Source: Candidatus Poribacteria bacterium (lineage in GTDB: Bacteria; Poribacteria; WGA-4E; WGA-3G). From it: a stretch of 64,000 nt of DNA. The notes beneath the pieces are model-generated. The model saw nothing but the letters and a program-made list of their open reading frames with translations. It was not told the origin of the DNA and did not search any database. Made by a program: the position numbers and the translations under genes. Below are positions 1-64,000 of the stretch, one piece after another. Each line of letters begins with the position of its first letter. The first letter of the stretch is position 1. The stretch lies in assembly GCA_965198235.1 (NCBI GenBank), contig OZ240248.1, forward strand, positions 352,001 to 416,000, in the 5' to 3' direction.

Positions 1-120
1 GTGCTCAAAAGGGTTCTGACTTCACCAGAAACCATCGTGGAATGAAATTAGGTTTCCTTAAATGGCATAATTTGTCTTTGCTTTACTTATGGAACGATGA
101 CCAAATTTAATAATTTAAAA
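1..120. repeat. Partial copy of a dispersed intergenic repeat (same family as 41894-42212)
   Basis: GACTTCACCAGAA (18-30) recurs at 42148-42160; GGCATAATTTGTCT(T/C)TGCTTTAC (64-86) recurs at 42043-42065. Confidence 0.7.
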
Positions 121-124
121 AACG

Positions 125-1519
125 ATGACCAAATTTAATAGTTTAAAGAACCCCATTGTTGCGATCGTCGGCAGACCGAATGTCGGGAAATCATCACTTT
201 TCAATCGAATCGCTGGAAATAGCCGTCAGCAGTCATCAATCAGCAGTCAGCAAGAACCGAGAGCCGAAAGCCGTCCCCCGCGCAAATACGCAGTCGTCCA
301 TGATACACCCGGTGTGACGCGCGACAGGAACTACGCTGACGTGGAATGGGCAGACCGCGCTTTTACCATTGTAGATACCGGCGGTTTGGACATCAATCCG
401 GACGACCGGCTTATCGATAATGTTCAATCGCAGGTGGATGTTGCCTTGGCTGAAGCGAGCCTCATCCTCTTTGTCGTTGATGCCCGAACTGGCATCATGC
501 CACACGATATGGTTGTCGTTGATAAACTCAGAGCTGCTGATAAACCTATCTTCCTCGTCGTCAATAAGGTAGATAGCGACCGATTTCACAATGAAGCTGC
601 CGAGTTTTACGCACTCGGATTCGCAGAGCCAATGTGGACATCGTGTGTCCAAAATGATGGGATTCGGGAACTACTCGACCGCGTCGTTGAAACCCTCCCA
701 GAGACCGACGAAACTGTCCACGACGCGCCTCCTACAATGAAAATCGCTATTGTTGGCAGACCGAATGTCGGGAAATCCTCGCTTATCAACAGTTTGTTAG
801 GTGAAGAGCGGATGATTGTCGATGACCGACCCGGGACTACGCGCGATGCGGTGAATATCCGAATCGTTCACGACAATATCCCTTTTGAAGTAGTTGATAC
901 GACGGGAATGCGGCGTAAATCTGCTATCAACGATGAACTTGAATCCGTAACCGTGCAACGTGCGATACACAGCATTCGCCAAAGCGACATCGCTGTACTC
1001 GTACTGGACGTAACCCAGGATGTCGCACAACAGGATAAGGCGATCGCCAATTTCATTGAACGGCAGGGGAAAGCCTCCGTTTTAGTCATGAACAAGTGGG
1101 ATCTAATCGATAAGGATAACACAACGCATCCGGCATTTATGGATGCGATAGATGTGCAACTCCCGCAACTCGGTTATGTCCCACGTGTTTTTGTTTCCGC
1201 TCTAAGTGGGCAACGCGTTACCCAAATATTGACGACTGCACTTGAGGTCTACCGTGAGTATTGTACGCACATCCCTACACCCGCACTCAACGACTTGCTT
1301 CTGGAGTTGCGCAATGCCCATCCACCCCCGCGGGTTAAAGGGGCGCGCCCTGCACTCAAGTATATCACGCAGATGGAGACTAAACCGCCCACTTTCTTAA
1401 TCTTCGGACGGAATGTCCATCGCGTGCAGCAGCCGTATGAGGCTTACCTCGTCAACAGTATTCGGAAGGAATTCGGATTTCACGGCACACCGATACGGAT
1501 TTTTTTTCGCAGATCATAA
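125..1519 (+). CDS. der: Ribosome biogenesis GTPase Der (EngA)
   Basis: Two GTPase domains (GRPNVGKSS twice, DTGG/DTTG, NKVD/NKWD) and KH-like C-terminus ending FGFHGTPIR. Confidence 0.97.
   Translation: MTKFNSLKNPIVAIVGRPNVGKSSLFNRIAGNSRQQSSISSQQEPRAESRPPRKYAVVHDTPGVTRDRNYADVEWADRAFTIVDTGGLDINPDDRLIDNVQSQVDVALAEASLILFVVDARTGIMPHDMVVVDKLRAADKPIFLVVNKVDSDRFHNEAAEFYALGFAEPMWTSCVQNDGIRELLDRVVETLPETDETVHDAPPTMKIAIVGRPNVGKSSLINSLLGEERMIVDDRPGTTRDAVNIRIVHDNIPFEVVDTTGMRRKSAINDELESVTVQRAIHSIRQSDIAVLVLDVTQDVAQQDKAIANFIERQGKASVLVMNKWDLIDKDNTTHPAFMDAIDVQLPQLGYVPRVFVSALSGQRVTQILTTALEVYREYCTHIPTPALNDLLLELRNAHPPPRVKGARPALKYITQMETKPPTFLIFGRNVHRVQQPYEAYLVNSIRKEFGFHGTPIRIFFRRS
218..273. repeat. Heptamer-type palindromic repeat fragment inside der
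   Basis: 218-249 matches intergenic 2674-2705 at 29/32 nt. Confidence 0.8.
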
Positions 1520-1526
1520 TCTATAA

Positions 1527-1672
1527 TTAGCTGTCGGCGGATTGGCTTTCGGCTTTCAATTATCAGTTATCAATCACAAGAGGTTTTTGATAATCCCGGG
1601 GGAAATCCGCAGAAATACTGTTTTTGCTTGGGCGTTTCTTAAGCAAAAACACACCTCTTTGCTGACTGCCAT
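1527..1672. repeat. Palindromic heptamer-repeat intergenic element
   Basis: GGCTTTC/GTTATCA heptamers; left arm is the reverse complement of the right arm of 2659-2792; AAGAGG...CCTCTT core. Confidence 0.7.
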
Positions 1673-1688
1673 AAAAAGGAGGAATGCC

Positions 1689-2660
1689 TTGTCACAATTT
1701 AAAGTTTTTATTACGCGTCCTATCCCGGAAGAGATCCGTGCGAAGATAGCAGAAGAATGCGAGGTCGATATGTGGCACACGAGTGCCATTTTACCGCCCA
1801 TTGCTGAAAGAATTCCGCCACTTGATGGGTTAATGACTTATGGACATGAACCTGTCTCTCCAGAGATGATTGCTACAGCACCGAATCTCAAAGCTATCTC
1901 TGTCGTCGGGGTCGGTTATGACCATGTTCCTGTTGAGACGTGTAGAGAACGAGGGATCGCGGTTGGACATACACCCGGGATCCTCAGTGATACCACCGCC
2001 GATATGACGATGGCACTCCTGCTCGCCACTGCTCGAAATATTGTTCCCGCCTATAACCATGTCCAAGTTTCTAAAGAGTGGACGTACTATGACCCAAACA
2101 TTCTTTGGGGGACCGATGTACATCATGCGACTTTAGGGATTGTAGGCATGGGACGAATTGGGCATGCGGTCGCCAAACGCGCCAGAGCCTTTGACATGCG
2201 TGTCCTCTACTACAAACGTGAACGCCGCCCTGACTGGGAACAGGAACTCGGCGTGGAATACGTAACACTTGAAAATCTATTAGAAGTTTCCGATTTTGTG
2301 ACACTTCACGTCCCATTGACGGAGGAAACAACGCACTTTATCGGTGAAGCGGAACTCGCTTTGATGAAAAAGACAGCTATTTTAGTCAATATCGCGAGAG
2401 GTCCCGTCGTTGACCACTACGCTTTGTATGACGCACTCAAACAAGGGCAGATTGCAGGTGCCGCCGTTGATGTAACCGAGCCGGAACCGCTCAATACCGA
2501 TCATCCGCTTCTCAGTTTGGACAATGTTATCATTGCCCCGCATCTCGGTAGTGCAACTGTCCAGACTCGGATGAAAATGATGACAATGGCGATGGAGAAT
2601 TTGCTTGCGGGTTTAAAAGGAGAGCAACTGCCCTATGGAGTACTTCAGCCAAACTTTTAA
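1689..2660 (+). CDS. D-isomer-specific 2-hydroxyacid dehydrogenase (glyoxylate reductase / D-glycerate dehydrogenase)
   Basis: GIVGMGRIG, NIARG, DVTEPEP, PHLGSAT motifs; TTG start at 1689 follows AGGAGG. Confidence 0.9.
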   Translation: MSQFKVFITRPIPEEIRAKIAEECEVDMWHTSAILPPIAERIPPLDGLMTYGHEPVSPEMIATAPNLKAISVVGVGYDHVPVETCRERGIAVGHTPGILSDTTADMTMALLLATARNIVPAYNHVQVSKEWTYYDPNILWGTDVHHATLGIVGMGRIGHAVAKRARAFDMRVLYYKRERRPDWEQELGVEYVTLENLLEVSDFVTLHVPLTEETTHFIGEAELALMKKTAILVNIARGPVVDHYALYDALKQGQIAGAAVDVTEPEPLNTDHPLLSLDNVIIAPHLGSATVQTRMKMMTMAMENLLAGLKGEQLPYGVLQPNF

Positions 2661-2792
2661 TAGCAGTCAGCAGAATAGCCGTTAGCAATCAGCAATCAGC
2701 AGTCAATTTTAAGAGGTTTTCGTTTAAGAATACCCTCTTCTTGCTGATAGCCGATAGCCGACTGCTGAAAGCCAATTCGCTGACAGCCGATA
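2659..2792. repeat. Palindromic heptamer-repeat intergenic element
   Basis: TCAGCAA/TCAGCAG left arm, GATAGCC right arm, AAGAGG...CCTCTT core. Confidence 0.75.
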
Positions 2793-2803
2793 AAGGTGGG
2801 AAG

Positions 2804-4132
2804 ATGATACTTGAAAAACTATTTGCGTTAAAAGAGAGCGGCACTTCCTTGAGACGCGAATTCGTTGCAGGTCTCACGAATTTTATGACGATCTCATATA
2901 TAATTTTCGTGCAGCCCTCAATGCTTTCGTTGTCTGGTATGGATTATGGTGCCGTTATGGTTGCGACCTGCCTATCCAGTGCACTCGCGACGTTCTGCAT
3001 GGCATATTTTACGAATTATCCTGTTGTATTGGCTCCCGGTATGGGTCTTAACGCCTATTTCGTTTTTGACCTTTGCTTAGGTTCAGGCATACCTTGGCAG
3101 GAAGCGTTGGGTATTGTTTTCATAGCAGGTATGCTGTTTTTCATACTCTCGTTTGTGGGGATACGTGAAGCCATCATGAATGCCCTCCCACACTCGCTTC
3201 AAAATGCGATTGCTATCGGGATTGGGCTGTTTATTGCTTTCATCGGACTACAGATGAGTGGCATCATTACAAAAGATCCCGCTACATTTATTACGCGCGG
3301 TAATCTCGATTCCAGGCCCGTCCTCCTCTCAATTTTCGGTATTGCTGTAACGCTCACACTCATCGCACGTAAGGTGCGAGGTGCTATTCTGATCGGTATT
3401 CTTGTTTCAACTGTCGCCAACCTCATTTTCGGAATTGCCGCGTATGATGGAATCGTCGCGTCGCCCCCGTCTATCATGCCAACGTTCTTTAAACTACAGC
3501 TTCCGAATATATTCGACAAACTGGAACTCATTCCCGTTATCTTTGTGTTTTTTGCCATTGACATGTTTGATAGCATTGGCACACTCACAGCTATCGGCTA
3601 TCGGGCGGAACTCCTCAAAGAGGGAAAACTCACAAAAGCCAGAGGGGCACTTTTGACGGATGCAGGAAGTACCGTTGGCGGTGCCTTACTCGGCACCTCG
3701 ACTGTGACATGTTACATCGAAAGCGCAACGGGCATCACTGAAGGCGGACGGACAGGTCTCACCGCTGCCGTTACAGGGATTTTCATGTTGCTGTCTCTTT
3801 TTTTATATCCGCTTGTTAAGATTGTTGGGGGTGGATTTCAGATTAGCCAATCTGCTTTCCTTTATCCGATTATCGCGCCAGCACTCATCGTTGTCGGTGG
3901 ATTGATGCTCAGGAATGTCAGCCAGATTGATTGGGAGGACATCACGGAATCGATCCCTGCGTTCCTTACGATGCTGATGATGCCGCTCTCCTTCAGTATT
4001 ACAGACGGCATCGGCTTCGGGTTTATCTCGTTAGCGTTTCTGAAGTTAGTGACGGGTCGCAGGAAAGAGATTCATCCTATTATATACTACTTCGCGCTCT
4101 TTTTCATCGCCTGCTACATCGGTCATCTGTAG
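2804..4132 (+). CDS. NCS2 family permease (AzgA/PbuG-like purine permease)
   Basis: Polytopic membrane protein with APGMGLNAYF and YIESATGITEGGRTGLTA. Confidence 0.92.
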   Translation: MILEKLFALKESGTSLRREFVAGLTNFMTISYIIFVQPSMLSLSGMDYGAVMVATCLSSALATFCMAYFTNYPVVLAPGMGLNAYFVFDLCLGSGIPWQEALGIVFIAGMLFFILSFVGIREAIMNALPHSLQNAIAIGIGLFIAFIGLQMSGIITKDPATFITRGNLDSRPVLLSIFGIAVTLTLIARKVRGAILIGILVSTVANLIFGIAAYDGIVASPPSIMPTFFKLQLPNIFDKLELIPVIFVFFAIDMFDSIGTLTAIGYRAELLKEGKLTKARGALLTDAGSTVGGALLGTSTVTCYIESATGITEGGRTGLTAAVTGIFMLLSLFLYPLVKIVGGGFQISQSAFLYPIIAPALIVVGGLMLRNVSQIDWEDITESIPAFLTMLMMPLSFSITDGIGFGFISLAFLKLVTGRRKEIHPIIYYFALFFIACYIGHL

Positions 4133-4157
4133 GAGACACTTTCTCCCGAATCTAATA

Positions 4158-4179
4158 GGTGCGGTTCCCTAACCGCACC
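4158..4179. repeat. REP-like hairpin
   Basis: GGTGCGGTT-CCCT-AACCGCACC; related hairpins near 43451, 47478 and 50102. Confidence 0.6.
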
Positions 4180-4226
4180 GAAACAAAACGACTACAACTA
4201 CAACACGGAAAAAGGAACAATCCTAA

Positions 4227-7200
4227 ATGCCTCGCATTTTCGATAACATCGACCAACCGCTGCTCCCCGCACTCCAACAAACGCTTGAAAACGCCACGCA
4301 TGCCGATTTTTGTGTTGGCTATTTCAACCTCCGTGGATGGAGAGGACTCGGATCTTACGTTGAGAATTGGAACGGCGGCGAAGGCGAATGCTGCCGCTTG
4401 CTCGTCGGGATGCAACGCTTACCTGAAGAAGAACTCCGAGGAGCCAAGCGGCTTGCTAAGCAGGACGGTAGGATTGACAATCAAACGGCACTCCGTCTCA
4501 AACGGAGATTAGCAGAAGAATTCCGAGAACAATTGACCGTAGGTGTGCCGACGCATGTAGACGAAATAGGCTTACGCCAATTGGCGCAGCAACTTCGCGC
4601 CGAGAAGGTGAAGGTGAAGTTATTCCTCCGACACACCCTCCATGCGAAACTCTATCTGATTTATCGCTCTGACATAATTACACCAACTGTCGGTTACCTT
4701 GGCAGTAGCAACCTGACCCTCGCCGGACTCTCACAACAAGGAGAACTCAACGTTGATGTCGTTGACTCGGATTCTTGTGACAAGTTAGAGGAATGGTTTG
4801 AAGACCGATGGGACGACCGGTGGTGTATTGATATTTCTAAGGAATTGGTTGAGATTATTGAGCAGAGTTGGGCGCGTGAGGAGCTCATTCCGCCATATCA
4901 TATTTATATCAAGATGGCGTATCACCTCTCGCAAGAGGCTCGCGCTGGATTGACTGAATTTCAGATTCCACGCGAGTTTGAGGACAAACTCTTTGAATTC
5001 CAAACCGCTGCCGTGAAAATCGCAGCGCATCACCTCAACAGACGCGGCGGTGTGCTAATAGGCGATGTCGTCGGACTCGGTAAAACGCTCATGGGAACAG
5101 CATTGGCGCGCATACAGGAAGACGATTACGACCTTGAAACACTAATTATTTGCCCGAAGAACCTCGTCAACATGTGGGAAAACTATCGGGAGCAATACCG
5201 CCTGCGGGGGAGAGTGCTCTCAATTAGCCGAGTCATCAATGAATTGCCAGACCTTCGACGCTACCGACTTGTCATGATTGACGAAAGCCATAACCTCAGA
5301 AACCGTGAAGGTAAACGCTACCGCGCCATTCAGGACTATATCCAACAAAATGAGAGCAAGGTTATCCTCCTCTCTGCAACTCCTTACAACAAAACCTATC
5401 TTGATCTCTCTAATCAGCTCCGTCTCTTTGTTGACGAAACCGAAGACCTCGGCATTCGGCCGGAGCAATATATCAAGGTGTTGGGCGGTGAAACCGAGTT
5501 TATTCGCAAGCATCAAAGCGGGGTCCGCACACTTTCAGCGTTTGAACACAGTGAGTATATTGACGATTGGCGCGAACTGATGCGCCGGTATCTCGTCCGC
5601 CGCACGCGCACTTTCATCACGGAAAACTACGCCGAAACGGATCCCGATACAAAACGGACGTTCCTTTTATTTCCGGACGGCACGCGTTCCTACTTCCCTA
5701 CACGCGCACCAAAAACGATAAAGTTCTCAATTGATGAGCAAAATCCCGACGACACCTACGCGCAGTTGTACTCTCGTTCTGTCGTAAACACCATTAGCAA
5801 TCTTAAACTCGCCCGATATGGACTCGCAAATTACATCGTTGACACACCATCGGAACCGCCCACAGAAACCGAACAGCGGCAATTGCAAGACCTCTCGCGT
5901 GGCGGCCAGCGGTTAATGGGATTTTGCCGGACAGGTCTCTTCAAACGACTTGAAAGCAGCGGACAGGCATTTATCCAGTCCGTTGATCGGCATATTCTGC
6001 GAAACTATATCTTCCTCTACGCCATTGAGAACAATGAATCGTTACCGATCGGGTCCCAAAACGCTGAGATGCTCGATTCTCGGTTTGAGGATAGAGATAC
6101 CGATGATGCCACTCTCATCTTAGATGCCTCTGGTGATGATGATGACACGCAGCTTGATAGCACAAATTCACAAACCGGTTCATACACAGCCGATGATTAT
6201 AAACATCGCGCCGCTGAGATTTATGGACTCTACACAACAAAATATAAAAGTAGGTTTAAGTGGCTCCGTCCAAATCTTTTCCACCCGCTGCTTCGGAAAG
6301 AGTTGACCGAGGACGCGCTCGCACTCACCAAGATTTTGCAACAGTACGGCACGTGGGACCCCGAGAAAGACGCGAAACTCAACGCGCTTCAAGAACTCTT
6401 AATCCAGACACACCCAGACGATAAAGTCGTGGTTTTCACACAATTTGCGGATACCGTGCAGTATCTGACAGATGCCCTCTCAGAACGCGGGTTGACGCAA
6501 ATCGCCGCTGCGACCGGCGACTCGGCAGATCCCACAGCTTTAGCACACCGCTTTAGTCCCGTCAGCAATAATAAACGGGATAGAATTCAGCCCGAAGACG
6601 AATTACGGGTCCTCATCAGCACAGATGTCCTGAGCGAGGGGCAAAATTTACAGGATTGTGCAGTCGTTGTCAATTATGACTTACCGTGGGCAATTATACG
6701 CTTGGTGCAGCGTGCCGGCAGGGTTGACCGAATTGGTCAGATGGCGGAAGACATTTTGTGCTATTCGTTTCTACCCGCTGAAGGTGTGGAGCGCATCATC
6801 AACTTGCGTGGACGCGTCCGGGCGCGCCTTCGCCAGAATGCCGAGGTTGTCGGCACGGACGAAGCCTTCTTTGAAGATGACGGTGAAGAAGGCAACGAAG
6901 CGATCGTTAACCTCTATAACGAAAAGGCAGGTTTGCTTGACGATGCACAGGATAACGATGTTGACCTCGCCTCTCACGCGTATCAGATTTGGAAAAACGC
7001 CATTACGCAAGACCCAGATTTAGAAAAGATTGTTCCTGCACTCCCGTCTGTTGTCTATTCAACCCAATCGCACGTCCCAACCGATAACGAACCCGAAGGT
7101 GCGCTCGTCTACATCCGAACAGGACAAGAAAACGACGCACTGGCATGGATAGATCGAAACGGTCAGAGCGTAACGGAATCCCAGTTTGCAATTCTTCAAG

Positions 7201-7625
7201 CCGCAGCGTGCAAACCAGACACTGAAGCACTCTCACCCCTCGAAGAACACCATCGCCTCGTTGAAGAAGCCGCGAGTCTGATTGTCTCTGAGAAAAGGTC
7301 GGTTGGCGGACAACTCGGACGACCCTCCGGTGCGCGTTTCCGAACGTATGAACGCCTCACACAGCACGCCAACGACATGGAAGGCACACTCTTCAACACA
7401 CGGGAACTGAAACAGGTCATTGAAGCCATCTATCGCTATCCGCTGCGGCAGACGGCGACCGATACCCTCAACCGTCAACTCCGCAGTGGCATTTCCAACG
7501 AGGATCTCGCGGCGTTGGTGATTGATTTATGGGAAACAGATAGACTCTGTATTATTGAGGAAGAGCGGCAAACACGAGAACCCCAGATTGTCTGCTCACT
7601 GGGACTTCGTGCAAGCAGGGCATGA
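4227..7625 (+). CDS. PLD-family nuclease fused to SNF2-type helicase (restriction-like subunit)
   Basis: HAKLY...GSSNLT PLD motif; [27 protein letters not shown] helicase motifs. Confidence 0.9.
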
Positions 7626-7705
7626 ACGGATTCACTGCAACACTTGTGGGAGAGGTGTTTTGCTGGGGTGTTCCCTCGACATCCAGAGGCGTTGAATTGT
7701 TAAAT

Positions 7706-7757
7706 TGTCTGAATCGCGGATTACACGGATGACGCGGATTACACGGATTTTCAGACA
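7706..7757. repeat. Short CGGATTACA-type tandem repeat within TGTCTGAA/TTCAGACA inverted ends
   Basis: CGCGGATTACACGGAT twice; related reverse copy near 45378-45406. Confidence 0.6.
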
Positions 7758-7931
7758 TTTGCCATCCGATTATGTTACACGTAGCGTAGACTGTTAGTCT
7801 GCGTGCTTGTATACACAAACTAAAAGTTTATACCACAATTGCTCTCGGCAATCCTGCAAAACCTTGAACTCCAGTGACACATCGTATATAATTTGTAGAA
7901 ACCTAACATTCCTGCTACATGGAGACTTCAG

Positions 7932-8642
7932 ATGAAAAGCCCCAAATTTGTCGTCGGACATCTTATGGACGACCAATTGTTCGTCAAATCTGTCAAGATT
8001 CCAAAGCCCCTCGATTGGATCAAACAATTAGGAAGCGAAGAACTTGTTGAGTTTTTTGGGGAGTTCCTCAAACTGGTGACACACATTTCAGAAGGCAAGG
8101 AAAATAGCGAGACGCTTGAGGAATTTCTTGCTTATTGGCGCGAGATCGCATCAGAAATGGAAGATTACGAGGAAAATGACACGGAAAATTACGAGTCGTT
8201 TTTCAAATCTCTCGCCGATTCGCTCGGAACAGCCTTGATCAATTCCGGAGGGGATGTCTTGGCAAATATTGCTGAGGCAGAGCAGGAATTGGATTCGCCC
8301 TGGATAGATATTGTCGATGTCCAACATGAACAGGACCCACTGTTCCATAACATCTACATGGAGCCGGAGATCGCTGATGTGACGGAACAGCAGCGGGATC
8401 ATTACTTAACCCTATCTATCTCTGAACTCAGACTCCCTACCCGAGCCCACAATTGTCTCGAAAGGGCAAACATCTATACCTTACGAGCACTCGTCGAAAA
8501 AACAGAAGAAGAATTACTGCTGCTCAGTAATTTCGGGATGGTATCACTCCAAACAGTCAAAGCAGGACTCGCTCCCATGGGGCTTTACCTCGGAATGGAC
8601 CTGGACCCAGAGGAGATCAATGAGGACGAGGACTACGACTAA
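7932..8642 (+). CDS. Acidic protein with C-terminal RNA polymerase alpha-CTD domain
   Basis: SISELRLPTRAHNCLERANIYTLRALVEKTEEELL..SNFG..SL..VK..LA.MGL.LGM is the alpha-CTD consensus; no alpha-NTD. Confidence 0.85.
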   Translation: MKSPKFVVGHLMDDQLFVKSVKIPKPLDWIKQLGSEELVEFFGEFLKLVTHISEGKENSETLEEFLAYWREIASEMEDYEENDTENYESFFKSLADSLGTALINSGGDVLANIAEAEQELDSPWIDIVDVQHEQDPLFHNIYMEPEIADVTEQQRDHYLTLSISELRLPTRAHNCLERANIYTLRALVEKTEEELLLLSNFGMVSLQTVKAGLAPMGLYLGMDLDPEEINEDEDYD

Positions 8643-8663
8643 AATACTTTCAGAAATTGCTGG

Positions 8664-8713
8664 AGACGCTTTCCACTGAACATGACGAAGACGCTTTCCA
8701 CTGAACATGACGA
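8664..8713 (+). repeat. Perfect 25-bp tandem duplication upstream of the methyltransferase
   Basis: AGACGCTTTCCACTGAACATGACGA twice. Confidence 0.9.
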
Positions 8714-8727
8714 AAAGGAAAACATAA

Positions 8728-11700
8728 ATGCTTAACGTCCGGGAGACACGCCAATACCTCAAAGAATCCGACTTTGAAACCCTCTTTAACGAACTCGGTT
8801 GGGACAATCATGCCCAAACACTTCCCGTCACAGTAGATGAAACCGAATATCAACTTACTGCAATCGCCCAAAAACGTGGAATGGTTATTTTTCAGTGCTC
8901 AGCAACAGATGAAGGACATATCCCTGAACGTAAAACGCGCGAAAAGATCCAACGGCAAGTCGCAAAATCCTCTCATGAAAACTTCATCATCTACGCCAAC
9001 GCTGAGAAAACGACACAAATCTGGCAATGGGCAGGCCGAGAGCATGGAAAACCTATTACACGCCGTGAATACCCTTACGATCAGGGACAACCCGGTGAAC
9101 TCCTTATTCAAAAATTGCGTGCTATTGCCTTTGGTTTTGAAGAGGAAAAGCAGCTGACACTCCCTGACGTGATCGGACGCGTTCGGGCAAGTTTCGACGT
9201 TGAACGGGTCACCAAACGTTTCTATGACCGTTTCAAAAAAGAACATGACGCATTCCTTAAATTCCTCACGGGTATCCCAGACGAAGAGATGCAACGCTGG
9301 TATGCCTCCGTGATGCTCAACCGTCTGATGTTTATCTATTTCATTCAGAAGAAAAGTTTTCTGAACAACGACATAGACTACCTACACAACAAACTGACAG
9401 AGAGCAAAGAGAAGGGCAGTAACCAATACTACAAGGAATTCCTCTGTCCGCTTTTCTTTGAAGGATTCGCCAAACCGGAAGCCGAACGGCGCAGTGAAAT
9501 GCGTCGCCTACTTGGGAAAATCCCCTATCTCAACGGCGGCATCTTTCAAAAACACCAACTTGAGACACTCCACGGCGAAAACATTGAGATCCCCGACACT
9601 GCATTTGAGAAGCTTTTCAGGTTCTTTGAGCAGTACCAGTGGCATCTCGACGACCGTCCACTACGAAACGATAACGAGATCAACCCCGATGTCCTCGGCT
9701 ATATCTTTGAAAAATACATCAACCAGAAGCAAATGGGTGCTTACTACACCAAAGAGGACATCACAGACTATATCAGCAAAAATACGATAATTCCGTTCCT
9801 TTTTGATGCAGCACGAAAATCGTGCAAAATCGCCTTTGAAGGTGATACCGCTGTTTGGCAACTGCTGCAAGAAGACCCAGACCGTTATATCTACGAAGCC
9901 GTCAAAAAAGGGGTCGGATTGGATTTACCACCAGAAATTGCTGCCGGCATTGACGATGTCTGCAAACGCACCGACTGGAACAAGCCTGCATCCAATGATC
10001 ACGCTTTACCGACAGAGATCTGGCGGGAGGTCGTCGCACGGCGGCAGCGTTATGAAACCGTCCGAGCCAAACTCGCAAATGGAGAGGTCCGCGATATCAA
10101 CGATCTGATTACCTATAATCTCAACATCCGCCAATTCTCGCAGGATGTCATCGAAAACTGTGAGGGACCCGAATTGCTCCGCGCCTTCTGGAAAGCCATC
10201 ACCGAAGTGACTATCCTTGATCCCACTTGCGGCTCTGGCGCGTTCCTCTTTGCTGCTCTCAACATCCTCGAACCGCTCTACGAAGCGTGTCTGGATCGGA
10301 TGCAAGTCTTCTTAGACGAGGGTGGCGTGATCTCCAAATCACGCCCCTCCCGTAGATACAATGACTTCCGCGAAATCCTTGAACGCATTGACGAGCACCC
10401 GAACCGAGAGTATTTCGTCCTCAAATCCATCATCATCAACAACCTCTATGGTGTGGACATCATGGACGAGGCGATTGAGATTTGCAAGCTCCGTCTCTTC
10501 CTCAAAATGGTGGCACAGATCGAGGACGTGAGACGGATAGAACCACTGCCGGATATCGACTTTAACGTGCAGGCAGGCAATACTCTTGTCGGCTATGCGA
10601 CTTATGACGAGGTGAAAAATGCCGTCAGCAGTAATTTTGACTTTGACGACACGATGAAGCGTATTGAAGAGAGGGCTGAGGACGTTGAATACCTGTTTGA
10701 ACAGTTTCGCAAGCAACAGACCGAATTGGGTGGCACTGTGACGCTTGCTGACAAACAAGCACTGCAGGATAAACTCGAGGCATTAGAAGACGAACTCAAC
10801 GGATACCTTGCTGGAGAATACAAAGTAGATATGAACAAACAATCTGCTTACGAAAAGTGGCTAAATTCACACAAGCCTTTCCACTGGTTTATTGCCTTTT
10901 ACGGTATTCTTGAAGACGGTGGATTTGATGTCATTATCGGCAACCCGCCGTATAAGGAATATAGTGAGGTGAAGAAAAAATACACTGTAATAGAATATAA
11001 AACCGAAAAGTGTGGGAATTTGTATGCCATGTCAATTGAAAGGTCTTTTGGTTTAAGCAGAGGCCCAGTCGGAATGATCGTTCAACTCCCATTAGTATGC
11101 ACTGATCGCATGATACCAGCACAGTCACTTTTCAAATCTTCAAATAGGAAAAGCTGGTTTGCTAATTTTGATGATAGACCGGGAAAGCTCTTTGATGACT
11201 TACAACACATACGCGCCACCATCTTTCTTACTACACAAGAGAATGATTTGGACACTGCTATTCTATATTCCACTAAATATAATAGATGGTTCACAGAAGT
11301 CCGATCCATCTTGTTTGACGGTATAGTTTATGATGACATTACAGATTTTTGCACTGAGGGTGCGTTTCCCAAGATAGCGGATTCTGTGGAGAAACGCGTT
11401 GCTAGTAAACTCAGGAATGCTAAAAAACCTATTTTGACATTTAAGACTGGGAAATATTTTTGCCATTTTCACAATTCCCCTCAATATTGGATTCGGGCAA
11501 CCGATTTCATACCATATTTCTGGAACGAACAGGATGGAGAGAAAATTTCAACTCATGTTAAACCTTTGCATTTAACAACTGCATTAGATGCATCCATAGT
11601 CGCAGCAACTTTAAACAGTTCGCTTTTTTATTGGTGGTTTGTTATTCTTTCCAATTGCCGCGACTTAACTTTGCGTGAGGTTAGAAGTTTTCCAATCGCT

Positions 11701-11967
11701 GTTGATCAAATGGATAAGGTTTTCAAACAAATTCTTTCCGAACTTTCCGCTGACTTAATGCAAGATTTGAAACATCATGCACAGCGAAAGGAAACCAATT
11801 ATAAGACCACCGGCAAGGTAGTCTATGATGAATTTTTCCCACGTCATTCCAAACCTATCATAGACGAAATTGACCGTGTGCTTGCCCAACATTATGGCTT
11901 CACAGACGAGGAATTAGACTTCATCATCAACTACGACATTAAGTATCGTATGGGCTTGGGGAACTGA
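8728..11967 (+). CDS. Eco57I-like (gamma-class) N6-adenine DNA methyltransferase with TRD
   Basis: GAYYTKE, ILDPTCGSGAF (motif I), DVIIGNPPY (motif IV), YLNGGIF. Confidence 0.92.
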   Translation: MLNVRETRQYLKESDFETLFNELGWDNHAQTLPVTVDETEYQLTAIAQKRGMVIFQCSATDEGHIPERKTREKIQRQVAKSSHENFIIYANAEKTTQIWQWAGREHGKPITRREYPYDQGQPGELLIQKLRAIAFGFEEEKQLTLPDVIGRVRASFDVERVTKRFYDRFKKEHDAFLKFLTGIPDEEMQRWYASVMLNRLMFIYFIQKKSFLNNDIDYLHNKLTESKEKGSNQYYKEFLCPLFFEGFAKPEAERRSEMRRLLGKIPYLNGGIFQKHQLETLHGENIEIPDTAFEKLFRFFEQYQWHLDDRPLRNDNEINPDVLGYIFEKYINQKQMGAYYTKEDITDYISKNTIIPFLFDAARKSCKIAFEGDTAVWQLLQEDPDRYIYEAVKKGVGLDLPPEIAAGIDDVCKRTDWNKPASNDHALPTEIWREVVARRQRYETVRAKLANGEVRDINDLITYNLNIRQFSQDVIENCEGPELLRAFWKAITEVTILDPTCGSGAFLFAALNILEPLYEACLDRMQVFLDEGGVISKSRPSRRYNDFREILERIDEHPNREYFVLKSIIINNLYGVDIMDEAIEICKLRLFLKMVAQIEDVRRIEPLPDIDFNVQAGNTLVGYATYDEVKNAVSSNFDFDDTMKRIEERAEDVEYLFEQFRKQQTELGGTVTLADKQALQDKLEALEDELNGYLAGEYKVDMNKQSAYEKWLNSHKPFHWFIAFYGILEDGGFDVIIGNPPYKEYSEVKKKYTVIEYKTEKCGNLYAMSIERSFGLSRGPVGMIVQLPLVCTDRMIPAQSLFKSSNRKSWFANFDDRPGKLFDDLQHIRATIFLTTQENDLDTAILYSTKYNRWFTEVRSILFDGIVYDDITDFCTEGAFPKIADSVEKRVASKLRNAKKPILTFKTGKYFCHFHNSPQYWIRATDFIPYFWNEQDGEKISTHVKPLHLTTALDASIVAATLNSSLFYWWFVILSNCRDLTLREVRSFPIAVDQMDKVFKQILSELSADLMQDLKHHAQRKETNYKTTGKVVYDEFFPRHSKPIIDEIDRVLAQHYGFTDEELDFIINYDIKYRMGLGN

Positions 11968-11992
11968 CGGAGCCAGAGGACAGAATTTCATC

Positions 11993-12490
11993 ATGAAAAC
12001 CACTGATAATGTCTCCTGTGAATTGCGAAAAATTGAGAAGGAAATAGACAACTATTACAAATCTAATCCTTTGGTTAAGCTGCCATTTGTAACTGCCGCG
12101 TGGTCTTTGTTAACGTCTGCTGAAAATTGGGGACGAATGCAAACAAGGTCTGATAGCCGAACACAGTCACAGACAATAATAGCTGACGATCTTGTTAATG
12201 AACTTAAGTATCCTATGTACTGGTTATACAAAGTCTGCAAACCAGGCGGTCAAATCCCTTTTGTTATAAGTTAAACCCAAAAATTGTTTCTGATACGAGA
12301 ACGGTTTTGAGACCTCTATTTGATAGAATGTTTTCGTTACCTGGTGAGTGGCAATTTAGCCGTTACTCGTTGGCGGATTTTCGCAAAGTTTTTGAGACTA
12401 TTTCAGTTATGGCATATATTCGCAGCATAGCACAAACAATAGCTATAACTCGGGAATGTGTTGATATGGGCTTTGCTGACAGCATTTATA
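11993..12490 (+). pseudogene. Fragmented AT-rich hypothetical gene
   Basis: Two same-strand fragments (11993-12274, 12307 onward) ending in repeat-derived sequence (ATAGTGGATTTTGTAATTACT, CCCCCTAACCCCCTTATCAGGGG). Confidence 0.5.
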
Positions 12491-12770
12491 GTGGATTTTG
12501 TAATTACTTAATTACTTATACACCTTCGATCAGCACTCAACCCCCTAACCCCCTTATCAGGGGAATTTGGAAACCTCGTTAATGGGGCACTTACTGGTAA
12601 ATGTTCCTACGCTCATAGGCGTTACACTGTGATCGAATCGAGGAATGCCTTACGGTTCAGCAGATTATTGCCGAAGACAATGCAATCATCGCAGATGACC
12701 CGTCCGCCACATGAACCAAAAGGGAACACCCCCGATAATTGCGCTTATCGGACGAACCTTCCATTCTTAT

Positions 12771-13550
12771 TTACCTGTCCTGGACTTTGATGCTTGCCCA
12801 GGTGACGGCGAGTTTCTCTGAAGCGTCAACAGCGAGTATGCGGAGCAATCCTTGATTCATAATGTCCTTGATATCACCTTCGCTCAATGCGACACTGAAA
12901 ACCCCCGCCTCATCAATAACGCCGGGCAGATTGAAGTCGTTGATGTCACCGCCAATGGTAAGCGGGTGTTCGGTGACGGCAGGTTTGTCGGAGTGTGTCG
13001 CTGTACCTTCAAGAATTCCATCTATATATACGCTACTGACTTTTAGATCGTACGTGCCAGCAATGTGATGCCATTTTCCGTCGGCCACCGAGGTTTTTGA
13101 TTCTATCACCTGATTCTCAGCCCCGGGCCCCGTCATGTGGGCATGGTGTACACGACCGTCAGGACTTACCCAAAATCCGTAATGACCTGCATGTCCGGGA
13201 TTTCTTTTGATAATAACACCACTCCACTTTCCTGGGGGCTCTGGGGCTTTCACCCAGGCGACCAAGCTGTAGGTTTCCAGGTTCAAGTCATCATGATGTT
13301 CAACTTCAACCATGGCACTCCCGTCAAACTCAAGTGCCGTGTCAAACTTGCCTGTGACCCATTTGACCTTGTCCGGAATTTTCCCATCATGCCCATTTCC
13401 AGAAAAATCTCCGGCTATATCACCCTTACCCTCATCAAACGTCCAGATCGCCACTATAGTTTGAGGATCTATCTCAGCATAATTTGAGCCAACCCACATG
13501 CCAAGAGCGATCAGCGAAAACACACCAATCAGCAAAGATTTGACCTTCAT
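12771..13550 (-). CDS. Secreted LamG/ConA-like domain protein
   Basis: Signal peptide, WTFDEGKG, WHHIAGTYD, GVIDE; tail LAVDASEKLAVTWASIK; AGGAGG before ATG 13550. Confidence 0.9.
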   Translation of the reverse strand: MKVKSLLIGVFSLIALGMWVGSNYAEIDPQTIVAIWTFDEGKGDIAGDFSGNGHDGKIPDKVKWVTGKFDTALEFDGSAMVEVEHHDDLNLETYSLVAWVKAPEPPGKWSGVIIKRNPGHAGHYGFWVSPDGRVHHAHMTGPGAENQVIESKTSVADGKWHHIAGTYDLKVSSVYIDGILEGTATHSDKPAVTEHPLTIGGDINDFNLPGVIDEAGVFSVALSEGDIKDIMNQGLLRILAVDASEKLAVTWASIKVQDR

Positions 13551-13742
13551 CTTATATCCTCCTACTGAGGTGTCATCAGACACCGCATCGATCATTGAAG
13601 GGTTTTGTCTAACTAATAATGCGGGCGGTAAACCCACTTAACCGCGCTGCACCACAATCAACTATAAATGATAACATATAGTAGCAATACCTTCGCCAAA
13701 AAAGTTGAATATAGTAGATTCTGTAATTACTTATACATTTTT

Positions 13743-13900
13743 GTGATAGACCCAAGCCTAAAGACTTGGGCTTCTGCAAATATTAAGCAGAAGCATTTGT
13801 GGAATTGAGAAGCGGACTACACGCTTCAACGGAGCAGCCGACAATCCTGTTGAACAAAACAATCGGTCTTACGACTCCTAACCCAAAGGAAGCTACCCCT
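13743..13900 (-). ncRNA. TnpB omega-RNA (reRNA) scaffold; boundaries approximate
   Basis: Overlaps the tnpB 3' end; GGAG..GTAAGAC..TGAAGC..AAGCCC core shared with the other two elements. Confidence 0.65.
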
Positions 13901-14994
13901 TCCTTAAGAATGTTCAGAGCAGCGTTCTCGTCGCGGTCGAGGTGTGTTCCACAACTTGGACACGTCCATTCCCTGTCTGAGAGCGTGAGGCTTTGATTTT
14001 TATGTCCACACACATAACAGCACTTTGTGGTCGGCGACCACCGATTGATTTTCAGCACAGACCGTATCCGCTTTTTGCTTTGGTGTTTGAGTTTCTGCAG
14101 AAACTCACCGAAGGCGAGGTCAGACACCTGTTTACCCCAAAGTTTTTTCATACCCTGAAGGTTCAAATCTTCAAAGAACAGGATGTCAAACTGACGACAG
14201 AGTTTTATCGCAAGTTTCCAGTGGTGGTCTATCCTTTGATTCGCCGTTTTCTTATGGATACGGACAACGTTCTTACGTTCTCGTTCCTGATTGTTAGAAC
14301 CTTTGACTTTATGAGAATATACCTTTTGTGCAGTTGCCAACTTTTCAGCGTTGAGTTTGTAGAACATTGGCGATATTTCTCGGTGTCCGCTACTGGTAGT
14401 CAGGAAGTCTTTGATTCCAAAGTCGAACCCTTCAGCTTGACCCGTCTTGGGTTCATATCTGACTTCACTATAATCTTCAGTGAGCGTGATATACATATCT
14501 CCAAGTGCGTCTCTTGTAACCTGAACGCGTTTGATTTTTCCCTGTATCGGGCGGTGCAGCGCGAACCGATACCAACGTCCGTTGAGTCGGATTTTATACG
14601 TCGGGTGATTTCGCTTATGTTTGTGTTTATCGGAAACTTTTTCTATCGCAATCTGTTCGCCAGAGAACGTCATGCCTCTATGTTTCTGACACTTCTTGAA
14701 CTTCGGGTGACCTTTGCCAAGGGTTTTCATTTCTTTGAAACTCTGTGCCAAGCGTTTGAGTATGTTTTGAAGACTCCACGAGTATGGGATATTCCAATGT
14801 TGGTATTTCTCAAGCTTTTTCAGCCGCGTCAAATGTTTCGACATCTTGGAATACGACAAGTCCTTACCATACCGACGGTAATATCGCCGAGACAACGCAT
14901 TGAAATGATTCCGAACAACGCCACAGATATTCAGGTCATCCTGGAGATGCTTCAAAGAGGTATCACGAAAAAGTTTATGTGTGGTGTTTCGCAT
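13783..14994 (-). CDS. tnpB: RNA-guided endonuclease TnpB
   Basis: RuvC triad GFDFG / FFEDL / DRDENAA intact; CYVC...CPSC zinc finger. Confidence 0.95.
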   Translation of the reverse strand: MRNTTHKLFRDTSLKHLQDDLNICGVVRNHFNALSRRYYRRYGKDLSYSKMSKHLTRLKKLEKYQHWNIPYSWSLQNILKRLAQSFKEMKTLGKGHPKFKKCQKHRGMTFSGEQIAIEKVSDKHKHKRNHPTYKIRLNGRWYRFALHRPIQGKIKRVQVTRDALGDMYITLTEDYSEVRYEPKTGQAEGFDFGIKDFLTTSSGHREISPMFYKLNAEKLATAQKVYSHKVKGSNNQERERKNVVRIHKKTANQRIDHHWKLAIKLCRQFDILFFEDLNLQGMKKLWGKQVSDLAFGEFLQKLKHQSKKRIRSVLKINRWSPTTKCCYVCGHKNQSLTLSDREWTCPSCGTHLDRDENAALNILKEGVASFGLGVVRPIVLFNRIVGCSVEACSPLLNSTNASA

Positions 14995-14998
14995 GGTC

Positions 14999-15087
14999 TA
15001 TCAAGTCTCAAGTCTTTAACCCCTATGTAGTGGGTAGGCAGACACGTCACCAAGAGGTGACGCTACATATGTCTGCCAACTTGATAC
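14999..15087 (-). ncRNA. Structured, pseudoknotted 5' leader RNA of tnpB
   Basis: Helices covary with the copy at 20107-20188. Confidence 0.7.
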
Positions 15088-15092
15088 TCTTA

Positions 15093-15121
15093 ATTATACC
15101 ACATTTTTAGACCAAAGTCAA
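15093..15121 (-). promoter_or_regulatory. Sigma70-type promoter for tnpB
   Basis: TTGACT-N17-TATAAT on the minus strand. Confidence 0.75.
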
Positions 15122-15430
15122 GGAAAAATGAACGCTTGGGTCCTTTCCAAAAAGGCGGTGTCTACATCCCAAACCTGAAGGATTGGGTTTTGACACCGAA
15201 GTTAGATAAGATTTCAGAGCAAACTTCTGAGAAACCTTCTGCAAAAACCGCCTAAAATCCAGTCACCGTATGGGTTTACGGCTTTTTCAGAAATCCATCA
15301 CTTTTCAGATTTACTCTGAATACTCTGAAACGCGTGCTATTTCCTTTCCAGAATTTTTGTGTAATGCGGTTGCACGCATTCCCAACTTCTGTTAAAATAG
15401 TAGGTAAGCGAAAGGAGTTCTAAACATTCT

Positions 15431-15634
15431 ATGAAAACTGCACAGGCCACAAACACAGCCAACGAAAAACCGAGGCAACGCCTTACTTTTCCTACCTATA
15501 ATGAAGAGGACATCCTTAACTGGGATGCTGCTATAGTCACCCCACCGCCGCGTCAATCCGGCACAATACGGGTTAAGTTGAAATATAAGGGACGCAGTAA
15601 ACCAATTTCCGTTGAAAACTTTTGGGAGGAGTAG
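15431..15634 (+). CDS. Small hypothetical protein
   Basis: 67-aa ORF after AAGGAG; ends just before the next gene. Confidence 0.55.
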   Translation: MKTAQATNTANEKPRQRLTFPTYNEEDILNWDAAIVTPPPRQSGTIRVKLKYKGRSKPISVENFWEE

Positions 15635-15665
15635 GTAAATGATTAATACAGTGAAGGAGACTGCA

Positions 15666-16160
15666 ATGAAATTAATCATGACTTTGGTTGTAATGCTTCT
15701 GTTATTTACCGCGCCTGCGTTCAGCGAACTCACCTCAGCAGACATTAATAAGATCCGATTAATTGTCAAGGAAGAAATTGAGGCATCCGAGACACGCATG
15801 AAAGAATACGCTGACGCATCCGAGACGCGAATGCAGAAACATTTTGAGGCATCCGAGACACGAATGCAGAAATACCTTGAGGCATCCGAGACACGCATGA
15901 AAGACCATGTCTCTGAACAAATTAAAGCGGTCAACATCACAATCACAGAAATGGACAAACGTCTGAACCAGATTTTTACGTTGGTTATTGCTTTGGTAGC
16001 TTTCATTGCCGTGGTCATCGGAATACCTCAGATCCTCGTTGCACTACAACGAAGAGATGTCCGCTCACAAAACGAAAAAATTGAGGCACAGCAACAACAG
16101 ATCGAAGCATTGGAAAGAGAAATGGAAGCGTATAGGCAAGACCGCATGGTCGGACCTTAA
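15666..16160 (+). CDS. Exported membrane-anchored coiled-coil protein with 11-aa repeats
   Basis: Signal peptide, four ASETRM-containing repeats, TM helix, C-terminal coiled coil; AAGGAG before ATG 15666. Confidence 0.75.
   Translation: MKLIMTLVVMLLLFTAPAFSELTSADINKIRLIVKEEIEASETRMKEYADASETRMQKHFEASETRMQKYLEASETRMKDHVSEQIKAVNITITEMDKRLNQIFTLVIALVAFIAVVIGIPQILVALQRRDVRSQNEKIEAQQQQIEALEREMEAYRQDRMVGP
15780..15911 (+). repeat. Coding tandem repeat, 4 x 33 bp
   Basis: GA(G/C)GCATCCGAGAC(A/G)CG(C/A)ATG every 33 nt. Confidence 0.9.
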
Positions 16161-16166
16161 AAAGTT

Positions 16167-16691
16167 ATGGAAATCGCCGATCTCAAACAACGCATTGCAC
16201 AAGGTGAAAACACCACGACCGAATTCAAAGAGAGCTTTGATCAGGAGGCTATTGAGACCGCTGAACCGACTCACAACCCTGTAAACCCCACTTTGAGTCA
16301 ATTGATGTTTGATGTCGGTTTCATTGAACGGTACGGTGCCGGCATCAGGATGATGAAAAGGCTATCTGAGGAATGGGGAAACAAAGAACCGCGTTATGTG
16401 TTTCACCCGCTTGAAACCAAAATCATCTTTGATTCACCGATTCAAGAGACAACTTTCATAGAGATCGATGATATTTCAGAACAGTTGAACGAGCGTCAAA
16501 AGAATGCCTTGTTTCACGTCCAAAAGAACGGGCAAATTGCGACAAGAGAATACGCGGAGATCAACCATATTTCGCCCAGGACTGCCTATACCGAGCTCAA
16601 GGATTTAACAGACAAAGGGCTATTGACTGCAGTAGGAAAGGGAAGAGGAATTAGGTACGTCCGAAAAGTGGACGATCAGGTAACCGATTAA
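16167..16691 (+). pseudogene. Internally deleted AlbA_2 (Schlafen-like)-HATPase-wHTH gene
   Basis: AlbA_2 start (IAQGENTTTEFKES) joined directly to NPTLSQLMFDVGFIERYGAGI and a C-terminal wHTH. Confidence 0.7.
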
Positions 16692-16743
16692 TTGCGTGAT
16701 TAATTGCGTGATTAACTACGCGAACATAAGAAGTAGGACCCAC

Positions 16744-18054
16744 ATGTCGGAGCAAACGATCACAGGCATTACCAAGATAGCAGTAAAGGGTTTCAAGTCG
16801 ATAGCGGAGGAGTGCGCGATTGACATCCGTCCGTTGACAATCCTTGCCGGCGCGAACAGTTCCGGGAAATCCAGCATCATGCAACCGCTCTTGATGCTAA
16901 AGCAGACGCTGGAGGCACCCTATGATCCAGGACCCCTAAAAATTGACGGACCGAACGTTCAATTTACTGAGGCAGCACAATTTTTATCGATGTTACCCCG
17001 TGAAAAGAGAACAGATCGTTTTCAGGTTACGGTTGCAAGTACGCACATTGAAAGCAGGGGTACTGAACGCTCCATTTCAGTAGAGACAACTTTCAGAGAG
17101 GGAAAGGGCGGAATTGAAATTGTTAAAATGACAATTAAGGCAAAGTCTAAACCTGACGAACCACTGCGTACCATGCATTTCACCTTGACCCCTGAGATGT
17201 CCGTTGAAGAAATTAAGTCCTTGAGTAACCAGGGTTTGATACTCAAGGGTCACGATTCTGTCAAGCGTTCACGCTGTTTTTTACGTTTGGAGTCTCAACA
17301 TAGTCGTGTGCTCTTTAACACTACCGCTTACCTTGAGTCCTGTATTTTCAACAGCATTCACCTACCTGGATTACGCGGTAGCCCAGAACGCACCTATAAA
17401 TTCACCAGCACCGGTCCCCGGTATTCCGGCACGTTTGAAAATTATGCTGCGAGCGTCATTCACGAGTGGCAGGAGATGAAAGACAAACGCCTGAAAATGG
17501 TAGTTGATGCACTCTATACGCTTGGATTGACGGGAAAAGTGGGCACCCAAAAAGTCGGTGATATCGGTATTGAACTTCAAGTCGGTCGTCTCCGCCATGA
17601 TCGAAACAATGAAACAGATATGGTCAACATCACCGATGTGGGATTCGGGGTGTCCCAAGTCCTACCTGTTTTAGTCGCCGTGATTGTCGCGGAACCCGGG
17701 CAGTTAGTCTATCTCGAACAACCCGAACTGCACCTCCATCCCCGCGCACAGGTCGCCTTAGCGCATGTGCTGGCAGATGCGGCGAAACGGGGGGTGCGCG
17801 TTGTCGCTGAGACGCATAGTTCACTGTTGCTTTTGGGGGTTCAAACGCTTATTGCCGAAGGAGATCTCTCGCCAGAGTTAGTCAAACTGCACTGGTTCAC
17901 ACGGCGCGAAGATGGCGTAACCGAAGTTAACAGTGCCGATGTGGATGAGGCGGGGGCTTACGGCGAGTGGCCCGAAGATTTTGCAGATGTCAGTCTCCGC
18001 GCTCAAAGTGGTTACATAAAGGCAGCACGGTCGCGTTTCGTTGAAGGGACATAG
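16744..18054 (+). CDS. ABC-type ATPase (AAA_15/AAA_21, DUF3696-like tail)
   Basis: GANSSGKS, VGFGVSQVLP, LEQPELHLHP, ETHS, WPEDFAD. Confidence 0.88.
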   Translation: MSEQTITGITKIAVKGFKSIAEECAIDIRPLTILAGANSSGKSSIMQPLLMLKQTLEAPYDPGPLKIDGPNVQFTEAAQFLSMLPREKRTDRFQVTVASTHIESRGTERSISVETTFREGKGGIEIVKMTIKAKSKPDEPLRTMHFTLTPEMSVEEIKSLSNQGLILKGHDSVKRSRCFLRLESQHSRVLFNTTAYLESCIFNSIHLPGLRGSPERTYKFTSTGPRYSGTFENYAASVIHEWQEMKDKRLKMVVDALYTLGLTGKVGTQKVGDIGIELQVGRLRHDRNNETDMVNITDVGFGVSQVLPVLVAVIVAEPGQLVYLEQPELHLHPRAQVALAHVLADAAKRGVRVVAETHSSLLLLGVQTLIAEGDLSPELVKLHWFTRREDGVTEVNSADVDEAGAYGEWPEDFADVSLRAQSGYIKAARSRFVEGT

Positions 18055-18055
18055 T

Positions 18056-18589
18056 ATGCACTCAAGGGGTTTAAAACGACTCGTTGTGAACGCCTCGGTC
18101 GCTCGTGCTGCTGGTGGTGCAGGGGCAACTGAGCTGGTATCAATCAGTTGCACCGAATTCCTTGAGACCTTTCGAGACGAATCCTCACACCACGTCGTGA
18201 TGACATTTGAATTATCCGAAGAGTGGGATGAGCATCAATCGAATTTTGCAGCCGAATGGTTAGGAAATATGATTGCCACAAGGAGATTCCACTATATCAA
18301 GCTTCCTCAAAATAGAGTGTTGTATGACGAAATTGAAGCAACAGCGGTTCGGGAAGCAGACATCAACGCGATGCTAAAGGATTTTCACCTCCTCGGAGCA
18401 GCACTTGCAACTGATCAAACCATTGTTTCGCTTGATGAAACCATCCGCGGGCTTTTCGCACGCGCCTCACAACAGGTCAATGAAATCAGGCACATCATTT
18501 GGGTGAATCCAGATCGGATGGCAGAACATCCCATCACGTGGCTCCAAAACGGCGCACCCCCTGAAGTACATCGTAGGCTTTCTGCCTGA
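18056..18589 (+). CDS. PIN-like domain protein
   Basis: LVVNASV...EEW...KDFHLLGAAL...IVSLD pattern; starts 1 nt after the ATPase stop. Confidence 0.65.
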   Translation: MHSRGLKRLVVNASVARAAGGAGATELVSISCTEFLETFRDESSHHVVMTFELSEEWDEHQSNFAAEWLGNMIATRRFHYIKLPQNRVLYDEIEATAVREADINAMLKDFHLLGAALATDQTIVSLDETIRGLFARASQQVNEIRHIIWVNPDRMAEHPITWLQNGAPPEVHRRLSA

Positions 18590-18657
18590 TTCTACATTCA
18601 TTGTTGGAATCGTGAGCACAGCTCGCTCCTACAGGGCGCGTAGGAATTGATGTCCCC

Positions 18658-19530
18658 TTACCCTTGCCAATTCAGATCGATGCTGGCGTACCCACGCGTA
18701 TACTGCTGAAAATGTGGTGGCAAGTCCGCCAAGAACTGCTTGCCCTCGTCTGGAATCTCCCACGGAATATTGATGTGGTGATCCCGACTCCGAAAACCGA
18801 CACCGCACGACAACCGAATTTCATCAATCTGGTTCGGGAACGCGCCGTGATACGTCCGATGCGCAAACACAATCATGTCACCCGGATTTGTGAAAAGTGG
18901 CACCAAGCCCGGAATATCGAAACCCACATAAGCCTTCTCTTCTTCACCGATCTTATAAAAGGAGCGTCTGTCCGCTGTCAGGTTGAAGCCTTCGGGGCCC
19001 TCCCAATTCTCCACGTGGGAACCCTCAATTACGCACAGCCCACCGTGTTCCGGACGAGAACCCGTCAAGTAGAACCATTTGCCCGAGGGCCACAACCCGC
19101 GGTTCAGTACATCACCCGAATTTTTCGGTGCACCTGTCGAGAATCCGCACCAGTCGGTGTGCCATGCAACGGGTTGAGATCCGGGCATCCGAATGATAGC
19201 GGCAGATCGGTGAAGCGTCAATTTCTTTGTACCAATCAGGTGGCGGTGGATTTTCATAAAGGGTTCGTATCCCATCAGCTGCCACGCTCCGGGTCCCGAC
19301 TCAATCCAAACGTGTCGGGTGTGACTCTGCCCATGCTCTAATTCTCTTTTCGGATCTGTGCCATCGAAGACCGCCTGCTTTAAACTGTCAACTAAGTCAG
19401 GAGGTAGGACATCCTTGATAATCGCAAAACCGTGTGCCTCAAGGCATTCGGACACGAGGGAAAGTTGATCGGTTTCAAACTCGTAAGTGTAGCCGAGTTC
19501 AGGTTTTTGAATCTCTAAATATTCTTTCAT
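18658..19530 (-). CDS. Phytanoyl-CoA dioxygenase (PhyH) family protein
   Basis: WHTD, GSH, PGDMIVF..RTYHG. Confidence 0.88.
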   Translation of the reverse strand: MKEYLEIQKPELGYTYEFETDQLSLVSECLEAHGFAIIKDVLPPDLVDSLKQAVFDGTDPKRELEHGQSHTRHVWIESGPGAWQLMGYEPFMKIHRHLIGTKKLTLHRSAAIIRMPGSQPVAWHTDWCGFSTGAPKNSGDVLNRGLWPSGKWFYLTGSRPEHGGLCVIEGSHVENWEGPEGFNLTADRRSFYKIGEEEKAYVGFDIPGLVPLFTNPGDMIVFAHRTYHGAFPNQIDEIRLSCGVGFRSRDHHINIPWEIPDEGKQFLADLPPHFQQYTRGYASIDLNWQG

Positions 19531-19714
19531 AAGTGAACTCCTATGTTTTCCTCCGTGTAAAACAAGTCTGGTTGCCTATGTTGTGATAGCACCCAACGCC
19601 TAAAGGCGTGGGCTTCGGTTTCATAGCGACTGCGGTTTTCTCAGAGAGTCCACCGTCTTACTGTCGCTCCACCAGAGAGCTCTTATCCTGTATCAGAACA
19701 GGTTTATGGTCTCC

Positions 19715-20093
19715 TTAGACCGCTACCCCAGCTCGCAAAATGTTTATCGCAGCATTTATATCTCTATCGTGAGACGTGCTACAACTTGGACAAGTCCAAT
19801 ACCTGTCCCTAAGTGTGAGGGTTTCGTTCTTATATTCGCAGACGTGGCAGACTTTCGTTGTCGCCTGCCACCGTCTCGCCTTGGCGAGTGTTTTTCCGTA
19901 TTTAGCAGATACCCATTGAAGTATCCTGACGAACTCACTGAAAGCAAGGTCGGAGATTTTTCGACCCCACAGGCGTTTCATACCCTCAAGATTCAGGGTT
20001 TCTATGGACTTGCACACCGTGCAAATCGTCTATTAGGTTGCCAATCTGTATTAGATTCGACTGGTGATATAACTCATATTTTTCCGTTTTCAT
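19715..20093 (-). pseudogene. tnpB: tnpB remnant (N-terminal stub joined out of frame to the C-terminal RuvC/Zn finger part)
   Basis: MKTEKYELYHQ... then ETLNLEGMKRLWGRKISDLAF...CHVC...CPSC...DRDINAA. Confidence 0.85.
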
Positions 20094-20106
20094 GGGAGAC
20101 CTTCAC

Positions 20107-20188
20107 GTATCACGCTTTTATCCCCTGTCAAGTGGGAGGCAAGCACATAGCCTTGCGACTATGCTTGACATGCTTGCCTACGTGATAC
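20107..20188 (-). ncRNA. Second copy of the structured tnpB leader RNA
   Basis: Same helix architecture as 14999-15087, with a GCAA tetraloop. Confidence 0.7.
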
Positions 20189-20450
20189 TATTAATTATAT
20201 TACATTTTTAGGTAGAAGTCAAGTCTTTGGCGGTCTTATATCCCAAACCTAAAGGATTCGGCTTTACGACCGAAGTCCCGTAAATGCTGAATGTTGTCGG
20301 CATTCTAATAGATATTCACTGTTTCGTCAATCCCAATTTTTGCTCGGAAACGAAATGTCCCTACCCAATAAGTTATGCGCTTGCACTAATTGCCAAGTTT
20401 TGTTAAAATATTATTACTTTAGACAAGTCCGAGCGAAAAGCAGATAAACT

Positions 20451-21248
20451 ATGGCAGACTATACTGTGAGTTCAGGAAACGTTTTTAAAGATTTGGAACC
20501 TCTTTCCCCTGACGAAAGATTGGCGAAAGCGAAATTGGCATATAAAATCAATTGTCTGATTGCTGATCGGGATATGACGCAAAAGGAAGCTTCGGAAGTG
20601 ACGGAGTCAGTCCAACGCATCACACATACGGACACAAATTATCCAGCAGGATTGGAGCAGTATTTAAAAACAGAAACGCCGGAAACGATTTGGGTGCACG
20701 GGAATATCGGCTTATTACCCGGGCAGAACACTTCCTTAAAAGGAGATCTCTGGGCACTTTTCTGCTCCAGCAAATGTCCGGGAGAGATTATCCTGAAAGC
20801 ACACGATTTAGCACAGAAATTTAAGGAAATAGGTATTCCAACGATCAGTGGGTATCACTCCCCAGTTGAGCAGGAATGCCTACGTGTCTTACTGCGTGGC
20901 TCACAACCAATTCTCTTATGTCCGGCACGGAGCATCGAAAACATGCGACACAAACCAGCGTGGAAAGACGCATTAGCCGAAGAGCGTCTATTAATCCTAT
21001 CTATTTTTGGGAGTCACCATCGGCGATCAACAGCGGCATTGGCGAATCAACGCAACGCTTTTGTCGCAGCACTTGCGGACAAAATTTGTATAGCGCACGC
21101 TGCAGAGGATAGCAAAACCCTGGAATTCGCGCAGATGGTGTTGGCGTGGGGTAAGCCCGTTTTCACCTTTGAAACACCAGCAAACAAGGCACTTTTTCAA
21201 CTTGGGGCGCGACGGATGGAACCGTCCCTAAATGTAAAGCAAGGATAA
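20451..21248 (+). CDS. DprA/SMF (SLOG)-like protein fused to a truncated XRE antitoxin N-terminus
   Basis: SSGNVFKDL...AKAKLA..IN..I....MTQKEA, then YP..L, ALFCSSKCPG, ISGYHSPVE, RNAFVAALAD. Confidence 0.75.
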   Translation: MADYTVSSGNVFKDLEPLSPDERLAKAKLAYKINCLIADRDMTQKEASEVTESVQRITHTDTNYPAGLEQYLKTETPETIWVHGNIGLLPGQNTSLKGDLWALFCSSKCPGEIILKAHDLAQKFKEIGIPTISGYHSPVEQECLRVLLRGSQPILLCPARSIENMRHKPAWKDALAEERLLILSIFGSHHRRSTAALANQRNAFVAALADKICIAHAAEDSKTLEFAQMVLAWGKPVFTFETPANKALFQLGARRMEPSLNVKQG

Positions 21249-21281
21249 ATCGTGCCTTAAGGCACAATTTGGAGGAAAATA

Positions 21282-22184
21282 ATGGCGAAAACCGTTTTTC
21301 TGGGAGACCACGAACTCACCTTTCCCGGTCCACATCTCGGTGCGCTTCGGGACTGCAACGCTGTACTCGATTCAGCAGAAGGCTTACACAAACAGATAGC
21401 GGAGGACGGGTATCTTCTCGTTCGTGGCTTAATCGATAAAGAAAAAGTTGTCGCGGGACGTCGGGCTATTCTTGAATACGCCAATGGCAATGGAAAAGAC
21501 GAGGTTTTCAAGTCCGGCACTGACATAATGGAGGCGGTTGCCGGTGAAGGAAGTCCTGGGCGAACAATGGGCACGCCCGCCGTTACGCACCATCCAGATG
21601 TGCAGGCGGTTTTGGAGGGGGATGAGCTTTTCAAATTCTTCCGAACTTTTTTTAGCGGCGATACCCGTACTTTCGATTACAAGTGGCTACGGTTCGTCCG
21701 CCCTGACGGCTGGTCGGGACCACATTTCGATTTCGTTTATATGGGGAGGGGTTCAAAGCAGTTGCACACCTGCTGGGTGCCGTTCGGCGACGTGCCAGCA
21801 ACGATGGGAACATTGACTGTGCTTGTCGGTTCACATAACCTCCCAAGCTTCGCGCCGATTCGGGATACTTACGGCAAAACAGATGTTGACAAAGACGGCA
21901 CCCCTGGACATTTCGGGCGCATTCCGATGGAGATCAGTGAAAAATATGGGGGTGAGTGGCAGACAGCAGATTTCGAGATGGGGGATGTCATCATCTTTAC
22001 CATGCACACGATGCACACCTCTACGAAGAATCTCTCCGATAGATGGCGAATCAGTTGTGACATCCGTTTCCAACCCGCAGCACATCCGATTGATGAGCGG
22101 TGGATCGGCAAAAACCCAATCTCTCACACGGGCAGCCAGAAGATTTCGTTTGAGGAAGCAAAAAAGCAGTGGGGACTGGCGTAG
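21282..22184 (+). CDS. PhyH family dioxygenase
   Basis: PHFD, GSH, GDVIIF...TMH, RISCDIRFQ. Confidence 0.9.
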   Translation: MAKTVFLGDHELTFPGPHLGALRDCNAVLDSAEGLHKQIAEDGYLLVRGLIDKEKVVAGRRAILEYANGNGKDEVFKSGTDIMEAVAGEGSPGRTMGTPAVTHHPDVQAVLEGDELFKFFRTFFSGDTRTFDYKWLRFVRPDGWSGPHFDFVYMGRGSKQLHTCWVPFGDVPATMGTLTVLVGSHNLPSFAPIRDTYGKTDVDKDGTPGHFGRIPMEISEKYGGEWQTADFEMGDVIIFTMHTMHTSTKNLSDRWRISCDIRFQPAAHPIDERWIGKNPISHTGSQKISFEEAKKQWGLA

Positions 22185-22336
22185 TCCCCACATTTAAGGT
22201 GTAGCGTTTTTGAGCAATTTCTATACACATTAAGCGGACATGTATACTTTTTCGCAATTTCTATACATATCGGCGTTGATACGTATAATTTGTATACATA
22301 TCCATCCAATATTTGGTATTTAGCGCGCCCTTACGA

Positions 22337-23512
22337 TTAACCGAACAACGCTCGTCGGATCTGACGCACCGCTTGACGAATCCGATCTTCGTTCTCTACG
22401 AGGGCAATACGGATATACCCCTCGCCGTTATGCCCAAATCCCGCGCCGGGAGAAACACAGACCTCTGCCTCGCTCAGAAGTTTCATGGCGAATTCCATGG
22501 AACTTAGGTGTTTCCATGCGTCAGGAATCGGTGCCCAGACGAACATTGAAGCCTGCGGTTTTGGGACCTTCCATCCGATCCTGTTTAGACCATCAACAAG
22601 CACATCACGGCGGTTTTGGTAGACGGCAGCGTTTTCCATCACCGTATCCAATGGGGTACGCAGTGCCATAATTGCAGCAACTTGGATCGGTGCGAAAATC
22701 CCGTAATCGTAATACCCTTTAATCCGAGCGAGTGCCTCAATAATCTCACGATTTCCAGCGGCAAATCCACACCGCCATCCCGCCATATTGTAGGATTTAG
22801 ACAGAGAGATAAATTCGATACCGACATCCTTCGCGCCTTTTGCCTGCAAGAGACTCGGTGCCTTATATCCATCAAAAACAATGTCTGCATACGCCAAATC
22901 GTGGATCACAATGATCTCTTGGCGTTTCGCAAACGCGACAATCTCTTCAAAGAATCCAAGGTCAACGACGGCACCCGTTGGGTTGTGCGGAAAACTTAAG
23001 ATTAACACCTTGGGCCTGGGCCAAATGTCACGTGTGATTTCGGTGAGCGAGGGGATGAAATCGTTCTCCTCCGTCAATGGTATACTCACAACACTTCCAC
23101 CCGCGAGCACAATGCTGTACATGTGAATGGGAAAGGTCGGATTCGGAACCATCGCTAAGTCACCGTTGTCAATCAAGGCTAAAGCGAGGTGTCCAAGTCC
23201 CTCTTTGGTGCCAATGACAGCAATTGCTTCTTCATCCGGATCAATATCAACACCGAACCGGCGTTCGTAATGCCAACTGACTTCCCTACGCAGATTGTAG
23301 ATGCCACGCGAAACGGAATAGCGGTGATTCCTAAGTTCTTGTGCCGCCTCTGCCAATTTATCAATAATAGGCTGCGGGGTCGGTTGGTTCGGATTGCCCA
23401 TCCCCAAATCGATAATATCAATTCCGTGCTGCCGACGTTCGTGTGTTAACTGTTTGAGTTTGCCGAACATGTAGGGTGGGAGTCGATTTAAGCGTTTTGA
23501 AAATATATTCAT
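22337..23512 (-). CDS. Class I/II PLP aminotransferase (AlaC / LL-DAP aminotransferase-like)
   Basis: DLGMGNP, PHNPTG, DLAY, SLSKSYNMAGWR. Confidence 0.92.
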   Translation of the reverse strand: MNIFSKRLNRLPPYMFGKLKQLTHERRQHGIDIIDLGMGNPNQPTPQPIIDKLAEAAQELRNHRYSVSRGIYNLRREVSWHYERRFGVDIDPDEEAIAVIGTKEGLGHLALALIDNGDLAMVPNPTFPIHMYSIVLAGGSVVSIPLTEENDFIPSLTEITRDIWPRPKVLILSFPHNPTGAVVDLGFFEEIVAFAKRQEIIVIHDLAYADIVFDGYKAPSLLQAKGAKDVGIEFISLSKSYNMAGWRCGFAAGNREIIEALARIKGYYDYGIFAPIQVAAIMALRTPLDTVMENAAVYQNRRDVLVDGLNRIGWKVPKPQASMFVWAPIPDAWKHLSSMEFAMKLLSEAEVCVSPGAGFGHNGEGYIRIALVENEDRIRQAVRQIRRALFG

Positions 23513-23567
23513 TTTTCCGAAATCCTGATTTTTTAGATTTGTGTTAGCAAATTTGTTTTTCTATGTT

Positions 23568-25007
23568 TTATTTACCATGCTGCCAATACGTCCGTAACCG
23601 TTCGCCCCAATTCGATATTACCCGCTTCGGGCTTGGATGTACGATTTGCCGCCGATGGAGTCTCGCTTCTTGGGCAAACAGTTTTTCTTGGCATGTTTCA
23701 ATGACTTCACCGTAGGTTGTATCCTGTGCAAGGTTTTCTGTCTCTCCCGGATCGTCGTGCCGGTCAAACAACTGCGCAAGCCCAAGTTGCTCGGCATCTG
23801 GTCCAGGGGGGTGGAAATCTTCTACTCCAGAATTGCTGTTAGAAGTCGGTTTGTATTCTGTAACGTATTTATATCGCTCAGTGACAATTGCGCGTCCCCA
23901 GTAATTGCTCTCTATGTAGGCGTAATCGCGCCAAGGGACATCCTTCCCTTCCGCAAGCGGACGGACACTCAATCCCTGTACTTCTTCAGGGACATCAATA
24001 CCGGCGTAATCGCAGACGGTAGGGAATAGATCGACACCAGAGACGAAATGCGTTTCGTCAAACCGATCCTTCTCTACAGGAATCTCTTCCCCCAAGCACG
24101 CGACGATGAACGGCACTCTTACGCTTTCTTCGTAGAGCGTGAATTTCTGGAACATCTGGTGGCTTCCACACGCCTCCCCGTGGTCCGCGCTGAAGATGAT
24201 AAGCGTGTTATGGTGCCGAGATGTCTCTCGTAGCAGTGCAAGGACTCTTCCAATCTCTGCATCAACTTTTTCAATGAACCTGTAATAATTCCATCTCAGA
24301 TAACGCCAGTGGAGTTCATCCCAACCCCGTATCCCTTTAAGAATAGCCGCGTGGATAAGGGCATCATCAACCCTTCGGCAGACACGGTGTAACGCCGTCT
24401 CCCGTTCATCATAATCGAAGTTCTCTGGAAGCGGCGGCAAATCGTCTTCCGAAACTATTCCCTGTTCCAGTGGATTTGGAATATGCTTCTCCTCATGGTT
24501 GTGCAAATATTCGCACACGTCGTGCGGATCGACGTAACCGATCTGGAGATAAAACGGATCGTCGCCATCGTAGTTCGTCAAGAAATCAGCAACTGCGTGA
24601 GTAGATGCTGAATCGTAGTATGCGGCACCACCTGCCCCAATGTCCTGTTGCCCATAATAGAGGGTCTGAAAACTCTCGCGGACATTTCTGCCCGGAACAT
24701 GCCACTTGCCGCAGTGGAACGCTTTATAGCCACCTGTGTTGAGTAATTGTCCAAGGTCAGGAATTTCTGGGTGCAGGTATCCACCGTTAAACGGAACACC
24801 CGTTTCGGAGGTATATAAACCTGTCGCCCAACTGGAACGAGCGGCGGCACACACTGGGTCCGTACAGAACGACCTACGAAAAGAGGTTCCGTTCCGATGA
24901 AGTTCATCGATATTGGGTGTCCGAAGAAACGGATTTCCGTAAGCCGAGATCGCATCCCACGAGTGCTGGTCGGTGTTGATAAAAAGAATATTGGGGCGTT
25001 CGTTCAT
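23568..25007 (-). CDS. Sulfatase family protein
   Basis: PNILFINTDQ, CAAAR, GKWH, SADHG. Confidence 0.92.
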   Translation of the reverse strand: MNERPNILFINTDQHSWDAISAYGNPFLRTPNIDELHRNGTSFRRSFCTDPVCAAARSSWATGLYTSETGVPFNGGYLHPEIPDLGQLLNTGGYKAFHCGKWHVPGRNVRESFQTLYYGQQDIGAGGAAYYDSASTHAVADFLTNYDGDDPFYLQIGYVDPHDVCEYLHNHEEKHIPNPLEQGIVSEDDLPPLPENFDYDERETALHRVCRRVDDALIHAAILKGIRGWDELHWRYLRWNYYRFIEKVDAEIGRVLALLRETSRHHNTLIIFSADHGEACGSHQMFQKFTLYEESVRVPFIVACLGEEIPVEKDRFDETHFVSGVDLFPTVCDYAGIDVPEEVQGLSVRPLAEGKDVPWRDYAYIESNYWGRAIVTERYKYVTEYKPTSNSNSGVEDFHPPGPDAEQLGLAQLFDRHDDPGETENLAQDTTYGEVIETCQEKLFAQEARLHRRQIVHPSPKRVISNWGERLRTYWQHGK

Positions 25008-25795
25008 ACACGGTCCCCCGTCTTCTCTCTAAGTACCAAGGTCTCGAAAAAGGTTGAAGCGATAGCGATGTTTCCGTGTGCATCGAGCCACCAATAAGAA
25101 GGCAAAAGTCCAGCACCGTAAAGATAATAACCGTCAAGCGGAATAGGGGTCTGTATTGACTCAAGGAAACCGAGTCTACTTTTCAGTCTAAGTTGCTCCA
25201 AGTCTTCGAGCACGGCAATGTCCATTCCATCGCCTGACTCCTGAATTGTTTGGGCAAGCGTGGGAATCACATCGAAGAGTGCCCAATTGCATGTCAATTT
25301 GACGGATGCGTCCACTATTCCTGCAGCAATTTCAGTGCCGTTGATGCGCAGTCGCACCTCTGAATCTGAGGCGAGATAGCCAGCACACGCCAATTGGGAG
25401 TATTCATCGTCGGCACTGTTTCGGGCATCAACGCTCCAATTATCCCTAAGCGGACGATGATTTTCATCACTACAACAGAATTGCATTTGCAGATTCTCGC
25501 CGCTTGTTGTATTTTCGTATTTGACAGAATAGTGCCACAGATTGTCTTTTTTGCTCCGTTCGATGATGGCTGTTCCGATGCTCAGTGTCTCCGTGTTCCC
25601 TTCTCTGTTATAGCCACGCCAGTAGTTCGGTAGCACATTGTAAACATGAGTAATGGTCTGCCCCGTCTGTGTGCCGCGTGCGCCAGCTTCCGGGTCATAT
25701 CCGCGAAGCGTTTCGATCAATTCTTGTGCAAATTGGGGGGCTTGGGCACCGTAATTGTAGTCGAAGGACCAGTGCAGCGAATTGCTATCATTCAT
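25004..25795 (-). CDS. Hypothetical protein
   Basis: 263-aa ORF with ATGA overlaps to both neighbours. Confidence 0.75.
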   Translation of the reverse strand: MNDSNSLHWSFDYNYGAQAPQFAQELIETLRGYDPEAGARGTQTGQTITHVYNVLPNYWRGYNREGNTETLSIGTAIIERSKKDNLWHYSVKYENTTSGENLQMQFCCSDENHRPLRDNWSVDARNSADDEYSQLACAGYLASDSEVRLRINGTEIAAGIVDASVKLTCNWALFDVIPTLAQTIQESGDGMDIAVLEDLEQLRLKSRLGFLESIQTPIPLDGYYLYGAGLLPSYWWLDAHGNIAIASTFFETLVLREKTGDRV

Positions 25796-26481
25796 GGTGT
25801 TGGAATCATTGGCGTATTTTGGGGGACTTTACTGGATGCAGCGTTATGTGCATAACGGGTCGTTTCGGGCAATCGGTAGCCTCGACAACATGCAAGGGTC
25901 AAGGTGCGTGCTGAATCCAAAGAAATTCGGTGGCCTATGGATATGTACACCACCTGAACATTTCTACGCGTGCGAACAGCAGCACCGATCACCTCGCCTT
26001 TGTCCATCAGGTACGTGTAAGCTCCCTGTTCCGATTCCGGTTCCTCGTATTGTCCCCAAAGCCGGGATTTTGCACATCCAATCGTCGGTTTATCCAAAAT
26101 CAGCCCCAAATGCGATGCGAGTCCAAACCGCCTTGGGTGCGCGATCCCCTGTCCATCTACTATCACCAGATCAGGTTCAGTTTGCAACTGTGTGAATGCT
26201 GTCAATAGGGGCGGGATTTCCCGAAAGGACAACAACCCCGGTATATAAGGAAAACAAACAGGGCTTTCAGTAACCACGCTATCTACCACCTGCAACTCGG
26301 GAAAACTGAGGACTACCACGGATGCGCGTGCGATGTCCTTTTTCAGTCCGATATCTACCCCAGCAACGGTATTGATTTTCCCAAACCGGTCTGTTCTAAC
26401 CACCTGCGTGCGGAGTTCATTTTGGAGTCTCCGTGCTTCTTCAGGGGTAACATTCCACGAATGGAGGGCGTGATACTGCAT
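25792..26481 (-). CDS. nfi: Endonuclease V
   Basis: AGVD, FPYIPGLLSFRE, DGQGIAHPRRFG, IGCAKS. Confidence 0.96.
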   Translation of the reverse strand: MQYHALHSWNVTPEEARRLQNELRTQVVRTDRFGKINTVAGVDIGLKKDIARASVVVLSFPELQVVDSVVTESPVCFPYIPGLLSFREIPPLLTAFTQLQTEPDLVIVDGQGIAHPRRFGLASHLGLILDKPTIGCAKSRLWGQYEEPESEQGAYTYLMDKGEVIGAAVRTRRNVQVVYISIGHRISLDSARTLTLACCRGYRLPETTRYAHNAASSKVPQNTPMIPTP

Positions 26482-26642
26482 AGCTGCCGCTGTTCGTTTT
26501 CAATGTAAACGTCGTTGTGTTTTACAATGTTTCAGGCACAAAGAAAGCGTGCGGTGGTAAACCCTCCGCAGATGCTTATAACATTATAACACAAAACACT
26601 TCGATTGTCAAACCTTTTCAGTATAACCTATGAGTCCAATGA

Positions 26643-26795
26643 CTATTTCTTTCGCGTCGTCTCTTTGACCTCAACGGCACCGGGCTTCGTGATATGCCGG
26701 ATGCCCGCGAAGAAGGCAGAGAGGACTAAGTAACCGCCACCGATACCGATGAGGGCGCCCAAACTGCCGATAATAATTTCTATTCCGTTGAACAT
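26643..26795 (-). CDS. 50-aa single-TM membrane microprotein (below the ORF-track cut-off)
   Basis: MFNGIEIIIGSLGALIGIGGGYLVLSAFFAGIRHITKPGAVEVKETTRKK, preceded by GAGGAG. Confidence 0.7.
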   Translation of the reverse strand: MFNGIEIIIGSLGALIGIGGGYLVLSAFFAGIRHITKPGAVEVKETTRKK

Positions 26796-27225
26796 CGTAC
26801 GTTCTCCTCAAATGGGATTTTTATAATGGCTCTATATGAACCTGTCGGCGTTTCTCAAATTTTGAGTTTATCGCCTGAATTATTGCATGTAGTAAACGGA
26901 AATATCTATAAGTCGGTTTCAAATTTGTACGTTAAATTTTTCCGACTAACAGGTTAATGATTAGGAAGTAGCAAGAATTATGCCATCGCAGAGATGCCAA
27001 TATGGAAGGATAAGTCAGAAAAATGTGTGTAATTAAGCACAATGGGACAAGAAATATACGCGTATGTAGCAAAATAGAAACATTTGATATGACGTGTTTC
27101 GCTGTGAATCCTTTCAAAAGGACAGATAAAACAGGGTTTTCGAGAGAATCGCTGACAGGGACGAGTATTTGCACGGTCATCTTAAAACGATACTACCCGT
27201 CTGATTTCTGTGATGTTGGAGGACT

Positions 27226-27975
27226 TTAGTCAAGCATGGCGAGAATACTGGGGGGTACAAGGTGTTCAATGGTTTCACCCTGCATCAACAGTTCTCTGAC
27301 TTCTGTTGATGACATATAAGCGTAAACGTCAGGCAACAGAACACATGAAACGTAAGGGACATACCGGCGAATTTCCGGTTGGTTCATGAAGGACTCTATT
27401 GTTTTGATATCTGCCTCCCCCCGATTCGCTACAATGAAACGGGCTTCTATAAAGAGTGCTCCCAATTCCGAGTGGAAATCTGTGTAGTATTTCGGGTCGA
27501 AGATTCTCACGAGGGTATCATATCCAACAATAAAGTGGAACTCGGTTTCTGGTGGTAAAATAACTTTTAAAGCCGTGACTTTATCAATATATCTGCCGTG
27601 GCTTGATACACCGACGGAAAACTTTGGTCGATTCTCCGCGTACCTTTTGAGTGTCAAGAGCCTCGCGGCAAGCGGTAAGCCGAACACCGTTTTATCTACG
27701 TTCGCCTTCGCAAGGAGAAGGAGTAGTTCGTCCAACTGGTATTCAGCAATTGTGTCCTCAATCATCTTGGTATGCGCAAGCGTCAGCGGATTAAAGGAAC
27801 CTGAAAAAATGCCGAGCTTCTTACCGCGTTCAGATATTGATGGTTCTGCCCGGTGTACCAGTTCTATCCGCGGCGATGCTGTTGGATCCAACCGATTAAA
27901 GAGTTCGGTGTACCGTTCATAGTCCGGATGATTTTCGCACTTTTGTATCAACAGATCCAGTAGTGAGTTAGCCAT
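27226..27975 (-). CDS. NadD-like nucleotidyltransferase
   Basis: GSFNPLTLAH, FIVGYDT, SSTEVR. Confidence 0.85.
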   Translation of the reverse strand: MANSLLDLLIQKCENHPDYERYTELFNRLDPTASPRIELVHRAEPSISERGKKLGIFSGSFNPLTLAHTKMIEDTIAEYQLDELLLLLAKANVDKTVFGLPLAARLLTLKRYAENRPKFSVGVSSHGRYIDKVTALKVILPPETEFHFIVGYDTLVRIFDPKYYTDFHSELGALFIEARFIVANRGEADIKTIESFMNQPEIRRYVPYVSCVLLPDVYAYMSSTEVRELLMQGETIEHLVPPSILAMLD

Positions 27976-28041
27976 TCGTCTACCTGTGCTCTTGTTCGAT
28001 AGCCTAAATCTCTATGTCAGGGGATTTGTGTAAAGATAGAA

Positions 28042-28833
28042 TTAATCCGTGTCAACTTCCGCTTTTTTCGCTTCTTCCCAGATTGCATCGAGACTCTCTA
28101 AGTCTTGTGCTTCAAAATTTGTGCCGCGGCGTTCTAATTCCGCTTCCATCCATTTAAAGCGTGTCATAAACTTACGGTTCGCCCCACGCAATGTTTCTTC
28201 GGCTTGAATCTCCATAAAGCGGCACAGATTGACGATGGCAAAGAACAGATCTCCGAGTTCCATCGAAATTGCTTCCGGTTTATCTGCCCGGATACTTGCC
28301 TTGACCTCTTGGAGTTCTTCGTCGACTTTGGCGACGACATCAGTGAGTTTATCCCAATCGAAACCGACACGCGCGGCTCGATTCTGTATCTTCTGGGCAC
28401 GGAGCAGCATCGGAAGCGCGTTCGGAATCCCGTCAAGTACTGATTTCCGGTCTTCGTAGCCTGCCTCTTGGCGTTTAATCTCTTCCCAGTTTTTCACAAC
28501 TTCGTCTGAATCCTCAACATTGACATCGCCAAAGACGTGCGGGTGTCGCCGGATGAGTTTCTCTGTTAGTGTTTTAATCACGGCGTAGATGTCAAAATCC
28601 TTATGTTCTGCTGCGATCTGTGCTTGGAGCATAATGTTCAGCAGAAGATCGCCCAATTCCTCTTTCAATTTTCTCGGGTCACCTGCATCGATCGCCTCAA
28701 GCGTCTCGTAGGTTTCCTCAATGAGTGTGGATTTCAGCGTTTCATGTGTCTGCTCTCGATCCCACGGACATCCGTTCTCACTTCTTAATGTCGCTATGAC
28801 ACCGATAAGTTCTTCAAACAATTCTTTTTGCAT
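28042..28833 (-). CDS. mazG: Nucleoside triphosphate pyrophosphohydrolase MazG
   Basis: CPWDREQT, EELGDLL, RRHPHVFG, GFDW. Confidence 0.96.
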   Translation of the reverse strand: MQKELFEELIGVIATLRSENGCPWDREQTHETLKSTLIEETYETLEAIDAGDPRKLKEELGDLLLNIMLQAQIAAEHKDFDIYAVIKTLTEKLIRRHPHVFGDVNVEDSDEVVKNWEEIKRQEAGYEDRKSVLDGIPNALPMLLRAQKIQNRAARVGFDWDKLTDVVAKVDEELQEVKASIRADKPEAISMELGDLFFAIVNLCRFMEIQAEETLRGANRKFMTRFKWMEAELERRGTNFEAQDLESLDAIWEEAKKAEVDTD

Positions 28834-28843
28834 AGGGTCCTCC

Positions 28844-30127
28844 TTACTTCAAACCTGTTTTGTTTTTCAAAGTTTTTACATGTTTTCGGACTTCCGCGTA
28901 GCGTTTTGCTTCCGGGAAGTAGGTAAGATAGAGTTTATAGAGTTGCAGCGCACGAGCATAGTTTTTCTGTGCCTCTGCCTCGCGCGCTCGACCTTCTAAC
29001 GCATCTGCTTTGGCATTTAGCAGTTCGCTGAGCAGTTGCACGGCACCTTCTTCAAAGACGCTGCCGACATATTTATCGCGGAATACTTCTAATGCTTTTA
29101 CCGTTTTGGCGTACGGTTTCTCATCGGCTGTCTTTTTTAACGCATTGAATCGCTTTTTGGCTTGGATACCGAGGCGCGTTACGGATTCTTTCGCTGTGCG
29201 GCACAGTTCTGTATCCGGTAAAATCTCTGCAATTTGGGTGTAAAGTGTGAACGCCTCACCCAATCTACCGTTCTTCTCCGCGGTTTGTGCCTTTTCAAAC
29301 CCAGATTCAACCTGTTTCATGGGTCCATAATTGATAAGCCACTCCCGCATTTTTGTTTTTGTCAACCACTGTGGAGAGAGACTGTGTGTTTCATTTTCCC
29401 AACCCTCAAAAGTCACATCCGCTCCCCAGTCTGTGTAAAGCTGCGCTGAGCGTTTTGCGCGTGGATAATGCGGATCATCTAACTCTCCTGCACCGTAGAA
29501 GAGTGGATGCCCGCGAATGAGTTCCGCCGGTGGTGGATTCATGTCCACATCGCGCCTACCTGCCCCAAGGACGAGCCTCCCCGCTAACCGATCTAACATT
29601 TGTTCTCCGAGAACGGTCGTTGAGTAGCCGCCTTGGCTATAACCGCCCATGAAAATGTATTCTTTGGCAACGTTCACTCGTGTTGAAATAAGTTTTAACG
29701 CCTCATCAAAGAAGATTTTCTCCTGTGCCGTTTCGGTAGGGGGAAGGTGTTTCTTATAATAGAGGTCAGTTGTGTAATTCATACCGGCAACGATAAACCC
29801 TTCTCCTTTTGTTACCTGCTTGAAGGGCCACGTTGTGGCTGTTCCACCGTAGCCGTGATAACAAAAAATGACCGGAAAGGGTCGTTTGTCGGTGTAATCA
29901 ACCGGGACGTAAAGCAGAAATGTCTTCCCTGTCTTTGGAGCTGTGATCCGCACTTCTGTCCCCGGTGACACAGCGGGTATCTCAGCGGCGAGTGCGCTAT
30001 GGAACAGAAGCAGCAGGAGTGTGTTGCAGCACGCTATCCTCACGCTGCGGAATGGATTATTGGAACGTGGACCCCTGATAGCAAGTTTCGGAAACCTACA
30101 AGTTGCACCGAAAAGGCGTGTTTTCAT
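28844..30127 (-). CDS. Exported alpha/beta hydrolase (esterase-like) with helical TPR-like C-terminus
   Basis: YHGYGG, GYSQGG nucleophile elbow; start uncertain. Confidence 0.75.
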   Translation of the reverse strand: MKTRLFGATCRFPKLAIRGPRSNNPFRSVRIACCNTLLLLLFHSALAAEIPAVSPGTEVRITAPKTGKTFLLYVPVDYTDKRPFPVIFCYHGYGGTATTWPFKQVTKGEGFIVAGMNYTTDLYYKKHLPPTETAQEKIFFDEALKLISTRVNVAKEYIFMGGYSQGGYSTTVLGEQMLDRLAGRLVLGAGRRDVDMNPPPAELIRGHPLFYGAGELDDPHYPRAKRSAQLYTDWGADVTFEGWENETHSLSPQWLTKTKMREWLINYGPMKQVESGFEKAQTAEKNGRLGEAFTLYTQIAEILPDTELCRTAKESVTRLGIQAKKRFNALKKTADEKPYAKTVKALEVFRDKYVGSVFEEGAVQLLSELLNAKADALEGRAREAEAQKNYARALQLYKLYLTYFPEAKRYAEVRKHVKTLKNKTGLK

Positions 30128-30831
30128 GCGTCCGTTCCGTTCTCTTGGTCTTGAAGGGTTTCTAACTGAATAATCAGTTGACCGAGTTGAAGTCGCAGTA
30201 GTAGCGTATAGATTTGCATCAGGAGCGTAACCTGTGCTTCTGTTGGCAGATCACTGGCACGAATTACCGAGAGCAGCCTATCTGCACGTTCTCGGACCTG
30301 TTCGGCTTTTTCTAAATCATCGTCTTCTGTTTCCACTGTGCTTTCTTTGATGAACTGCCAGATGCGGTCCTGGATCTCCAGCATATAATTTTTTGCCATT
30401 GCGGTGCGTGCCCGTTTAGCAGAGTCCACCCAGATTGTATTTGCCTTCCAATTGAGCATAAAAGCCACGCTGTTGATGAGCACATCGCGGAGGGTATCCT
30501 CGCCAGAAAGGAGTTCCTCAATATTGGTAACCCCTTCTGCCTCTGCAGAGAAGGTCCGCACGCGTGTGTACTCCTTCAGATTTTTCAGCATCAACTCGTT
30601 TTCAGCGATGAGATGCCAAAGGTCTGAACTCGTTGAAAGCAAGACCTCTACACGGTTGCAAACCGGACCGGGAATTTGTGAGCGGATGCAGTAATAGTGG
30701 AGGCCGTGGAGTCGACTCCTGAGGTCTTGCAAGCTCTCAGTCGTCTGGAGTTCCGACGGGTGTGCGATGGACGGGAGGACTTCCTCCCGAATCTGATTCA
30801 AAAGTGTAGGGACAGTGCGTTCAGCATTCAT
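30124..30831 (-). CDS. Hypothetical helical protein
   Basis: 235-aa ORF, ATGA overlap with the next gene. Confidence 0.7.
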   Translation of the reverse strand: MNAERTVPTLLNQIREEVLPSIAHPSELQTTESLQDLRSRLHGLHYYCIRSQIPGPVCNRVEVLLSTSSDLWHLIAENELMLKNLKEYTRVRTFSAEAEGVTNIEELLSGEDTLRDVLINSVAFMLNWKANTIWVDSAKRARTAMAKNYMLEIQDRIWQFIKESTVETEDDDLEKAEQVRERADRLLSVIRASDLPTEAQVTLLMQIYTLLLRLQLGQLIIQLETLQDQENGTDA

Positions 30832-30975
30832 GTTACGGATCCCATAATAGGAAAGCGTTTGTTAGTAGAAGTTTCTTGTCTAATAGCGTAGCAGGTTTTT
30901 CGGGAAAAGTCAACTTGACATTTGTTACTAAGGCGTGTTAGAATGTGGATAAGAATACATGGGTCGAGGGCTGCC

Positions 30976-31524
30976 GTGAAACTGTTTATCGCTACTGTTG
31001 TTAGCATTACTCTCTTTGGGATGCTCGTGGCTTTTGCCGACGAACAAACCGAAACAGCACCACCGAAAGTAGGCGACACAGCACCGGATTGGACGCTCCA
31101 AGATGCTGAAGAAAAGGAACACAACCTGAAGAAGCTGCGCGGCAAGGTCATTTTCCTCATTATGGGCAATCGTAAGATTCGGAAGGAAGATGACAAGTGG
31201 GCAGAAACGTTCCAGAAGGAGTACGGAGAGAACGAACAGGTTGTCGCTTATATCATTGGTGATTTACGGAGCGTTCCTGGGTTCATACCGAAACGGTTTA
31301 TCAGAAGTCAACTAAAGAAAAACCCGCCTGCTGTGAAATTCCTGCTGGATTGGAAAGGGGAAGTGCATAAGCAGTATCAGACAGAAAAAAAGAAGCCGAC
31401 GCTCTACCTAATCTCGCAGAAAGGCATTATTGCGTTCCACCGAAAAGTGAATTTCGAGCCAGAAGTTTACGCCGAACTCAAAAAAGAAATCGATAGGCTT
31501 TTGGCAACATCCGATGTGAAGTAA
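30976..31524 (+). CDS. Exported redoxin (AhpC/TSA-like) fold protein lacking cysteines
   Basis: KVGDTAPDWTLQD, LRGKV, PTLYLI; promoter-like TTGACA-N18-TAGAAT at 30915-30944. Confidence 0.75.
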   Translation: MKLFIATVVSITLFGMLVAFADEQTETAPPKVGDTAPDWTLQDAEEKEHNLKKLRGKVIFLIMGNRKIRKEDDKWAETFQKEYGENEQVVAYIIGDLRSVPGFIPKRFIRSQLKKNPPAVKFLLDWKGEVHKQYQTEKKKPTLYLISQKGIIAFHRKVNFEPEVYAELKKEIDRLLATSDVK

Positions 31525-31576
31525 TCTTTTGTGTATTTGCTCTGATCGCATAATGTTCTCCGTGGTGGAGGAAAAC

Positions 31577-32431
31577 ATGTCTACAAAGATTAAAATAGAA
31601 CCTTATTTATCTAACCCAATCTTTGCCCTTGTTACTGGTCTGTTACTGGTCGGATTCGGTTTCTTCGCGATGCGTATAGCCGCGGATGACTTACTCTTTT
31701 TTATTTTAGTGTGGGTTTTGACGATTTGTGGTTTTTCTGCTACGGTATACGGGTTCATGGGGATAGTAGAAGGCAAACGAAAATGGATCAAAGGAAACTC
31801 GAAGGAGGTGCGTTCCCTTTCCCAGAGCCTCAAGGTGCGTTATCCTACCTACATCTTGAAGGTTCACAAATTAAAAGAGAAGTATGAAACACTTCATGAG
31901 AAGTTTCCTGAAGTCCGGGCACATTCCGAGGAATTCAAACGTCGTATCAAGGTATTCCAAGCCGGATTAGTTGAATTGGAAACACAACTTCATGATAATC
32001 TGCAAAAGCAGGCGCCTGTTATGGATAACGATAACGTTGATGGTATCGCGAAGAAGGTCCTTTGGTCCAATAAACAGATTGCGCTGACGCAGCTAAAAAC
32101 TGCCTTAAAGGCATTAGAAGATTCGGAAAGCCCAGTAGTTCCAGAGAGTTATCGTGGTGTCTTGAATCGGATACATGGCGATTTCAAAAGACTTGATGGC
32201 GGTATGACGCTTTATCACGAATTGTTGACAGCGTGTACCAGTGAAACCGTAGCACTTGAAACTATCCTCGCATTGAAACAGGAAGTTGAGGAAATTGACG
32301 CGCTACTGTCGCACCACGAGACCGAATTACAAAAGTTAGAGACGGACACCCAAACACAATATGAGTTGTCGAAAATGGCACTGTCAATGTTTCAAGAGCG
32401 TTTTGAAGAGTTCAAGGCAGGTTGCGAATAA
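31577..32431 (+). CDS. Two-TM membrane protein with coiled coil
   Basis: GGAGG RBS; two hydrophobic helices, heptad-rich tail. Confidence 0.75.
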   Translation: MSTKIKIEPYLSNPIFALVTGLLLVGFGFFAMRIAADDLLFFILVWVLTICGFSATVYGFMGIVEGKRKWIKGNSKEVRSLSQSLKVRYPTYILKVHKLKEKYETLHEKFPEVRAHSEEFKRRIKVFQAGLVELETQLHDNLQKQAPVMDNDNVDGIAKKVLWSNKQIALTQLKTALKALEDSESPVVPESYRGVLNRIHGDFKRLDGGMTLYHELLTACTSETVALETILALKQEVEEIDALLSHHETELQKLETDTQTQYELSKMALSMFQERFEEFKAGCE

Positions 32432-32449
32432 CCATGAAAAGGAACAGAT

Positions 32450-33442
32450 ATGAAATATCTCGTCACCGGTTGCGCTGGATTTATTGGATGGAAAGTGACG
32501 GAATTTTTGCTCGAGGCCGAGCACACCGTTGTTGGGATCGATAACTTAAATGCCTCGTATGACACGCAGGTCAAGCAGTGGAGGCTTGAGCAACTCGAAG
32601 GCACCCCAAACTTCCACTTCCACCGTTCAGACATCTGCGACCGGGATGTGCTGCGGACGATATTCGAGGGGGTATCCACGAGAGATACCCCTACATTTGA
32701 TGCTGTGATTAATCTTGCTGCCCGCGCCGGTGTGCGGCAGTCCGTTGAAAACCCGTGGGTCTACATTGATACGAATGTAACCGGCACGCTGAATCTACTG
32801 GAGTTATGCCGCGAATTTGAAGTGAAGAAATTTGTGTTGGCATCAACATCAAGCCTATACGGTTCAAATAACAGTCTGCCATTCAGTGAGGAGACAAATA
32901 CAGATGGACCGTTGTCCCCTTATGCTGCCTCGAAAAAAGGTGCCGAGTCGATTTGCCATAGTTATCACCATCTCTACGGCATCGACGTAACAATTTTCCG
33001 TTTTTTCACTGTGTATGGACCCGCTGGCAGACCCGATATGAGCGCGTTTCGCTTTGTACATTGGATTAGCGAGGGGAAACCGGTTACCGTCTATGGCGAT
33101 GGCAAAGAATCCTCACGAGACTATACCTATCTGGATGACATAGCAAGAGGGGTGATTGCAGGGCTGAAACCGCTCAAGTACGAGGTGATTAACCTCGGTT
33201 CCGATAGTCCTATTGTGCTTATTGATACGATTCAGTTGATAGAGGAACTGGTTGGGAGAAAAGCCGAACTCTCACACCAACCGTTTCATCCGGCGGATGC
33301 CCGCGCGACGTGGGCAGACATTCGCAAAGCGGAAAAACTTTTAGGGTGGCGACCCCAAGTCAGTTTTCGTCAGGGTATCACCGCACTTGTGGAGTGGTAT
33401 CAGGCGAATCGCGAATGGGCAAAGCACATCCAGACAGGCTAA
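32450..33442 (+). CDS. NAD-dependent epimerase (UDP-glucuronate 4-epimerase-like)
   Basis: TGCAGFIG, AARAGVR, YAASK, RFFTVYGP.GRPDM. Confidence 0.93.
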   Translation: MKYLVTGCAGFIGWKVTEFLLEAEHTVVGIDNLNASYDTQVKQWRLEQLEGTPNFHFHRSDICDRDVLRTIFEGVSTRDTPTFDAVINLAARAGVRQSVENPWVYIDTNVTGTLNLLELCREFEVKKFVLASTSSLYGSNNSLPFSEETNTDGPLSPYAASKKGAESICHSYHHLYGIDVTIFRFFTVYGPAGRPDMSAFRFVHWISEGKPVTVYGDGKESSRDYTYLDDIARGVIAGLKPLKYEVINLGSDSPIVLIDTIQLIEELVGRKAELSHQPFHPADARATWADIRKAEKLLGWRPQVSFRQGITALVEWYQANREWAKHIQTG

Positions 33443-33470
33443 ACAAACCGTAGCCGTGTCTTGTGAGCCG

Positions 33471-34058
33471 TTATTGCAATAGGACAACCGCCTTTTTTAA
33501 TGCATTTGCGTCTACCTTTATTTTTGCTATTTCTGCTTCGCGTTGAACATAGGTGAGCGTATGTTCCGGACTCATCGGAGCGGCAATGTCTTGAACAATC
33601 TTATGGAGACGTTTCACATCGGCTTTCTTGATGCCGGTCTGTGCTTCAATACGGGTATGTAGCACGGCGGGGGATTCTGGTTCTTCAACGGGTGCTGCAC
33701 GTTTGGAAGGTGCTTTACTGGTTTTGGTCTTTGATTCCGCTGTGGCAGAAGTCGGTGTCTTCGCACGGCGGGTCCGTTTTCGAGATGTCCCCTGTTTGGA
33801 TGCCTGAATTTTTCCTGTCTCCAGTGATTTGACCCCACATTCCTTACACAACTTCGCTGTGATGTCAGCCAAGGTCATCGTTACAATCATTTCTGTGATT
33901 GCGCCACAGAGTTCGCATTCGTCGAGGTTTTCGATGCTTGTAAGGATCTCGGCATGTATTACGAGCATCTTCTCTTTGTCGGTTTTTGTCTGCTTCTCTT
34001 TCTGACAGAGTACGATCAATTTCTGTGCTGCTTTTTCAATTGTGTCTAAATGTCCCAT
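33471..34058 (-). CDS. Hypothetical protein with CxxC...CxxC and a basic linker
   Basis: CELC, CKEC, K/R/T/S-rich segment. Confidence 0.65.
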   Translation of the reverse strand: MGHLDTIEKAAQKLIVLCQKEKQTKTDKEKMLVIHAEILTSIENLDECELCGAITEMIVTMTLADITAKLCKECGVKSLETGKIQASKQGTSRKRTRRAKTPTSATAESKTKTSKAPSKRAAPVEEPESPAVLHTRIEAQTGIKKADVKRLHKIVQDIAAPMSPEHTLTYVQREAEIAKIKVDANALKKAVVLLQ

Positions 34059-34134
34059 GTTTTCCCCAAAGATGCGAGGCACGGTGACCTCAAGGTAAGA
34101 TGTTCTTGAACGTTATTTGTAGGCGAGATTTCTG

Positions 34135-34350
34135 ATTTTTAATTTATGGGCCTCCTCTCGTTTCTCCACTACGTTCCGAAACGGTGTTTGGTGAAGGGCA
34201 GCGTGACCGGGGACCTGTCCATTAGAAAAACAGAAAACCAAGCCTGAAACGTAGTAGAAGGGTTTTGCTTGGGTGTTTCTTCAGATCTACACAGAGGCAC
34301 GTCAAATCTCAAATTCACTCGCTTTAACCGCAAGGAAAATTAGAAAATCA
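34135..34350. repeat. Composite dispersed intergenic repeat
   Basis: TTTTTAATTTATGGG...CTCCACTACGTT...TTGGTGA resembles 41894-41953; TTTTGCTTGGG(T/C)GTTTCTT also near 1622. Confidence 0.7.
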
Positions 34351-34405
34351 TCAAAGCGTGCCTGTAGGACACTCCAATGCGTGTGTCCTTTCACAATTAT
34401 TCGGT

Positions 34406-35983
34406 TTACGACGAAGCGATGAGGGCTTTGTCTATATAAAGTTTATACTCGAAACTATCTATCAGTGCCTCGCAACTTGCGGAGATAATATTCTCTGAAA
34501 CACCGACGGTACTCCAAATCCTTTCACCATCGCTCGCTTCAATCAGCACCCGAACTTTTGAACCAGTGCCAGCTTTCGTATCCAACACCCGAACCTTGTA
34601 ATCTATGAGCCGGACTGTCTGCAAGGCGGGGTAGAACTGCTCAAGTGCTTTTCGGAGGGCAGTATCAAGGGCGTTGACGGGTCCATCTCCATCAGCGGCG
34701 GTATGTGCGGTCAGGCCGTCTGGGGTCGTGACCTTTATGGTTGCTTCGGAACGCATGGCGAAGTCACTGAACTGTTCGATAATCACGCGAAAACCGACAG
34801 GCTCAAAAAAGGATTCATATCCATTGAATACCTTATGTGTCAGAAGTTCAAACGATGCTTCGGCGGCTTCGTATTGGTAGCCATCCTGTTCCGCTTCTTT
34901 GAGGCGTTTGAAGAGTTCCAGTACCTGTGGTGAATTCTTGTCGTAATCGGGATATTCCTTCTCGATTTTCTTCATAAGGGTGCCGCGTCCCGCTTGGTCG
35001 GAAACGAGAATTCGTTGCGTATTACCGACTGTTTCCGGCACGATATGCTCATAAGTGAGGCGGTTTTTACGGATGGCATCGGTATGTAAACCCCCTTTAT
35101 GCGCAAAGGCGGAACGCCCAACGTAGGGTTGACGTTCATCATGCGGGAGGTTCGCCAATTCACTGATGAGTCGGGACACACTTGTTATCGCTTGCAATTG
35201 CGTATCGCTGAGGCACTTTATTCCGAGTTTGAGTTGAATTGTGGGGATGATAGAGGCGAGGTTCGCGTTTCCACACCGTTCACCATAGCCGTTGAATGTG
35301 CCTTGCACGTGAGTTGCGCCTGCTTGCACGGCGAGTACTGAATTTGCGGCACCCATTCCTGCGTCGTTGTGGGTATGAATACCGACAGGTAATGACAGTT
35401 CGGCGAGAACGACTTCGACACCCTCCTGAATCTCTAACGGTAATCTGCCGCCATTCGTATCACAAAGGACGAGGCAACTCGCGCCGCCAGTGGCAGCGGC
35501 TCGTAGCGTCTCTATTGCATATTCAGCATCATCGGCGTAACCATCGAAGAAATGTTCGGCATCGTAGATGACCTCGCGACCATTTTCCACGAGATAACGG
35601 ACAGAACTCTCAATTAATTCCAAGTTTTCTTTTGCTGTGACGCGCAGGACATCAGTGGCATGGAGTCGCCAACTTTTTCCAAAGATCGTTATAGTTCTTG
35701 CCCCTGTATCCAGCAAAGCGGTTAAATTTGGATCAGCCTCAGCGGTATAGGTGGGATAGCGCGTGCTACCGAACGGTACGATCGTTGCCGTTTCCAGTGC
35801 CATGCCTTTTGCCCGTTTGAAAAACTCTATGTCTTTTGGATTGGAACCGGGATAGCCACCCTCGATATAGCAGATGCCTAATTTATCCAGTGCCTCTATG
35901 ATGATGAGTTTATCTTCAACAGAAAACGCTACACCTTCTGCTTGGCTGCCATCCCTGAGTGTTGTGTCGTAAAATTCAACCAT
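34406..35983 (-). CDS. cimA: Citramalate synthase
   Basis: YDTTLRDGSQ, DAEHFFDG, HTHND, GERCGNA, HKGGLH. Confidence 0.93.
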   Translation of the reverse strand: MVEFYDTTLRDGSQAEGVAFSVEDKLIIIEALDKLGICYIEGGYPGSNPKDIEFFKRAKGMALETATIVPFGSTRYPTYTAEADPNLTALLDTGARTITIFGKSWRLHATDVLRVTAKENLELIESSVRYLVENGREVIYDAEHFFDGYADDAEYAIETLRAAATGGASCLVLCDTNGGRLPLEIQEGVEVVLAELSLPVGIHTHNDAGMGAANSVLAVQAGATHVQGTFNGYGERCGNANLASIIPTIQLKLGIKCLSDTQLQAITSVSRLISELANLPHDERQPYVGRSAFAHKGGLHTDAIRKNRLTYEHIVPETVGNTQRILVSDQAGRGTLMKKIEKEYPDYDKNSPQVLELFKRLKEAEQDGYQYEAAEASFELLTHKVFNGYESFFEPVGFRVIIEQFSDFAMRSEATIKVTTPDGLTAHTAADGDGPVNALDTALRKALEQFYPALQTVRLIDYKVRVLDTKAGTGSKVRVLIEASDGERIWSTVGVSENIISASCEALIDSFEYKLYIDKALIASS

Positions 35984-36284
35984 GTTGTTTTCACAGCAAG
36001 TTTTGGCTTGCATTTTTGAATATGGGCTTGCAAGCTTCACCCTACAATGCCAAAATTCAGTATCTCCTTTTATATTTTTGTGTCGTGACTCCTGTCTCAT
36101 CTGTCTACTGATATTTTATCACATTTCAGGGTAAAAGTCAAATTTTGTCTGCGTTTTACGGAGTGCCAACGGGAGCATAAAAGCCTTATGGTACATCTAT
36201 TTTGAACCTCTTAAAGTCGAAAATTATTAGTTGTAATCGGTTTGCATTTTGATAATTCATTCAATTGTGATATTATTGGAAATC

Positions 36285-37553
36285 ATGAAAGCATTTGCTA
36301 TTTTTCTATTTTGCGGTGCGCTGTTGCTCTCAGGTTGTGGGATATTTGCCACCAAGCCGATTCAAACCGAACCGCCGACAACTCCTGTAGACCCACTCGA
36401 AAGACTACACACCAATATTGATGCCGTTTTGGAGGAAGTGTTGTTCACAACTGCAAGCATCGGCATCAAGGTTGTTGCCGTTGAAACAGGGGAAGTGATT
36501 TACGAAAAAAATAGCCACAAGTTACACCACCCTGCCTCTACAACGAAACTCTTCACAGCAGCGACTGCTTTGGCGAAACTGGGGTCGGACTACCAATTTG
36601 AAACAACACTTTACGCTGATGCCGTTGTGAAGGGTGAAGTCGTAGGAAACATCTATCTAAAAGGCAGGGCTGACCCGGTGCTCCAACCTCAAGACATCGT
36701 GAAATTAAGCGATGCATTGCTTCAAATCGGTGTGAAGTCGATACAGGGTGACATCGTCGTTGACGAAACATATCTCGATGCCATTTGGGAAGGTCCGGGG
36801 TGGATGTGGGACGATAGACCGCTGTGGATCAGTGCTTTGAGTATCCGAGAAGTCGAACCCGATGCAAGCAAAATGAGCAGGGCACTTGCCTGTGGACATC
36901 TCTTGAAAACTGTGCTTATGGAAAAAGGCGTTAACGTAATGGGTGATGTAGTGCCAGGAACAGTCTCATCAGATGCACACAGCGTAGCGAAACATCTATC
37001 GCCGCCACTCGCCGACATTCTCAAACTGATGAACAAACCGAGTGACAATTGGATCGCTGAATTGATTTTCAAGACAATAGGTGCTGAAGTGATCGGTGAA
37101 CCGGGGACGTGGAAAAAAGGGAGAGAAGTTGTCACTGAGTTTTTGGCAGAAATCATGGAGGAACCGCCGATGCATCGGTTCGTTGACGGTTCTGGGCTCT
37201 CTCGGTACAATCTCCTCAACGCGGAATTGCTCACGAAGTTGCTCGTTTATATGTATCACAATTTTGAATTGATGCCGGAGTATCTGGCATCACTTCCGAT
37301 TGCTGGTGTCGATGGCACCTTGAAAAGTCGGATGCAAGGCGTGTCCGCCGAAAAGGTATTGCGTGCGAAAACGGGGACGTTAAGCGGTGTTTCTGCGCTT
37401 GCTGGCTACACCGTGACAGCAGACGATGAGGTGTTTGCGTTCGGCATTCTCATCAGCCATTATGTCGGTCCAGCAAGATCAGCGCGAAATATCCAAGATA
37501 AGATTGGGAATTATCTGACGGGGTTTAGTCGTCATTCTTCTATGAAGCGTTAG
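36285..37553 (+). CDS. dacB: D-Ala-D-Ala carboxypeptidase/endopeptidase (PBP4, peptidase S13), lipoprotein
   Basis: LSGC lipobox, PASTTK, SDN, DGSGLS, KTGTL. Confidence 0.92.
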   Translation: MKAFAIFLFCGALLLSGCGIFATKPIQTEPPTTPVDPLERLHTNIDAVLEEVLFTTASIGIKVVAVETGEVIYEKNSHKLHHPASTTKLFTAATALAKLGSDYQFETTLYADAVVKGEVVGNIYLKGRADPVLQPQDIVKLSDALLQIGVKSIQGDIVVDETYLDAIWEGPGWMWDDRPLWISALSIREVEPDASKMSRALACGHLLKTVLMEKGVNVMGDVVPGTVSSDAHSVAKHLSPPLADILKLMNKPSDNWIAELIFKTIGAEVIGEPGTWKKGREVVTEFLAEIMEEPPMHRFVDGSGLSRYNLLNAELLTKLLVYMYHNFELMPEYLASLPIAGVDGTLKSRMQGVSAEKVLRAKTGTLSGVSALAGYTVTADDEVFAFGILISHYVGPARSARNIQDKIGNYLTGFSRHSSMKR

Positions 37554-37615
37554 GAATTAACTTCTCTGAGGCAAGTAAGAGCAACTGGAAGTGCTGCTCT
37601 ATTGATGTAATTTTC

Positions 37616-37658
37616 TTGACATATAGGTTTAAATACGCTATAATTAGGCTTAAATACG
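37616..37658 (+). promoter_or_regulatory. Consensus sigma70 promoter overlapped by a 14-bp direct-repeat operator candidate
   Basis: TTGACA-N17-TATAAT (37616-37644); TAGG(T/C)TTAAATACG at 37624 and 37645. Confidence 0.7.
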
Positions 37659-37898
37659 TTGTAGTCGTTGCAATTTTCAGATTGCTAGGTAGATTTATTG
37701 AAAGCCTGCCAGTTTTTGTCAACTTTTTTCTATATACCCATACTTGGGCTGGGCATGGTATACTGAGGGTGGTTTTGGAATGCCGAGCAAATAAGGAAGT
37801 AGATGTTAACAAAATGTCCTCGCCTATTTTATCATAGCAAAAAACTTATGTTCATGTAAGGTTAACATATTGCATTACGACAGAGGAAACCAGAGATT

Positions 37899-38645
37899 AT
37901 GTTAAGAGCATACCTCGGGGAATTTACCCCTTCATCTGAAATCGAAGATGCTGATGGATTGGACATGCTTGGACTTGATACATTGCCCCAGGAGCAACTT
38001 GCGCCACATGCGCCATCGGCAGGAGATATCGATGAATTTAGTCAGGCACTTGGAGTCCAAGAGCAAGCACCTGTCAAATTTAGCTCGTCACCGATACAAG
38101 AGAGTTCTGATACTACATCAGCCATAGCAGGGCAGAGGAACTATGCGACTCAAGAAGTCAGTAGATTTCAATTGCTTGTTGCTGCTGTGGGCGCGCTTGT
38201 CAACGTAACTGAAGATCGACTCTTAACTACGCTGACAGAAAATGATCATCAAGGGCTTGTCACAGCATTAGACAAGTTAATCGATGTTGTTGGTGAAGAT
38301 GAAAATCATCTTTTTGCTCCATTGATGCATTTCATCGGTAAACTCATCGAGAAGTATGAAGAAACATCTAATGTGACACATCAATATGAATCCTTGGACA
38401 GAGAAGAAGTTGAGAATGAATTGCCTTTACCTGCTCAAGACCTTGAAGCCGCATATAGTGATGCCGAACCCGAGTACACGCTTGATATGCTCATCTCCGT
38501 AAATCCTGACTACGCAGGCCTTAACGAGGAAGGAACTGTCAGTTTACGTGTACCTGCGCGCGGTCTTGAGGCAGCTTATGGCAATGATGAACCCGAATAT
38601 ACCCTCGACATGCTTACCTCGGCAAATCCTGAGTATGATGTATAG
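37899..38645 (+). CDS. Acidic chimeric antitoxin-like protein with duplicated C-terminal motif
   Basis: HigA-like LDKLIDVVGEDENH...IGKLIEKYE; LEAAY..EPEYTLDML.S.NP.Y twice. Confidence 0.7.
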   Translation: MLRAYLGEFTPSSEIEDADGLDMLGLDTLPQEQLAPHAPSAGDIDEFSQALGVQEQAPVKFSSSPIQESSDTTSAIAGQRNYATQEVSRFQLLVAAVGALVNVTEDRLLTTLTENDHQGLVTALDKLIDVVGEDENHLFAPLMHFIGKLIEKYEETSNVTHQYESLDREEVENELPLPAQDLEAAYSDAEPEYTLDMLISVNPDYAGLNEEGTVSLRVPARGLEAAYGNDEPEYTLDMLTSANPEYDV

Positions 38646-39339
38646 ACCCCCCAAACCTATCGCAGAGCGCGACGTAATTCTCGTTTATTTACTCGGAAAT
38701 TCCCAGTCCTTTCTCAATAGAGTTCAGGTATACCTTAGGGCGAGAGAAAAATTAGTTGGCCTGCCTCCTGAAGATCTGCAACGCCATCAAAAACGGATAG
38801 ACGATACGCTTGAGGCGAATTCGGATGATATACAAGCACTCTTGGAGTTGGCAGTGCTTCTTGAGATGCAGGATGATCTTCCTGAAGCAACAAACGCACT
38901 TGAGGATGTACTTGAGATACTCTCAGAACGTCAGGAGGACAGTTCTGATGTTTACATACCGCTAGGATCTCTGTATGAACGCCAAGAACGATACGACGAG
39001 GCACGCCATGCTTATGAGGAAGGAGAAAAGTCAGGATTAAAACTTAGACCTGCGATTTGCCTGCGAAAATTACCGCCGACTTATTATAAGGAATTCCTCG
39101 TTTGCGGCATAAGTTCACAAATAACGCGGAGCGAAGCGAATTTTGATGAAGTTGTTGGAAACACAGTTGATAATAGTGTAAAACTTAATGCTAAACAATC
39201 TGTGATTCGAGTCGGCTTCTTAGGGCGAGTCCGAACGGAGGAAATAGTCGGAAGTATAGGTGAGATATCAACTGTTCGCCACAGGCGTTTATTGAAAAAA
39301 TTAAGTGAGTATTTGGTTAATTCAAAACATCGCGTGTAG
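38635..39339 (+). CDS. PemK/MazF-family toxin with internal TPR insertion
   Basis: RDVILV...KLRPAICL...FLVCGISSQ...SVIRVGFL...IVGSIGEIS; start overlaps the upstream stop. Confidence 0.75.
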   Translation: MMYRPPKPIAERDVILVYLLGNSQSFLNRVQVYLRAREKLVGLPPEDLQRHQKRIDDTLEANSDDIQALLELAVLLEMQDDLPEATNALEDVLEILSERQEDSSDVYIPLGSLYERQERYDEARHAYEEGEKSGLKLRPAICLRKLPPTYYKEFLVCGISSQITRSEANFDEVVGNTVDNSVKLNAKQSVIRVGFLGRVRTEEIVGSIGEISTVRHRRLLKKLSEYLVNSKHRV

Positions 39340-39630
39340 TGTTTCAAACAGTCGTTTTACCGTTCCAAATTTCAATTGGATTGTAGTAGAATTTCCTCTT
39401 CTACTTTACTCACAACTACCATAGGAGAGTTGGGCTTTGTGATGCATTGCATGAGATAAAATGAAGTGCAAATTGCTGTCTGGTTTGAATCTCCGAGTAG
39501 AAATTGATAGTCGTAAATACCGCCATGCCCCATTCGCTCACACACAATTGTTCCTACTTGAAATCGGTGTCATCAAGCGGACTTGATCCCCGAAAACGGC
39601 ATGATGTGAGACACAACATCAAAGGTAACT

Positions 39631-41040
39631 GTGAACGCAAAAACGCTAATTGAAATCATAGAAAATATCAGTAATCTGCAGAAAGTTGGATCAGTAGCCG
39701 AAACTGTGCAAAAGGAACTGCAGAACACTCAATTGTCTCTGATAGACAGAGCGATAATTGATGCCTATCTGTTGCAACGGGATGGAAAAATTGCGGATGC
39801 CATGGAAAAGTGGCAATCCATCGTAAATATTGCAGAAGGAATAGATAATGAACTCGCTTCCTATGCTTGGTTTTCCATCGGCGGTCTCTTGTCGGATAAC
39901 AATCAAGAAGATGCCTGTCTCGCTTACGATAACGCGATTAGCCTTAAGCCGGATAATGCCGTCTACTACAACAATCGAGGAGCCACAAAATCACTTTTAG
40001 AACAATATGAGTCCGCTATTTCTGATTATAATGAGGCGATACGTCTGAATCCCGAGTATGTGGACGCTTATTACAATAGAGGATGGGCAAGAAGCGAACT
40101 CCATCAATACGAATCCGCAGTTAACGACTATAATGAGGTGATACGCCTGAATCCTGAGTATACTGATGCCTACTACAACCGTGCGAGAGCGAAAAATAGG
40201 CTCAAGCACCATGAGGCTGCAATCGCCGATTATGACGAAGTCCTGCGTCTAAAACCGGATTATGCAGAAGCTTACAGTAATCGAGGGATAGCAAAAGGGA
40301 CGTTGGGGCACCATGAGGCTGCGATTGCTGATTTTGACGAAAGTATAAAACTCAATCCGGATGGTGCCCATGCCTATTTTATGCAAGGGCATGCAAAGGA
40401 TGTCTTGGAACGTTATGAGGAAGCAATTGTTGACTTTGATGAAGGTATAAAACGCAAACCAGGTGATGTTTACGCCTACTTTAGGCGTGGCTCAGCAAAG
40501 ATTAGATTAGAATACTATAAGACTGCAATTATTGATTTTGATGAGGTCATTCGGCTTAAACCAGATTTTGCGCAAGCTTATTTCATGCGTGGACGTGCGA
40601 AACTTAAATTAGAACGTTATGAGGGCGCGATTGCTGATTTTGATAAAAGCATTGAACTCAAACCGGATTTTCCTGAAACCTACTTCTTACGTGGCTATGC
40701 CAAACATGAACTAAAATGCTATGAAGCTGCGATTGCTGATTTTGATAAAAGCATTGAACTCAAACCAGATGACGCTGAAGCCTATAACAATCGCGGTTTT
40801 TCAAAAATTAAGTTAGATCGGACTGAGTCAGCTCTTATTGACTGTGACGAAGCGATTCGTCTAAACCCATCCTTGGCTGAAGCTTATCACACCCGAGGCG
40901 AAGCGAATGCCCTCTTGGAAAGAATTCAAGAAGCAAAAACGGATTTCCAGAAAGCCTTGGAGTTAGCAGAACAAATCGACAACCAAGATCTCAAAACTGA
41001 GATTGAGGATTCGCTTCAAGAACTTAACAACGCCGAGTAG
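39631..41040 (+). CDS. Tetratricopeptide repeat protein
   Basis: About 11 tandem 34-aa repeats (AYYNRG...AIADYDE.I.L.P). Confidence 0.93.
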   Translation: MNAKTLIEIIENISNLQKVGSVAETVQKELQNTQLSLIDRAIIDAYLLQRDGKIADAMEKWQSIVNIAEGIDNELASYAWFSIGGLLSDNNQEDACLAYDNAISLKPDNAVYYNNRGATKSLLEQYESAISDYNEAIRLNPEYVDAYYNRGWARSELHQYESAVNDYNEVIRLNPEYTDAYYNRARAKNRLKHHEAAIADYDEVLRLKPDYAEAYSNRGIAKGTLGHHEAAIADFDESIKLNPDGAHAYFMQGHAKDVLERYEEAIVDFDEGIKRKPGDVYAYFRRGSAKIRLEYYKTAIIDFDEVIRLKPDFAQAYFMRGRAKLKLERYEGAIADFDKSIELKPDFPETYFLRGYAKHELKCYEAAIADFDKSIELKPDDAEAYNNRGFSKIKLDRTESALIDCDEAIRLNPSLAEAYHTRGEANALLERIQEAKTDFQKALELAEQIDNQDLKTEIEDSLQELNNAE

Positions 41041-41088
41041 AAGATAATTTGATTTTACTCGGTGAGTCAACCCGCCGTACAACTCTCA

Positions 41089-41868
41089 TCAATCAAAACG
41101 CGACGTAATATCGGGTGGTGGTTCTCCCACGGCAGACTCGCCATCCCGCAACAACGGCTCTGCATTGCCCCACAAGCGGCTTCCATCATGCGACAGAAGC
41201 GGCTCCGCCGAATACTGAGCAAGATAGGCGCGCCGTAGGTTGTTCGTGTAGTTCGTGCCGCTGCAGTGGAAATTGACACTCGTAAACGCCACAATGCTCC
41301 CCGCAGGCACGATGGCAGGCACACCCTTTTCCGGTCCAAAATAGCCCACCATATCGTTACTTTCATCGTCGCGAATGTGCTTTACCCACGAACGGACACC
41401 GATGTGGGAAAACGGCATCACGGAGACCGTCCCATTCTCTTCAGACATATCGTCAAGGGCACACCAACAGGTGAGGTACGGCTTGTGATCGGGATAGCCG
41501 ACGTAACCCGAATCCTGGTGCCAACTGAACTTCATTCCCTCTTCTGCTCCTTTGACGACGTACTGTTCCCAGAAGAGATACGCCGTATCGCCTAAGGTGG
41601 CGCGGCAGACATCTGCCATTAGGTCGCTGAACAGAAATTCGCGAAGTTTCGGCTGTTTCCTGAAGCAGTTTGAGACGAAATACCGCTTGTGACGATGATT
41701 GAGACCGAGGACATCCGTGTCCTGCCGATCCATCTCGGCATCCATCTGACCGATAAAAGTTCCGCATTCACCGCGGAGCAGCTCCAGAAGCGATTCTGGG
41801 ATAACATTCTCTAAAATGCAATAGCCTTCCTCTTGGAATTGCTGTTTCTGGGCATCGGTTATGTTCAT
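41089..41868 (-). CDS. PhyH family dioxygenase
   Basis: WHQDSGY, WCALDD, AGSIVAF...FHCSG.N. Confidence 0.9.
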   Translation of the reverse strand: MNITDAQKQQFQEEGYCILENVIPESLLELLRGECGTFIGQMDAEMDRQDTDVLGLNHRHKRYFVSNCFRKQPKLREFLFSDLMADVCRATLGDTAYLFWEQYVVKGAEEGMKFSWHQDSGYVGYPDHKPYLTCWCALDDMSEENGTVSVMPFSHIGVRSWVKHIRDDESNDMVGYFGPEKGVPAIVPAGSIVAFTSVNFHCSGTNYTNNLRRAYLAQYSAEPLLSHDGSRLWGNAEPLLRDGESAVGEPPPDITSRFD

Positions 41869-41893
41869 ATTTTTCCAATTATTAAGTTTTTGC

Positions 41894-42212
41894 TTTTTTA
41901 ATTATGGGACTCCTGGACTGCCCTCCACTACGTTACAGGCAGGTTCTTGGTGAGTCTTGGTGTTTCTTCAGAATCTGTTCAGTCTGACACAACGCGCCGC
42001 AACTTCACCGAAAACCTGCGCGTAATGAAATTATGCCTCAAACGGCATAATTTGTCTCTGCTTTACATTTGGAATGCAGTCAAAGCGGTTCATCATTAAA
42101 AAATGAACTGCGAGAGGCAGAACCGTACAAATTCCCAGAAACGTCGAGACTTCACCAGAAGCCCGCTCGTAATGAAATGGAGAGCGGTCAAAGCGACCCA
42201 TAATTAAAAAAA
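41894..42212. mobile_element. MITE-like element with long imperfect terminal inverted repeats
   Basis: TTTTTTAATTATGGG ... CCCATAATTAAAAAA (15-bp perfect, about 60 bp imperfect); no ORF. Confidence 0.75.
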
Positions 42213-42245
42213 CGGTTTGTAAGTTTCCAACCTACAAAGAGACTC

Positions 42246-43382
42246 CTATTCGATATTAACTTGGCGGACGACCTGACCGTTGCTTTCCCAATAGGTGTGT
42301 TTTCCAGTGATGTAGTCGGAATCGCCTGCGGGTTGGGTGTTTCCCATCGTATCAATGGCTCTGGAGACGACGGTGTGTTCGCCTTTCGACGGGCTGTTCC
42401 AGTCGAGATGCCAAATTTTCCAAGCGAATTCCGCGTCCTCTTCCGGATCTATCGTCGCCTTTTGCCATGCACCACCATCAATACTCACTTCAACCGTTTG
42501 GATGGGGGCACCCCACGCCGCACCGTAGATGCGGTATTTATCACCGAGGCGCGTCACCTTCGCCGCCAACGATTTCAACTTTGTTCTACCAACCGAGGTC
42601 TCCATCCAGACCGATTCACCGTCGGGACGTTTCTCCTCGCGCATCGTGACATAGTCGCGTCCCATGAATCTCCCCATAAACCGGGTGTCGCGCACCTCGA
42701 TGCGTTTGAGCCATTTGACGCACGCGATGCCATACCAGCCGGGAGCAATCAGACGTAGCGGTGCTCCGTTCGCGTGTGGTAACGGTTCACCGTTCATCTC
42801 GTAGCAGAGGAGGTTTGTGTCCTGTAGCGCGTCTTCGACGGACATACTGCGTGCAAAGTTCTGACGCATTTTTACATCCCGCCGTTCCTCTTCTCCGGCA
42901 TCGTGTCCAAAGAAGATAACCTCAATTCCATTTTCTCGGATGCCTGCTTCCTTGAGGATTGGTGCGAGCGGTGTACCTGCCCATTTTGCGTTGCCTATTC
43001 CGCCTGTGAACGTTGGAAATCCGTGGTTGCCGGAGCATTCCAGCGTAAAGGTTACCTCCTGTCGGGGGCGCGCTTTGATGTCCTCAATTGTGAGTATCAG
43101 CGGGTTTTTAACCAAACCGCTTACTTCCAGTTTCCACGTCGCGAGGTCTACTTCAGGTTTGTCGTAGTGTGAAACGTTGAAGAATTTATCGTTCGGTGTG
43201 ATAAAGGCGTCAAGCTCATTCCAATCCAGTAAACCGCGCTTTGAAGGCGGCTCCGGTGGCTGATCGGTGAATGGAATAAGCACTTCACCTTCACGGCTTG
43301 GGAAGGCGTAGACTGCCCACGGGCTGAGCAACAACCCGGTAAGCGTTAAACCGCTCTGTCGCAAAAAATCTCTACGTTCCAT
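42246..43382 (-). CDS. Tat-exported sulfite oxidase family molybdoenzyme
   Basis: RRDFL, LECSGN, ANGAPLRLIAPGWYG..CVKWL. Confidence 0.92.
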   Translation of the reverse strand: MERRDFLRQSGLTLTGLLLSPWAVYAFPSREGEVLIPFTDQPPEPPSKRGLLDWNELDAFITPNDKFFNVSHYDKPEVDLATWKLEVSGLVKNPLILTIEDIKARPRQEVTFTLECSGNHGFPTFTGGIGNAKWAGTPLAPILKEAGIRENGIEVIFFGHDAGEEERRDVKMRQNFARSMSVEDALQDTNLLCYEMNGEPLPHANGAPLRLIAPGWYGIACVKWLKRIEVRDTRFMGRFMGRDYVTMREEKRPDGESVWMETSVGRTKLKSLAAKVTRLGDKYRIYGAAWGAPIQTVEVSIDGGAWQKATIDPEEDAEFAWKIWHLDWNSPSKGEHTVVSRAIDTMGNTQPAGDSDYITGKHTYWESNGQVVRQVNIE

Positions 43383-43531
43383 AGTGTCTCCTTGCTTTTC
43401 TATGGGATGGTTTACAGTAAAATCTACGTATAATACGGTATAATATTAGTAGCGAGGTTAGGAAACCTCACCAGCGATAGCATAACCTTATTCTCCTCGG
43501 TAAACGCGGTTTTTCAACCTCGCTTCTGTTA

Positions 43532-44245
43532 TCACTTCATTGCCGCAAGGTAATTAACGTTGACTTGTTCCCAATTGATGACTTTGCCCCACGCGTCAAT
43601 GTAATCGGCGCGTCGGTTCTGATATTTCAGATAATAGGCGTGTTCCCAGACATCGAGGCCGAGGATGGGAGTGTGTCCCTTCATAAGTGGACTATCCTGA
43701 TTTGATGTAGCGTATATCTGCAACTTCTTCTTTTCATCAACAACGAGCCATGTCCATCCTGACCCGAAATGCGTTTTCGCTATTTTGTCGAACATCTCGC
43801 TGCCAGCATCAAATGATCCGAACGTGGATTGGATGGCTTCAACAACTTTACCTGTTGGCTCGCTGCCGCCTGGAGTCATAATGCTCCAGAAAAGCGTATG
43901 GTTCGCATGCCCACCGCCGCTGTTGATAACGGCTTGACGGAGATGTTTCGGCACCTTTTCAATATTTTGGAGCATGTCCTCAAGGGACATGTGCATCAGG
44001 TCGTGACTGCGTGCGATCGCCGCGTTGAGTTTATTGACGTAGCCTTGGTGGTGTTTTCCGTGATGGATTTCCATTGTGCGTTTGTCAATATGAGGTTCGA
44101 GGGCATCGTACGCGTAGGGCAGTGGCGGTAATTTCTGACCTGTCTGGTGGTCATGCTGGGCAGCATATACGCGCAGAGGACTGCTCGCGAGAAGGATCCC
44201 TGCCAAGGTAGTGCTTCCCTGAATTAAAAAATTTCTGCGGTTCAT
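43532..44245 (-). CDS. sodA: Fe/Mn superoxide dismutase with Tat signal
   Basis: [25 protein letters not shown]. Confidence 0.9.
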
Positions 44246-44408
44246 GATTTCTCCTTGTCCTGCTGTTTTGGACAGCATTTTAGCAGAAATTGTGGGTTTG
44301 TGTCAAGTGTCAAAATTCAGTTGATTTTGGCAGAGAAATGTGGTATGTTGACTGTAGCATACACAGATAACGAAAAATCTATGTATGAAATACATCGGGA
44401 AACAATTA

Positions 44409-45326
44409 ATGGACAACACAGACACTTTTCACATCCTCGCGTTAGATGGCGGCGGCACTCGCGGCATATACACCGCCCAGCTCCTTGCCAAAATTGAACA
44501 GGCTTTTGGAATAAGCATCAAAGCCTGTTTTGATCTCATCGCTGGAACGAGTACCGGGGCAATCATCGCTGGTGCCGCTGTCTCCGACATTCCTATGCAA
44601 GATATTGTCGAACTTTTTGAGACTGAAACACCCTATATCTTCCGAAGAAGGTGGTATCGGATCCCGTTGTTCCTCAGTAAATATCCCGACCAAAAACTCG
44701 CGCAAATTATTGCCAAGTATCTCCCCGCAACGCCGCTCGGCGAAATAGCAAGTCCCTTGATGATAACAAGTTCGGAGATTGCCAAAAGTGAAGTTCACAT
44801 CTTTAGATCGAATTATAGAAGTCGTGATTCGGAGATCACTCCTGCAGGTAAAGATGTGAGTTTGCGAGATGCGATCCTCGCCTCCTGTGCCGCACCTACG
44901 TTTTTCGCGCCAAAATCCGTTGACAACTTCCTGTTAGCAGATGGCGGATTATGGGCAAACAATCCGTCCACGGTCGCCTTCACAGAGGCACTCTCGGTGT
45001 TCGGAAAAGAGACACAAGAGGTGCGGATGCTGTCCGTTGGCACAGGGCATTCGGTGGATATGTATCGCAACAGGCGCGGATGGGGATTTATCACGGGGTG
45101 GGGTGGTGCGAAACTGACATCCTATGTGATGACACTGCAATCTCAGGCATCTGCAAGGACAGCGAAACTGCTGTTAAAGGAGAATTACCTGCGAATCAAC
45201 CCAGAAATTGATTTCTGGGAGTTGGATACCCTTACGCAGTTGGACAACTTGAAATCTCTCGCTGATCGTGATTTTGAGAGGTATGCTGCGGAGATTGAGG
45301 CGTTTGTTCCCATTCAGTTTGGATAA
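44409..45326 (+). CDS. Patatin-like phospholipase
   Basis: DGGGTRG, GTSTG, DGG. Confidence 0.92.
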   Translation: MDNTDTFHILALDGGGTRGIYTAQLLAKIEQAFGISIKACFDLIAGTSTGAIIAGAAVSDIPMQDIVELFETETPYIFRRRWYRIPLFLSKYPDQKLAQIIAKYLPATPLGEIASPLMITSSEIAKSEVHIFRSNYRSRDSEITPAGKDVSLRDAILASCAAPTFFAPKSVDNFLLADGGLWANNPSTVAFTEALSVFGKETQEVRMLSVGTGHSVDMYRNRRGWGFITGWGGAKLTSYVMTLQSQASARTAKLLLKENYLRINPEIDFWELDTLTQLDNLKSLADRDFERYAAEIEAFVPIQFG

Positions 45327-45433
45327 AGTGTGGTGATTACCTGAAGGCGTGGCTTTCGCGTGCCTTCCTACTTTTCAGCAGAATCCTGTAATCCGCGATT
45401 TAGACTTCCGAATATACTTTTTTGTAAAAAAAA

Positions 45434-45462
45434 TTGACATTAAATGTTGAAAAATGTATAAT
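45434..45462 (+). promoter_or_regulatory. Consensus sigma70 promoter
   Basis: TTGACA-N17-TATAAT with extended -10 TG and A-tract upstream. Confidence 0.75.
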
Positions 45463-45542
45463 ATGGGCAAATCTGGTGAATTTTTCCGTAACACGTGATA
45501 ATTTTCTTTTTGGGATAAAGCCTTATTATGGAGGTCCCAACA

Positions 45543-45920
45543 GTGAGTATCCGAGACCGTGTTCACCCCGCATCGCAAGATTCTGTAAGCTTGAATTCGT
45601 TGGCAATTTTGCGTCTGGATAACAGCGAATTGACGAGCATCGGCACCTATTATCGACTGGTAATCAACAATGGCGTTGGTCGTCAGTCTATGCTGGGATG
45701 TCAAAAGCCAGGTTGTTACAAGGGAAGGGGACGCGCGGGACCTGGGAATAACAGCAACGGTTTCGGGAGGCGTGCTGTAGGAGGTGTGCATTTTCACCAA
45801 CTACGAGCAGATGCGGTGCCCTTTCTGCGGAAGATGGTAATCCTCGAACGGTTGAGGTCGGCGTTAAAATCCAAAAAAAAGCGACTCGGTGTCGAATCAG
45901 GAATTGTTGATCGGCATTGA
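45543..45920 (+). CDS. Basic hypothetical protein
   Basis: GGAGG before GTG 45543, downstream of a consensus promoter; no family recognised. Confidence 0.45.
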   Translation: MSIRDRVHPASQDSVSLNSLAILRLDNSELTSIGTYYRLVINNGVGRQSMLGCQKPGCYKGRGRAGPGNNSNGFGRRAVGGVHFHQLRADAVPFLRKMVILERLRSALKSKKKRLGVESGIVDRH

Positions 45921-46080
45921 ATCGCTTTTTCTAATTTTGTCAAGAAGTGCCGGTAACCCCTTGTTGCGTTACCGAAAAGGATAAGGATTTCAAACTTCAT
46001 CGATTAACAATGCTATACCCAATTTCGTTTCTTGGGATAGGATTTAACTATACCCAGTCAGGGAAGAGGAGGAAATTCTC

Positions 46081-46509
46081 ATGGCAGTCCTCAAACGAGT
46101 TATAGGCGTTGTGCTTATCATCATTGCGGCGATAGTCGCCATCCAGACGGTACTTGAACCGATTTACCATACTTCCACCGAAGGTAGCCCGTACAGTTCC
46201 ACTTGGGACTATATCAACTGGCTCTCTGTTATTTCAATAATACTGGGAGTGATATTCAGTTACATCCGCATGAGCCGTACCGGTGCGGATTCGAGCGTTC
46301 AAGAATTCATAGCGGCTAACACGCTATTCTATGGATTCATGTTCGCGGCTATAATCTTTTTCTGGAACTGGTTCGGCATCAGCGGTGTCGGGTCGGACTT
46401 TACCGCTGTCGGCATGGACACTCGAGCGTTGATATGGATCCTTTTTAATGCCACACTTCCGTTGTTGAACGGCGCGATGGGTGTCCGCCTGCTACGCTCC
46501 AGTGAATAG
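46081..46509 (+). CDS. Four-TM membrane protein
   Basis: GAGGAGG RBS; four hydrophobic segments. Confidence 0.8.
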   Translation: MAVLKRVIGVVLIIIAAIVAIQTVLEPIYHTSTEGSPYSSTWDYINWLSVISIILGVIFSYIRMSRTGADSSVQEFIAANTLFYGFMFAAIIFFWNWFGISGVGSDFTAVGMDTRALIWILFNATLPLLNGAMGVRLLRSSE

Positions 46510-46684
46510 GTAGCCGGGATTGATATTCCGGTTCGTAGTGGAGTGATTTATTGAATGAGAGCACTACTGCGACTCTGAACGTGAAGTGCGCGCTTCTCAA
46601 GTGCGCACTTCATTTTTTTATGGACAACTTTCAGGATTCCTGATACCCTTTATTTCTAAGATAACAACCTCATGGGGGAAATCT

Positions 46685-47440
46685 ATGAAAATAAGATCAA
46701 ATAGAGTTAAACAGAAGTTAGCGGATGGAGACCTTGCGTACGTCATTTCAGGGTTGACGAGTGCTGATGATATAGATACCTTCGGTCCGAATGGATACGA
46801 CGGTGTGTGGTTGGAAGGTGAACACGGACGAGTGGATGCAGCACAACTCGGGGATCTGACGCGTGCATGCGACCTCTGGGGGATGACCTCTATCACACGT
46901 GTCAATCGCAACGATCAAGGACTTATCTACCGCACATTGGATTGTGGTGCAATGGGCATCTGTGTTCCGCACGTCAACACGAAAGCGGAGGCACAAAACG
47001 TTGTGGATGGTGCGAAGTTCGCGCCGATCGGACACCGCGGGATGTTCACCAGTCGCCAGGGCTATGGTGTGGACAACTATTTTGATGTCGCTAACTCACA
47101 GACACTCGTGGTTGTCCTGATTGAAGACATTGTCGCCGTTAACAACCTAGACGATATTCTCACTGTCGATCATATCGACGTATTTTTCGTTGCACCGTCA
47201 GATTTAGCAACTTCTATGGGCCATATCGGGAATCTTACCCACCCAGATGTCCAGAGGACGATTGATGCAGCACTCGCGCGCATCCAAGAGGCGGGACGGG
47301 TTGCTGGGACTTTGGCAACCGATGCGACTGTTGAAAAATACGTAAAGGCAGGGGTGCGGTTTCTGATGACAGGTATTGGCGGATGGATTACATCCGGCGC
47401 AGCAGCATTTAAAGAACGGGCAGAGGATGCGAAATCTTAA
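46685..47440 (+). CDS. HpcH/HpaI aldolase family protein
   Basis: EGEHG, LDCGA, PIGHRG, IED, FVAPSDL. Confidence 0.9.
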   Translation: MKIRSNRVKQKLADGDLAYVISGLTSADDIDTFGPNGYDGVWLEGEHGRVDAAQLGDLTRACDLWGMTSITRVNRNDQGLIYRTLDCGAMGICVPHVNTKAEAQNVVDGAKFAPIGHRGMFTSRQGYGVDNYFDVANSQTLVVVLIEDIVAVNNLDDILTVDHIDVFFVAPSDLATSMGHIGNLTHPDVQRTIDAALARIQEAGRVAGTLATDATVEKYVKAGVRFLMTGIGGWITSGAAAFKERAEDAKS

Positions 47441-47517
47441 CAGATTTAACCTACCAAGTGTTCTATCTTCTTATCGGCGCGGTTTCTAACCGCGCATTTT
47501 CATTGAATCCAAGGCAA

Positions 47518-48852
47518 CTACGCCAAAAAAGTGATCCCTCCTGATGCCTCTCTGTCCTGCCAGACTGAACCCGTCGGATAGATGTGCTTCTCGACAAACT
47601 CCGGATACATCTCCAGTCCCCAACCGGGGACTGTTGGCGTAACATAGGCACCATTGCGTACCTGAATTGGGTGCAGGAAAACGTCCTCTTGTAAGAAGTT
47701 GAGGTATTCAACGACCTGTGTTTCCGAATGCGCGGCGACGCAAATTTGATCCCAAATGGCGTAATGTTGAATCATGTTACACAACCCGATGCCACCACCG
47801 TGCGGGCAGACGGGGATAGCGTATTTTGCGGCCATCAAGATGACTCCGAGCACATCGTTGACCCCTCCGAGCCGCGTCGCGTCAATCTGGCAGTACTGGA
47901 TCGCTTCATTCGTGATTAACTGTTTGAAGATGACAGGCGACGGTACCTGTTCGCCTGTAGCGACTCCAATACCGTGTTTCTCTAAGGCACGTGCGATTTT
48001 CACGAAGCCGAGCACATCGTCGCGCGCTGTCGGTTCCTCAATCCATGTCGGTTTGAACTGTGCTAACTCTTCCATATAGGCGATTGCTTCATCGACACCC
48101 CATATCTGATTTGCATCCAGCATCAGAAGTGCCTCTGTGCCGATTGCCTCCCGAATGAAGGCGAGTCGTTTCTTGTCAAAGTCCAGATCCTGTCCAACCT
48201 TCATTTTGAAGCAGTCAAGCCCGGCTGCTTTCACCTGATTCACTGTCTCAATAATCTGTGCATCTGTCAGACCGAGCCATCCTGCGGTGGAATAAGCCTT
48301 GGGTCCCTGTTGGAGGAGCGTCTGCTCACGGGCTGCGCGACTGCCCCAATGTGTGTTGAGGATCTCCTCTGCTTCATCAGGTGTCAGTGCATCGCGCAGG
48401 TACCGCCAATCAATACATTGCGCAATCTTCTCTGGTGGTAGGTCAACGAGAAGTTTCCAGAGCGGTTTATCGACCAGTTTTGCCCAAGTATCCCACATCG
48501 CGTTGACAATGCTCCCGATCGCCATCCGGTTAACGCCGTCAGCAAGCCAGCGTAACTGGTGATGGTCGACAAGAAGCCTGTGGAATGCACCGGGGTCGTC
48601 AACGAAAGTGGCCATCTCCACCCCAACAACGAGTTGTGCCAGGTCTTTAACGCCGTAGGCAATCCAGTCGTTTCCGGCACCCGCGGTGAACGCCACTGAT
48701 ATACCTTGATGTCCTGTGCTTGTTTCAAGTGTCGTTAGGACTGCAGAATAATTCGGTTTTTTATGAAAGGGATCGGAACCGAGTAGTGTATCCGATGTGG
48801 GGACGCGTAAATCAACAACATCAACTTTTACGATTTTTCCTAAGTTATTCAT
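47518..48852 (-). CDS. L-fuconate dehydratase-like enolase-superfamily enzyme
   Basis: DLRVPTS..LLGSD, YSTAGWLG, KMKVG, DANQ, EEPT, TGE, CPHGGG. Confidence 0.88.
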   Translation of the reverse strand: MNNLGKIVKVDVVDLRVPTSDTLLGSDPFHKKPNYSAVLTTLETSTGHQGISVAFTAGAGNDWIAYGVKDLAQLVVGVEMATFVDDPGAFHRLLVDHHQLRWLADGVNRMAIGSIVNAMWDTWAKLVDKPLWKLLVDLPPEKIAQCIDWRYLRDALTPDEAEEILNTHWGSRAAREQTLLQQGPKAYSTAGWLGLTDAQIIETVNQVKAAGLDCFKMKVGQDLDFDKKRLAFIREAIGTEALLMLDANQIWGVDEAIAYMEELAQFKPTWIEEPTARDDVLGFVKIARALEKHGIGVATGEQVPSPVIFKQLITNEAIQYCQIDATRLGGVNDVLGVILMAAKYAIPVCPHGGGIGLCNMIQHYAIWDQICVAAHSETQVVEYLNFLQEDVFLHPIQVRNGAYVTPTVPGWGLEMYPEFVEKHIYPTGSVWQDREASGGITFLA

Positions 48853-49237
48853 CAAAATTTTCGGTGTAGAAACTCCGTCTTTATAAAGTGGGGAGGAAAC
48901 ACCTCTCTCCTTTTTCTTGACAGAAAACGCCAAAATCGTTAGAATGCTCTGCGTCGTGCAGAAGGTTGTGAATTATGCGTACTGGACGCTATTGCTGAGT
49001 GGGTTTACGTAAAACGACAACACGATGACGCTAAACAACCCAGACGAGCTTTTTGAGTGTAATGGATGCGAGGCAGTAAAACACCCGATCCGAAAAAACG
49101 CACTCTGAAAAAATAGTGAGTTGCCTTCGGGCAAGCGGGCTGCTTAGTATCCCGTTGTGGAGTAGATGTAAGGCCTCACTTTGAGGCAAACTACGATGAA
49201 GCACAAGCCCCACCCTTTAGGGTGTGGGTGCTATGAC
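48853..49237 (+). mobile_element. ORF-less IS200/IS605 derivative carrying a promoter and omega-RNA scaffold
   Basis: Left end after TTCAT resembles the other two elements; TTGACA-N17-TAGAAT (48917-48945); right-end hairpin CCCCACCCTTTAGGGTGTGGG then TGAC. Confidence 0.85.
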
Positions 49238-49270
49238 GTTTGCTTGACTCCTTTCCTGACTGAGTATATA

Positions 49271-49482
49271 ATAACCCAAGTTGCCATCTAACAAACTGTA
49301 AATGTTTGCGTACTATTTTTTTTGACCACACGCGGAAGTTTAAGGGATACAGATGTCGCCCCGCTGGGGCTTTAACGCGTTATAGCTCGAGTTTAAAAGG
49401 TGTACCTTCAAGATTTATGAAAAGGCATCCAAAAAAGCAATGAATATAGCATCTTTTATTCCAAGGTAGCAACTTGGATTAT
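49271..49482. repeat. MITE-like element
   Basis: ATAACCCAAGTTGC / GCAACTTGGATTAT inverted ends around a GCCCCGCTGGGGC hairpin. Confidence 0.6.
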
Positions 49483-49489
49483 ATAATAG

Positions 49490-50050
49490 ATGAATATGAA
49501 AATCTATACTAAATTCGGCGATTCTGGAGAGACTGCGCTTTACGGCGGAACAAGGTTAGGGAAAGATGAACCACGCATTGAGGCGATCGGCACTGTTGAC
49601 GAACTGAACGCTTATATCGGTTATGCGCAGACGCAGGTTGACGATGCTGATCTTTCCGAGCTCATGGCGCGGGTTCAGAATCACCTCTTTGATGTCGGTG
49701 CGGATTTGGCAACGCCAGCGACACATACGAAAGCTGCCGAATTCCGCATACCGGCAGATTTCACCATAGAGATGGAGACCGCAATAGATACACTATCTGC
49801 GGAGCTTCCACCACTGACAAACTTTATTCTGCCCGGTGGCTGCACCGCTGGCGCTATTTTGCATATCGCGCGCGTGGTGTGCCGTCGAAGTGAACGGTGT
49901 GTCGTGCGTCTCGCACGCGAAGCGGAGGTCAATCCTGAGATAATCCGAAGTTTGAACAGGCTTTCGGACCTCCTGTTTGTTCTCGCTCGCACGGTAAACT
50001 TCCGTGCGCAGGCTCCAGAACCGATTTGGGAGTCGCAAGCAAACTCTTAA
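49490..50050 (+). CDS. PduO-type cob(I)alamin adenosyltransferase
   Basis: IYTKFGDSGET, GTVDELN, FILPGG, RRSER, NRLSD. Confidence 0.94.
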   Translation: MNMKIYTKFGDSGETALYGGTRLGKDEPRIEAIGTVDELNAYIGYAQTQVDDADLSELMARVQNHLFDVGADLATPATHTKAAEFRIPADFTIEMETAIDTLSAELPPLTNFILPGGCTAGAILHIARVVCRRSERCVVRLAREAEVNPEIIRSLNRLSDLLFVLARTVNFRAQAPEPIWESQANS

Positions 50051-50056
50051 AAAGTA

Positions 50057-50150
50057 TAGGACTTACACAATTTTTCTATGAGCACCTCCGTATGACACGC
50101 CGCTGGCGAGGTTTGAAACCTCGCCAGCAATGGATGTTGCGTAAGTCCTA
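50057..50150. repeat. MITE-like element enclosing a REP hairpin
   Basis: TAGGACTTACACAA / TTGCGTAAGTCCTA ends; GCTGGCGAGGTTTGAAACCTCGCCAGC inside. Confidence 0.75.
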
Positions 50151-50188
50151 ATTTTATTTATTTTTATTTTAACGGAGGAGATGAAATA

Positions 50189-50956
50189 ATGAATTTGAGA
50201 TTGACAAATTTATTCTTAATAATTCTCATCGCGTTTGTTGCACTGGCAGGTTGTGATAAAGCGCAAAGGGTGGTAATGGATGGCATGCCATTGGCAGATG
50301 CCACTATGGATGAGACTATGACTGACATGGAAGCGGTTCCAGTGAGTTTAGTCTGGCTAGTCGACTACCCAGAGGGTGAGAAGGAGGTTTATCTCGAGTG
50401 GATTGCGTCCATTGCGGCAACGCTACAAGCCCCGGAAGAGGTCAATCGGATACGATCTTACGACAATCGTGAGGACGTGAGTCCACACCGGTTTGTTGAG
50501 TTTGAATTTGACAGTTTTCTTGATGCGGCGGCATATATGAATCGTCCGGAGATAGCCGGCGTTTTTGCAAACCTTCCCAACCATGCAACTCAAGTAAGCG
50601 CACACACGTTTATTGAGCGCTCTGACTACGCGAAAACCGAGGTAGACGATTGGCCAATTAAGGGTGTTATTTTTATTGACTATCCCCTCGGGGGAAAAGC
50701 AGCATATCTGGAATGGGTTGCTTCTATTTCTTCTGCATTGGTCGGGCCCCCTCAGGTGAAAGCGGTATCCTCTTACGACAACTACTATGGTGAATCCCCA
50801 CATCGGCTTGTTGTGTTAGAGTTTGCGAGTCAAGAGGATGTCGATGCCTTTGAGCAGTTAGAAGATATAATGGCTATCGAAGCTGAACTTGATGTCCGGG
50901 CAGAGAACTGGGAGCTGCATACACTCGAGTTGCACTCGGATTACATCAACGAATAA
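50189..50956 (+). CDS. Lipoprotein with two tandem EthD/DUF1330-like alpha+beta barrel domains
   Basis: LAGC lipobox; DYP.G.K..YLEW.ASI...SYDN....SPHR...EF twice. Confidence 0.75.
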   Translation: MNLRLTNLFLIILIAFVALAGCDKAQRVVMDGMPLADATMDETMTDMEAVPVSLVWLVDYPEGEKEVYLEWIASIAATLQAPEEVNRIRSYDNREDVSPHRFVEFEFDSFLDAAAYMNRPEIAGVFANLPNHATQVSAHTFIERSDYAKTEVDDWPIKGVIFIDYPLGGKAAYLEWVASISSALVGPPQVKAVSSYDNYYGESPHRLVVLEFASQEDVDAFEQLEDIMAIEAELDVRAENWELHTLELHSDYINE

Positions 50957-50982
50957 CACCTTGCGGTTCATTTTTTTCTTGC

Positions 50983-51016
50983 AGGCGCGCTTAGAAAGCG
51001 CGCCTCTCTTTTTTTC
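50983..51016 (+). terminator. Intrinsic terminator-like hairpin
   Basis: AGGCGCGCTT-AGA-AAGCGCGCCT followed by a T-rich tract, between convergent genes. Confidence 0.6.
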
Positions 51017-51019
51017 ATC

Positions 51020-52006
51020 TTACCGAGCGGGACCTGGACCGCTGTATTTCCTACCAAACGACAAACTGTGTGCCTCCTCAAAGGGTCGAAACGGCACCAT
51101 ATCCGCTATCTCCTGAAGCCGCTCCAGCACATCCGATGGCAACGGACCGGCTTCAGCAGCACGAACATTCTGTTCAACCTCCTCCACTGACCTCGCCCCC
51201 ACCAACACGGTAGAAATATCGGGATTGGATATGACCATGCGGATACCTGCCTCTGGAAGCGAGAGTTCGAGTTCATCCAAAAACCGGTAGAGTGCTTTGA
51301 ACTGTTCCTGACGAGGACGGCTAAGCCACCATGCCCCTGTCTCCACTTCGGCGTGGCGGCGTGACAATGCTCCTTGTTGTAAGGGAGCACCGATGACAAT
51401 TCCCATATTCTGTCGTTTCGCTTCTGGAAAAATTGAGATTGCCGCTTCACGCCAGAGCAGACTGTAGTTTTGCGCTGCCAGCACCACATCGTAGACACCT
51501 GTTGCCATAATTGCGGGTAGTTGATGTGCGGTCGTGCCGCCTAATCCGGTGAAACGAACAATTCCTTCCTCTTTGAGTTCCGCTAACAACTCACAGACCG
51601 GTCCATCAAATGTCTCGTGGCTTGTCCACCAATCGTATTGTCCGGGACGATCGGGTTCATGCACCATCAAAATATCGATCGTATCCCTTTTCAGCAAGCG
51701 TAGACTCTCTTCAACCGACTGACGCAAGAGTTGTTTATCTTTTGGATCAAAGGGTTGAGGTCTTCCACCGATTTTCGTGGAAAGATAGTGCGGTTGAAGC
51801 ACACCCTCTAAAGCTTCTCCAACGACCTCTTCACTGTTACCGTAGCTCGGTGCGGTATCAACATAATTGACACCGAGTTCCAGAGCCCGACGGATAGCGT
51901 TACGTCCGTCAGCGCGATTCCTACCACCAGCCGTCGAGACAAAGAGTCCACCCATCCCTAAAACGCTCACTTCGAGTCCTGTTCGTCCGAGTATACGTTT
52001 TTCCAT
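51020..52006 (-). CDS. Aldo/keto reductase
   Basis: LGRTGLEVS.LG.G, DTAPSYG, STK, SLRLL..D.ID. Confidence 0.92.
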   Translation of the reverse strand: MEKRILGRTGLEVSVLGMGGLFVSTAGGRNRADGRNAIRRALELGVNYVDTAPSYGNSEEVVGEALEGVLQPHYLSTKIGGRPQPFDPKDKQLLRQSVEESLRLLKRDTIDILMVHEPDRPGQYDWWTSHETFDGPVCELLAELKEEGIVRFTGLGGTTAHQLPAIMATGVYDVVLAAQNYSLLWREAAISIFPEAKRQNMGIVIGAPLQQGALSRRHAEVETGAWWLSRPRQEQFKALYRFLDELELSLPEAGIRMVISNPDISTVLVGARSVEEVEQNVRAAEAGPLPSDVLERLQEIADMVPFRPFEEAHSLSFGRKYSGPGPAR

Positions 52007-52465
52007 GGCTCCTCCTTTTGATGTTTCTGTAGAGTTGGCACGTCTGATAAGACAGAGTTTACAATAGATTCCACAGCGGGTCAACACCAAAATCTGTCCT
52101 TATTGCAAAAACGGGTTGGCGGGGTCAATTTGTTTCATTGCTTTTGCAACCGCGACAAGGTCAACGTTCCTTTCTTCATAGGTCGGGGACCTCCTTTTCG
52201 AGTAATAGACTCTCGTTATAAATTGAGCAATTTATATGCCATCGACTGGAACACTAAATATATCGCTGTATCCAGTCTCAAAACGGATAACTTGCACCAA
52301 AACGGTCAAGTCTACATTCGCGCTGCACCATATAGGGCATCGACACGTCACAAAATTGAAATTTGTTTGACACTGTGCTACAAATATGATAAATTGATAA
52401 TCAACTCTTATTGAAACAATTTCACAGATAAGTTTGAAACCTGTGGTTAACAGGAGGGTAGGCGT

Positions 52466-53251
52466 ATGAGTGATTTACAGTTGCAACAATACCTCTTTGA
52501 CGTGCAAGGCTACCTCGTCATCGAGAATGTCTTGAGTCCAGAAGAGGTTGCAGCGCTCAATCAATGTGTTGACGAGCAACAACTTCCCACGCCGGGAAAG
52601 GTCCAAAGGTTTGGGAGTGCCCCAGATGGCTCCGGGTTTTTGCAGTGGGGGAAACCGCTTTGCGATTTACTCGACTATCCCAAGATTATGCCGATACTTC
52701 AATTCCGTCTGGGCGATTGCTTTCGGCTTGACCGAATTTACGGGATGTATATGCGGGAAGGAATGCCGCGCGGACATCTACATGCCGATTACGGTGCTAC
52801 TTCTCCAACGGCAAGAGCGAAGCCGGGGGAATACTACTCTTTCCGGAATAATGAGATCCACAACGGGTTTGTCGTTGTGACGTGGAACCTTGCAGATACC
52901 GGACCGGATTACGGTGGATTTTGTTGTATTCCGGGGAGCCATAAAGGCAATTTCAAGTTACCGCAACAGATAGCTGAAGCACCCGAAGAGGCACCCTGTG
53001 TCGTCATTCCGGAGGCTCCTGCTGGGTCGGCGATTCTATTCACCGAATCACTGACACACGGCACAGCGGCGTGGAACGGCAAGCATCAACGCAGATCCCT
53101 TTTGTATAAGTATTGTGTTTCACATATCGCATGGACATCGCGGCGTGTTACCCCACCGGAGGATATAGAATTAACAGAGCGTCAAAAGATTCTCTTCCGT
53201 GAACCTGCCGATCCGTATCGTCATTTCCCATCGTTGTTTGACGCAGCATAG
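52466..53251 (+). CDS. PhyH family dioxygenase
   Basis: LHAD, IPGSHK, AGSAILF.ESLTHG. Confidence 0.9.
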   Translation: MSDLQLQQYLFDVQGYLVIENVLSPEEVAALNQCVDEQQLPTPGKVQRFGSAPDGSGFLQWGKPLCDLLDYPKIMPILQFRLGDCFRLDRIYGMYMREGMPRGHLHADYGATSPTARAKPGEYYSFRNNEIHNGFVVVTWNLADTGPDYGGFCCIPGSHKGNFKLPQQIAEAPEEAPCVVIPEAPAGSAILFTESLTHGTAAWNGKHQRRSLLYKYCVSHIAWTSRRVTPPEDIELTERQKILFREPADPYRHFPSLFDAA

Positions 53252-53281
53252 TAAAAAACAGAGGTAAACGCGAACACTGAT

Positions 53282-54334
53282 ATGCCAAATTTCACGCAGA
53301 ACCAATTACAGAAAATCACAACTGACATCTTTGAAGCCGCGGGTGTCCCAAGCGATGAAGCAGAGGTTATCGGGGAACTGCTCGTCGCTTCAAACCTCGC
53401 AGGGCATGATTCCCACGGCGTTATCCGCATTCCGCAGTATATTGGACTCATCGAATCCGGGTTAATTCAGCCGGGAGCACCGATAGAGATTGAACGTGAG
53501 TCGGTTTCGCACGCACTCCTCAACGGCAATTGGGGCTTTGGACACGTCATCGCACAGAAAGCGATGTCGCTCGCGATCGAGAAGGCGAAGTCAAGCACTA
53601 TCAGCGCAATCAGTGTCTATAACTGCAACCATATCGGACGTATTGGAAGTTACCCGTTGATGGCAGCTGAAGCCGGTATGGTAGGCATCACGATGGTGAA
53701 TGCGGGTGGAACTGCGCTCTACGTCGCCCCGTTCGGTGGACGAGACGGACGACTCGCAACGAATCCTATTGCTATTGCGACACCGACACGCGAAGGACAT
53801 CCAATTCTGTTGGACATTACGAGTAGTGTTGTGGCACAAGGCAAGATCCGCGTCGCTGTTAATCGTGGGGAGTCTGTGCCACTCGGTTGGCTCATCAACA
53901 ACGAAGGCGAACCGACCCAGGACCCACAAGACTTGATGGAATCTCCGCAGGGTGCGTTGTTACCGCTCGGTGGGATTGCTGGACACAAGGGGTATGCTCT
54001 CGGTCTGATGATTGACATTTTAGGGGGTGCGTTGTCGGGTGCTGGCTGTAGTGGATCCGGGAACACCCGCCTTCAGAACGGGGTCCTGATGATTGCCCTG
54101 GATGTCGCCAATTTTACACCGCTTGATGACTTTTATGAGCACGTTGACGGACTCGTTGCCCACGTGAAAGCCTCACCAACCGCTCCGGGATTCGATGAAA
54201 TTCTGGCTCCGGGAGAAATCGAGGCGCGTCAAACAGAGCATCGTTTGCGCGATGGAATCCCTATTGATGACGAGACATGGCGGCAGATTCAAGAGGCAGC
54301 AGCGGAGGTCGGGATATCCGAACTTGAATTTTGA
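53282..54334 (+). CDS. Ldh_2 family oxidoreductase (malate/L-lactate/sulfolactate dehydrogenase-like)
   Basis: GHDSHG, NHIGRIG, TNPIA, GHKGYAL. Confidence 0.92.
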   Translation: MPNFTQNQLQKITTDIFEAAGVPSDEAEVIGELLVASNLAGHDSHGVIRIPQYIGLIESGLIQPGAPIEIERESVSHALLNGNWGFGHVIAQKAMSLAIEKAKSSTISAISVYNCNHIGRIGSYPLMAAEAGMVGITMVNAGGTALYVAPFGGRDGRLATNPIAIATPTREGHPILLDITSSVVAQGKIRVAVNRGESVPLGWLINNEGEPTQDPQDLMESPQGALLPLGGIAGHKGYALGLMIDILGGALSGAGCSGSGNTRLQNGVLMIALDVANFTPLDDFYEHVDGLVAHVKASPTAPGFDEILAPGEIEARQTEHRLRDGIPIDDETWRQIQEAAAEVGISELEF

Positions 54335-54990
54335 GCCAATTGAAGCTGCCTATCCGAACAATCATATTCGATTTTGACTATACGTTGGTAGACTCGGCGC
54401 GGGGCACAATTGACGGTGTCAATTTCGCGTTTGAAAAAATGGGTTTGCCGCTTGCTTCCGATGCCGCGGTTCGTCAGGCAATCGGTTTGTCGCTACCGAA
54501 CATACTGACGGCGTTAGCAGGGGACGCATACACCAAGTGTGTCGATGAATTTACGCGGTTGTTTTTTCAACGCGCTGATGAGACGATGGTTGCGTTGGCG
54601 AAGTTTTATGCCGGGGTGCCACAGACGGTGAAGGCGTTGCGGAGGCTTGGTATCCAACTTGCTATCGTTTCTCAGAAACATCGTCGCTACATTCAGCCGA
54701 TTCTTGCGCGTGAGAATCTATTGGAGGCATTTGAAGTTATCGTTGGTGGTGGGGACGCAGCATATAAGCCGAATCCTGAAGGTTTACTGCTGGCGATTGC
54801 ACAAACAGGTAGTACCCCCCAAAATTGTCTCTACGTCGGGGACAGCGTGACCGATGCCGAAACTGCGCGACGTGCTGGTGTTGCGTTTATTGCTCTGCTG
54901 TCGGGTGTCACACCATACGCAGCTTTTGAGAATTACGATGTTTATGCGGTCCTTGAAGATGTATCTGGTATATTGGGTTTAGAGTTTTGA
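54331..54990 (+). CDS. HAD-family hydrolase (phosphoglycolate phosphatase-like)
   Basis: FDFDYTL, KPNP, VGDSVTD. Confidence 0.9.
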   Translation: MSQLKLPIRTIIFDFDYTLVDSARGTIDGVNFAFEKMGLPLASDAAVRQAIGLSLPNILTALAGDAYTKCVDEFTRLFFQRADETMVALAKFYAGVPQTVKALRRLGIQLAIVSQKHRRYIQPILARENLLEAFEVIVGGGDAAYKPNPEGLLLAIAQTGSTPQNCLYVGDSVTDAETARRAGVAFIALLSGVTPYAAFENYDVYAVLEDVSGILGLEF

Positions 54991-55213
54991 CAAAACCTAT
55001 GCCCTGTCTCAGTTGGCAGCCCGGGTGTCTGAGAAAATTTGAGTCTGGAAGTGAAGTATCCGTTCTTTCATCCGCACCGAGTTGGGATTTCGTCCGGTGT
55101 TCAAATGCTTGAAAGCAGCCATTAATTTCACAGAAAAGTGGTACAATGTTCATTGGGAACTTCTTTTGATATTTGACTTTGACTATCAAACAGCAGAGGA
55201 GATAAATCAAGCG

Positions 55214-55486
55214 ATGAAAACGGCAATTTTATCAATCCTCTTCGGGTCTCTACTTGTTTTTTCAGCGAGCGGAGCGTTCCTGCCAGAGGGAAACGGCGAT
55301 TTCACGCCCGGATACGAGGAAGGAACGGATAACCCGGAGAAGAAGGCTGGTCTTGTGTTCATGGATTGGCACGGTCTGAATCCTGACGATTCAGGAAATC
55401 TTGGGACGCTGACTTTTGGGGGTCCGCTTGCTGTTGATGCAGCGGGCAAGTTAACGCTAACGTGGGGACGGTTAAAAAATTTGTAG
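55214..55486 (+). CDS. Small secreted protein with conserved C-terminal tail
   Basis: Signal peptide; LAVDAAGKLTLTWGRLK; GAGGAG upstream. Confidence 0.75.
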   Translation: MKTAILSILFGSLLVFSASGAFLPEGNGDFTPGYEEGTDNPEKKAGLVFMDWHGLNPDDSGNLGTLTFGGPLAVDAAGKLTLTWGRLKNL

Positions 55487-55595
55487 AGTGTAGCGCGCTA
55501 CACAAACGCCAAATCGGGCTTACAAGGTTGCCCTCCCACGATTTATGAAATAGACTGTAATAGGCATGTGATGTGTACTGTTACTTGTTAGTTAA

Positions 55596-56501
55596 ATGAT
55601 GTCTGAGAAAACGCGAAATCAGGAAGAACTTTTTCTTCAACTGCTGGAGAAGGCAGATAACTTATTGACTCACTTGGGAGGACTCCGGGTTCAATCGTCG
55701 AGTGCGGTGCTTGACGATTACATCGCTTTTCGATGGCGAGCACAGAATGAATCGGGGCATCTTATTCCCGTCAAACATCCGAATCTCGTGGGGCTATCAG
55801 ATTTGATCGGGATAGAAAGGCAGGAGAAGAAACTTGATAGGAACACACGGCAGTTTCTACAGTGCCTGCCTGCCAACCACGTCCTGTTATGGGGGGATCG
55901 CGGCACGGGTAAATCTTCGCTCGTCAAGGGGATGCTGGCACGCTACGCTGACGATGGACTCCGATTAATCGGTGTCAGCAAAGAGGGACTTGTCCATCTC
56001 CAGGAGATTGCTGAGGTACTGTGGGAGCGCCCCGAACGGTATATCCTTTTCTGTGACGATCTCGCCTTCAGCGAAGATGAACCCGAGTATCGTGAGTTGA
56101 AAGCGATGTTAGAGGGTGGGATCTCCGCTTGCCCGGACAACGTCCTTATCTATGCTACCTCGAATCGCCGACACTTGATGCCACGACAGGTACAAGAGAA
56201 CCGATACCCACAGAATGACGAAGATGAGTTGTATCCGCGCGAGGCGACGGAAGAGAAGGTCTCGTTGAGTGACCGTTTTGGGCTGCGTCTCGCTTTTCAT
56301 CGGATTTCACAAGACACCTATTTGCAGATTGTTTCCCATTATGCGCAGAAACACGGGCTATCCGTCCCAACGGAAGCGTTACACCGAGCTGCTTTGGAAT
56401 GGGAGGCTTCCTCAAGCGGACGTTCAGGGCGCGTCGCCTATCAGTTCGTCGTGGATCTCGCTGGGCGATTGGCACTTTTTAATGAGTCACCAAGTGAGTA
56501 G
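55596..56501 (+). CDS. DUF815-family AAA+ ATPase
   Basis: GDRGTGKSS, LFCDDL, YATSNRRHL, SLSDRFG. Confidence 0.92.
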   Translation: MMSEKTRNQEELFLQLLEKADNLLTHLGGLRVQSSSAVLDDYIAFRWRAQNESGHLIPVKHPNLVGLSDLIGIERQEKKLDRNTRQFLQCLPANHVLLWGDRGTGKSSLVKGMLARYADDGLRLIGVSKEGLVHLQEIAEVLWERPERYILFCDDLAFSEDEPEYRELKAMLEGGISACPDNVLIYATSNRRHLMPRQVQENRYPQNDEDELYPREATEEKVSLSDRFGLRLAFHRISQDTYLQIVSHYAQKHGLSVPTEALHRAALEWEASSSGRSGRVAYQFVVDLAGRLALFNESPSE

Positions 56502-56690
56502 GAAGAATACAGGAGCGATAACGTCCCCATCTCAGAACCGCTTGCCGCCGTTGTTGGCAGGCTACACGCAGTGGATTTCTGCTGAACGTTCAGCCAACGT
56601 TGGTAAAGATTTGAAAGTCTCCCAACGGGTGGCTTGGATTTAAAACAGGAATGTTTTCACAAAACCTTCCGTAACACACCGTATGGTAAA

Positions 56691-56892
56691 TTATAGTAAA
56701 ATCCACAATTACTTGGACATTACGAGGAGGCGAGGATACTTAGGGGAAATCCGCAGGGAAACACCCTATCAAAAACCCCAAGCAATACGCAGAAATACCC
56801 TATCAAAAACACCCCTATCAAAAACACCCTCGCCAGCGGTGGTGGGTTCGTTCACTGAACAACTGTCTACATATTTTCGGGCTTTACTATAA
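56691..56892. repeat. MITE-like element with internal CCCTATCAAAAAC repeats
   Basis: TTATAGTAAAATCC / GGGCTTTACTATAA ends; three CCCTATCAAAAAC copies. Confidence 0.65.
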
Positions 56893-56895
56893 AAG

Positions 56896-57540
56896 ATGGA
56901 GATTTTTATGAAAAACCGATTGATGCTCTCTTTAACACTCACGCTCTTCCTGAGCGGTATACTTCTGATACAACCCGCAGATGCCGTGCCGAAAAAAGGC
57001 ACGTTACGGGTCAGTGGCGATAATACCTGGGTTGCATTTGTTAACGGCGAAGAAGTCGCTGCAAGCGGAAACTGGCAAGCTCCGACGGTCAGTGAGTTTA
57101 AACTGGACAAAGGCTTCGCACAGATCGCCGTCTATGTCCACGATGCTGAACCCGGTGCCGCCGGTAGAGGCGGATTCCTCGCCGATATTATTCTTGATGA
57201 TAAGCCGGATTACATCGGAACGGGTGAAGACGGCTGGAGATGTGATACCGGCAAACCTATTGCCGACCGGAAAGATGGCTGGGAAGAGGTCGATTTCGAC
57301 GACAGCAAGTGGGAAGATGAACTCGAAATTTACGAGAAATTCGGGGCAGGCATATGGGGATTCGGTGCCGCACAGATGCGCCAAATTCTCAAAGACCCGG
57401 ATTGTGAAGCGAATTGGGCGTGGTGCGGTCCCAATGATGCCGAAGACGAAATCTATTTCCGATACACCATCGGTACACTTCCCGTTGAACCCCAAGACAA
57501 ACTTGCTACTACGTGGGGTGCTCTGAAGAACGGACGATGA
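56896..57540 (+). CDS. Secreted beta-rich protein with conserved C-terminal tail
   Basis: Signal peptide; GDN.W..FVNG; tail LPVEPQDKLATTWGALK; start may be 56908. Confidence 0.8.
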   Translation: MEIFMKNRLMLSLTLTLFLSGILLIQPADAVPKKGTLRVSGDNTWVAFVNGEEVAASGNWQAPTVSEFKLDKGFAQIAVYVHDAEPGAAGRGGFLADIILDDKPDYIGTGEDGWRCDTGKPIADRKDGWEEVDFDDSKWEDELEIYEKFGAGIWGFGAAQMRQILKDPDCEANWAWCGPNDAEDEIYFRYTIGTLPVEPQDKLATTWGALKNGR

Positions 57541-57672
57541 TAGGCCCAATCTCTCACAATGCAAATAGAGACGAGATTTTTGCGTAAACCCTCATTATAG
57601 TGGAACCCAACTCCTCACCTGCGTAGATATTATGAAGAGTTGGGTTTCACCGCGTTCAACCCAACCTACGTG

Positions 57673-58986
57673 CTACAGTGCTTCAATGACCTCTGCGATC
57701 GTCCTGAAGACCGTTTCGATATCCGATTCTTCAAGGCACGAATAAGCCACCCGCAGCTCGGTTTCACCGAGTGAAATTGTGCCGATGCCGTGTTCCTCAA
57801 GAAGCCGCTGCCTCACTTTCTCGGCGTTCCCGGATTTGAGGTTCAGACACGTAAAATAACCCGCATGACTCGGATAGACTTCCCAAAGTTTCGCATACTG
57901 CGGATCAGACGCTACCTCTTTCACCTTCAACGCCCGTGCCTTGAGAATTTCATAGTTTCGTTGTTTTTGCTCGGCATAACCGGGTGCCTTCATCGCTTCA
58001 AGGATAAGCGTTTGAGAGACTTGTGATGCACCGGAGGTATTTGCTCGAATCAGTCCACTGAGTTTCTGTTCAAGCGGTTGCATCTCTGTCTCTCCAAGTC
58101 CAAAACTGATAAATGCCACACGTAGTCCCCACGCATATTCCTCCTTCGTTGCACCGTCTATTTTCACAGGCACTACATTCGGGTGGCATCCGACCAACAA
58201 TCCAAACAGCGATTCGTGCATCACTGATGCGTCATACCACAACCCTGCGTAGGCATCGTCAATCATAACAAGGATACGGCTGCCAGCGTCCGCACGTGCT
58301 ACAATTGCGTCCACAATCTGCTGTGCTTCGGTGCGGTTAATCGCGTAACCAGTGGGGTTGTGTGGGAAATTCAGGAGAATCAGTAATTTTTCGCCAGTCG
58401 TGCTGGTGAGTATTTCACGAAAGCCGTGTGTGTTAAAACCTCTCGCAGTGTTGAAGAACGGGTAGGTTTGAAGGTTCGCCGCTGCTTTGGTTTGGAAGAT
58501 GAGCCGATAGTTTCCCCAAATCTTGTCGGGGAGGATGAGCGTGTCCTCGCTGTCCACGAAAAGGTCGGCGAGTAGACTAAACCCGTGCGTCATTCCACTC
58601 GTCACAATTGGCAGACTCAGTGTTGCCTCGGCGAACGAAGGATTTTCTTCCAAAAGATGTATTTTCCACGCCTCCCGTAATCCGGGTTGACCGAGCACGG
58701 GTGCGTACCCATAGATACTTTCCGATGGTAACTCTGGCACAAGTTCCCGCGAGACTGCGAGGTGCATCATGTCGTCCCCATGTTGTGTAAAGTCTTGCGC
58801 GATTGCGCGGGTGGCATTGAAACGGTGTGCTTTCGCATTCGCCTCTGCCGTTTGGCTTAAGATACCTTTCGGTAGGTAGATGCGTTTTCCTAACTTGGAG
58901 AGTAGTTCAAAAACTGTAGGAGCGGTAGCTCGAATTCGTTCGTTTAATTCAATTGCTATAGGATTTAAGTCTTGCATAGTTTCCAA
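57673..58986 (-). CDS. Class I/II PLP aminotransferase
   Basis: NFPHNPTG, DDAY, DGATKEEYAWGLR. Confidence 0.9.
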   Translation of the reverse strand: METMQDLNPIAIELNERIRATAPTVFELLSKLGKRIYLPKGILSQTAEANAKAHRFNATRAIAQDFTQHGDDMMHLAVSRELVPELPSESIYGYAPVLGQPGLREAWKIHLLEENPSFAEATLSLPIVTSGMTHGFSLLADLFVDSEDTLILPDKIWGNYRLIFQTKAAANLQTYPFFNTARGFNTHGFREILTSTTGEKLLILLNFPHNPTGYAINRTEAQQIVDAIVARADAGSRILVMIDDAYAGLWYDASVMHESLFGLLVGCHPNVVPVKIDGATKEEYAWGLRVAFISFGLGETEMQPLEQKLSGLIRANTSGASQVSQTLILEAMKAPGYAEQKQRNYEILKARALKVKEVASDPQYAKLWEVYPSHAGYFTCLNLKSGNAEKVRQRLLEEHGIGTISLGETELRVAYSCLEESDIETVFRTIAEVIEAL

Positions 58987-59307
58987 AGCCGCGGAAAATA
59001 TAATTGTTGAAGAATTGATGACGTTTAAGTATCTAACAAGTCAATAACAGGTGTATGACACACGGCGTTTATAGTCGTGCGATTCATCGCACGTCCAAAA
59101 CCACAATATAATTCATTAAGCACCATTTTCATGGTAGTGCAATCTACCAAACGTTCAGCGTAATTCATTACCAACCTTACTGTAATTGTGGACTGCTACC
59201 AACTTAATGTCAACCATTTTTCGGCAAGACTCGTTATGTATTACATAGAGAAGTGGCGCAAAAATAGTTGAGATAGGCTCAGCAGCACTAATAAAAAGGA
59301 GTCCGTT

Positions 59308-60129
59308 TTGATGAAAACTGAATTTAAAACGCTATACAAATTAAGTGTTGCCCTTATGATGTGCGGGTTGGTGCTCTTTATCTACACCGGCTGCGGTGGT
59401 TATGATGAGGCTGAGGAAGCAGAGGGTACGTATGCTGCGCAAGGCGCATCTTTCGGATTGATCCCTCCGAACGGTGCCGCCTATAACGATGTTTTCTTTA
59501 AGGATTACGGCACAAATCCACTTATTGATACAGAAGATGACCACCTTTCGACATTCGGTATGGATGTTGATACCCTCAACGAAGCAAAACGCGTCTTTGT
59601 TGAGAACCTAACGGGAACATTACAACTTATTGCTAAGGATGCCAAGGTGCAAGTTGACTTCAATCCGCAAGTCGTCAGTCGTTTTCGCCTGCTCGGCTAT
59701 GAAAACCGTCGTCTCGACCATGAGGAATTTCGTGATGACAGGGCAGATGGCGGAGAAGTCGGTGCGGGTCACAGCGTCACTGCACTTTATGAAATTAAAT
59801 TATCTGAAGGTGGAAGAGGACATTTGGCGACTGTCTCTATACGTTACGAGGATCCAGATACCCGTCGTATCTCGGAAATTAACGAGGAAATTTTCACAAC
59901 ACAGTTGAAGAGGACATTCAAATCGGCATCCCCTGAATTTCAACTCGCAGCGACTGTAGCGGAATTCGCAGAAATTCTGCGCGAGAGTTTTTGGGCAAAA
60001 GATGGAAATTTGGCAGCCGTATCGCAAAGCCTTAGAGATATCGCACCGCGTATCCACAATGAACAAGTGGATGAATTCAGGCACATAGTAAGCAGAGCAG
60101 CTCGCTTTAAGGCATTAGATGGTGAATAA
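59308..60129 (+). pseudogene. YfbK-like (vWF_A / DUF3520) lipoprotein with the central VWA domain deleted in frame
   Basis: LSTFGMDVDT joined directly to LNEAKRVFVE...IAKDAKVQVDFNP...LLGYENR. Confidence 0.7.
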
Positions 60130-60173
60130 CCAATAAAGTGAGTGTGTTAATCATTATAGATATCTTAGTTTTC

Positions 60174-60291
60174 GTAGGTTGGGTTGAGCGGTAAAGATTA
60201 AGACCACTGTGTTTATAACGGAGATTCTGCCTTTCCATAAATCGGTGATGTACATAGATATAGCGAAACCCAACAAATCAACCCAACCTAC
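60174..60291. repeat. GTAG-type REP inverted pair
   Basis: GTAGGTTGGGTTGA / TCAACCCAACCTAC; the same arm at 57656-57669. Confidence 0.8.
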
Positions 60292-60465
60292 AAGTTATGT
60301 CTTTGATATAACTGAAATGAGTTACATTTACATTTTGCAGACAAGTGTGAAAGATAAAATTCCAATCAACAGATATGTATTAGCGCAGTTTGTGCTGTAG
60401 GTGGTTTTACCGAATTTGCGTTTAATAAAACTTCATAACACACTTCCTCGGCAATAGGAGCAAAC

Positions 60466-61539
60466 ATGAAAGCATTTCTGAAAAGACTGGTATTTCTCAT
60501 TATCTTTATCCTTGTGGTCGGTGCTGGCATCTGTGTTTATATCCTTCAAGCACCGCCGGTTGAACAGAAAAGGGTACCGAAACTCCAAATTCACACGCGG
60601 ACAGCACTACGCGGAAGACCCACAGTCGACTCAAAGCCGATTGTATATACTAAAGATGTTTATCGGTTCAGCTTAGACCAGCAGTACATTAGCAACCTGA
60701 ATAGCGGTAAATTGGAGCGTGAACTTCTATTTAGCGCGGGATTGGCGCATCGTGCAAGATTGAAAACAGACCGTTTGGACGCGTCTTTAAAGACCGGAAC
60801 GGATTGGCAAAAAATGTTTGCGGATATGACAAAAGATATTCGCTTCCGTCCGAGTGCGTCCCCTATTGAAGTCTTGCTAAGTGGCGAAGAGTGGCTACTC
60901 AGGGATACCACGGGGGCTGCTTATACAGTTGTAAGAACTGATAGCAACGTTGAGGTCTATCTTCCCGATTTAAGAGAGGCATTTGAGGCAAACAAAATTT
61001 CGCTCTCAAAGGATTTGAAAACCTCCATTAAACAAGCAAACAGACGGTGGCTCATCAAGGATAACGGATATAAGCAGGCTTACAGCGTTGTGAAAGGCGA
61101 AGGGAAGCTCAACGTTTTTCAGCAATCGAAGTTTGAAATTCTGACGTTTCTGTTTGAGGCAGATATGGCATCGCAGAGTTCCCTCACACAAGGAAAGTTG
61201 TCTTCTAAATTGATCCAAGAATTTGTTGCACAGAAGATACCATTATCGCGACGGGCGCAGGCATCAGCAAGCGAAGACGGCATGAGTTGGCAGGTAACCA
61301 ATCCGCCCCTGAAATATAATATCCGAAGTGAGAACAATCGATTGAAGGTTTATCTCGATCTTGACAGCAAATGGCTCCGCATCAAGGTTGACGACAGCAC
61401 AAAAGGCTGGGTGCAAAGCGCGCGCGGTACCATTTTTGAACCTCCCCCACCGACGCTTAGTTCACGTCAACAAGCCAAGGAACGGCTTCTCGTACTTATT
61501 GACAGGTTAAAAGAGAAAGTCGGGCTTTCCAATGGATAG
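60466..61539 (+). CDS. Membrane-anchored SH3b-like protein interrupted by three repeat modules
   Basis: N-terminal TM; ALRGRPTVDS and WLRIKVDDSTKGWV halves. Confidence 0.7.
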   Translation: MKAFLKRLVFLIIFILVVGAGICVYILQAPPVEQKRVPKLQIHTRTALRGRPTVDSKPIVYTKDVYRFSLDQQYISNLNSGKLERELLFSAGLAHRARLKTDRLDASLKTGTDWQKMFADMTKDIRFRPSASPIEVLLSGEEWLLRDTTGAAYTVVRTDSNVEVYLPDLREAFEANKISLSKDLKTSIKQANRRWLIKDNGYKQAYSVVKGEGKLNVFQQSKFEILTFLFEADMASQSSLTQGKLSSKLIQEFVAQKIPLSRRAQASASEDGMSWQVTNPPLKYNIRSENNRLKVYLDLDSKWLRIKVDDSTKGWVQSARGTIFEPPPPTLSSRQQAKERLLVLIDRLKEKVGLSNG

Positions 61540-62584
61540 AATAAAACCCAAGGTACTACGTCCCGGTAGCCGTATCGCAGCGATTTCGCTCTCTTGGGGC
61601 GGTCCCGGCACTTTTCCCTACCGTTATGAGATAGGTAAACGTCAGTTTGAAGAAGAATTCGGCGTGACGGTTATCGAAACGGAACACGCCTTGCGCGATG
61701 CAGTCTGGCTTTCCAAGAACCCTAAAGCGCGTGCCGATGATTTGATGGCGGCTTTTACCGATAGAACAATTGACGGCATCATCTCAACAATCGGTGGTGA
61801 AGATTCAATTCGCACACTCCCATACCTCGATTTGGATCTGATTCGGAATAACCCCAAGGTTTTTATTGGATTTTCGGATACCACGATATCGCATGCTGCC
61901 TGTTTTAAAGCGGGTATCGTGTCGTTCTACGGTCCCTCGTTTATGGCGGGGTTTGCCGAGAACGGTGGGATGTTCACGTATATGGTGGATTCCGTCCGAC
62001 GTACCCTCTTTTCCACAGAACCCATTGGTATTATTGAACCGAACCGAGCGGGATGGACAGTTGAATATCTGTCGTGGGAGAATTCTGAAAACCAATCCAT
62101 TCGTCGAAAATTGGACCCGTGTACCGGCTGGAGGTTTCATCAGGAGGAAGGTGTCGTTGAAGGGCAGCTTTTTGGGGGCTGTGTTGAGGTTTTGGACTGG
62201 CTCCGAGGCACTGACTATTTTCCTTCTGCTACCGATCTTCGAGGTGCCGTTCTCTTCTTGGAGACATCCGAAGAGATGCCGCCGCCCTCATTTCTAACAA
62301 GGTTTGTGAGGTGTCTTGCAGCGATGGGTGTTCTCGAAGGACTTAGCGGTATAATGCTCGGACGACCTGGCGGAGGCGTTGATCCTGACACTTTCCACGA
62401 ATACGACGATGCGCTCTGTAAAGCGGTTCGTGAGGAATATGGGTTGAACGACATGCCGATTGTCACCAATATGGACTTCGGACACACCGATCCGATGTTC
62501 GTTATTCCCATGGGCATGAAGGTTCGTGTCGATTCTACGAAGCAGGAAATCGCCATTGATGAGGCAGCGGTTGTTAAAAACTGA
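61532..62584 (+). CDS. LD-carboxypeptidase, peptidase S66 (MccF-like)
   Basis: IGGEDS, GFSDTT, LETSEE, DFGHTDP. Confidence 0.93.
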   Translation: MDRIKPKVLRPGSRIAAISLSWGGPGTFPYRYEIGKRQFEEEFGVTVIETEHALRDAVWLSKNPKARADDLMAAFTDRTIDGIISTIGGEDSIRTLPYLDLDLIRNNPKVFIGFSDTTISHAACFKAGIVSFYGPSFMAGFAENGGMFTYMVDSVRRTLFSTEPIGIIEPNRAGWTVEYLSWENSENQSIRRKLDPCTGWRFHQEEGVVEGQLFGGCVEVLDWLRGTDYFPSATDLRGAVLFLETSEEMPPPSFLTRFVRCLAAMGVLEGLSGIMLGRPGGGVDPDTFHEYDDALCKAVREEYGLNDMPIVTNMDFGHTDPMFVIPMGMKVRVDSTKQEIAIDEAAVVKN

Positions 62585-62592
62585 TACAAAAA

Positions 62593-62816
62593 GTTAGCCA
62601 AGGCGGACAGCAATGCAACAACGGCGCATTGCGGATTCGACAAGACATCCGTACTCTGCCAAGAGGTTCTAATTGCACGCTTGGCATCCAATTAAAAAAG
62701 AGAAAAGAGGTCAGCCAAAGCATATAGCAATGCAACAACGGCGCATTGCGGATTCGACAAGACCCCTTCACTTTGCCAAGAGGTTCTGATTGCACGCTTG
62801 GCGCTAAATTAAAAAA
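62593..62816. repeat. Two tandem 117-bp structured repeats
   Basis: AGCAATGCAACAACGGCGCATTGCGGATTCGACAAGAC at 62609 and 62726. Confidence 0.9.
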
Positions 62817-64000
62817 TGAAAATCCTTTTCTTGTCTCCTACCGTGCCATATCCACTCACCGATGGCGGACGCATTCGGGTGTTTAACCTCCTCAAACAGA
62901 TTGCCGCGAAAAGCGATGTGACACTGCTCGTTTTGGAAACGCAATCGTCAGACGCGGAAGGAGTTGCACAGCTCCAGCAGTTAGGCATTCAGGTCCATCT
63001 TGTTCCAAACACACCGACACTTCCACGCGTGTCGCTTGGCACACTCCTTAAAGCGTTTCTCAGACGACAACCGATTACCGTTGTGCGCTACGATCTCCTA
63101 GCCTATCGCCAGAAGTTCAGAGAATTAATCGCAACTGAAACCTTTAATCTCGTCCATTATGAGATGTTTCACACGGCACAGTTCCATATAGAAACGCGCC
63201 TGCCGGGTGTGCTTTCACAACAGAACGTCGATTCTGCGATCTGGCGGCGGCTCTGTGGTGAAACCGTCAATCCGTTCTATAAGTTCGCATATTGGACACA
63301 GCAACTCGCATTTCAACGTTATGAACGGGTGCTAAGCCCGAAATTCGATGCGGTGACGTGTACCTCTGACATCGATGCCGCCGTGTTCCAGCAGCACTGT
63401 GCGAAAGACATTATTGAGATAATTCCGAACGGTGTTGATATTACACACTACCAGCCTGACTTTGCATCTGAGGTCCCAGCACATCTTATCTATATTGGGA
63501 GTATGGACTGGTACCCGAATGAGGACGCTGTCGGTTTCTTTGCGGATGAGGTCCTGCCACGAGTTCAGGAGAGTGTCCCCGATGTTAGATTTTCGATTGT
63601 CGGTGGAAATCCATCAACACGCGTCCAGAAGTTGGCGGAAAGAAAAGGGGTCGTTGTCACCGGACGTGTACCGGAGATCAAGCCCTATTTCGCTGAAGCG
63701 ACGGTTTTTGTCGTGCCGTTGCGGATCGGGAGCGGCACCCGTCTAAAAATCCTCGAAGCGTTGGCGATGGGCAAAGCGATTGTCTCTACCTCGGTCGGTG
63801 CCGAGGGTTTGGATCTCAAAGATAGCGAGGAAATCTTCATCGCTGACGAACCTACCGTCTTTGCCGATGCGGTCACCCGGTTGCTTACAGATGCACCACT
63901 TCGCCGTAGGGTCGGTGAAAATGGTCGTGCCCGCGTGGAGCAGGATTACGATTGGCGGAGTATCGGCGAGAAACTCCATTTGCTCTACACTAAGATTGGT
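62816..64000 (+). CDS. Glycosyltransferase family 4, truncated by the window end
   Basis: MKILFLSPTVPYPLTDGGRIR, IPNGVD, GSMDWYPN, GSGTRLKILEALAMG; no stop in window. Confidence 0.92.
   Translation, partial: MKILFLSPTVPYPLTDGGRIRVFNLLKQIAAKSDVTLLVLETQSSDAEGVAQLQQLGIQVHLVPNTPTLPRVSLGTLLKAFLRRQPITVVRYDLLAYRQKFRELIATETFNLVHYEMFHTAQFHIETRLPGVLSQQNVDSAIWRRLCGETVNPFYKFAYWTQQLAFQRYERVLSPKFDAVTCTSDIDAAVFQQHCAKDIIEIIPNGVDITHYQPDFASEVPAHLIYIGSMDWYPNEDAVGFFADEVLPRVQESVPDVRFSIVGGNPSTRVQKLAERKGVVVTGRVPEIKPYFAEATVFVVPLRIGSGTRLKILEALAMGKAIVSTSVGAEGLDLKDSEEIFIADEPTVFADAVTRLLTDAPLRRRVGENGRARVEQDYDWRSIGEKLHLLYTKIG

Follow-up and report, generated by a model that had tools for sequence, protein, structure and literature searches.

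TnpB, from which Cas12 descends, is a compact genome editor, and to our knowledge little has been described on the natural control of its production. RNA structures that precede genes elsewhere offer several points of comparison. The 5' untranslated region (5'UTR) of IS200 is a plain hairpin hiding the Shine-Dalgarno sequence, and the fold-back inhibition of IS10 and IS50 acts mainly on read-through transcripts. In the hok mRNA and in the leader of the MS2 maturation gene, the extreme 5' end pairs with a distant start region, and alternative or metastable folds set a window for translation. The THF-I riboswitch combines a three-way junction with a pseudoknot that joins a loop to an internal loop. 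The omega-RNA (reRNA) of TnpB itself contains a pseudoknot.

According to the accessible parts of the published accounts of IS200, secondary structure in the tnpA mRNA suppresses transposition, and the antisense RNA art200 accompanies the stem-loop of the tnpA 5'UTR (PMC4513863, PMC5435999). The leader described here, found in a 64,000-nt stretch of Candidatus Poribacteria DNA (the window), belongs to an element of the same transposon superfamily, in which such a leader can yield RNAs, as the available text has it (PMC5435999). The IS200 5'UTR governs the tnpA transposase, whereas our leader precedes tnpB. The IS200 structure is also not known to have the three-way junction, pseudoknot and decoy strand that we find or propose in the tnpB leader. 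No antisense promoter was seen within 13600-15400 of the window. The fold-back of IS10 and IS50 and the 5'UTR of ISPpu9 (PMC8450116) resemble the proposed action of the leader, in that translation is limited when the start region pairs with a strand further upstream in the mRNA, but they act on transposase genes. Moreover, an extension of the closing helix (P0) that would be specific to read-through transcripts is not conserved in the tnpB leaders: bases upstream of P0 can pair with the distal repeat in copies of the AAGU type and not in those of the ACGU or AGGU types, and fold-back inhibition of this kind was rejected.

With translational riboswitches such as THF-I the leader shares a junction with a long-range pseudoknot and a domain closed by a helix that has an alternative partner at the start region. 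It differs in its link to a transposon nuclease rather than to metabolism, in having no Rfam match and in lacking a core conserved across families, since the junctions and P1 differ in the family of genome G056 and in leaders L053, L098, L109 and L131. The hok and MS2 leaders are unrelated to it in sequence and architecture; by analogy with them, a kinetic mechanism is a possibility. Like the leader, the omega-RNA is structured and encoded in the same element, but it lies at the 3' end, overlapping the tnpB stop codon and the right end. The leader fold precedes the ATG and lies some 1250 nt away from the right end, to which no sequence relation was found, so an initial sequence-only reading of the window was right to treat it as a separate RNA. 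In the part of the literature available to us, TnpB processes its own mRNA. Another means of holding down tnpB expression in this superfamily is Arc, which, in the accessible portion of a preprint, represses promoters of the IS605 family (bioRxiv 10.64898/2026.09.24.754181); that is a protein on promoter DNA, in contrast to an RNA fold that would act after transcription. Full-text literature searches turned up neither an account of a structured leader preceding tnpB nor any paper in which Poribacteria and TnpB both occur. The leader would be a new form of a familiar type of regulator, that of structured leaders serving insertion-sequence genes.

Two tnpB elements and their pseudoknotted leaders

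The minus strand of the window carries two IS200/IS605-type elements in which tnpB is present and tnpA absent (Table 1). We infer the exact ends of element 1 from the sequence common to the copies in the source genome, which begins after TTATC and stops at ...GGGTCTATCAC, and from the contigs of other copies, which part from element 1 at 15200 and 13743. The TTATC flank is probably the target and TAM motif, by analogy with TTAC of IS608 and TTGAT of ISDra2. Left-end flanks differ by clade, with TTATC (15205-15209) in element 1 and its relatives and TTTAC (20280-20284) in element 2 and its relatives, which suggests different target and TAM motifs. The right end of element 1 bears the same type of hairpin as the left end (13751-13770), and the omega-RNA scaffold should end at 13743..13770, judging from the published TnpB model in so far as its text is available (PMC10278001).

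The tnpB gene of element 1 is intact. Its product matches ISDra2 TnpB (8EXA; E 2.6e-44) and has three RuvC motifs, GFDFG, FEDLN and DRDENA. A Shine-Dalgarno sequence is absent before the tnpB ATG and present before neighbouring genes; in most copies CC stands 0-3 nt before the start codon (ACCAUG, CCCAUG or UCCAUG; for example 14995-14999 in the window). An open frame of 345 aa antisense to tnpB (13993-15030, plus strand) is taken to be a chance ORF. Element 2, which the sequence-only reading had counted as a second tnpB element, holds an internal-deletion remnant of the gene: of its TnpB the last 100 aa alone survive as an ORF (19715-20017). A short reading frame follows its start codon at 20093, and the deletion has spared the promoter, the leader with its pseudoknot, and the right end. 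Because of this deletion, an alignment of the two whole elements is uninformative at the 5' end.

Table 1. Features of the two elements and their leaders, in window coordinates; ends, promoters and functional roles are predictions.
Feature	Position	Strand	Remarks
Element 1, tnpB-only IS200/IS605-type (IS1341-like), about 1462 bp	13743..15204	-	predicted left end to right end
TTATC flank adjoining left end of element 1	15205..15209	-	constant in 8 copies, differing further upstream
Left-end subterminal hairpin, CCCAA-N-TTGGG type	15168..15187	-	direct reading
Right-end hairpin and end ...GGGUCUAUCAC	13743..13770	-	right end constant among copies
tnpB of element 1, 403 aa, intact	13783..14994	-	ATG 14994; Pfam OrfB_IS605, Cas12f1-like_TNB
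Promoter TTGACT-17-TATAAT with TG before -10	15093..15121	-	11/12 match
P0 5' strand GUAUCAAGU	15079..15087	-	begins 5 nt past the -10 box, at about the predicted +1; proposed anti-start-region strand
P1 GGCAGACA/UGUCUGCC	15077-15070 with 15044-15037	-	encloses bulge and P2 (15037..15077)
7-nt bulge UAUGUAG between P1 and P2	15063-15069	-	
P2 hairpin, loop UCUU	15045-15062	-	
P3 hairpin CCC-A-CUACAUA-GGG	15021..15034	-	loop strand 15024-15030 pairs with bulge (pseudoknot)
Junction GUUAAAG between P3 and P0	15014..15020	-	conserved in main family, different in divergent families
Proximal 3' partner of P0, ACUUGA	15008..15013	-	proposed decoy of the start region
Distal 3' partner of P0, ACUUGAUA	14999..15006	-	ends 4 nt before ATG
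Element 2, internally deleted derivative, second tnpB clade, flank TTTAC	19583..20279	-	
Element 2 promoter TTGACT-17-TATAAT	20194..20222	-	direct reading
Element 2 leader	20103..20188	-	model match G000:C1:372098-372192, 92.5 bits
Element 2 P0 5' strand	20180-20188	-	
Element 2 P1	20171-20178 with 20138-20145	-	
Element 2 bulge	20164-20170	-	
Element 2 P2	20146-20163	-	loop GCAA
Element 2 P3	20123-20136	-	loop strand 20126-20132
Element 2 proximal strand	20107-20114	-	
Element 2 distal strand	20103-20108	-	
Element 2 ATG	20091-20093	-	

In both elements the promoter TTGACT-N17-TATAAT stands directly before the fold, as the sequence-only reading had noted. In each, a subterminal left-end hairpin lies upstream of the promoter, and the fold begins five bases beyond the -10 box. 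The promoter recurs in nearly all copies in the source genome, and that of element 1 is the sole promoter-like site within 13600-15400. All helices drawn by that reading, together with the complementarity between the P3 loop and the bulge, were found again in both leaders; the GNRA loop it mentioned occurs in copy 2 (GCAA) and not in copy 1 (UCUU). The two leaders have folding energies of -38.7 and -37.8 kcal/mol (z -4.2 against shuffled controls). The antisense strand likewise folds well below its shuffles (z -3.6 to -4.8), so that folding energy is uninformative on strand.

Comparison between copies gives a sharper picture. In 23 distinct leaders of the source genome, 95.9% of cells are paired and 21/34 pairs have changed on both sides; when the partners are slid by 1-3 columns, pairing falls to 29-45%. 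RNAalifold, unguided, recovered P0, P1, P2 and P3. The covariation holds in a larger alignment of 99 distinct leaders from many genomes (95.6% of cells paired, 33/34 pairs covarying), which was fitted to the nested helices and is biased towards them. The pseudoknot, which lay outside that search model, covaries in 7/7 pairs with 95.3% of cells paired. In neither set did 500 column shuffles once attain the observed values. Pairing amounts to 98.5-100% in P1, where variants covary, and to 98.7% in P2, where 7/7 pairs covary. The two strands of the pseudoknot are fully complementary over 7 nt in 84 of 98 gap-free rows, among which 46 different 7-mers are represented; the remaining rows show one mismatch (eight rows) or at least two (six rows). 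In the source genome, where 25/26 copies could be parsed, 17 different 7-mers occur, and the pairing is perfectly Watson-Crick in 22 copies, includes one G-U in one and has one mismatch in two identical copies. In two leaders (L081:2370-2489 and L146:478-599) the tip of P2 is extended by an inserted hairpin of some 25-30 nt, so the P2 loop appears to tolerate expansions, like peripheral elements of structured RNAs.

These alignments also indicate the strand. In the 99-leader set there are 163 G-U cells as against 36 A-C cells, which points to the tnpB sense strand and upholds the argument from G-U pairs made in the sequence-only reading; pairing is 95.6% on that strand and would be 91.8% on the other. 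The leaders form a real and strongly supported pseudoknotted RNA family.

We compared rates of change among 30 parsed copies, using pairs whose third codon positions differ by 0.3-0.4. Divergence was 0.10 in P1, 0.36 in the pseudoknot, 0.32 in P2, 0.33 in the P0 5' strand and 0.41 in the promoter spacer. P1 and the junctions are constrained within the main family. Drift in P2, P0 and the pseudoknot is close to neutral in rate, yet their strands remain complementary. A hypervariable barcode under diversifying selection was rejected, as the pseudoknot diverges about as much as the promoter spacer and the third codon positions. Further pairings were also considered and set aside. A third copy of the 7-nt pseudoknot sequence, as a partner in trans or at long range, has no consistent place from -300 to +2000 around 25 source-genome copies. 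In copy 1 the leader tail has nine bases complementary to the right end or omega-RNA end, with no covariation, and this pairing was rejected because the right end is constant (GGGTCTATCAC) while the tail varies.

The sequence-only reading had called for a comparison with Rfam. Rfam 15 comprises 4227 models, including riboswitches, ribozymes, IS605-orfB motifs and HEARO; it gave no relevant match at E <= 10 in 13000-21000, none at the gathering score over the whole window and none at E <= 10 on seven leaders alone. IS605-orfB-I (RF03065) had no match in the source genome, in a search in which the control sequence also matched nowhere. A motif named Poribacteria-1 was reportedly among those of Weinberg 2017, and could be the same fold as the leader; if it is in Rfam 15, it gave no match. 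The main text of Weinberg 2017 does not describe Poribacteria-1, and RF03030, RF03020, RF03009 and RF03015 are families other than this motif.

Distribution and probable mobility of the promoter-leader cassette

A leader profile found 26 copies in the source genome, and a covariance model found the same 26. Every one directly precedes a tnpB homologue or its remnants, so that the position of the fold and its link to tnpB are directly observed. Measured against copy 1, these homologues group into clades at 76-100%, about 40% and about 30% identity. Promoter and leader hardly differ between TnpB clades that share only 29-40% identity, and they have therefore probably been exchanged between element families. 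The leader is intact where tnpB is broken, in copy 2 and at C1:1097472.

Several individual loci depart from this pattern. In the lone autonomous tnpA-tnpB copy, a tnpB homologue that is 44% identical (G000:C1:118729-119775) follows the C-terminal end of an IS200-type tnpA, whose stop codon its own start overlaps, and the promoter-leader cassette is absent. A full-length tnpB that is 77% identical (G000:C1:4993640-4994845) keeps the left-end hairpin, with promoter and leader absent, and looks like a cassette deletion. At G000:C1:4604098-4604820 a leader-bearing element adjoins a fragment of another tnpB family (38% identical), and one element has likely inserted into another. Three copies (tnpB starts 2107003, 2575576 and 5120916 of G000:C1) have a palindrome of about 50-90 nt (CGGAAAG...CTTTCCG type) some 100-160 nt upstream of tnpB; it splits the -35 region between repeated GACTT flanks and looks like a miniature element inserted in the promoter.

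Beyond the source genome, the closest tnpB loci are those of Candidatus Poribacteria. The model matches the sense strand just before the tnpB start in 62/65 Poribacteria loci, missing L118, L132 and L144, and in 0/15 tnpB loci of other phyla. Plain folding of the regions upstream of tnpB in those phyla, where start-codon calls are unreliable, showed nothing similar, and viral contigs gave no exact match to the core pattern. Among sampled Poribacteria genomes 93/151 have a match, with more than 1100 matches overall, these counts being samples taken with a model biased to the sequence of the main family. When the source genome is omitted, matches occur in 56/56 other sampled genomes of its own genus, 86/99 of its own family, 6/26 of a second family and 0/25 of seven others. 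In the second family (genome G056) the sequences of P1, P3 and the junction differ and the layout, including the pseudoknot, is the same. The hosts, uncultivated Poribacteria symbionts that dwell in sponges, are the sole known source of the leader.

Two registers of the closing helix

The sequence-only reading was correct that a helix closes the domain, but drew it in the distal register for copy 1 and in the proximal register for copy 2. The discrepancy arises because the 3' strand of P0 is tandemly duplicated (ACUUGA-G-ACUUGAUA in copy 1, CGUGAUAC-GUGAA in copy 2) and both registers exist in both copies, a duplication that had been overlooked. Both 3' strands co-vary with the P0 5' strand over at least seven sequence types. 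In the 23 source-genome leaders the proximal register is 90.6% paired with 7/9 pairs covarying, and the distal register is 80.7% paired with 6/9 pairs covarying. A count of ungapped sites of 6 bp or more that can partner the P0 5' strand gives exactly two in 77/95 distinct leaders and two or more in 86/95; when the 5' strands were permuted among copies of another type, 29% had exactly two. The tandem layout is kept in the divergent G056 family, which has a quite different P1.

The distal site bears on a possible occlusion of the IS200 type. In five divergent leaders (L053, L098, L109, L131 and L144) it contains the AUG, and in L098 the start region is duplicated in the proximal partner. In the main family it mostly ends 3-7 nt before the AUG, the automatic start-codon call being wrong for part of the rows. 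Occlusion is plausible rather than certain, since in these leaders the distal helix does not reach the AUG and a Shine-Dalgarno sequence that it could mask is absent. Blocking one site or the other gives an energy difference between the registers of -6.6 to +2.0 kcal/mol in the 23 source-genome copies, with a median of -0.8 kcal/mol (interquartile range -3.1 to +2.1) in 76 other distinct leaders. By these energies, which leave out the pseudoknot and tertiary contacts, the registers are predicted to be about isoenergetic.

A single study supplied four metatranscriptome runs that contain the element. Among their contigs, X2 record 16 (14987-15192) and X1 record 8 (15049-15209) match the window exactly and extend over the leader; contigs from these RNA libraries also span sequence upstream of the promoter, transcript ends, strand and level are not readable from them, and DNA may be present. 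Joints that bypass the leader occur at low depth and were given no interpretation. Summed contig depth over the four libraries, a poor measure that sums many copies, peaks at 13722-13904, which is the tnpB 3' end and right end and the expected place of the omega-RNA.

We lean modestly towards the view that the leader acts in cis on the tnpB mRNA, burying its 5' end and gating translation by letting a decoy and the start region compete for one anti-start strand. From the comparison of sequences we infer where transcription starts, how translation and stability are affected and which way the switch works. The leader and its strong promoter would together make up one mobile cassette of non-autonomous, tnpB-only IS200/IS605-type elements. 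Transcription would begin at about the first base of P0, so that the 5' end of the mRNA would be buried in a helix and likely protected against decay. Three strands would then compete: the 5'-terminal anti-start strand, the proximal decoy and the distal start region. Pairing of the P0 5' strand with the decoy would close the domain and leave the start region free (ON), and pairing with the distal segment would bury it (OFF). The pseudoknotted domain of P1, the 7-nt bulge, P2 and P3 could hold the ON register or serve as a platform for a factor.

Gating is favoured by the place of the fold, which stands between a near-consensus promoter and the ATG in all source-genome copies and in nearly all Poribacteria tnpB loci. 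It is also favoured by the three-way covariation, the conserved tandem layout, the AUG within the distal partner of some leaders and the nearly equal energies of the registers. The lack of a Shine-Dalgarno sequence before tnpB, the tnpA-tnpB copy without a leader and the constraint on P1 and the junctions point the same way. Two considerations temper the proposal. In the modelled ON register the structured domain ends about 10 nt before the AUG and might itself hinder ribosomes, and an equilibrium of about 1:1 would by itself shift expression about two-fold at most. Of the three readings offered at the outset, a translational regulator is the best supported, by virtue of two covarying 3' partners of which the distal one lies at or over the start codon, a stronger ground than the one first given; its effect on translation would follow from that layout.

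It is conceivable, if unlikely, that the pseudoknotted domain is also a sensor, with TnpB, the omega-RNA complex or a cellular signal binding to it and shifting the poised two-register helix. If so, the transposon would tune the synthesis of its own RNA-guided nuclease after transcription, by means of a natural RNA switch dedicated to an OMEGA/TnpB nuclease and exchanged as a portable cassette between TnpB clades 29-40% identical.

Alternative readings and meaning

The leader could instead be a pure mRNA stabiliser, in which the 5' helix and pseudoknotted domain shield the tnpB mRNA and omega-RNA precursor from decay that depends on the 5' end (RppH, RNase E, RNase J) and the second 3' strand is mere redundancy. 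This corresponds to the 5' nuclease shield of the sequence-only reading and is compatible with a P0 that starts at about the predicted +1 in both window copies, with a 5' end that is paired in either register and with conservation of shape rather than sequence across families. Stem-loops at the 5' terminus are known stabilisers, as in ompA. A simple hairpin would suffice for that task, however, and neither the two covarying partner sites in 77/95 leaders nor the overlap of the distal partner with the AUG in several subfamilies would be explained. We therefore hold stabilisation alone to be unlikely; protection might well accompany gating.

Slightly less likely still is a switch that senses an effector, whether a small molecule, an ion, temperature, TnpB or a host protein, which would act on the three-way junction and pseudoknot and shift the registers. 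A closing helix that competes with the start region is the layout of translational riboswitches, the near-isoenergetic registers look poised, and within the main family P1 and the junction nucleotides are strongly conserved. That conservation does not extend to the G056 family or the L053 subfamily, unlike what is expected of a ligand pocket, and the leader is linked to tnpB alone and has no Rfam match.

It is improbable that the fold gives rise to a separate RNA acting in trans, be it a small RNA processed from the leader or a second RNA partner of TnpB, as the sequence-only reading had also suggested. Leaders that stay intact in elements with a broken tnpB (copy 2, C1:1097472) would suit such a role, as would the processed regulatory RNAs of the IS200 tnpA 5'UTR, in the available text of that report (PMC5435999). 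No terminator follows the fold, though, complementarity between the leader and the rest of the element, right end included, follows no consistent pattern, one leader serves TnpB clades 29-40% identical, and 26/26 source-genome copies are fused to the tnpB start; the suggestion of a second RNA component of TnpB finds no support. Marginally more improbable again is a processing element, either a new self-cleaving ribozyme or a tRNA-like RNase P substrate that trims read-through transcripts to a defined 5' end. Three helices round a junction with a tertiary pairing of loop and bulge, placed at the border of a mobile element, are in keeping with it; against it, neither ribozyme nor tRNA models matched (Rfam 15; ARAGORN, which found no tRNA-like element in 14900-15250), there is no universally conserved core, and the transcript is predicted to start at the helix itself.

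Very improbable is a single-stranded DNA structure of the transposon top strand serving TnpA-mediated transposition: IS200/IS605 elements do move as single-stranded DNA, and covariation cannot separate the two if, as in IS608, top strand and mRNA are identical in sequence. Against it stand a fold that begins where +1 is predicted for a consensus promoter, an alternative helix that takes in the start codon, the abundance of G-T wobbles (163 cells) and the absence of the fold from the autonomous tnpA-tnpB copy.

Gating of translation remains the reading that we favour, and the two-register closing helix points to it for TnpB. The leader family is absent from Rfam 15, has no description in the literature searched and is a candidate new Rfam family. 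It may also constitute a portable expression-control cassette. That Arc represses tnpB promoters, in the portion of that preprint available to us, shows that the control of tnpB expression is a current question (bioRxiv 10.64898/2026.09.24.754181). The tnpB leader would provide a clean system for the post-transcriptional control of a transposon nuclease. In hundreds of small Poribacteria transposons, a folded RNA of about 90 bases in front of tnpB probably sets the amount of the nuclease that is made.

Follow-up and report, generated by a model that had tools for sequence, protein, structure and literature searches.

Few bacterial RNases have been studied as well as the MazF toxins, whose β1-β2 loop closes over the RNA and is in competition with the antitoxin. 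A chromosomal locus of Poribacteria, which are sponge symbionts, raises the question of what role a folded domain might play in this loop. The initial annotation of a 64,000-nucleotide stretch of this DNA (the window, to which all positions refer) described a MazF/PemK toxin with a TPR module of about 95 residues inserted in its first loop, and we asked whether such a protein is real and what the module may do. The ORF and all PemK-pattern motifs quoted for it were found as described. The toxin probably belongs to a toxin-antitoxin pair with a linked third gene, and the locus contains the following features:

37616 to 37644, plus strand: promoter-like site (TTGACA, 17 nt, TATAAT), 12/12 match, 255 nt 5' of the antitoxin start
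37899 to 38645, plus strand: putative antitoxin, 248 aa, P0002 (138 related clusters, AlphaFold2)
38421 to 38516, plus strand: antitoxin repeat 1, residues 175-206, LEAAY..EPEYTLDML..NPDY (conservation, complex model)
38544 to 38642, plus strand: antitoxin repeat 2, residues 216-248, at the C-terminus, with the same motif as repeat 1 (conservation, complex model)
38635 to 39339, plus strand: MazF/PemK-fold toxin with TPR insertion, 234 aa, P0001 (fold, homology)
38671 to 38694, plus strand: strand β1 of the MazF barrel, residues 13-20, E-R-D-V-I-L-V (AlphaFold2, conservation, MazF alignment)
38686 to 39039, plus strand: inserted helical module, residues 18-135, with six helices paired into three TPR-like hairpins (Pfam, AlphaFold2, VIA-align)
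39037 to 39318, plus strand: rest of the MazF barrel and C-terminal helix, residues 135-228 (PemK profile, paralogue, hhalign)
39046 to 39048 and 39112 to 39117, plus strand: codons of R138 and of S160/S161 in this part of the toxin, which also contains K136
39631 to 41040, plus strand: large TPR protein, 469 aa, P0003, whose conserved N-terminal domain (110 aa) is followed by about 10 TPRs

The toxin gene starts with ATGATG at 38635 and overlaps the end of the upstream ORF (stop at 38645) by 11 nt; in relatives this overlap is 14 nt.

The whole toxin escapes the family models. Its only matches in Pfam and in NCBIfam are to TPRs, with PemK absent from the Pfam results even at E<=1, and phmmer with the whole toxin, like a search with the family profile, returned only TPR proteins and chance matches from the PDB sequences. 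The C-terminal piece taken separately matches PF02452 below threshold (E 0.043, 14.5 bits, cut-off 23.1) over profile positions 20-108 of 109. However, the insert-less paralogue L009 from the same genome (116 aa) passes this model with 28.0 bits (E 2.8e-6) and is 39% identical to the toxin core (E 7e-20). An hhalign comparison of the toxin family with 40 short relatives gave a probability of 100 (E 5e-40), and the 11 top matches of the short-relative profile in the PDB were all MazF, PemK or EndoA chains (E 0.005-0.044). The membership of the toxin in PF02452 thus rests on transitive homology and on its fold.

The AlphaFold2 model, which was built from 66 sequences (pLDDT 84.4, pTM 0.73), consists of a strand (residues 13-20), six helices (23-132), further strands (135-210) and a C-terminal helix (213-228). 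All 11 of its Foldseek matches in the PDB at E<=1e-3 are MazF chains. The top VIA-align match is MazF-mt3 (8zws_A; Z 13.3, rmsd 2.6, 103 of 105 residues aligned), and since this alignment covers the model range 7..229, it bridges the insert. The Z score against Kid (1m1f) is 10.3, and over the known MazF, PemK and Kid chains the scores range between 10 and 13 with 100-113 residues aligned. The two segments that flank the insert therefore form a single MazF/PemK fold according to AlphaFold2, Foldseek and VIA-align. Strand β1, which precedes the insert, has a mean pairwise identity of 0.78 across the 66 aligned rows, with D13 present in 62 and I15 in 65 of them.

The same SH3-like barrel with a C-terminal helix is found in MazF-mt1, MazF-mt3, MazF-mt9, the S. 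aureus and B. subtilis MazF proteins and Kid, all of which share the K-x-R-P arginine and the active-site Ser/Thr with the toxin and, as at this locus, have an acidic antitoxin encoded just upstream in an overlapping gene. What sets the Poribacteria toxin apart is the loop, which is a folded six-helix module of about 115 residues. The distance from the DVILV strand to K-x-R-P is about 118 residues here, 4 residues in the insert-less homologue P0072 and 8-9 residues in L005 and L009, and the insert-less homologues provide direct evidence for the insertion point. The position originally assigned to the module, the β1-β2 loop, was correct; the length was not, as the module comprises about 114-118 residues. 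Similarly, it contains three helical hairpins instead of the two TPR-like repeats that had been described, although Pfam does see the last two as TPRs. In Pfam, TPR_12 matches residues 67-129 (E 3.4e-9, 37.2 bits, cut-off 30.1) and TPR_2 reaches 28.5 bits (cut-off 27), and residues 34-138 superimpose on three-repeat TPR domains with a VIA-align Z score of about 11 and an rmsd of 2.6-3.1. Helices 3-6 of the insert carry a net charge of -16 (family median -10, pI 4.3), whereas the MazF core has a net charge of +7 and a pI of 9.9.

The architecture is confirmed as that of a real, conserved toxin. Of 69 matches, 61 are full-length with identities of 46-95%, and the architecture is kept in representatives down to 36% identity. 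Full-length insert-bearing copies occupy 16 places in 14 of the 176 Poribacteria genomes, and most of them are syntenic, lying about 45-52 kb from one common marker gene. In an unrestricted search of representatives, the long proteins among the matches listed align with the toxin essentially in the TPR part. Chimeric variants do exist in databases, as exemplified by P0068, a fusion of the N-terminal half of the toxin with the C-terminus of the large TPR protein, and one could suspect that our ORF too is an assembly or annotation artefact made of a TPR gene fragment and a MazF gene. This explanation is refuted: the 61 full-length clusters were drawn from several sources, several of the 14 carrier genomes are single-contig assemblies, the whole ORF is covered by independent contigs from RNA libraries, and AlphaFold2 packs β1 into the barrel. 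A fusion confined to a single assembly is ruled out by the same clusters, genomes and contigs.

Poribacteria also encode insert-less MazF proteins (L009, L005, P0072 and about 100 representatives), whose cores are 39-61% identical to that of the toxin and whose active-site motifs are alike, but which have 4-9 residues in place of the TPR module. Three of them (L005, L033 and L042) have an antitoxin of the same type at the same chromosomal site and fall among the insert-bearing rows of the tree. The tree of the MazF core (118 columns) needs four changes of insert state, of which the starred branches force only one or two; many of its forks are unresolved and its outgroup branch (3.1) is very long, which makes the rooting unreliable and gain indistinguishable from loss. 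A single clade for all insert-bearing rows was not rejected by the AU test (lnL difference 2.3, p 0.46).

The residues needed for catalysis appear to be retained. All 66 aligned rows have K136, R138 and either Ser or Thr at position 160, and two cysteines, C142 and C157, are invariant within this clade. When the family is aligned by HMM with S. aureus MazF, R138 corresponds to the arginine of the R-P dipeptide and S160 to the active-site threonine. The S. aureus and B. subtilis MazF numberings are equivalent. The reference residues are the arginine R29 of EcMazF or R25 of BsMazF, and the threonine T52 or T48 of these proteins. In the excerpted text of PMC11394972, the MazF arginine is described as a general acid/base and the threonine as a transition-state residue. 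The toxin is thus predicted to be a MazF/PemK-fold endoribonuclease with R138 and S160 as its catalytic Arg and Ser/Thr, and we infer that it has RNase activity.

The upstream gene encodes a strongly acidic protein (net charge -38, pI 4.05), in which residues 1-78 are disordered and residues 74-168 form a helical scaffold. Its AlphaFold2 model has a pLDDT of 59 overall and 78-92 over residues 90-160, with low values outside residues 85-160. Nothing reached threshold in Pfam or NCBIfam, the helical core had no Foldseek match at E<=1e-3, and the best score in the ESM Atlas, 0.86, was below the meaningful level. Three related clusters bear the JGI label 'DUF1778 family', for which Pfam gave no support. 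A DNA-binding domain was not recognised by Pfam, NCBIfam or the fold search, and operator-like inverted repeats of at least 10 nt were not found upstream. As the protein has neither a recognisable DNA-binding domain nor a known fold, classical type II autoregulation is unsupported. Repeat 1 is the best-conserved part of the protein, with E190, Y193 and T194 invariant, and in repeat 2 Y234 is invariant and G222, L223, A225-Y227 and D230-E233 are nearly so.

For the prediction of the complex, two toxin copies and residues 165-248 of the antitoxin were used, and hence the homodimer is an assumption of the input and only this fragment was scored. The runs scored 0.82, 0.78 and 0.80 (score 0.80), compared to 0.16, 0.44 and 0.00 for the controls. 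Among solved complexes, 116 of 157 reach the mark that was applied, as do 2 of 215 mismatched pairs; as we used our own alignments and three chains, these calibration counts hold only roughly. At least 93% of the contacts agree between the runs, and the partner pLDDT is at least 78. Since MazE-MazF complexes have been solved, part of this result may reflect likeness to them. In the model, repeat 1 contacts toxin copy 2 through residues 175-195 and 197-206, repeat 2 contacts copy 1 through residues 216-236 and 238-248, and the toxin side of the interface includes residues 135-140 and 156-162, with insert residues 15-31 and 99-102 bordering the cleft. The model thus supports binding of the antitoxin over both active sites, one motif per protomer. 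In MazE-MazF structures one C-terminal tail of MazE is bound per dimer; the modelled antitoxin differs in that two tandem motifs of one chain would serve one protomer each.

Does the insert then control the binding of the antitoxin, as the initial annotation implied? This appears not to be the case. The antitoxins of the insert-less relatives have the same helical scaffold and an EPEYT-type motif, either single or doubled: that of L009 is small (110 aa) with one motif, and both L005 and L009 toxins pair with antitoxins of this type. Moreover, the modelled interface is formed mostly by the MazF core, and the insert contributes only an edge. Because the insert-less relatives use the same motif, the TPR module is probably not the receptor of the antitoxin.

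The large TPR gene lies downstream of the toxin gene on the same strand, as the initial annotation had stated, and this linkage is non-random. Such a gene follows 15 of 16 insert-bearing toxin genes versus 3 of 35 insert-less ones among the copies listed, a contrast in which related genomes count as non-independent observations, and therefore the three genes look like one module. A triad with the N-domain TPR gene occurs at two or more distinct sites (between Peptidase_S13 and PhyH, and between PqqD and an ABC ATPase), and in some relatives the spacing is -4 to +8 nt. The 110-aa N-terminal domain belongs to no Pfam family. However, the large TPR gene is also found after other cassette types at the same site and is cassette-free in 2 of 30 loci, and therefore the linkage may in part reflect the site itself. 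In L024, an insert-bearing copy, the large TPR gene is missing downstream. On balance, the large TPR protein is probably the third gene of the module. Tripartite toxin-antitoxin-chaperone (TAC) systems have a SecB-like third gene, and this locus resembles them in layout only, having a co-oriented third gene after the toxin and a long, largely disordered antitoxin; its third gene encodes a TPR protein and not SecB, and also occurs cassette-free, and a segment for chaperone addiction was not identified.

The locus is represented in RNA libraries. Contigs with at least 99% identity from four sponge metatranscriptome runs, all of one study, extend over the genes and across both junctions; record 4 of X1 bridges 38988-40474, and record 26 of X4 (38053-39433) contains the whole toxin ORF. 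These are assembled contigs, in which DNA carry-over is possible and which show neither the strand nor a single transcript. A scan of the 291 nt that separate the large TPR gene from the toxin gene detected no terminator-like site. Promoter-like sites are not enriched (10 versus 8.5 ± 2.7 in shuffles), and only the perfect match at 37616 stands out. Record 2 of X1 starts at 37647, which is a weak hint, as contigs cannot show transcript starts; the predicted start of transcription lies near 37650.

The large TPR protein was considered as the donor of the insert and rejected (BLASTP E 0.052). A much closer relative is present elsewhere in the same genome: insert residues 46-132 are 44% identical over 87 aa (E 7e-18) to the C-terminus of a protein that combines a Spermine_synth domain (PF01564) with TPRs (L010, an ORF of about 1045 aa at about 343.6-345.6 kb of G000:C1). 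In a profile search of the genome with the insert, this spermidine-synthase-like TPR scored 64 bits and the next TPR 26.5 bits. The two share L-Y-E-x-Q signatures in both repeats, but the spermidine-synthase-like protein has an enzyme domain and no MazF part, and helix 1 of the insert is outside the match. As its TPR is found in nearly every Poribacteria genome searched (E about 1e-17) and the insert-bearing toxin in few, the insert most likely arose as a copy of the TPRs at the C-terminus of the spermidine-synthase-like protein. We infer this direction of transfer from the distribution alone.

We therefore interpret the locus, with a probability of roughly 65%, as a chromosomal MazF-family pair with an acidic TPR module in the toxin loop, an EPEYT antitoxin and a linked third gene. 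In this mechanism, an acidic module of three TPR-like hairpins has replaced the β1-β2 loop and would form one wall of the active-site cleft. The overlapping upstream product, acidic and largely disordered, would neutralise the toxin dimer with the two EPEYT-type motifs that stand in tandem at its C-terminus, each covering the active site of a different protomer. For the TPR module itself, the most likely role would be docking or regulation, with its surface linking the RNase either to the large TPR protein or to some basic ligand. A more elaborate version, a three-part, ligand-gated RNase, appears improbable to us. It combines an acidic TPR that acts as a lid or receptor in the gating loop of MazF, a coupling of the toxin to the large TPR protein or to the basic ligand of the parental spermidine-synthase TPR, and a swappable antitoxin whose helical scaffold carries tandem toxin-specific motifs, at a hot spot that hosts MazF-TPR, plain MazF, tandem-fused MazF and HigB.

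TPR sensors are known in defence systems, and the toxin could be an anti-phage abortive-infection RNase, freed or activated when the insert senses a phage protein. The divergent L024 and its antitoxin indeed have PADLOC matches on both sides, HmaC (E 3.2e-26) on one and the methylase HmaB (E 4.6e-99; DUF1156 in Pfam, E 7.3e-26) on the other. In addition, toxin cassettes swap in the interval from Peptidase_S13 to the TPR gene, which is a hot spot of the kind seen in defence islands. We nevertheless consider this unlikely. No PADLOC-DB 2.0 family matched any of the three proteins at E<=0.01, the profile of the TPR-S sensor (PF20308) scored below its cut-off on the toxin (E 0.042, 14.9 bits versus 27.6), and in the window the locus is surrounded by housekeeping genes (Peptidase_S13, PhyH). 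Furthermore, the synteny of most copies suggests vertical inheritance, phage or mobile genes were not seen in the loci read, and the closest relative of the TPR sits in a housekeeping-type enzyme.

Two further alternatives need no external partner of the module. The acidic TPR might lie over the basic groove for RNA and, as part of the toxin itself, partly inhibit it or filter its specificity, which would make the toxin intrinsically attenuated. The opposite charges of helices 3-6 and the core fit this, as does the acidity of the antitoxin; the insert edges the modelled cleft and takes the place of a loop that, in the excerpted text of PMC11394972, modulates antitoxin binding and activity in M. 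tuberculosis MazFs and is long in MazF-mt1, mt3 and mt9, where it modulates antitoxin binding. Such a lid is nonetheless a doubtful explanation, given that a separate conserved antitoxin is retained in all loci examined and that the conserved E/Q pairs of both repeats are also present in the donor TPR, which covers no RNase. Alternatively, this may be an ordinary two-gene MazEF system with the TPR as a tolerated passenger or stabiliser and the large TPR gene as a mere neighbour at the hot spot. The insert-less L005, L033 and L042 have their antitoxin type and site in common with the insert-bearing copies, and their position in the tree is compatible with loss of the insert while the gene was kept. 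The occurrence of the TPR gene after other cassettes or with none points in the same direction. Yet the insert is retained in every subfamily down to 36% identity, its mean identity over the 66 rows (0.56) compares with 0.67 for the core, and its residues E77, Q79, E115 and Q117 are near-invariant. The recurrence of the triad at a second, unrelated site and the 15/16 versus 3/35 contrast argue against chance, and we regard this reading as quite unlikely.

In the full-text literature searched, from which subscription journals are absent, we found no account of a domain inserted into MazF/PemK. A folded interaction domain in the gate of MazF is a natural experiment in wiring the gate of a toxin to another partner. 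If the TPR is a receptor, it would represent a new type of trigger for type II toxins, one without degradation of the antitoxin, and would lend itself as a small scaffold from which ligand-gated RNases could be engineered. A further lesson of the locus is how an antitoxin can evolve by modules, in which one scaffold carries exchangeable tandem neutralising motifs. Finally, 'eukaryote-like' TPR proteins are prominent in sponge symbionts, according to the excerpted text of PMC3909097, and the locus ties a toxin-antitoxin pair to this group of proteins.

Three co-oriented ORFs make up the locus, and the large TPR gene that the initial annotation had placed after the toxin on the same strand is indeed found there as P0003. 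The P0001 frame opens ATGATG, and its first 11 nt are shared with the end of P0002, stop included.

Features of the locus
36249-37553, Peptidase_S13 (DacB-like) gene, one flank (E 3e-88)
37616-37644, intergenic sigma-70 consensus TTGACA, 17 nt, TATAAT (12/12 match), antitoxin gene downstream
37899-38645, + strand, P0002, putative antitoxin, ORF of 248 aa
38635-39339, + strand, P0001, predicted MazF/PemK-fold toxin with TPR insert (the feature studied), ORF of 234 aa
39631-41040, + strand, P0003, large TPR protein, ORF of 469 aa
41089-41868, - strand, PhyH dioxygenase gene, other flank (E 2.1e-21)

Searched as a whole against Pfam, P0001 matched TPR families only (TPR_12 at residues 67-129, E 3.4e-9; TPR_2 barely over its cut-off), with no match to PemK. 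Its C-terminal 105 aa alone aligned to positions 20-108 of the 109 in the PemK_toxin profile at 14.5 bits, the cut-off being 23.1. Hence, the complete PemK pattern claimed in the initial annotation is sub-threshold by profile alone, whereas the MazF fold that it implied is supported by AlphaFold2 and Foldseek. The AlphaFold2 model (66-row alignment; pLDDT 84.4, pTM 0.73) consists of a strand (13-20), six helices within 23-132, strands at 135-145, 153-160, 172-174, 189-200 and 207-210, and a helix (213-228). All 11 Foldseek matches in the PDB at E<=1e-3 were MazF chains (MazF-mt3, mt1, mt9 and S. aureus MazF), with target-normalised TM values of 0.54-0.68. In VIA-align, a search independent of Foldseek, the top match was MazF-mt3 (8zws_A; Z 13.3, rmsd 2.6, 103/105 residues, model residues 7..229), followed by S. 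aureus MazF (Z 11.9), MazF-mt1 (11.8), MazF-mt9 (11.4) and Kid (10.3), and residues 34-138 resembled three-repeat TPR domains with a Z of about 11. As the 8zws_A alignment runs over residues 7..229, the MazF barrel is made from both sides of the insert, and the earlier doubt that the flanks might lack a PemK fold was not upheld. The AlphaFold2 and VIA-align ranges therefore give an insert of about 114-118 aa (residues 18-135) with three hairpins, larger than the ~95 aa and two repeats originally proposed. The central observation of a MazF/PemK toxin carrying a TPR insert is confirmed: P0001 is, by fold prediction, which settles its identity, a MazF-type barrel with a TPR insert (MazF-TPR).

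Relatives that lack the insert serve as natural controls. A word-indexed search with P0001 returned 69 matches, of which 61 were full-length (222-251 aa, 46-95% identity) and four were 128-132 aa long. In one of the short forms, P0072, E-R-D-V-I-L-V is followed by 4 residues and K-L-R-P-A-I-C-L, so that it reads as a P0001-type protein minus the insert. Elsewhere in the same genome is a compact second pair (L009), with an antitoxin of 110 aa and an insert-less toxin of 116 aa. This toxin exceeds the Pfam PemK cut-off at 28.0 bits (E 2.8e-6, profile 3-107/109) and shares 39% identity with P0001 residues 135-230 (E 7e-20). An hhalign comparison of the P0001 family with 40 short relatives gave a probability of 100 and E 5e-40. 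The short-relative profile, when run against the PDB, found solely MazF/PemK/EndoA chains in its first 11 rows, with weak E values (0.005-0.044) and full-length alignments. Two natural chimeras were also seen. P0230 (194 aa) has an acidic antitoxin-like motif fused ahead of an insert-less MazF, and in P0068 (166 aa, on a 1547-nt contig) toxin beta1 and the first TPR helices run straight into the C-terminal end of the large TPR protein, as if a deletion had occurred between TPR repeats.

All 66 rows of the P0001 family alignment keep K136, R138, C142, C157, D171, S189, I191 and R192; position 160 is Ser in 48 and Thr in 18 of them. Aligned by HMM with S. aureus MazF, the family has the Arg of its K-x-R-P opposite the R-P Arg of that chain, and the first Ser of G-I-S-S-Q opposite the chain's Thr. 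PMC11394972 describes an Arg (residue 29 in E. coli and 25 in B. subtilis) as the general acid/base of MazF and a Thr (Thr52, Thr48) as stabilising the transition state. We infer from the conserved residues that P0001 is probably an active endoribonuclease. C142 and C157 flank the active-site strands, C157 being invariant also in 40 insert-less relatives; is their role redox or metal binding?

P0002 had no family in Pfam or NCBIfam. It is strongly acidic (net charge -38, pI 4.05), and its AlphaFold2 model has a disordered stretch (residues 1-78), a confidently helical one (about 85-160) and a C-terminal third of uncertain structure, with no PDB match to the fold at E<=1e-3. With a threshold of E<=0.01 or better, its family numbers 138 clusters, and the most conserved part is two tandem ~30-aa motifs (residues 175-206 and 216-248) of the form G-L-E-A-A-Y .. 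E-P-E-Y-T-L-D-M-L .. N-P-D-Y. Complexes of two toxin copies with P0002 residues 165-248, predicted with alignments for both, scored 0.82, 0.78 and 0.80 (controls 0.16, 0.44 and 0.00), with at least 93% of contacts in common between runs and a partner pLDDT of at least 78. Of the solved complexes, 116 of 157 attained the mark used for such scores, as did 2 of 215 mismatched pairs, a calibration set unlike our three-chain job with its own alignments, to whose scores likeness to solved MazE-MazF complexes may add. In the model, the two repeats dock on different protomers (repeat 1 on protomer 2, repeat 2 on protomer 1); the toxin contributes 135-140 (K136, R138), 156-162 (Ser/Thr), 4-9 and 183-209, and the insert is met just at its edge (15-31, 99-102). 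This model supports binding of the toxin by the C-terminal motifs. The EPEYT motif occurs once in the L009 antitoxin and twice in that of another insert-less relative, L005, and motif variants co-vary with toxin subfamilies. Since insert-less toxins have antitoxins with the same motif, it appears to target the MazF core, on which the model and the comparative data agree.

The region is represented in four sponge metatranscriptome runs, all of one study, in which 65-89% of its sampled words were present and contigs matched the locus at identities of at least 99% for most pieces. One contig (37647-38935) begins 3 nt past the -10 hexamer of the promoter-like site, one (38053-39433) holds the antitoxin-toxin junction and the entire toxin, and one (38988-40474) bridges the toxin and TPR genes. 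Word depth in one run was 60 and 31 on operon pieces versus 5 on a flanking piece. Evidence of this kind consists of contigs, in which strand, starts and a single transcript are not readable and DNA carry-over is possible. A scan of the toxin-to-TPR-gene gap found no terminator-like sites.

In a species-representative genome collection, 7/7 loci came from assemblies of uncultured organisms, 6 of them titled Poribacteria. Full-length MazF-TPR (profile position 7 or lower through 224 or higher) was found at 16 places in 14 of 176 Poribacteria genomes, all within one family-level group; insert-less matches were far more widespread in these genomes. An exhaustive search of 1.84 billion representatives gave 242 matches at E<=1e-3, and about 10-13 of the 150 listed were insert-bearing clusters, with identities down to 36%. 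In all 13 that we read, strand beta1 and K-x-R-P are conserved and the insert is helical, with the same L-Y-E-x-Q signatures. Conservation of the insert comes close to that of the core (mean pairwise identities of 0.56 and 0.67), E77, Q79, E115 and Q117 being near-invariant. A poorly resolved maximum-likelihood core tree (118 columns, insert columns removed) requires 4 changes of insert state, and the AU test did not reject a grouping of the 34 insert-bearing rows into one clade (lnL difference 2.3, p 0.46). A single acquisition is compatible with these sequences, the order of gains and losses not being recoverable from the core tree.

The family profile also matches, at insert positions 42-130 only (E about 1e-17), a single ORF, roughly 1045-1100 aa long, in almost all Poribacteria genomes, those without a MazF-TPR gene included. 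The copy in the same genome (L010, about 1045 aa; about 343.6-345.6 kb of the contig, some 7 kb ahead of the window and ~45 kb upstream of P0001) scored 64 bits versus 26.5 bits for the next-best TPR, and has C-terminal TPRs behind a Spermine_synth domain (E 4.5e-21). In BLASTP, insert residues 46-132 were 44% identical to these TPRs over 87 aa (E 7e-18). The neighbouring P0003, considered as a source, gave only E 0.052. Hence, the TPR of this widely conserved Spermine_synth protein is the likely donor or closest paralogue, with transfer towards MazF suggested by the distribution.

The 110-aa N-terminal domain of P0003 (39631-39960) has no Pfam family and is multi-copy in Poribacteria, where a genome may have as many as 6 matches (E<=1e-10). 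We surveyed 30 loci with its orthologues or paralogues in the same family-level group, assigning cassette classes by local HMMs and reading, with Pfam run on representatives only.

What lies upstream of the TPR gene at the surveyed loci
MazF-TPR, 11/30
Insert-less toxin of the same clade, 3/30
Ordinary 120-aa PemK toxin, 5/30 (example E 4.7e-22)
Tandem-fused double MazF, 4/30 (examples E 2.6e-22, E 1.2e-30)
HigB toxin, then its antitoxin, 2/30 (example E 7.7e-23)
Peptidase_S13 directly, no cassette, 2/30
Nothing recognised or contig end, 3/30

All site antitoxins have in common a helical scaffold segment (D-K-L-I-D-x-V-G-E-D-E-N-H .. F-I-G-x-L-I-E-K-Y-E) and differ in their tandem C-terminal motifs, which are basic R-L-K-L-A-D-L-L-type repeats in partners of ordinary or double MazF. 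Given the varied cassettes and the shared scaffold, the interval from Peptidase_S13 to the TPR gene (L027-L056) is a hot spot at which toxin cassettes are swapped on a common antitoxin platform. The double MazF proteins (L006:5242-5946, L007:5004-5708, L034, L039, L045, L051) are single chains of 234-251 aa that match Pfam PemK in two stretches each (E 1.2e-30 and 2.6e-22), and have R-A in place of R-P in the second half; their partner is a scaffold antitoxin with two of the basic repeats. In L006 and L007, what is left of a MazF-TPR N-terminus lies immediately upstream, together with a truncated EPEYT antitoxin.

Linkage to the TPR gene could then be purely a property of this chromosomal site. 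However, a third MazF-TPR subfamily (L058-L060) lies elsewhere, flanked by genes for PqqD (E 2e-11) and an ABC ATPase (E 3.1e-35), and has its own antitoxin variant and, once more, a large TPR gene. The large TPR gene follows 15 of 16 full-length MazF-TPR places (the exception is L024), whereas 3 of 35 listed insert-less places in the same family-level group adjoin a listed match to the TPR N-domain; at 4 further insert-less places the genome has an unlisted match and adjacency is possible. These counts come from related, non-independent genomes and are suggestive rather than statistical. Some relatives have the TPR gene beginning 8 nt past the toxin stop or in a 4-nt overlap with it.

In the proposed mechanism, the toxin dimer would cleave RNA, and each of the two tandem antitoxin motifs would plug one of its active sites. 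The insert is acidic (net charge -16 in helices 3-6, family median -10) and the core basic (+7), so that an RNA-binding extension is unlikely. The insert borders the active-site cleft in the complex model, and E/Q pairs occupy equivalent positions of both its repeats and of the donor TPR; by TPR geometry we take them to face the concave groove, a placement to be treated as a lead. For these reasons our preferred reading of the insert is a docking or regulatory surface, contacted by a protein partner or basic ligand, the first candidate partner being the co-encoded P0003. The insert may instead be a phage sensor or a cis-inhibitory lid. PADLOC had no match to P0001, P0002 or P0003. Separately, L024 (G066:C1:4204936-4208676) places a divergent MazF-TPR and its antitoxin within an Hma defence operon, between PADLOC HmaC (AAA+ ATPase) and HmaB (DUF1156 methylase).

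The full-text literature searched, which covers few subscription journals, yielded no domain insertion in MazF/PemK. Sponge metagenomes are enriched in type II TA genes, mazF-mazE included, according to PMC9531527. MazF-TPR, one of three genes in a modular arrangement, is worth experimental follow-up.

Follow-up and report, generated by a model that had tools for sequence, protein, structure and literature searches.

What is a 385-bp element without an open reading frame doing precisely in the gap that separates the ribosome-binding site of an intact bacterial gene from its start codon, and can the gene live with it? The question is raised by a locus in the window analysed here, a stretch of 64,000 nucleotides from contig OZ240248.1 (assembly GCA_965198235.1) of a Candidatus Poribacteria bacterium. 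The source organism is a sponge symbiont of a group that is uncultured, and the stretch is matched by contigs from sponge metatranscriptome runs. With a probability of about 0.75, we take the element at this L-fuconate dehydratase gene to be a non-autonomous member of a TnpB-only, IS1341-like IS200/IS605 lineage, that is, a PATE with a guide-RNA gene.

The insertion and its uninterrupted site in relatives

The initial annotation had described a 385-bp, ORF-less element with IS200/IS605 ends, a TTGACA-N17-TAGAAT promoter and a TTGCC-TTCG-GGCAA hairpin. These boundaries held when they were re-read, and the longest stop-free stretch between them is 61 aa, hence the element is without tnpB (Table 1). 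The hairpin was located, and the promoter is present at coordinates that differ by at most one base from those first given. No target duplication is seen at the TTCAT/48853 boundary. Read on the + strand, the left end is terminator-like (the scan flags 48890-48910), and on the − strand the same sequence presents an A-run, an SD-like GGAG, a hairpin, 10 nt and the ATG of the dehydratase gene. The promoter of the element is directed away from the dehydratase gene, with a transcript start expected near 48952. The leader behind it and the 5' UTR of tnpB have an ...AAGGTTG... core in common when the sequences are compared by eye, and the closing helix of the leader, also judged by eye, appears to covary among copies.

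Table 1. Features at the fuconate dehydratase locus. Positions count from the first letter of the window.
Feature	Position	Strand	Remarks
L-fuconate dehydratase/ENOSF1-family gene	47518-48852	-	444 aa, intact; ATG at 48852
TTCAT adjacent motif	48848-48852	+	CAT is the antisense of the dehydratase ATG
ORF-less IS200/IS605-type element	48853-49237	+	385 bp; ends ...GCTATGAC at 49237
Left end of element	48853-48916	+	10-nt lead-in, palindrome, CTCC, T-run
Imperfect left-end palindrome	about 48863-48903	+	degenerate in the fuconate dehydratase copy
CTCC of left end	48907-48910	+	followed by T-run, 48911-48915
Sigma-70-type promoter TTGACA-17-TAGAAT	48917-48945	+	11/12 consensus matches; −35 TTGACA 48917-48922, −10 TAGAAT 48940-48945, spacer 17 nt
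Leader, ~100 nt	48946-49051	+	resembles the 5' UTR that full-length tnpB elements conserve
Omega-RNA-type structured block, ~190 nt (predicted)	49052-49237	+	
Block, 5' half	49052-49140	+	specific to the ORF-less lineage; includes the UUCG hairpin
UUCG hairpin TTGCC-TTCG-GGCAA	49121-49134	+	
Block, 3' ~105 nt	up to 49237	+	common to full-length tnpB elements
Right-end palindrome	49207-49229	+	DNA fold z −3.2
Would-be guide (3' flank)	49238-49257	+	matches the flank string quoted in the initial annotation
Native promoter TTGACT-17-TATAAT of the divergent adenosyltransferase gene	49244-49272	+	11/12 matches
Second, unrelated 206-bp insertion	49274-49479		terminal inverted repeats; 9-bp duplication
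PduO-type cob(I)yrinic acid a,c-diamide adenosyltransferase gene	49490-50050	+	TIGR00636, E 7e-57

The 444-aa product of the dehydratase gene gave end-to-end phmmer matches to 4a35 (E 8e-119) and to 1yey and 2hxt (about 1e-107), solved structures of L-fuconate dehydratases and human ENOSF1; the alignment to 1yey (E 1.3e-107) places residues 5-434 on 5-436. The protein reads as a full-length FucD/ENOSF1 homologue, and its substrate specificity can only be presumed because no equivalog passed its cut-off in an NCBIfam search of the 444-aa protein. On the other side of the element, the would-be guide contains CTCCTTTCCT at 49248-49257. This is the antisense of the former SD of the dehydratase gene, as the initial annotation had proposed for the guide. 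The old SD is also overlapped, on the opposite strand, by the native promoter of the divergent adenosyltransferase gene (TIGR00636 score 191.8 bits, cut-off 108.45), which in relatives directly adjoins that gene. In the source genome the gene is separated from its promoter by the 206-bp insertion, which is flanked by the 9-bp duplication TATATAATA (49265-49273 and 49480-49488) and of which no further copies were found in that genome at E 1e-5.

The site without the element was sought by comparing positions 48300-49800 with 41 relatives, 24 of them of the same genus. Both flanks were matched in 22 of the 24 same-genus genomes (Candidatus Poribacteria MAGs). Flank-to-flank gaps, obtained by subtracting the listed match coordinates, are 23-97 nt in 21 genomes, 438 nt in G016 and 625 nt in the source genome, whose locus holds two insertions, the 385-bp element and the unrelated 206-bp insert. 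Junctions were then read in 12 loci, namely the source locus and 11 relatives. Both anchors were present in the source and in L054, L057 and L059, and an anchor was missing in the loci of the other eight relatives (reverse orientation or divergence). All three of the anchored relatives have CAT or CAC followed directly by right-flank sequence with an AAAGGAG-type SD, and their divergent start codons are just 37 bp apart. Two further genomes, G016 and G019, are also without the element when read by eye. The orthologue comparison suggested in the initial annotation therefore gave the uninterrupted SD-ATG junction in L054, L057 and L059, and the element lies exactly between the old SD and the ATG. 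The dehydratase copy looks recent, being absent from the same-genus genomes examined.

A lineage without tnpB and its RNA

The last ~105 nt of the structured block match the sequence at the tnpB 3' end in 44 of 45 full-length loci. These loci encode close relatives of a resident TnpB, and all come from Candidatus Poribacteria MAGs, a few labelled 'uncultured' Poribacteria or bacterium. Intact tnpB genes of the source genome have the same ~105-nt match at their 3' ends. In full-length elements the aligned block includes the tnpB stop codon, and these ~105 nt occupy the place where IS605-type elements encode omega RNA. The 5' ~88 nt of the block are common only to ORF-less copies by nhmmer, in which matches to full-length elements begin at model position 88-93. 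A remnant of the TnpB zinc ribbon was considered for the 5' end of the block on account of a CxxC-like frame seen by eye, but this frame is broken, and nhmmer finds no alignment of full-length elements upstream of model position 88; the candidate was rejected. The 5' half appears to be heavily diverged, and its origin is uncertain.

Three further copies in the source genome retain the last ~190 nt at 75-85% identity, which makes four whole-block copies in all. A search with the 5' half of the block returned 24 places in 16 of 65 same-genus genomes, at one to four per genome; the closest relative, L119, is 93% identical in this half. Hits with enough sequence have their parts in the order ..TCAT, left end, promoter, ~100-nt leader, block and right-end palindrome. 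The ORF-less relatives are 379-401 bp long, apart from one copy of 484 bp, and their left end consists of a palindrome with a TTTA loop, then CTCC and a T-run. Left ends were mapped by HMM in 19 of 23 ORF-less and 32 of 42 full-length elements, the unmapped rows (4 and 10) being left out. The left end adjoins ..TCAT in 18 of the 19 mapped ORF-less relatives, and 18 of the 19 copies have the promoter with its 17-nt spacer at element position 60-68. TTCAT also flanks the left end in most full-length elements, and this comparison of flanks agrees with the earlier assignment of TTCAT as the adjacent motif of the family.

A consensus fold of the block was obtained from a MAFFT alignment of 22 ORF-less copies; the alignment was MAFFT's own and was not fitted to structure. 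The fold has 42 pairs in seven helices, with 98.0% of cells paired, and compensatory changes are found at 21 of the 42 pairs (84 double-sided cells), including five of the ten pairs of helix 7 at the right end. None of 500 shuffles reached the observed covariation, and slid controls had 26-48% of cells paired. Several positions hold mostly G-U pairs; these would read as C-A in the opposite strand, so the fold can be assigned to the + strand. Rfam 15 gave no gathering-level match in the window, and at E up to 10 nothing relevant on the element, where the one hit was a chance 12-bit match to U6atac. Three full-length relatives likewise had no Rfam match, and the clade may simply be absent from Rfam. 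The term omega RNA is therefore justified here by position, homology and covariation, not by a match to a curated model. Given the conserved fold and the position at the tnpB 3' end, we predict that the block is an omega-RNA-type RNA gene. The 44 of 45 matching loci, the promoter in 18 of 19 copies and the covariation bear out the original description, in which the element derives from IS200/IS605, lacks an ORF, and has a promoter of its own and a 3' block of the omega-RNA type. We conclude that the element represents an old, low-copy, independent, protein-less lineage that keeps a promoter-driven gene of this type.

In IS605-type elements the RNA is encoded at the element 3' end, the adjacent flank serves as guide, and TnpA moves single-stranded DNA. 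Proteins of both kinds are encoded in the source genome, which has 35 PF07282 (TnpB-type) matches and six Y1_Tnp matches. The TnpB at G000:C1:2163465-2164673 (400 aa) is homologous over its full length to ISDra2 TnpB (8bf8, E 1.2e-40), and the GVDFG, ETLN and DRDVNAA motifs are preserved in it. The clade of this 2.163-Mb TnpB is present in 60 of 65 congeners, including all 16 with ORF-less copies. In a TnpA-bearing IS605 at 118.7-120.4 kb, whose tnpA lies at about 119.8-120.2 kb, the end hairpins resemble those of the ORF-less elements in style and have a TTTA loop. In line with the supposition that TnpBs would be available in trans, the same genome encodes intact TnpBs whose 3' RNA block is related. 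A replication-strand bias of the copies was also considered; the idea was dropped, as the cumulative GC skew of the chromosome, with its minimum at 0.37 Mb and its maximum at 4.05 Mb, does not form a clean V from which replichores could be drawn. A genome search with TCAT plus the first 14 guide bases, allowing up to three mismatches, gave nothing beyond control level. The restored allele is therefore the sole cognate target, in keeping with the earlier claim that the guide, taken as the 3' flank according to the published mechanism, matches that allele alone.

These parts suggest a possible life cycle. A Y1 TnpA encoded elsewhere would move the element as single-stranded DNA, and the promoter would make a leader-omegaRNA-guide transcript that a TnpB, also encoded elsewhere, would load. 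The loaded TnpB would cut the TTCAT-plus-guide site, which would exist only after excision, and recombination after the cut would put the element back. TTCAT and TTTAT are published TAMs, the TTCAT/TTTAT motif being described for ISGst5/ISGst2. The idea of a stand-alone guide RNA, which the initial annotation had raised, is not new; it is already present in Meers et al. (2023; PMC10055086), a preprint whose Discussion says of PATEs that they 'often encode' omega RNAs needing TnpB from other elements, and which notes such PATEs in Geobacillus stearothermophilus.

Start codons as insertion sites

For elements whose adjacent motif is TTCAT, the antisense of ATGAA, any start codon that precedes a Lys or Asn codon is a target. 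The CAT in the flank opens an antisense ORF of at least 99 codons in 14 of the 19 mapped ORF-less copies, compared with 7 of the 32 full-length elements. Such an ORF together with an SD-like motif at the expected distance in the right flank was found in 13 of 19 and 3 of 32, respectively (Fisher p 2e-5 for ORF-less versus full-length at SD-ATG). All NTCAT sites of the source genome gave null frequencies of 17.9% (ORF) and 4.5% (ORF and SD), and a generous null, built from sites outside crude gene calls, gave 26-31% with binomial p values of 1e-4 to 9e-4; the copies are related, and these enrichment tests, like the CTCC test below, overstate independence. A single pair of insertion sites is orthologous (L120/L124), with different element subtypes, and one insertion is common to three species. 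That the motif is the antisense of ATGAA accounts trivially for part of the pattern, but full-length elements use the same motif, and the ORF-less excess over them is not explained in this way.

The host ORFs have features of genuine coding starts. Their N-termini include signal and lipoprotein-like peptides, and in 9 of 12 the Pfam domains are placed as expected for true N-termini. Among the host genes are those for Lon, a Zn-dependent dehydrogenase (Zn-ADH), an SPFH protein and a solute-binding protein. Read by eye, copy C of the source genome likewise occupies a start codon, that of a 526-aa RNase E/G gene; it was left out of the docking count, its left end having been missed by the HMM. 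The ORF-less lineage is strongly over-represented at the SD-ATG junctions of intact genes, and this family-level docking bias is the new observation here. Literature searches for PATEs together with start codons found none, nor was anything found for TnpB in Poribacteria, where broader searches gave general TnpB/TldR papers.

On the host-gene strand, the left end reads as an A-run, GGAG(G), 0-3 nt, the ~41-nt palindrome, 8-11 nt and the ATG. The palindrome is present in the MFE fold of 16 of the 19 ORF-less copies (antisense folds, read by eye), and with the stem folded the SD would be about 9-13 nt from the AUG. The 3' end of the source genome's 16S rRNA has a canonical anti-SD. CTCC after the palindrome was found in 18 of 19 ORF-less copies versus 11 of 32 full-length elements. 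Insertions at SD-ATG account for 16 of the 29 elements with CTCC and none of the 22 without it (Fisher p 1e-5), and all 16 carry the antisense GGAG beside the left-end hairpin. The earlier statement that the present dehydratase ATG has no SD was upheld for the 20 nt upstream and failed further up, where GGAG-type motifs lie beside the left-end hairpin. On the + strand, CTCC could also be kept for another reason, as terminator or promoter context.

The RNase E/G locus provides a natural deletion series. There, G012 retains the left end together with the promoter and, from the right end, the last ~19 nt. In G004 no more than ~85 nt of the left end remains and the native SD region is gone, yet the RNase E/G gene is intact at 526 aa. 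The RNA block is deleted in both and so is not always kept. A conserved antisense promoter into the host gene was sought in the 19 ORF-less copies, and none was found. In the reading suggested by these correlations, the bottom strand of the left end would supply a substitute ribosome-binding site, with GGAG 5' of the hairpin. The folded hairpin would bring this SD near the AUG, so that the host gene would stay translatable. We put the chance that the left end supplies a substitute ribosome-binding site somewhat below even. The intact host genes and the antisense SD argue that the genes stay usable with the element in place. More tentative still is the wider picture of a start-codon-docking lineage whose portable ribosome-binding site would stand in for the native SD in intact genes such as those for Lon, RNase E/G and fuconate dehydratase, housekeeping genes among them. 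The elements would persist there, each with a promoter-driven guide RNA antisense to the old 5' UTR.

Three other explanations have to be weighed against a PATE with a guide-RNA gene. The element could be dead, left over from a tnpB element by internal deletion and devoid of RNA function, with a likeness among copies that reflects nothing but recent common descent. In favour of a relic, this copy lacks tnpB and has a decayed left-end hairpin, and sister copies can lose the RNA block, the left end of copy B in the source genome being scrambled as well. The copies are 72-93% identical, however, and yet 98% of pairs are kept by way of 84 double-sided changes; the promoter and its 17-nt spacer persist in 18 of 19 copies; the leader is barely alignable between copies whereas the block is conserved; and the lineage extends over 16 of 65 species. 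We therefore consider an inert relic decidedly improbable. A domesticated cis-antisense regulator would make use of the same conserved, strong outward promoter: its RNA would leave the element at the right end, extend over the old 5' UTR and promoter of the host gene and act by antisense pairing or transcriptional collision, independently of TnpB. The element is always antisense to the host gene at SD-ATG sites, and no + strand terminator-like site was called between 49237 and 49600. The RNA data also lean this way, since the contig that bears the element is far deeper than the gene body. This contig, 100% identical over 48565-49234, comes from sponge metatranscriptome run X1 and has a mean depth of 290, next to neighbours of depth 5 (48307-48556) and 80 (49208-49800), but contig depths, like the gaps in cover that parts of the stretch have in runs X5 and X6, cannot rank expression, and the contig also spans 288 nt of the dehydratase gene. 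Matching contigs in run X2, whose library type is unrecorded, are flat at 58-65. The data from all four runs consist of contigs only, with no strand, start or end, and are a weak hint that something in 48565-49234 is abundant as RNA. Moreover, since TTCAT is the antisense of ATGAA, the antisense orientation comes about of itself, and the match of the conserved fold is to the right-end RNA linked to tnpB, for which no role in the host gene is needed. A regulator of this kind is unlikely.

The remaining alternative is the excision-controlled switch put forward in the initial annotation, in which the dehydratase gene is off as long as the element is in place, fucose-acid catabolism is turned on once scarless excision by TnpA has rebuilt the SD-ATG junction, and TnpB with the element RNA removes or reconverts the excisants. 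The restored junction is indeed a textbook start site, one that relatives have, the genome contains genes for TnpA and TnpB, and the guide matches the restored allele alone. Excision of the dehydratase copy is doubtful, however, owing to its degenerate left-end palindrome, which has four contiguous inner pairs versus eight in L119. The DNA fold of this left end (−6.9 kcal/mol, z −0.85) is no better than shuffles, and the standard left-end hairpin is missing from its MFE fold. This copy may no longer excise, and its poorly folding left end weakens the case both for its mobility and for a split-SD geometry at this gene. The empty-site junctions whose recovery had been suggested were sought in the contigs of the four runs, and none of the same strain was found, a weak result given that contigs drop rare variants. 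Run X2 contains the filled site at 100% identity and, at depth 43, a single contig in which 48844 is joined to 49241. At its junction 11 letters differ, so the source of this contig is a different strain or species and not an excision event. Intact host genes, including those for Lon and RNase E/G, and the insertion common to three species fit tolerated insertions better. The switch thus found no support, and we regard it as very improbable indeed.

Relation to known systems

The locus offers a clean natural example of a guide-RNA transposon with a mapped empty site, and it shows that a guide-RNA cassette equipped with a promoter is able to persist as an independent lineage. Its scaffold evolves by compensatory change once free of the tnpB coding constraint, and this variation should be useful for defining the minimal RNA needed by this TnpB clade. 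The docking bias and the antisense SD suggest how a transposon could occupy the most sensitive bases of a gene without killing it. If the left ends do act as portable ribosome-binding sites, a selfish guide-RNA element would rewire translation initiation, and possibly regulation, of scattered host genes. Confirmation would tie TAM choice, transposon-end architecture and host translation signals together, in a way for which our literature searches found no earlier description.

The nearest known relatives are the PATEs, with which the Poribacteria lineage shares IS605-type ends, the lack of an ORF and a presumed dependence on TnpA in trans; in comparison with the account of PATEs in PMC10055086, it appears to stand out by a conserved length of ~385 bp, its own promoter, a leader, strong enrichment at SD-ATG junctions and an RNA whose 5' half appears to have drifted from tnpB coding sequence. 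With the TnpB-omegaRNA (reRNA) system of ISDra2/IS605 it has in common the position of the predicted RNA at the element 3' end, where the tnpB 3' end and the right end overlap it, and the flank as would-be guide. Unlike that system, it is without tnpB in cis, and the 5' half of its scaffold is not common to tnpB-linked RNAs. IStrons, in the account given by Zedaveinyte et al. (10.1101/2023.11.20.567912), are IS605 or IS607 elements fused to a group I intron, with PATE versions; they too are IS605-type elements that lie in the expression path of a gene without destroying it. A group I intron was sought in the Poribacteria element with Rfam models, and none was found. In contrast to IStrons, the element is antisense to its host, and tolerance would act at translation initiation, not by splicing. 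For such tolerance there is a parallel in phage T4, in which genes 38 and 25 have split ribosome-binding sites whose SD-AUG distance is bridged by a stem-loop. The likeness lies in an SD that is too far from the AUG and is brought near by a hairpin; the difference is that in Poribacteria both the SD and the hairpin would come from a transposon end.

The dehydratase/adenosyltransferase junction and its inserts

In three relatives of window 48850-49500 (L054, L057 and L059), the junction is uninterrupted: 37 bp separate the start codons of the divergent L-fuconate dehydratase-like and PduO-type adenosyltransferase genes, and the adenosyltransferase promoter overlaps the dehydratase Shine-Dalgarno sequence on the opposite strand. 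Because the −10 box of this promoter lies only a few nucleotides from the ATGs, the sequence suggests that the adenosyltransferase mRNA of these relatives would be leaderless or near-leaderless.

In the window, the adenosyltransferase gene is cut off from its TTGACT-17-TATAAT promoter by a 206-bp insert (see table), which is flanked by a 9-bp duplication, TATATAATA (region 49265-49488). A search of the same genome at an E value of 1e-5 returned no second copy of the insert; congeners gave partial matches. A different insert of ~390 nt, with a duplicated ..GGTATAAT, was observed at the same −10 box in genome G016 (L145, G016:C3:262250-262950). Since two different inserts occupy this box, it looks like a recurrent target of duplication-making elements.

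The 206-bp insert and two further TnpB-type reading frames in the window
Feature	Position	Strand	Description
206-bp insert	49274-49479		terminal inverted repeats A[C/T]CCAAGTTGC
TnpB-type reading frame	13783-14997	minus	full-length, 404 aa; different clade, long C-terminal tail
TnpB-type reading frame	19715-20029	minus	104-aa fragment

Full-length tnpB elements and further, protein-less derivatives

The full-length tnpB elements of the clade related to the ORF-less element (L017, L020, L026 and loci of the same genome) carry a strongly conserved 5' UTR of ~90 nt that lies between the promoter and the start codon and reads GTTGGCAGACA ... CGCAAGGTTACG ... GGGGTTAAAG .... This leader is apparently structured; an Rfam search with it gave no match at E values up to 0.1.

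Other protein-less IS605 derivatives in the genome of the window (G000:C1 858014, 3784033, 1410168 and 1963026) are of two sorts. One is a second family, whose members have a promoter of their own, a leader and a right end terminating in ..TATCAC; the other is a minimal element of ~120 nt, in which a left-end hairpin is followed immediately by the final ~85 nt of a right end.

Variant and shared copies of the ORF-less element

Another copy in this genome (copy B, G000:C1:3440807-3441150) has four tandem 10-nt repeats, TTCGGAAAC[C/T], in place of the left-end palindrome, with the promoter and RNA block intact. In a 484-bp copy from another genome (L133, G041), short tandem repeats are inserted within the RNA block itself.

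Insertion sites are also shared between species. L120 (G064) and L124 (G006) occupy an orthologous site upstream of a 2-hydroxyacid dehydrogenase gene, with flanks that are 84.6% identical. Given that the two elements are of different subtypes, with different leaders and different central RNA hairpins, this site reflects either independent hits or replacement. The copy at the start of the 526-aa RNase E/G gene (L139/L148; G000:C1 ~632.7-633.1 kb) is common to two sister species (L149 in G012 and L150 in G004), where it has decayed via internal deletions that spared the left end.
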